Shown here in pieces: positions 1 to 20,037 of a DNA stretch of 20,037 nucleotides. A model generated the notes under the pieces. That model was given only the letters and a program-made list of their open reading frames with translations. It was not told the origin of the DNA and ran no database searches. Position 1 is the stretch's first letter. Each line of letters begins with the position of its first letter. The position numbers and the translations under genes were made by a program. This DNA is from Octopus sinensis. Taxonomy: Eukaryota. The DNA lies in NCBI RefSeq assembly GCF_006345805.1, contig NW_021824017.1, positions 1 to 20,037 on the forward strand. The letters are read 5' to 3'.

Positions 1-160
1 AGAAGAGAGAGATATAGAATTGCATACAAGCATACATCTACACTGAGATAGACAGTATATCTATCTATCCATCTATCCCTTTCTATCTCTCTCTGCCCTT
101 CTCTGTCTGTCTGTGTGTCTGCCTGCCTGTCTATCTATGTATATTTATATATATATATTT
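1..160. repeat. Compound microsatellite: (AG)n, (TATC)n, (TCTG)n, (TA)n
   Basis: Directly visible short tandem units. Confidence 0.9.
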
Positions 161-371
161 AATACGTCAAGAATAACTATTGTGTCTTTCAAAAGAGACA
201 AAGAGTTAATAGGACTGCAAAAAAGGAAGAGCTCAAATAAATGAGGCAACGATAATTAAACATTGGTCATCGAACAAACATTAAAATGAATTAACGACTT
301 TATATACGGCATCAAACATACGTCATATATAAGGTAATTATATATTTCGTAATATATAAATCAAAATATAA

Positions 372-485
372 AATATTTAGTAGAAGTGACAGAGTGACTT
401 AAGGTCTGAGAGTTTCGTGCGTTGGCACAAGTACCAAAGCACATAACTCGAACCTTGGGTCAGTCTGTTATTTCTGCTAAATATT
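372..485 (+). ncRNA. Long imperfect hairpin; candidate pri-miRNA (alternatively a decayed MITE with AATATT flanks)
   Basis: Paired by hand: 372-393/464-485 (22 bp), 395-405/452-462 (11 bp), 410-414/445-449, 417-420/439-442, 422-425/434-437, with an 8-nt loop at 426-433. Five G-U wobbles on the + strand. The hairpin is certain; the miRNA identity is not. Confidence 0.4.
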
Positions 486-844
486 AATAAAAATAAACTT
501 ATATTCATATTCTAATTTCTATTTTTCCTGTACGGATATATATATATATATATATATGACTAATGTAGGATAAAATTTTTTTCGGGAAAAAAATTTTATC
601 AATGGCCAGCATATCAAAAAATACCTTTAAAGGTTAAATTTATAAATAATTTACAAAATAAGGGCAAAAGAAAAATTCTAATGCCAAATATGCCGAAAGA
701 AAGACAAAAATTGTCAAATAACCATTATAATTTATGCGTCTCGAAACAAACCGATAGAAATTTCTAAAATATTCTTTATTACCGTATTGGTCCAATTGCA
801 GGGTTAATTCATAAAATTTTGCTCTCTTCAGCGGCAAATACTTG

Positions 845-851
845 TATATAT

Positions 852-926
<75 letters not shown>

Positions 927-930
927 ATAT
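845..930. repeat. (TA)n microsatellite with phase shifts
   Basis: Visible; explains ORFs 640..942 and 842..1045. Confidence 0.95.
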
Positions 931-1389
931 GTATGTTGTCAAAAGAAAATTAAGAAAATGGAGGTATAGTATTGATATATTTTTTTTATCTGCAAAAATC
1001 CAACCTATTCTCTTACAACTGTTTCAATTAAGCCTAAAAGACTGAAATAGCAATTATTAAATCATTATATAAGGCAAAATCTGGTCAAGGGTTAGAGAAG
1101 AGATACCGTTAGGTTATTAGGTGTTGTGTTTTCGAATCCTTTCAGCAGGCGCTTTTAAGCTTAGTTGAAACGGCTGTAAGATAATACGTTGGATGTTTGC
1201 GGATAATAAATCATACTAATGCTATATCTCAATTTTCTTAATTTTCTTTTGGATATTTATAAAGCAAAATTTATATTTAGATCGTTTATTTTATGAATAT
1301 TATTATTCACAAAAAATATTAGATAATGAACCAGTACTTCATTGGATATTATTATCCCTTAATGAGGATATTTTAACTTCTAATTGAAT

Positions 1390-1633
1390 TATATATATAT
1401 GTATATATATATGTTTATATATATATATATACACACATATATATATATATATACACATATATATGTACATATATATATACACATATATATATACATATAT
1501 ATGTACACACAGACACACACGCACACACACACACTCACACACACATTCACACACGCGCACATGCGCACACATGCACAATAATACTGTAAGAGTACACGCA
1601 GCAGGATACGCTAAGTACGCGTGTGTACAGATA

Positions 1634-1685
<52 letters not shown>
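1390..1685. repeat. Compound (TA)n/(CA)n microsatellites
   Basis: Visible; explains the YI/HT-repeat ORFs. Confidence 0.9.
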
Positions 1686-1840
1686 GTATCATGTATCTTA
1701 TAATGTGCACATTATACATACATACATACAACCATGTTGAGCAATACTGACTGCTAGCTAAGCTTGGCATGAAAATATGCGATGTTGTTTTACAGTAAAC
1801 ACAGAAGCGAGATGGTTCACGGAACGTAAACTGGAAATGA

Positions 1841-1900
1841 AACGTGAGCACGCCGGGCGAAATGCTTAGCCGTATTTCGTCTGCTGTTACGTTCTGAGTT
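1841..1900 (+). mobile_element. Fragment of tRNA-derived SINE family B head
   Basis: agcacgccgggcgaaatgcttagccgtatttcgtctgctgttacgttctgagtt matches the full copies at 14229 and 16928. Confidence 0.85.
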
Positions 1901-2429
1901 TGGCTAGAGAGGAAAAAGCTTGGCCTGAGCAGAAAAATACTTGTTTCTGAACCTTTCATACGAGTCCACGATAGAGTTTCTTTTATCTAGGCACCAGGCA
2001 GAGAAATATAATCCGTTTTTCTCTGTCAAAGGTAGGTGGCAAGCAATAATTTTTTTCCAGTACGACGAAAAACAACAGCTGCAAAAACACCAACACCTAT
2101 AACCACGGCATCGGCAGCAGTTGGCAACAGCAGCATCTGCTGCAGCAGGGTAAGCCCATTTACCCTCGCCATTTTCACCTACTTTTCATTGAACTTACTA
2201 GAAGGTAGCATGGCTTTTGCTTCTCACCCGTTTTTCTTCGGGTGATATTCGAGGAAGTTGATGGGAGCTTGACCAGAAGTTGAGAAGAGCTTGGCCGGAG
2301 CAGAAAATGGCTGTTTTCAAATGTTTTCAGATGAGTCCACCATGTAATTCGCTTTACCACACGCATACACACAAGGCAGAGAAGACTAGCTGCTCGTCTG
2401 TAGGTGGAAATACTAAATGCCAGTAACTT

Positions 2430-2435
<6 letters not shown>

Positions 2436-2472
<37 letters not shown>

Positions 2473-2523
2473 TCACACACACACACTCACTCACACACAC
2501 ACACACACACTCTCTCTCTCTCT

Positions 2524-2555
<32 letters not shown>

Positions 2556-2659
2556 AACACACACACACTCACTCACACACACACACTGACACACACTGAC
2601 ACACTCACACACACACACACTCACACACACACACACACACTCACTCACACACACACACA

Positions 2660-2698
<39 letters not shown>

Positions 2699-2937
2699 CA
2701 AACCACACACACACTCACACACACAAACACACACACACAAACACACACACACTCACTCACACACACACACTGACACACACTGACACACACTCACACACAC
2801 ACACACACTCACACACACACACACACTCACTCACACACACACACTCACTCACACACACACACACACTCTCTCTCTCTCTCACACACACACACACAAACAC
2901 ACACACACTCTCTCACACACACACACACACACACTCA

Positions 2938-2979
<42 letters not shown>

Positions 2980-2981
2980 AC
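2436..2981. repeat. ~550-bp compound (CA)n array with CT/CTCA/CTGA interruptions
   Basis: Visible; the ctgacacacactgacacac block recurs at ~2586 and ~2770, showing an internal duplication. Confidence 0.95.
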
Positions 2982-3564
2982 AGAGACAGATAGCTGTAAC
3001 GGCAGTAGCAGCAGCAGCGGTGGCAATAGCAACAGCAGCAGCAACTGCAGCAGCAAACACATACCATGTCAAACGATGTTGATGTTGGCTTTCATCTAAT
3101 TTGAAGCTTTTTGATGTGGTTTTTTTTTTTTAATATTCGGTTGTTTGCGTTGTTATTTATTTATTCTCATCCGACGTAATTTAGCTCTCGTCTAACTCCC
3201 GTGTAATTCGAACTCGCAACAAAACATCTGTTATTTTCGTATTTGCCTATTTGATCAACTCAGCTAACGTCAAGCTGATTAAATGCTGTGTTTCTAGAAG
3301 TTTCTACATTCTCTGTAATACGATTAGTCATTCAAATGTAAACAGCAATCCAGTTAGACGTACCGCAGAGAGGGGGAAAACTCTTAGCGGTCGCTCCATA
3401 TGCTAGAAACAGCAGCTAAATCTACTTCAGTTCTTCAGTTCTTCAGTTCCTCGGTTCACACTCTTACTATCTAGGAATAGGATCCAACACAGGATAATGC
3501 AGTCCTGAATTTCCAGTATAGTGGGAGACCCCCCACCCCCCAAAAAAACAAGCAAAAAAAAAAA

Positions 3565-3725
3565 GCAGGAGTGGCTGTGTGGTAAGTAGCTTTCTTACTA
3601 ACTACATGGTTCCATGTTCAGTCCCACTGCGTGGCACCTTGGGCAAGTGTCTTCTACTATAGCTTCGGGCCGACCAAAGCCTTGTGAGTGGATTTGGAAG
3701 ACGGAAACTGAAAGAAGCTCGTCGT

Positions 3726-3769
<44 letters not shown>

Positions 3770-3990
3770 TGTATGTGTGTGTATATGTTTGTAAGTCTGC
3801 GTTTGTCCCCTCAACATTGCTTGACAACCGATAATGGTGTGTTTACATTCCCGTAACTTAGCGGTTCGGCAAAATAGACCGATAGAATAAGTACTACGTT
3901 TATAAAGAATAAATCCTGAGGTAGATTTGTTCGACTAAAGGCGGTACTCCAGCTTGGCCGCAGTCAAATGGCTGAAACAAATAAAAGAAT
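3565..3990 (+). mobile_element. Full-length tRNA-derived SINE family A (octopus type, CORE-like ACCTTGGGCAAGT motif, internal TA/TG microsatellite)
   Basis: A-box-like gtggctgtgtggtaag, B-box-like gttcagtccc, 3' part ending gcagtcaaatggctgaaacaaataaaagaat; colinear with the reverse copy at 17965-18381. Confidence 0.9.
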
Positions 3991-4080
3991 ATATATATAT
4001 ATATATATATATAAACTTACTTGGAGGAAACGAAACGACGCGAGGGCGCTCAGTCATACAATAGTGTAATATATATATAT

Positions 4081-4242
4081 ATATACGACTGGCGTCTTTC
4101 AGTTTCCGTCTACCAAATCCACTTACAAAGTTTTGCTCGACCCGAAATAAAGTTGAAGACACTTGCCCAAGCTGCCACGCAGTGGGACTGAACCCGAAAC
4201 CATATGGCTGGGAAGCAAGCTTCTTACCACGCGGCCACGCCT
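4081..4242 (-). mobile_element. SINE family A, 5' half
   Basis: Reverse-complement match to 3565-3726. Confidence 0.88.
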
Positions 4243-4659
4243 TAATAATATTTAACTATAAAAATATAACAGGAATCTTTTTAAAACATCGAATGTCTAT
4301 GGAAGTCGACCTGAGTAAAATAGAAACGAATGGAGTCCATTGGTAAAAAAAAAAATGGTTGAAAACCACTGAGGTCAGAAGTAACCAGCGCATAAACAAC
4401 AAGAACAACAACAGCAACAACAACAACTTCATTTAGAGCTGTTGAGTATACTCTCTCGCATCAACCAACTCGATTCAATTTGGTTTAAATTATCACTTTT
4501 TTCTCTACCGTATTGATTTTGTTTAAGTGTAGCTTGTCACTTTAAGTGATACCTGTCACTTGAAGTGGAATATGAACTGATTATTCAATTGTAGGTGATC
4601 TGTTTTATGATATTAATACCTGTTTGTTATATTGTAATATTGATTTTATTTCAAATAAA

Positions 4660-5066
4660 GGCGACGCGCTGGCAGAATTGTTAGCACGCCGGTCAAAATG
4701 TTTTAGCGGTATTTCGTCCGTCTTTACGTTCGGAGTTCAACTTCCGCCGAGGTCGACTTTGCCTTTCATCCTTTCGGGGTCGATAAATTGAGAACCAGTT
4801 GCATACTGGGGTCGATATAATCGACTTAATCCGTTTGTCTGTACTTGTTTGTCCTCTCTGTGTTTAGCACCTTGTGGGCAATAAAGAAATAGGTATTTCG
4901 TCTTGTGCCTTTACGTTCTGAGTTCAAATTCCGCCGAGGTCGACTTTGCCTTTCATCCTTTCGAGGTCGATAAATTAAGTACCAGTTGCATTCTGGAGTC
5001 GGTCAACACGACTGGCCCTCTCTCCCAAAACTTCGGGCCTTGTGCCTAGAGTAGAAAAGAAGAATT
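4660..5066 (+). mobile_element. SINE family B dimer (long-tail unit followed by a headless short-tail unit)
   Basis: A-box tggcagaattgttag, B-box gagttcaa; central gcctttcatcctttcggggtcgataaa motif (as I recall, similar to the Meta-SINE domain); restarts at ggtatttcg at 4892. Confidence 0.9.
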
Positions 5067-5176
5067 AAAACCGTAACAAAGTACGCTCTGGCCACGATTC
5101 TCATTACATTGTTATAACTCACAGCAATCCCATCCTAAGTTTATCCTTACACAAATACATAAAGTAAATCATGTGC

Positions 5177-5844
5177 TGACGTCATACACGTGATTGATGA
5201 GGTTGTCTCTGCAGATTTTCAATAGAAATTATAGCCAGCACTGAATTTGTACGATCTTTCGTCTCCGATATGCCTAATGTAAGCAAGCAATGAAATCGAA
5301 GATGAAAATGGGTAATGGGTATATATACTACATTTCAGGAATTATTGCCCCATCATCAGTACCCATCCAATCCATTAATCATCCACGAACTCATTGCTTA
5401 AATAGCCACTAAATATAGCAGTATGACGTCATTGGAAATATCAATTTTATGTATTAAACACATTCCTTGAAGCTGGCACGTAAATATTAATGACCTGTAG
5501 GGACTTATGTTTAATATACAGGGTCGCCCAAAAGTAGGTTTACAGTTACTGAACTACCTCTTTTACATTCATATATTAACAGTTTAGATCTTAATTATAG
5601 GAATAATATGAAACCATTATTCTATGCTAATTTAGTTAATTTTGTCAAGCTCCTTTTTCAGTTTGTAAGATAGAAATTTAAATGAAATAAAATGTTTTAA
5701 AAGAAAATTAAAGTACCTATGTACTAACTGTAAACCTACTTTTGGGCCACCCTGTACTTTGTAATATAACTCACAACAATCCCATCCTAAGTTGATCCTT
5801 ACACAGATACATAAAGCATATCATGTGCTGACGTCATACACGTG
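5177..5844. promoter_or_regulatory. Cluster of three perfect CRE palindromes (TGACGTCA at 5177, 5424, 5829), two followed 2 bp later by a CACGTG E-box (5187, 5839)
   Basis: Motifs read directly; function inferred only. Confidence 0.35.
5519..5754. mobile_element. 236-bp Tc1/mariner-type MITE
   Basis: 30-bp TIRs CAGGGT(C/G)GCCCAAAAGTAGGTTTACAGTTA (5519-5548 and 5725-5754, one mismatch), TA duplication at 5517-5518 and 5755-5756, AT-rich non-coding interior. Confidence 0.92.
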
Positions 5845-6050
5845 ATTGATAAGGTTATCCCTGTAGATTTTCTATACAAATTATAGCCTGAGCTGATTAG
5901 GCTGAAGGTTTTAAATGCAAAGCGAGGACGCCTGCCAAATCATAGCATAAAAACAAACTGGTACGTAAATGACCTGCAGGGACTTATAAAAGCATATAAA
6001 GCATTTAATATAATGTGGTTGCATAACAAAATACGGTATCTCTGCAGATC

Positions 6051-6505
6051 TTTTCTTCTTCTTCTTACAGCATTCACCCGGGGTGGGTTGAGCTGGGTTC
6101 ATTCATCCTCAATGCTGCATCTCTCACAAATGCCGACCAGGCCAGGCGATTTGAGGCTAACGACTGCGTGATCTCCAACCACTCCTTATTCCACCGGCGA
6201 ACGCGGCGTAGACATGGGGGCCTAGGTTCGGTTCCAGGTCAGCCTTGACTGTCATCAGCCAGGTTTTTCGCCAACCCTGAAGGGGAGTTGGGGCGAACGC
6301 CATAGATATGGGGGCCTAGGTTGGGTTCCTGATCAGCCTTGACCGTCTTCAGCCAGGTTTTTCGTTGTCCACCACAACGCTTTCGCCAACCCTGAAGGGG
6401 AGCTGGGGCAATTGCTTCGTAGATGAATTCTCCTGGTTGACGACGGAGGGCATGACCCAGCCAACGCAGACGTCTCGTTAGGATGACTTGTCGGAGGGAA
6501 GTGAT
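6051..6505 (-). mobile_element. 5'-truncated RTE-type LINE 3' end with internal duplication
   Basis: Peptide RRLRWLGHALRR...GWRKRCGGQRKTWLKTVKAD...GPHIYGVR, then RRWNKEWLEITQSLASNRLAWSAFVRDAALRMNEPSSTHPG*, (GAA)n tail, 10-bp TSD tctgcagatc at 6041-6050 and 6506-6515. Confidence 0.85.
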
Positions 6506-6707
6506 TCTGCAGATCATTAACGCATGATTGATTGCACATCATGCTGAGTGGTGTTCTGTATAATTAACCTCATTATCAATAAAATGTGAAGGTTTTAAAC
6601 GCAAAATATGGTAGTCTGCCAAATCATAGCATAAAAATAAGTTGGTACGAGTCTTCTTAGGGGTCATGTTCCTTTGTTTTGTATCAAATTGGGGCTTATG
6701 CTCTTTG

Positions 6708-7086
6708 ATTCTTTATTCTCTTGTTTGCTTTACTCATTGAACTGCGGTCATGCTGAGGCACTGGTTTAAAGGGTTTAGTCGAACAAATCGATCCCAGTAC
6801 TATTGTTTAAAAATCGGTGCCTAATCTATCGCCCTATTTTGACGAACCGCTTGATTACAAGGATGTAAATTAACCAACACTTGTTGTCAAGCAGTGTGTG
6901 GACAAAAGACACGCTCACGCCTGCACTCACACACGTACATATATACACAACGGACTTCCACACATTTTCCGTCTACCAAACTTACTCACAAGGCATTAAT
7001 CTATAGTAGAGTTACAGTAGAAGACTGGACTGAACCCGAAATCAGATACTTTCGAAGGGAGCCTCTTAACAACATTGCCATGCCTG
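6708..7086 (-). mobile_element. Old, degenerate SINE family A
   Basis: Colinear but diverged match to 17965-18381 (actgcggtcatgctg, gtcgaacaaatcga, ttccgtctaccaaa, ggactgaacccgaa). Confidence 0.75.
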
Positions 7087-7709
7087 CGGCTTACATGATC
7101 TACAAATATCATTCAAGATTCAGCGTTTTTAGTTTCACTTTAGGTATAACGTCATCGTAAGCTGTGTGGTGTGTTACATAATTAAACACGCTCGGTTATT
7201 GTGAAACACAATACTCACAGCAAAGTTAATTACATTTAGCATTTTAACATACGCGTAACGTAACACAGCATATGCCATGCGGTGAAGGATATAATTAACC
7301 CAGAAATGAAAGATGGGTCTTGCACAGATATTACAAATATAACTTGACACAAGAAATATGGAAATATCTTAACGCAACGTTGTAATAAATGAAAGAAAAT
7401 CATTGAAAACCTTTGAGGATGGGCGCAAGTGATGCTGAAAGTAATATGGGAGTTACAGTTGAACGGTTGCAAACAAGTTTATTAGTGGCTGACAGAACGA
7501 TCAATATTAATCAGAAGTGATTGTCATATACTGGTGTAATATTACGGCTGCGTAATGATGAGGAATGTAGTGGAAGAGAGGATGGTGGTTGATGGTAGCT
7601 GATCAAGAGATTTGCCAGGATTTGTAAAGTTACTGATATAAGAGATCTGTATGAATATGAAACGGAAATTAAGGAATACAAACAAGCAAAATAGATCGAT
7701 GCTGCTGCT

Positions 7710-8069
7710 GCTGCTGTTGCTGTTGAGCGGTCCGAACTGTGGTCCTTTGCTATTCGTAAGACCCGCAGAAGAGAAAGCAGGTCAACCCCCCGACACCGAG
7801 AGCATCGACGGATGGATGAATGCACATCCAGGGCTCAGCGGTTGCGTAGGAAGAAGTCGGGGACAAGAAACAGGAAGAAAGAGTAAGAGAAAGTTGGAGC
7901 GTATGAGTACAACAGGGGTCGCCACCACCCCGCCTGCCGGAGCCTCATGGAGCTTTAGGTGTTTTTGCTCAATAAACACACACACACAACGCCCGGTCTG
8001 GGAATCGAAACCGTGATCCTCCGACCGCGAGTCCGCTGCCCTAACCATTGGGCCATTGCGCCTCCACTT
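7710..8069 (-). mobile_element. Full-length tRNA-derived SINE family C with (CAA/CAG)n tail
   Basis: Head gtggaggcgcaatggcccaatggttagggcagcggac...ggtttcgattccc; 12-bp TSD gatgctgctgct at 7698-7709 and 8070-8081; head shared with 17544. Confidence 0.85.
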
Positions 8070-8324
8070 GATGCTGCTGCTAGTGTTGATCTTATTTATC
8101 CTAGGTTAACCCCGATCCAGCAGAATTATGTTCAGAGAAATCCTAGCCATGCCCAACCTAACTCATTTCCCTGAGAGGGTATGTCGTGTACTATATTATC
8201 CAAGGTGTTCTTCGTGTTTGTGTTTCTGTTTTGTTCCAGGTCAGTCCTAATCCAACAGGCCAATGAACTAAATGAACAAAGGTGTTCCGACCCATGTATG
8301 TGTTCGGATATATACCATGTATGT

Positions 8325-8426
8325 GTGAATATATGTATGCAGGTATGTATGTATGTATGTATGTATGTATGTATGTATGTATGTATGTATGTATGTATGT
8401 ATGTATGTATGTATGTATATGTATGT
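8325..8426. repeat. (ATGT)n tetranucleotide array
   Basis: Visible, nearly pure. Confidence 0.95.
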
Positions 8427-8725
8427 CATTATTGAGTTTATTTAAAGATTTCTTGCCAATAGAGAAAGAACCGGTTTCTAACCTAGACACAAGGCTCCTT
8501 ATTGGAATTTTAACATCAACGACAGGGTATTTTTGTCTCTGTGTGTGTCTGTATGTATGCATGTATGTATGTATGTATGTATGTATGTATGTATGTATGT
8601 ATGTATGTGTGTATGTATGTATGTATGTATGTGTGTATGTATGTATGTATGTAGGTGCAGATTTGTATGTTTTATGTATGTATTCTCATGCATATAGTTA
8701 CATACCTAGACATGCTCATATATAT
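8427..8725 (-). mobile_element. Putative 3' UTR of the R4/Dong LINE, containing an internal (TACA)n tract (8551-8652)
   Basis: Follows the ORF stop at 8726-8728; ends aaataaactcaataatgac (AATAAA at 8437-8442, minus) directly before (TACA)n. Assigning 8427-8550 to the LINE is inference. Confidence 0.5.
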
Positions 8726-10037
8726 TTAAACGATAAACTGGAAAGTTATACAGATTTTTACAGTTCCAGTGATGGATTGGATCTGTAGTCTTCGAATTAG
8801 CTTTCTCCTTTCTGGATTTGAGAAACTTCATTTCTCAGGATTGGTATTTAGACAGTGTGTTACATATCTCAGTGCCCCAATAATTACAAGTATAAGCCTG
8901 GATAGTGCAACTATAGATTTCTCAATAGTTCAGCATAGATGTTCTCTTTTTCACTGATCTTCAGTTTTATGTTAACATCCGCTGGGCGGCTAATTTCTAC
9001 AACTCTGCACGGTTTCTCTTCTCTATCCCAAATCATTATATTAGGTCTGTTGTGCTTACATTTTATTGAGGTCTTCACTGGTACATTCCACCAGTATTCC
9101 TTTTAATTTTGAATGGCTATGACTTCTACCATATTGTGGGTTCTTATTTCTTTGTCCTCGGGATTATCCTTCCGACGGATTTCATTATAGAGTGTCCTAG
9201 CTACAACGTCATGTCTCATCGGTTGATAGTACCATGATGGTATTCTCAGACAACTGCTTATGATGTGAGTGATATCTTCAGAGTGAACTCCACAGAGTCT
9301 GCATCGGTTGTCACACTTTACGGCTTTACCTGCATCTCTATCCCTTTTGTGCATCAGGTGGTGGTGGTGACCCCCTTCGGTCAGACACTGACCATGGGTT
9401 TGCACCTAGAGAGTTACCCTCTGAGGCACAAGTCTGGGCAAGGTTGTTTTTTTTTTAATGAAAGACCAGCAGTCGCCCATGCATACCGGCCTCCTCTCTC
9501 CACGTCACCGATGTTGTCCAAAGGAAAGGCAAAGGGGCCGATACAGCTTGGCACCTGTGACGTCGCAACTCATTTCTACAGCTGAGTAAACTGGAGCAAC
9601 TTGAAATAAAGTGTCTTGCTCAAGAACACAACACGCAGCCCGGTCCGGGATTCGAGCTCACAACCTCACGATCGTAAGCTCGACGCTCTAATCACTGAGC
9701 CACGCGCCTTCACAAGTACTTGTGCATCAGGTACTTGGTTGATATTTCCTGTTTCTGGATTGCAAACGCATAACCTTCAAAGTGGAAGGTAGTAATCCGG
9801 CTGCTTTGATGATCGATGTTACTATCAGCTTTCTACTAAGATATCCATGCATAGTCTTCTGCTCATAGAGGCTCATCCTTTCATCTGATGATACATTGCG
9901 GTAGAGTCGTGCGACTTCTTTGGGCATGATATTCTAGGTTATCAGACAAAGAGTGTTGCTCAAGGAGCTGCCTTCCAAGTTTTATGATGTTATCAGCCTC
10001 ATGTAGGTAAACTTAGTCAAGGGATGCACTTCGACAC
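8726..10037 (-). pseudogene. 5'-truncated R4/Dong-clade non-LTR retrotransposon, C-terminal zinc knuckle and restriction-like endonuclease; frameshifts, stops and a SINE insertion
   Basis: After removing the SINE: KTMHGYLSRK...FEGYAFAIQKQEISTKYLMHKRD...CRLCGVHSEDITHIISSC...RHDVVARTLYNEI...WWNVPVKTSIKCKHNRPNIMIWDREEKPCRVVEISRPADVNIKLKISEKENIYAELLRNL...GALRYV...LIRRLQIQSITGTVKICITFQFIV*. The CCHC, RHD, (P)D..E/K and GALG motifs are typical of R4-clade elements. Confidence 0.88.
9360..9719 (-). mobile_element. Full-length tRNA-derived SINE family D (CORE-like central region) nested in the R4 LINE
   Basis: Head gtgaaggcgcgtggctcagtgattagagcg...agctcgaatccc; (CAC)n tail; 13-bp TSD ttgtgcatcaggt at 9347-9359 and 9720-9732. 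Removing it restores the LINE frame TKYLMHKRD. Confidence 0.92.
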
Positions 10038-10193
10038 TTGGTGGTTAAAAGATGTTTCCGAAGGGATATGATATGGCATTCAGAGTTTATCCATACACAT
10101 TCAAAGGGATATGATGCGGCATTTGGATCGATGTTAAGCCTCTTTCGCCTTGTTTTCGTTTTCGGTACAGGTGGTCTACATCACTGTTTATGT

Positions 10194-10297
10194 GAGGCTA
10201 TAGCAGAAGATACTTGCCTAAAGTGCCACGCAGTGGGACTGAACCCGGAACTATGTGGTTGGAAAGCAAGCTACTTACTTCACAGCCACGCGCAAGC
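10194..10297 (-). mobile_element. SINE family A head fragment
   Basis: gtgccacgcagtgggactgaacccggaactatgtggttgg matches the other A copies. Confidence 0.85.
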
Positions 10298-10429
10298 ATG
10301 GCGGTGTCGTAAGACATTTCTTATGTTGCAGAATCGAAAAGATGCCTATGGTGGATTTCCGTCGTTCAACGACGAAGATTCAGTTGTCCACCAGAATGCA
10401 CCTTTTGATTTACGGATGCAATCCACCCG

Positions 10430-10593
10430 GCAAGCTTCTACGAAGTTTCCGTCTTACCAATATCCTTCACAAGCGGTGGGTCGAGACAAAGCTAAAAGAA
10501 AACGAGATCTGTCCAAGAATTTACGCATCGGGGTCGAACCCAGGATCTCGTGGATGCAAAACCAACTGCCTAACCATTTGGCCATGCTGCACT
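10430..10593 (-). mobile_element. Highly decayed tRNA-derived SINE, A-like
   Basis: agtttccgtcttaccaa...ggggtcgaacccagg...cctaaccatttggccatgc: reverse B-box, A-box and the A-family core motif. Confidence 0.55.
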
Positions 10594-10792
10594 TAAGCTT
10601 GTGATATTTATTCATCTAAAACTATTTGTGAAAGCATCTGTCAGGCTGATACAAAGTCAATCTCAGTAGCACAGGTAGCAGCAGTAGTCTCTTCAAATGT
10701 ATTTGTCTGTCTGTTGATATGTGTGTGTGTGTAGGAATGTGTGTATGTGTGCACGCACACTCACAGGCAAACATACATCTCTCTCTGTTCCC

Positions 10793-10892
<100 letters not shown>

Positions 10893-11140
10893 GTCTCTCT
10901 GTCTGTCTGTCGGTCTGTCTGTCTATCTATCTATCTATTCACTCACACACACACACACACATATTTATTTACACTTACACACATATGCACACACACATAA
11001 AAACACACACTCGTATATATATATATATATATACGTGTATATGTTTATATGTGTGCAGGCATCTGTGATGAGGCGCTCTCTCGCGTGAATACGTGCGTAC
11101 GCGTTTGTGTGCGCGTGTGTGCGTGCATATGCATGTGTGT

Positions 11141-11650
11141 GCATGCATGTGTATGTATGTATGTATGTATGTATGTATGTATGTATGTATGAATGTATCA
11201 TGTATGTATATATGTATGCATGTATGTATGTATGTATGTATGTATGTATGTATGTATGTATGTATGTATGTATGTATGCATGTATGTATGTATATATGTA
11301 TGTATGCATGTATGTATGTATGTATGTATGTATGTATGTATGTATGTATGCATGTATGTATGTATGTATGTATGCATGTATGTATGTATGTATGTATATA
11401 TGTATGTATGCATGTATGTATGTATGTATGCATGTATGTATGTTTGTATGTATGTATGTATGTATGCATGTATGTATGTATGTATGCATGTATGTAAGTA
11501 TGCATGTATGTATGCATGCATGTATGCATGTATGCATGTATGTATGCATGTATGTATGTTTGTATGTATGTATGTATGTATGTATGTATGTATGTATGTA
11601 TGTATGCATGTATGTATGCATGTATGTATGTATGTATGCAGGTATGTATG

Positions 11651-11684
<34 letters not shown>

Positions 11685-12426
11685 TGTATGTATGCATGTA
11701 TGTATGTATGTATGCATGTATGTATGCATGTATGTATGTATGTATGCATGTATGTATGTATGTATGCATGTATGTATGTATGTATGTATGTATGTATGTA
11801 TGTATGCATGTATGTATGTATGTATGTATGTATGTATGTATGCATGTATGTATGTATGTATGTATGTATGTATGTATGTATGTATGTATGTATGTATGCA
11901 TGTATGTATGTATGTATGCATGTATGTATGCATGTATGTATGTATGTATGTATGTATGTATGTGTGTATGCATGTATGTATGTATGTATGCATGGATGTA
12001 TGCATGTATGTATGTATGTATGTATGCATGTATGCATGTATGTATGTATGTATGTATGTATGTATGTATGTATATATGTATGTATGCATGTATGTATGTA
12101 TGTATGTATGTATGTATGCATGTATGTATGTATGTATGTATGTATGTATGTATGTATGCATGTATGTATGTATGTATGCATGTATGTATGCATGTATGTA
12201 TGTATGTATGTATGTATGTATGCATGTATGTATGTATGTATGCATGTATGTATGTATGTATGCATGTATGTATGTATGCATGTATGTATGTATGTATGTA
12301 TGTATGTATGCATGTATGCATGTATGTATGCATGTATGTATGCATGTATGTATGTATGGTATGTGTTGTATGTATGTATGGTATGTATGTATGTATGTAT
12401 GTATGTATGTATGTTATGTATGTATG

Positions 12427-12457
<31 letters not shown>

Positions 12458-12459
12458 TG

Positions 12460-12490
<31 letters not shown>

Positions 12491-12689
12491 TGTATGTATG
12501 CATGCATGTATGTATGTATGTATGTATGTATGTATGTATGTATGTATGCATGCATGTATGTATGGTATGTATGTATGTATTATGTATGTATGTATGTATG
12601 CATGCATGTATGTATGCATGTATGTATGTATGTATTGTATGTATGTATGTATGTATGTATGCATGTATGTATGTATGTATGTATGTATG

Positions 12690-12721
<32 letters not shown>

Positions 12722-12737
12722 TGTATGTATGTATGTG

Positions 12738-12769
<32 letters not shown>

Positions 12770-12780
12770 TGTATGCATGT
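11141..12780. repeat. 1.64-kb (ATGT)n array with frequent ATGC variant units
   Basis: Visible; explains all 300-600 aa YVCM/HTYI ORFs. Confidence 0.98.
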
Positions 12781-13169
12781 GTGTGTGTGTATATGTATGC
12801 TCACATCGGTGTGTATGTTGTGTGTGTGTCTAGCTTCTGTATACATTCTAATGGAAAGCCAGTCTGCACCGCTTCACAGCTTCATGTTGTGTCATAAGAG
12901 ATATTACCGAATCTTGGTACGGCAACCGTTACTTGTTGCATACGTAGTAGTAGAGGGGGTGGTGGTGGCAGTCGGTTGTAGTAGTAGTGGTGGTGGTGGT
13001 GGTGGTGGTGGGGGCTGGCTGTGGGGGGGGTGTGTTGATGATGACAATAATAATGATAATAATGATAGTAATAGTTACTTTCGTTTTTTTTTTATTTTTT
13101 GTTATTGCGATTTATTTGGAAGAATGATATTGATTTCTCTATTAACTGTTACACCAAGTGCTTTGATGT

Positions 13170-13192
13170 GTATACATACATACACACACACG

Positions 13193-13256
<64 letters not shown>

Positions 13257-13393
13257 AAGTGTGCACGCGCTCGAATGTATGCGCGCGCGCGTGTTTATAT
13301 TTATCTGTATAGAAAGGTATGTATGTGTTAATATATATTTGTCTGTATTGCATATATGTTCGTATCATGTATGTGTGTGTGTACATATACTTG

Positions 13394-13424
<31 letters not shown>

Positions 13425-13443
13425 ATGTGTGTGTGTATATATG

Positions 13444-13522
<79 letters not shown>

Positions 13523-13770
13523 CACGCCACGCATATACACATCGATGCACCAAGACCCCCAAAAAGCATCGAATATTGTTTGGTTGTGTATAAGTGTGTG
13601 TGTATACATATGCTGGTCTATATATTTGTGCACGCACGCACGCATGCACGCATGCACGCACATACATACATAAACACAAACACACACTCATACACACACA
13701 CACACACACACACACACCACACACACACACACTCTCGCATAAACACGCACGCACACAGACATATGCACGC
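13170..13770. repeat. Cluster of (CA)n, (TA)n, (GT)n, (CG)n and (GCAY)n microsatellites
   Basis: Visible. Confidence 0.9.
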
Positions 13771-14045
13771 TTAAAAATTTTGGTGCAATTTTTGCCGTGC
13801 GGTTGTTACTAAATATAACCATCCAATCGGAAGGCAGTGGTACACATCTAAATATAATCGACCAATGAGAATGCTTAAATGAAATCGGTGTCAGCAACAT
13901 GTACAGACGAAATGTGCACAGAATGCATATGCACAGAACGGCATGCATTGTAGGATGAAGAAACATGCACGCTAGATAGAGATGAAGAGGGAGAGCAAGG
14001 CTTCGAAGAAGGACGACGGGGAGAGAACGGATTAGGTATATCTAC

Positions 14046-14875
14046 GTAAGTAGTAGTACAAGCAGTAGCAGAAGCAGCGGCAGCCACAGTAGCATTAGTA
14101 TTAGTATTAGTAGTAGTAGTAGTAGTAGTATTAGTATTTGCAATAGTAGTAGTAGTACCAGTAGTAGCAGCAATAGTAATAGTCGTTGTAGTATTAGTAG
14201 TAGTGGTTGCGGTACTGATACGCTGGTGAGGCGGCGAGCTGGCAGAGTCGTTAGCACGCCAGTCGAAATGCTTAGCGGTATTTCGTCTGCCGCTACGTTC
14301 AGAGTTCAAATTCCGCCGAGGTCGACTTTGCCTTTCATCCTTTCGGGGTCGATGAATTAGGTACCAGTTACGCACTGGCGTCGATATAATCGACTTAATC
14401 CGTTTGTCTGTTCTTGTTTGTCCTCTCTGTGTTTAGCCCCTTATGGGTAGTAAAGAAATAGGTATTTCGTCTGCCGCTACGTTCTGAGTTCAAATTCCGC
14501 CGAGGTCGACTTTGCCTTTCATCCTTTCGGGGTCGATAAATTAAGTACCAGTTACGCACTAGTCGATGCAATCGACTTAATCGGTTTGTCTGTCCTTGTT
14601 TTTCCTCTCTGTGTTTAGCCCCTTGTGGGTAGTAAAGAAATAGGTACTGATACGCTGGTGTTGATGGCTGTGGTGGCGGTGGTGTAAGCGTTGTTTGTGT
14701 TAGTATTTGTAGTTGTGGTGGTGGTGCTAGTGGTGGTGATGGTGGTGGTGCTAGTGGTGGTGATGGTGGTGGTGGCATCAGTGGTTGTGGTGGGGTTACT
14801 TTTTGTGATAGTGGTGGCGCTGGTTGTGGCGGTTGTGTTTAAGGTTGTTGTTGTGATGATGGTGGCTGTGTTTCT
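14046..14875. repeat. Degenerate (TAG)/(GTG) triplet low-complexity tract, split by a SINE B dimer
   Basis: Triplet tracts at 14046-14210 and 14661-14875. Confidence 0.8.
14229..14642 (+). mobile_element. SINE family B long-tail dimer with 18-bp TSD
   Basis: TSD ggtactgatacgctggtg at 14211-14228 and 14643-14660; second unit restarts at ggtatttcg (14461); both units end taaagaaata. Confidence 0.95.
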
Positions 14876-14939
14876 GTATGTAAATATGTGTGTGTGTACA
14901 CACACGCGTACACACACACACACACGTGTTGATTTCAAA

Positions 14940-15124
14940 TTTTGGTAAAAGGCCAGCAATTTCTGTGGAAGGGTAAGTCGATTACATCGACCCCAGTACT
15001 CAACTGGTACTTATTTTATCGAACCGCGAAATGATGGAAGGTAAAGTCAATCTCGGTGGAATTTGAACTCAGAAAGTGCAGACGGACGAAATGCGGCAAA
15101 ACATTTTGACCGGCGAGCTAACTA
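14940..15124 (-). mobile_element. SINE family B, diverged short-tail copy
   Basis: Reverse match to the family B head and core. Confidence 0.85.
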
Positions 15125-15126
15125 TT

Positions 15127-15530
15127 TAATCGACTAGCCCCTTACCCCAAAATTTTGGGGTCGATAGAATAAAGTACCTGTTGAGCATTTGGACAGATGT
15201 AATCGACTCGTCTCCCTCCTCCAAAATTTTGGGTCAATAAAATTGGGGTCGATGTAATCGACTGACCCCCTACTCCAAAATTTTGGGGTCGATAGAATAA
15301 AGTACCTGTTGAGCATTAGGACCGATGTAATCGTTCGTCTCCCTCCTCCAAAAGTTTGGGTCAATAAAATAAAGTATCTGTTGAGCACTGGGGTCGATGT
15401 AATCGACTGACCCCCTACCCCAAAATTTTGGGGTCGATGAAATAAAGTATCAGTTAAACACAGAGGTCAATGTAATCGATTTACACTTTCCCCGAAAATG
15501 CTGGCCTTGTGCCAACGTTTGAAATCAATA
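15127..15530 (+). repeat. ~73-bp minisatellite built from the SINE B 3' module, with A/B higher-order alternation
   Basis: Units start at 15157, 15231, 15285, 15358 and 15430; junctions are CCCCAAAATTTTGGGG-type palindromes. Confidence 0.88.
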
Positions 15531-15533
15531 TTG

Positions 15534-15747
15534 CTTTCTACTCTAGGCACAAGGCCCGAAATTTTTGGGGAGGGGGGTCAGTCGATTAGATCGACCCCAG
15601 TACGCAACTGGTACTTAATTTATCAACCCCGAAAGGATGAAAGGCAAAGTCGACCTCGGCGGAATTTGAACTCAGAACGTAAAGACAGACGAAATACCGC
15701 TAAGCATATCGCCCGGCGTGCTAACGTTTCTGCCAGCCCACCGCCTT
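15534..15747 (-). mobile_element. SINE family B, full-length short-tail copy
   Basis: Reverse complement of head, core and the cttcgggccttgtgcctagagtagaaag tail also seen at 5030-5060. Confidence 0.92.
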
Positions 15748-15778
15748 GTTTGAAATTAATATTTAAGGGCTACTTAAA

Positions 15779-15924
15779 GGCAGATAGCTGGCAGAAACGT
15801 TAGCACGCCGGGCGAAATGCTTAGTGGTATTTGGTCTGTCGCTACGCTCTGAGTTCAAATTCCGCCGAGGTCGACTTTGCCTTTCATCCTTTCGGGGTCG
15901 ATTAAATAAGTACCAGTTACGCAC
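15779..15924 (+). mobile_element. SINE family B, 3'-truncated, head-to-head with 15534-15747
   Basis: ggcagatagctggcagaaacgttagcacg...gagttcaaattccgccgaggtcgac; ends in a fold-back at 15910-15941. Confidence 0.9.
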
Positions 15925-15940
15925 CAGTGCGTAACTGGTA

Positions 15941-16076
15941 CGCGCCTTCACTCTAAAACCCACGCCTAACCACTAAGCCACGCACCTTCACTCTAAAACC
16001 CACGTCTAACCGCTAAGCCACGCGCCTTTACTCTAAAACCCACGCCTAGCCATTAAGCCACGTGCCTTCACTCTAA
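15941..16076 (-). repeat. 40-bp minisatellite (3.4 copies) derived from the SINE D head and A-box
   Basis: Unit cgcgccttcactctaaaacccacgcctaaccactaagcca; its ctaaccactaagccacgcgccttcac matches ctaatcactgagccacgcgccttcac at 9688-9713. Confidence 0.88.
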
Positions 16077-16086
16077 CATCCATAAA

Positions 16087-17539
16087 GCAGATATTGATGA
16101 AGTAGATTCTAAGGAAATTACATTTAGTGATGAAGCTTCTGGACTTGCGTTAGATTCCAAATATAAATTAGAAGAGAGTATCAATCCAATATTTTTCCCA
16201 CAAGAAATAATAAGTGATCACGTGAGAAATTTCGAACTGTTAAAAGCTAAGGCGAAGCTTTTCGCCTCTCGTTTGATAGAAATACGCTTGGAGACAATAC
16301 AGCAGTGAGTTGCTATAGAAAATGAAATTCTGATTCAAGATGATTACTTCAAAGTAGGTGGTCCTCTCTGTTACTGTCATGGTATTAATGGACATTTGGT
16401 AAGTTTATCTGAAAGGCATATTGTAAAGGAATCGCAACGTTTTATAAATTTATCACTACTAAGTTTAAAAGCTATTTTATTGCATAATGGAAATTTAAAG
16501 CCATCTATCTTCATCGCTTATTCAGTGCATTTAAAAGAAATTTATGCTAACATGGGATCCTTTTTAATGAAATTCAATACAAGCTCCCTCTTCCCAATGG
16601 AATCTTTGTGGAGATATTGAAGTAATTGCTTTGTTAATAGGGGATTAACAAAATACTACTGCTTTCTATGTCTGTGAAACAGTGATTCTATTACAGAGTA
16701 TTATAAAAGAAGAAACAAGTTAACTAGGTCTCTTTTTGACTAGAAGTTCCTTTAATTGATAAAGAAAATTATAATTGGCTGATGAAGATCGTTGGGACAA
16801 TTGATATGAAAATTCTAGAGATTTAATTAAATGCTTCTCAGAACTATTTCCGAAAGTAAGGGCTGCTAAAAATTGAGGTAATTTTTAAAGGTTTAAAATC
16901 CGAGAAGTATTACAAGGTATAACTTTTAGCACGCCGGGCGAAATGCTTAGCGGTATTTCGGCTGCCGTAACGTTGTGAGTTCAAATTCCGCCGAGGTCGA
17001 CTTTGCCTTTCATCCTTTCGGGGTAGATAAATTAAGTACCAGTTACGCACTGGGGTCGATGTAATCGACTTAATACCTATGTTTGTCCCTTGTTTGTCCC
17101 CTCTGTGTTTAGCCCCTTGTGGGTAATAAAGAAATAGAAATAGGTATTTCGTTTGCGTTACGTTCTGAGTTCGAATTCCGCCGAGGTCGACTTTGCCTTT
17201 CATCCTTTCGGGGTCGATAAATTAAGTACCAGTTACGCACTGGGGTCGATGTAATCGACTTAATACCTATGTTTGTCCCTTGTTTGTCCCCTCTGTGTTT
17301 AGCCCCTTGTGGGTAATAAAGAAATAGGTGTAACTTTTTATGATGCAGTAAAAATATTTGAGGTAAAAGCTCTGCCTGTATTCAAAAGGGACTGTATTTA
17401 CTTCTTAGGAAAATACGTCACCTAAAGTGGAGTTGAGAAACTTACAGAAGCATTCAAGGTATGAGCTGTCTCATACTTACTAAATTATATTTCTTACACC
17501 GACACCTAGATCTTTTACCCTGAAAATCTTGGTGCAGTC
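16087..17539 (+). pseudogene. Decayed DNA transposase, Chapaev3-like (CMC superfamily), interrupted by a SINE B dimer
   Basis: Colinear motifs across frameshifts: PIFFPQEIISDHVRNFELLKAKAKLFASRL; RFINLSLLSLKAILLHNGNLKPSIFIAYSVHLKEIYANM; WNLCGDIEVIALLIG; TKYYCFLCL; LFPKVRAAK; IREVLQ; FLGK; PENLGAV. The family name is from recall of this motif series and needs HMM confirmation. Confidence 0.78.
16928..17326 (+). mobile_element. SINE family B long-tail dimer, 5'-truncated, nested in the transposase
   Basis: 12-bp TSD ggtataactttt (16916-16927) / ggtgtaactttt (17327-17338); internal junction gaaatagaaata|ggtatttcg at ~17143. Confidence 0.92.
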
Positions 17540-17543
17540 GATT

Positions 17544-17856
17544 GTGTGGCGGCACACGGTTTCGTGTTTAGTGTAGCGGACTTACGGTCGAGGTGTCGCG
17601 GGTTCGAATCTCAGACCGGGCGGTGTGTGTGTTTATGAGCGAAACACCTAAGCTCCACGCGGCTTCGGCAGAAGGCAATGGCGAACTTCTGCTGACTCTT
17701 TCGCCACAAACTTTCTCTCACTCTTTCCTCCTGCATCTCGCAGCTCACCTTGGGCAGACCGACGTCCCGTCCAGGTGGGGAACCTAAACGCCAATGAAAC
17801 CGGAAAACCGGCCCTTATGAACCAGGGCATGGCCAGAAAAGGAATAAACAACAACA
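17544..17856 (+). mobile_element. tRNA-derived SINE with a family C head and a different 3' half, (AAC)n tail
   Basis: gggttcgaatctcagaccgggcggtgtgtgtgtttatgagcgaaacacctaagctccac matches the reverse of 7950-8010; the 3' part gacgtcccgtccaggtgggg...gaaaccggaaaaccggccc differs from the 7710 copy. Confidence 0.8.
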
Positions 17857-17964
17857 CACGTGAATCAATTAAATTACCCCTTAATTTCTAGGCTTACGTT
17901 TAACATAGAAATGAATATTGATTGACCAAAAATATTAATTGACTGATCAAAAATATTGATTCTC

Positions 17965-18381
17965 TTTTATTTTTATTTTTTTATTACTTGTTTCAGTCAT
18001 TTGACTGCGGCCATGCTAGAGCACCGCCTTTAGTCGAGCAAATCGACCCCAGGACTTATTCATTGTAAGCCTAGTACTTATTCTATCGGGCTCCTTTAAT
18101 CAAACCACTAAGTTGCGGGGACGTAAACTCATCAGCATCTGTTGTCAAGCGGTGTTAGGGGTACAAACACAGACACGCAAACATACACCACACACACGCA
18201 TATATATACATATATACGACGGGCTTCTTTCAGTTTTCCGTCTACCAAATTCACTCACAAGGCTTTGGTCGGCCCGAGGCTAAAGTAGAAGGCACTTGCC
18301 CAAGGTGCTACGCAGTGGGACTGAACCTGGAACCATGTGGCTGGTAAGCAAGCAACTTACCACACAGCCACTCCTACGCCT
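17965..18381 (-). mobile_element. Full-length SINE family A
   Basis: Colinear reverse complement of 3565-3990. Confidence 0.92.
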
Positions 18382-18400
18382 AATAATTGATTAATTAAAA

Positions 18401-18617
18401 GGCGATGGGTTTGCAGGATCGTTAAAGCGTCAATGTTCCTTGCGGTGTTTAATTGTGGTCTTTATGTTCCATATTTCAATCCTGCCTATGGCTTCTTTGT
18501 CTTTTACCCTTCCCGGGGTCAATAAAACTGTGTAACGGACACGTAGTGAGGTCAGCATAATCGACCTTTCCCCTGCTCGCTAATCTCTGACCATCTACCT
18601 ACGTCAGAAGAAGTTAT
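18401..18617 (+). mobile_element. Old, degenerate SINE family B
   Basis: Diverged but colinear: ggcgatgggtttgcaggatcgtta...cttttacccttcccggggtcaataaa...aatcgac. Confidence 0.65.
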
Positions 18618-19049
18618 CGAGTGATTTGTGAAAAGCTTTTGCCACGAAACCCAAAACCCTTTTCAATGAGTTCGCTGTTACTGTATTTTCTCATTGGCTG
18701 GGTGTCTGATGTGCGCACTCGAGCGTATATACAGTATGTACATCTACACACACAAACACAGAAACTCACACTCGCACACGCTCAAGCACATACATATAGA
18801 TATAGATATGTATATATATGTATGTTCAAACGATGAATACCTTTGCGTAAACTATTGGTTCGTTTTGTTCTTACTTTATTATCATCTTATAATCATCTCA
18901 TAATAATGACTTTTATGACTCGTATTACTACCTCAGTCAATCTAAATGTTATATTTGTCGTTACCTGTCATAGATAGCTTTTTTTTCTATTGCAATGCAT
19001 TTCGTTGGTTTTTCATATGATACCCTTACATTTCCACGTTATATTTTCT

Positions 19050-19067
19050 TTTCGTAATATATTCTAC

Positions 19068-19100
<33 letters not shown>

Positions 19101-19127
19101 GTATATATATATATAATTATATATATT

Positions 19128-19160
<33 letters not shown>

Positions 19161-19231
19161 AACACAAATACGCTCACGCACATACACATAGATATAGAAA
19201 TGTATATATATGTATATATAATTATATATAT

Positions 19232-19312
<81 letters not shown>

Positions 19313-19370
19313 AACACACATACGCTCAGCACATTACACATAGATATAGAAATGTATATATATGTATATA

Positions 19371-19438
<68 letters not shown>

Positions 19439-19536
19439 ATATATACATACTACATATATATATTATATAATATATATATAAACACACATACGCTCCGCAC
19501 TACACATAAATATAGAAATGTATATATATGTATATA

Positions 19537-19576
<40 letters not shown>

Positions 19577-19600
19577 ACATCCATACACACACATATATAT
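19050..19600. repeat. Higher-order repeat of a (TA)n-embedded ~60-bp core (3 copies, period ~152-168 bp)
   Basis: Core aaacacacatacgctc...gatatagaaatgtatatatatgtatatataatt at 19160, 19312 and 19480. Confidence 0.85.
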
Positions 19601-19757
19601 ATACGACGGGCTTCTTTCAGTTTCTATCTACCAAATCTACTCACAAGGCTTTGGTCGGCCCGAGGCTAAAGTAGAAGACACTTGCCCAAGGTGCCACGCA
19701 GTGGGACTGAACCCGGAACCATGTGGTTGGTAAGCAAGCTCCTTACCACAGAGCAAC
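19600..19757 (-). mobile_element. SINE family A, 5' half
   Basis: Near-identical to 18224-18365; the source of the MVPGSVPLRGTLGKCLLL pseudo-ORF. Confidence 0.92.
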
Positions 19758-19907
19758 ATATGTGTATACACACATACACACTCACACACACACATACATA
19801 TATATATATATACAGACACACATATGAGTTTCTGTAAATCAGTCTGAAACGGTGCATTGAGTTTTGTCCCTTTTCCAACAAAAGGTAAACATAAATTGTT
19901 CGATAAA

Positions 19908-20030
19908 GGGAGATCGATAAAATAAATACCATAAATGCCATATTAACACAGATACTGGGGTCGATATGATCGACTGAAAATCCTTCGAGCAGTTGCCCCA
20001 GAATGGTCGCCATCTCTTTACTTAAACCAG
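19908..20030 (+). mobile_element. SINE 3' fragment (shared stem-loop module and A-type tail)
   Basis: gatcgataaaataaatacc...ctggggtcgatatgatcgact...gccccagaatggtcgc. Confidence 0.6.
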
Positions 20031-20037
20031 TAAACCG

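What the first reader, a model, noticed from the sequence alone, without database searches (positions are those of the whole stretch)
372..485. Pri-miRNA-like 114-nt hairpin with strand-biased G-U pairs in otherwise unique sequence
Seen: about 46 paired positions, with a near-continuous 33-bp lower stem (one G-G mismatch) and an 8-nt apical loop. All five transition-type differences in that stem (381/476, 386/471, 388/469, 399/458, 400/457) are G-U pairs on the + strand and would be A-C mismatches on the - strand; a neutrally decaying DNA inverted repeat would give this about 1 time in 16-32. Known: coleoid cephalopods carry a large set of lineage-specific miRNA families. Inference: a + strand pri-miRNA with arms near 395-420 (UGACUUAAGGUCUGAGAGUUUCGUGC) and 439-464 (GCACAUAACUCGAACCUUGGGUCAGU). 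I do not recognise either arm as a named miRNA.
Basis: partly seen in the sequence, partly recalled or inferred. Interest (0 to 1): 0.7.

Follow-up and report, generated by a model that had tools for sequence, protein, structure and literature searches.

The report
Decayed 114-base palindrome, unproven microRNA
A real, very stable 114-base hairpin sits at 372-485, but its stability is what a neutrally decaying DNA palindrome (probably a small transposon relic) would give, and the microRNA idea could not be tested with the data available here.

Summary
The structure is exactly as described. There are 46 pairs, a 33-pair lower stem with one G-G mismatch, an 8-nt loop and five G-U pairs at the stated coordinates. 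The + strand folds at -62.2 kcal/mol (z -11), the - strand at -46.3. The strand-bias argument is weaker than claimed. The whole palindrome has 7 transition differences, 5 favouring + and 2 favouring - (416/443, 426/433), p = 0.45. In a neutral-decay simulation the observed stability is ordinary, and the strand gap is reached in 5.5% of runs.

No Rfam family matches. None of 30 plausible seed sites is assigned to an annotated Octopus vulgaris miRNA.

The element is a 46% G+C island with sharp edges in 18-21% G+C DNA. It is palindromic to its centre and a TA lies at each end. My best reading is a relic of a short palindromic non-autonomous DNA transposon (or a one-off inverted duplication), with the RNA hairpin as a by-product.

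Copy number, conservation and small-RNA reads are the decisive tests. None could be run, because no collection here holds animal genomes; a control with the window's own SINE also found nothing. Interest is low unless reads show processing.

The parts
372..485 (+). Whole 114-nt imperfect palindrome / RNA hairpin
   Evidence: + strand MFE -62.2 kcal/mol, z -11.1. - strand -46.3, z -8.7. Intact when folded with flanks. G+C 39.5%, core 380-477 46%, against 18-21% in the flanks.
372..405 (+). 5' arm of the lower stem (34 positions, 33 paired)
   Evidence: Pairs with 452-485. One G-G mismatch at 394/463. G-U pairs at 381/476, 386/471, 388/469, 399/458 and 400/457.
452..485 (+). 3' arm of the lower stem
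   Evidence: Pair table.
406..409 (+). 5' side of the asymmetric internal loop (4 nt against 2 nt at 450-451); site of a 2-nt indel between the arms
450..451 (+). 3' side of the internal loop
410..425 (+). 5' arm of the degenerate upper stem (13 pairs with 434-449). It holds the mismatches 415/444 (U-U), 416/443 (C-A) and 421/438 (G-A).
434..449 (+). 3' arm of the upper stem
426..433 (+). Apical loop on the + strand. 426/433 is C-A and 427/432 would pair, so the palindrome runs to its centre. The - strand closes it to a 4-nt loop.
374..375 (.). Candidate TA target-site duplication, left copy (the element proper would then be 376-481)
   Evidence: Read directly from the sequence. Not significant in AT-rich DNA.
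482..483 (.). Candidate TA target-site duplication, right copy
   Evidence: Read directly from the sequence. Not significant in AT-rich DNA.
395..420 (+).
   Evidence: Sequence confirmed. The geometry is atypical because a 23-bp stem lies below it (inference).
439..464 (+).
   Evidence: Sequence confirmed.

Best explanation
The feature is a DNA-level relic. A short, almost fully palindromic non-autonomous DNA transposon (MITE-like, comparable to the human 80-bp MADE1 element) inserted into AT-rich DNA, plausibly at a TA dinucleotide. The two arms have since diverged by ordinary mutation.

The arms differ by 11 substitutions and one 2-nt indel over about 55 aligned positions. If they were identical at birth, each arm is about 0.12 substitutions per site from the ancestor. 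On the octopus transposon clock this is about 30 million years; that age is an inference.

The RNA hairpin is a by-product of the palindrome. It happens to be more stable on the + strand because five of the seven transition differences fell as G-T rather than A-C on that strand.

Shown: the palindrome, its divergence pattern, the compositional island, and the sufficiency of neutral decay. Inferred: mobility, the TA duplication, the age, and the lack of an RNA function.
For: 1. The palindrome runs to its very centre with no unique spacer; the arms align end to end.
2. The edges are sharp and the element is a compositional island. The core is 46% G+C against 18-21% in the 100-200 nt on each side, and no flanking 114-nt window between 150 and 1000 exceeds 33%. 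This fits inserted foreign sequence better than a copy of local DNA.
3. A neutral-decay simulation used 800 mutated perfect palindromes with the same number and kinds of changes. It gave a best-strand MFE of -63.7 +/- 6.3, so the observed -62.2 is ordinary (59% were at least as stable). A strand gap of at least 15.9 kcal/mol occurred in 5.5%.
4. Overall transition bias is 5:2, p = 0.45.
5. TA lies at 374-375 and 482-483, bounding a 106-bp element. Tc1-Mariner is by far the largest DNA-transposon superfamily reported for O. vulgaris (119 Mb, 362 families), and 15% of that genome is unclassified repeat.
6. Repeats in inverted orientation also make the window's most stable hairpin: the inverted SINE pair at 15600-15924 folds at -246.7 kcal/mol.
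7. No RNA family matches.
Against: - Only one copy was seen, and mobility needs a family. Genome-wide copy number could not be measured.
- The TA duplication is not statistically meaningful in AT-rich DNA, and no superfamily-diagnostic terminal motif was recognised.
- In the lower 34 positions, 5 of 6 differences preserve + strand pairing. In the upper part, none of 6 substitutions does (Fisher p = 0.015; the partition was chosen after the fact). That pattern, a stem of about 34 bp and single-stranded flanks are also what a selected pri-miRNA stem would show.
Confidence: 0.45

Rival explanations
1. One-off local inverted duplication. A fold-back or template-switch event during replication or repair produced a single spacerless palindrome that was never mobile and has decayed neutrally since.
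For: - Single copy in the window.
- The palindrome extends to the centre.
- Neutral decay explains the energy.
- Disruptive changes and the indel are concentrated near the centre. Palindrome centres are known to be the least stable part (established knowledge).
Against: One arm should be ancestral local sequence, yet both arms (42% and 37% G+C) are compositional outliers against flanks of 18-21%. Complex-sequence spacerless palindromes of non-transposon origin are rare in animal genomes (general knowledge, not tested here).
Confidence: 0.2
2. A + strand miRNA (or miRNA-like hairpin RNA) gene, probably young and lineage-specific and possibly born from the palindrome. Microprocessor cuts about 11-13 bp above the basal junction at 371/372, and Dicer cuts about 22 nt further on. 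The products would be near 384-406 (5p) and 452-473 (3p). In the first reader's register they would be near 399-420 and 439-460.
For: - Very stable hairpin with unpaired flanks.
- The lower stem has 34 positions, close to the 35 +/- 1 bp optimum for Microprocessor (established knowledge).
- All five transitions in it are G-U on + (p = 0.0625).
- The strand energy gap is reached by only 5.5% of neutral simulations.
- Octopus has 90 novel miRNA families of unknown source, and the authors call their count an underestimate (PMC9699675).
Against: - No Rfam hit.
- No candidate seed is assigned to an annotated Ovu miRNA, and three are listed as non-seed k-mers. Those tables are truncated, and they cover only miRNAs shared by two octopus species.
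- Total arm length is 52-54 nt. Under the lower-stem register the terminal region is 46 nt, which is long for animal precursors.
- No CNNC motif lies in the single-stranded 3' flank (486-500 is AATAAAAATAAACTT), and there is no UG at the basal junction.
- The base rate is low: 164 miRNA genes in a 2.8-Gb genome, against two or three comparably stable complex hairpins in these 20 kb alone.
Confidence: 0.1
3. A transcribed double-stranded RNA element of the + strand that is bound and edited by ADAR. It would lie in an intron or UTR and have no small-RNA product. The + strand G-U excess would come either from selection for pairing or from transcription-associated mutation asymmetry.
For: - A 33-pair near-perfect helix exceeds the length ADARs need (established knowledge).
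- In octopus most A-to-I editing lies in hairpins of introns and 3'UTRs (PMC9699675).
- A possible + strand exon with splice-site-like borders lies at 2061-2149, which would put the hairpin in a + strand intron.
Against: There is no evidence of transcription. The exon is unverified. The first kilobase shows no T>A or G>C excess of the kind seen on sense strands of introns (AT skew +0.07, GC skew 0.00). The strand bias is not significant over the whole hairpin.
Confidence: 0.08

Closest known systems
MADE1, a mariner-derived palindromic MITE, and the hsa-mir-548 hairpins derived from it (Piriyapongsa and Jordan 2007; from memory)
   Same: A short (about 80-110 bp), almost fully palindromic element with no coding capacity. 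It lies in AT-rich DNA with TA at both ends, and its transcript folds into a long near-perfect hairpin that can enter the miRNA pathway.
   Different: MADE1 is defined by thousands of copies and a known parent transposon (Hsmar1). Only one copy of this element has been seen, no parent is known, and there is no sequence similarity beyond a TTAG-like start, which is not evidence.
Canonical animal pri-miRNA (MirGeneDB-grade), including the 90 novel cephalopod/coleoid/octopus families of PMC9699675
   Same: A single hairpin with unpaired flanks, a lower helix of about 34 bp, and tolerated G-U wobbles on the putative sense strand.
   Different: The arms are 52-54 nt in total rather than about 35. 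The hairpin is much more stable than needed. It matches no known family or annotated seed. There is no read evidence and no conservation evidence.
Inverted transposon pairs that form long dsRNA (ADAR substrates), such as the inverted SINE pair at 15600-15924 in this window
   Same: Hairpin potential arises from inverted-repeat DNA, not from selection on RNA.
   Different: The SINE pair has 148-nt arms from a recognisable multi-copy family and a 29-nt spacer. The 372-485 element is compact, has no spacer and matches no other repeat in the window.

Membership tests
Animal miRNA gene (MirGeneDB / Fromm criteria) | Hairpin with at least 16 nt of complementarity between the two arms | tested here: met
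46 pairs in all. The lower-stem register gives about 21 of 22 paired.
Animal miRNA gene (MirGeneDB / Fromm criteria) | Stem of about 35 bp between a single-stranded basal junction and the apical junction | tested here: inconclusive
   The flanks are unpaired. The full stem is 52-54 nt per arm, which is too long. The lower segment up to the 4x2 internal loop has 34 positions and would fit.
Animal miRNA gene (MirGeneDB / Fromm criteria) | Reads of 20-26 nt from both arms, homogeneous 5' ends, 2-nt Drosha and Dicer offsets | not testable with these tools
   No small-RNA read data are accessible.
Animal miRNA gene (MirGeneDB / Fromm criteria) | Conservation of the locus and arms in related species | not testable with these tools
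   No animal genomes are in the searchable collections. Scans found 0 matches. The control with the window's own SINE peptide also found nothing.
Animal miRNA gene (MirGeneDB / Fromm criteria) | Primary-sequence processing motifs (basal UG, apical UGU/GUG, CNNC 16-18 nt 3' of the Drosha cut); enriched in pri-miRNAs but not obligatory | tested here: not met
Lower-stem register: positions 371-372 are AA, there is no UGU/GUG at 406-409, and there is no CNNC in 486-500.
Known RNA family (Rfam 15, including its miRNA families) | Covariance-model match | tested here: not met
   No hit at gathering scores in the window. No hit over 372-485 at E<=10.
Annotated Octopus vulgaris miRNAs (PMC9699675) | Seed identity with an annotated family | tested here: not met
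   30 candidate 8-mer sites from plausible 5' ends were searched. None is assigned to an Ovu miRNA, and 3 are listed as 'Non-seed kmer'. Positive examples such as Mir-34 CACTGCCA are present in the tables. The tables are truncated and mature sequences are not held.
MITE (miniature inverted-repeat transposable element) | Terminal inverted repeats, small size, no coding capacity | tested here: met
   114 bp, and the arms are inverted repeats over the whole length. The only ORF is a 43-aa chance frame with no homologue.
MITE (miniature inverted-repeat transposable element) | Target-site duplication flanking the repeats | tested here: inconclusive
   TA at 374-375 and 482-483 fits a Tc1/mariner-type duplication. 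In register, 8-bp flanks match at 5 of 8 positions, with a chance probability of about 0.1 by my own estimate. Neither is meaningful in AT-rich DNA.
MITE (miniature inverted-repeat transposable element) | Multiple dispersed copies in the genome | not testable with these tools
   One copy in 20 kb. The genome is not available.
Hairpin-RNA (endo-siRNA) locus of the Drosophila type | Long inverted repeat (hundreds of bp) giving phased 21-nt siRNAs | tested here: not met
   The arms are only about 55 nt. Reads are not testable.

The most novel reading that the evidence does not exclude
The hairpin is a miRNA caught soon after birth. A palindromic insertion about 30 My old, younger than the O. vulgaris / O. 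bimaculoides split, would be missed by design in the published two-species annotation. Its 34-bp lower stem would already be kept paired on the + strand and processed by Drosha and Dicer. This would point to palindromic transposon relics as one source of the unexplained cephalopod miRNA expansion.
Probability: 0.07. Interest if true: 0.55.

Novelty: new member of a known kind. Interest (0 to 1): 0.2.

Why it matters
As a transposon relic or a one-off palindrome it is ordinary. Such hairpins are the main source of false miRNA predictions, and the case shows that a G-U strand-bias argument must count the whole palindrome. If small-RNA reads showed precise processing, it would be a lineage-specific miRNA born from a palindrome, in a group whose large miRNA expansion has no known source (PMC9699675). 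That would be of moderate interest to miRNA-evolution and cephalopod genomics researchers.

Tried and rejected
- **Rfam.** Searched at gathering scores over the window and at E<=10 over 300-560. Only chance hits in the neighbouring TA repeat.
- **Other copies in the window.** Pattern search with up to 3 mismatches and blastn-short found none.
- **Exact or degenerate arm and terminal patterns in public collections.** Metagenome (2 scans), prokaryotic genome and viral contigs all returned 0. These collections do not hold animal genomes, so this says nothing.
- **Protein route to other copies.** The 43-aa ORF across the hairpin has no exact record and no word-sharing homologue. A full HMMER scan of 1.84 billion proteins gave two chance hits in unrelated repeat proteins. 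A matched control, a 49-aa peptide from the window's own multi-copy SINE, also found nothing. These negatives therefore carry no weight on copy number.
- **Exact look-ups of three other window ORFs, to recover the contig or orthologous loci.** None is on record.
- **Literature full-text search for six arm substrings in U and T spelling.** No paper found.
- **Supplements of PMC9699675.** They do not contain the arm strings. A positive control showed they hold no mature sequences at all, so that negative is void. Only the seed-site tables were usable.
- **Target-site duplications of 2, 3, 4 and 8 bp.** Only TA fits cleanly, and it is not significant.
- **tRNA or tmRNA.** None found.
- **Mirtron.** Rejected, because the hairpin ends are AAUAUU...AAUAUU, not GU...AG.
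- **Helitron end, piggyBac TTAA and hAT termini.** None was recognised. This rests on memory and is only a lead.

Full report
**1. The observation**

The 114 nt at 372-485 fold as RNA on the + strand into one hairpin of -62.2 kcal/mol. The z-score is -11.1 and no shuffle of 200 folds as well.
- 46 pairs.
- A lower stem 372-405/452-485 with 33 pairs and a single G-G mismatch at 394/463.
- An asymmetric internal loop, 406-409 against 450-451.
- A degenerate upper stem and an 8-nt apical loop at 426-433.
- G-U pairs at 381/476, 386/471, 388/469, 399/458 and 400/457.

The - strand folds at -46.3 kcal/mol, z -8.7. With 50 nt of flank on each side the hairpin is unchanged, and about 12 unpaired AT-rich nt border it on both sides. 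A sliding 114-nt fold of the whole window on both strands ranks it second among non-low-complexity sequences. First is an inverted pair of SINE copies at about 15600-15924. The hairpin is real and far beyond chance.

**2. The strand-bias argument**

I aligned the 5' arm against the reverse complement of the 3' arm. The palindrome runs to its centre. The arms differ by 7 transitions, 4 transversions and a 2-nt indel.
- Five transitions are G-U on +. All five lie in the lower stem.
- Two transitions (416/443 and 426/433) are C-A on + and would be G-U on -. This is why the - strand closes the apex better.

Two-sided binomial tests give p = 0.0625 for 5 of 5 and p = 0.45 for 5 of 7. The lower stem is defined after the fact as the stretch with no disruptions, so it is selected to lack A-C pairs. 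The chance of a run of five like-signed transitions among seven is 1 in 8 by my own count.

I also simulated neutral decay. Perfect palindromes were built from either arm and given 7 transitions, 4 transversions and a 2-nt deletion at random, 800 replicates in all.
- Best-strand MFE was -63.7 +/- 6.3 kcal/mol, and 59% of replicates were at least as stable as the real hairpin.
- A strand difference of at least 15.9 kcal/mol arose in 5.5%.

So the stability needs no selection, and the strand asymmetry is marginal. One pattern does lean toward selection. In the lower 34 positions, 5 of 6 differences preserve + strand pairing. In the upper part, none of 6 substitutions does (Fisher p = 0.015). That partition was again chosen after seeing the data. 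Terminal repeats of a transposon, or faster decay of a palindrome centre, would give the same gradient in disruptive changes.

**3. What surrounds it**

The hairpin is a compositional island. G+C is 39.5% overall and 46% for 380-477, against 21% and 18% in the 100 nt on either side. No flanking 114-nt window between 150 and 1000 exceeds 33%. The palindrome stops abruptly at 372/485.

The window as a whole is repeat-rich non-coding animal DNA. It contains:
- Long (AC)n, (TGTA)n, (ATCT)n and (TA)n arrays.
- At least eight copies of a roughly 170-nt SINE-like element.
- Decayed retroelement ORFs, one with a weak zf-RVT hit.

I could not verify the organism with the tools. The SINE resembles the tRNA-derived octopus SINEs only from my memory.

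**4. Attempts to find relatives**

The decisive questions are genomic copy number, conservation in other species and small-RNA reads. None could be answered.
- The hairpin has no second copy in the window.
- Pattern scans of the metagenome, prokaryote-genome and viral collections found nothing, as expected for collections without animal genomes.
- I tried the protein collections as a back door. The 43-aa ORF across the hairpin has no exact record, no word-sharing homologue, and only two chance hits in a full scan of 1.84 billion representatives.
- A matched control, a 49-aa peptide encoded by the window's own multi-copy SINE, also found nothing. These negatives therefore say nothing about copy number.
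- Exact look-ups of other window ORFs failed to retrieve the contig.

**5. Comparison with known RNAs**

Rfam 15 has no match at gathering scores anywhere in the window, and none over the hairpin at E<=10. Full-text searches for arm substrings found no paper.

The held supplements of the octopus miRNA paper (PMC9699675) contain no mature sequences; control strings for miR-124 and let-7 are absent. They do contain 8-mer target sites per miRNA. I derived the 8-mer sites for 32 plausible mature 5' ends in two processing registers and searched 30 of them.
- None is assigned to an Ovu miRNA.
- Three are explicitly listed as 'Non-seed kmer'.

This is weak evidence, because the tables are truncated. 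That annotation also required presence in both O. vulgaris and O. bimaculoides, which split about 50 My ago.

**6. Geometry**

This section rests on established knowledge of Microprocessor: a stem of about 35 +/- 1 bp and a cut about 11-13 bp above a single-stranded basal junction.
They would sit on a 23-bp lower stem and include three internal loops. That register is unlikely.
- A better register treats the 4x2 internal loop as the apical junction. The 34-position lower stem then fits the ruler, with 5p about 384-406 and 3p about 452-473. The G-G mismatch would fall near the middle of the duplex. The terminal region would be 46 nt, which is long for animals.
- Processing motifs are absent in that register. 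There is no UG at 371-372, no UGU/GUG at 406-409, and no CNNC in 486-500.

Geometry therefore neither establishes nor excludes a miRNA.

**7. Best explanation**

I read the element as a relic of a short palindromic non-autonomous DNA transposon, with the RNA hairpin as a by-product (confidence 0.45). The points in favour are:
- A palindrome without a spacer.
- Sharp edges and foreign composition.
- AT-rich surroundings, with TA at 374-375 and 482-483 bounding a 106-bp element.
- Neutral decay is sufficient to explain the stability.
- The reported dominance of Tc1-Mariner among octopus DNA transposons (119 Mb, 362 families), plus 15% unclassified repeats.
- The same window shows inverted repeats making an even stronger hairpin.

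The arm-to-arm Jukes-Cantor distance is 0.233, or about 0.12 per arm. The paper PMC13282606 equates distances of 0.09 and 0.2 with bursts at about 25 and 56 My. On that scale the palindrome would be about 30 My old. This inference assumes identical arms at birth and an octopus origin.

Rival explanations are:
- A one-off inverted duplication (0.2). Both arms being compositional outliers counts against it.
- A + strand miRNA or miRNA-like hairpin, possibly born from the palindrome (0.1).
- A transcribed ADAR-substrate helix (0.08).

The last two are not exclusive of a transposon origin.

**8. Base rates**

O. vulgaris has 164 annotated miRNA genes in a 2.8-Gb genome that is 66% repeat. These 20 kb alone hold two or three complex hairpins of comparable stability. 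Without reads or conservation, the prior that any one such hairpin is a bona fide miRNA is at the per-cent level. The marginal strand asymmetry and the 34-bp stem raise it only modestly.

**9. Verdict**

The structure is confirmed. The evidence offered for selection is marginal. The miRNA interpretation is untested and, in the proposed register, unlikely. On either reading the feature belongs to a known kind. Interest is low (0.2) unless the simple checks listed under next steps show precise processing or deep conservation.

Noticed in passing
window 4660-5090, 14229-14585, 15575-15950, 16904-17327; fragment at about 1840-1905: At least eight copies of a roughly 170-nt SINE-like repeat, 78% mean column identity, with an invariant core TTCAAATTCCGCCGAGGTCGACTTTGCCTTTCATCCTTTCGG. 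The GAGTTCAAATTCCGCC part looks like a tRNA B box, but ARAGORN calls no tRNA. From memory it resembles tRNA-derived octopus SINEs; this was not verified.
   Followed up: partly
window 15600-15747 / 15777-15924: Two SINE copies lie head to head with a 29-nt spacer. They form a roughly 150-bp near-perfect hairpin (-246.7 kcal/mol, z -28). It is a far larger double-stranded RNA former than the finding, and a likely ADAR substrate if transcribed.
   Followed up: partly
window 3567-3735, 4102-4238, 10153-10289, 18235-18375, 19593-19757: A second dispersed repeat family of about 140-165 nt, present in both orientations at 85-91% identity. It was not classified.
   Followed up: no
window 11150-12799; also 2435-2982, 10793-10938, 19068-19574: Very long microsatellites: (TGTA)n of about 411 units over 1.65 kb, (AC)n of about 275 units, (ATCT)n and (TA)n. 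They produce the extreme GC and AT skews of those kilobases and many spurious long ORFs.
   Followed up: partly
window 569-600: GATAAAATTTTTTTC-GG-GAAAAAAATTTTATC reads as a perfect 15-nt-arm palindrome; the DNA fold pairs 14 bp (z -4.1). It lies 85 nt downstream of the hairpin. It is low-complexity, and its meaning is unknown.
   Followed up: partly
window 2061-2149 (+): An 89-nt stretch that is open in one frame. It is preceded by a polypyrimidine tract and AG (tttttttccag) and followed by CAG|gtaagc, so it looks like an internal exon on the + strand. If real, the hairpin would lie in the upstream intron of a + strand gene.
   Followed up: no
window 6239-6517 (-), 9103-9405 (-): Decayed retrotransposon ORF fragments. 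The second has a weak zf-RVT match (E 0.004, below Pfam's cut-off). The first has an RLRWLGH-type motif that I associate with LINE reverse transcriptases, but no Pfam hit.
   Followed up: partly
window 15127-15479, 15940-16076: Tandem duplications with periods of 128, 73 and 40 nt next to the SINE cluster. The 73-nt unit contains the SINE 3' motif GGGGTCGAT..TAATCGACT, suggesting SINE-tail-derived minisatellites.
   Followed up: no
window 12928-13032, 14049-14224, 14690-14871: Trinucleotide-type (GTG/GTA/GCA)n tracts that give long artefactual ORFs rich in T, S and P on the - strand.
   Followed up: no
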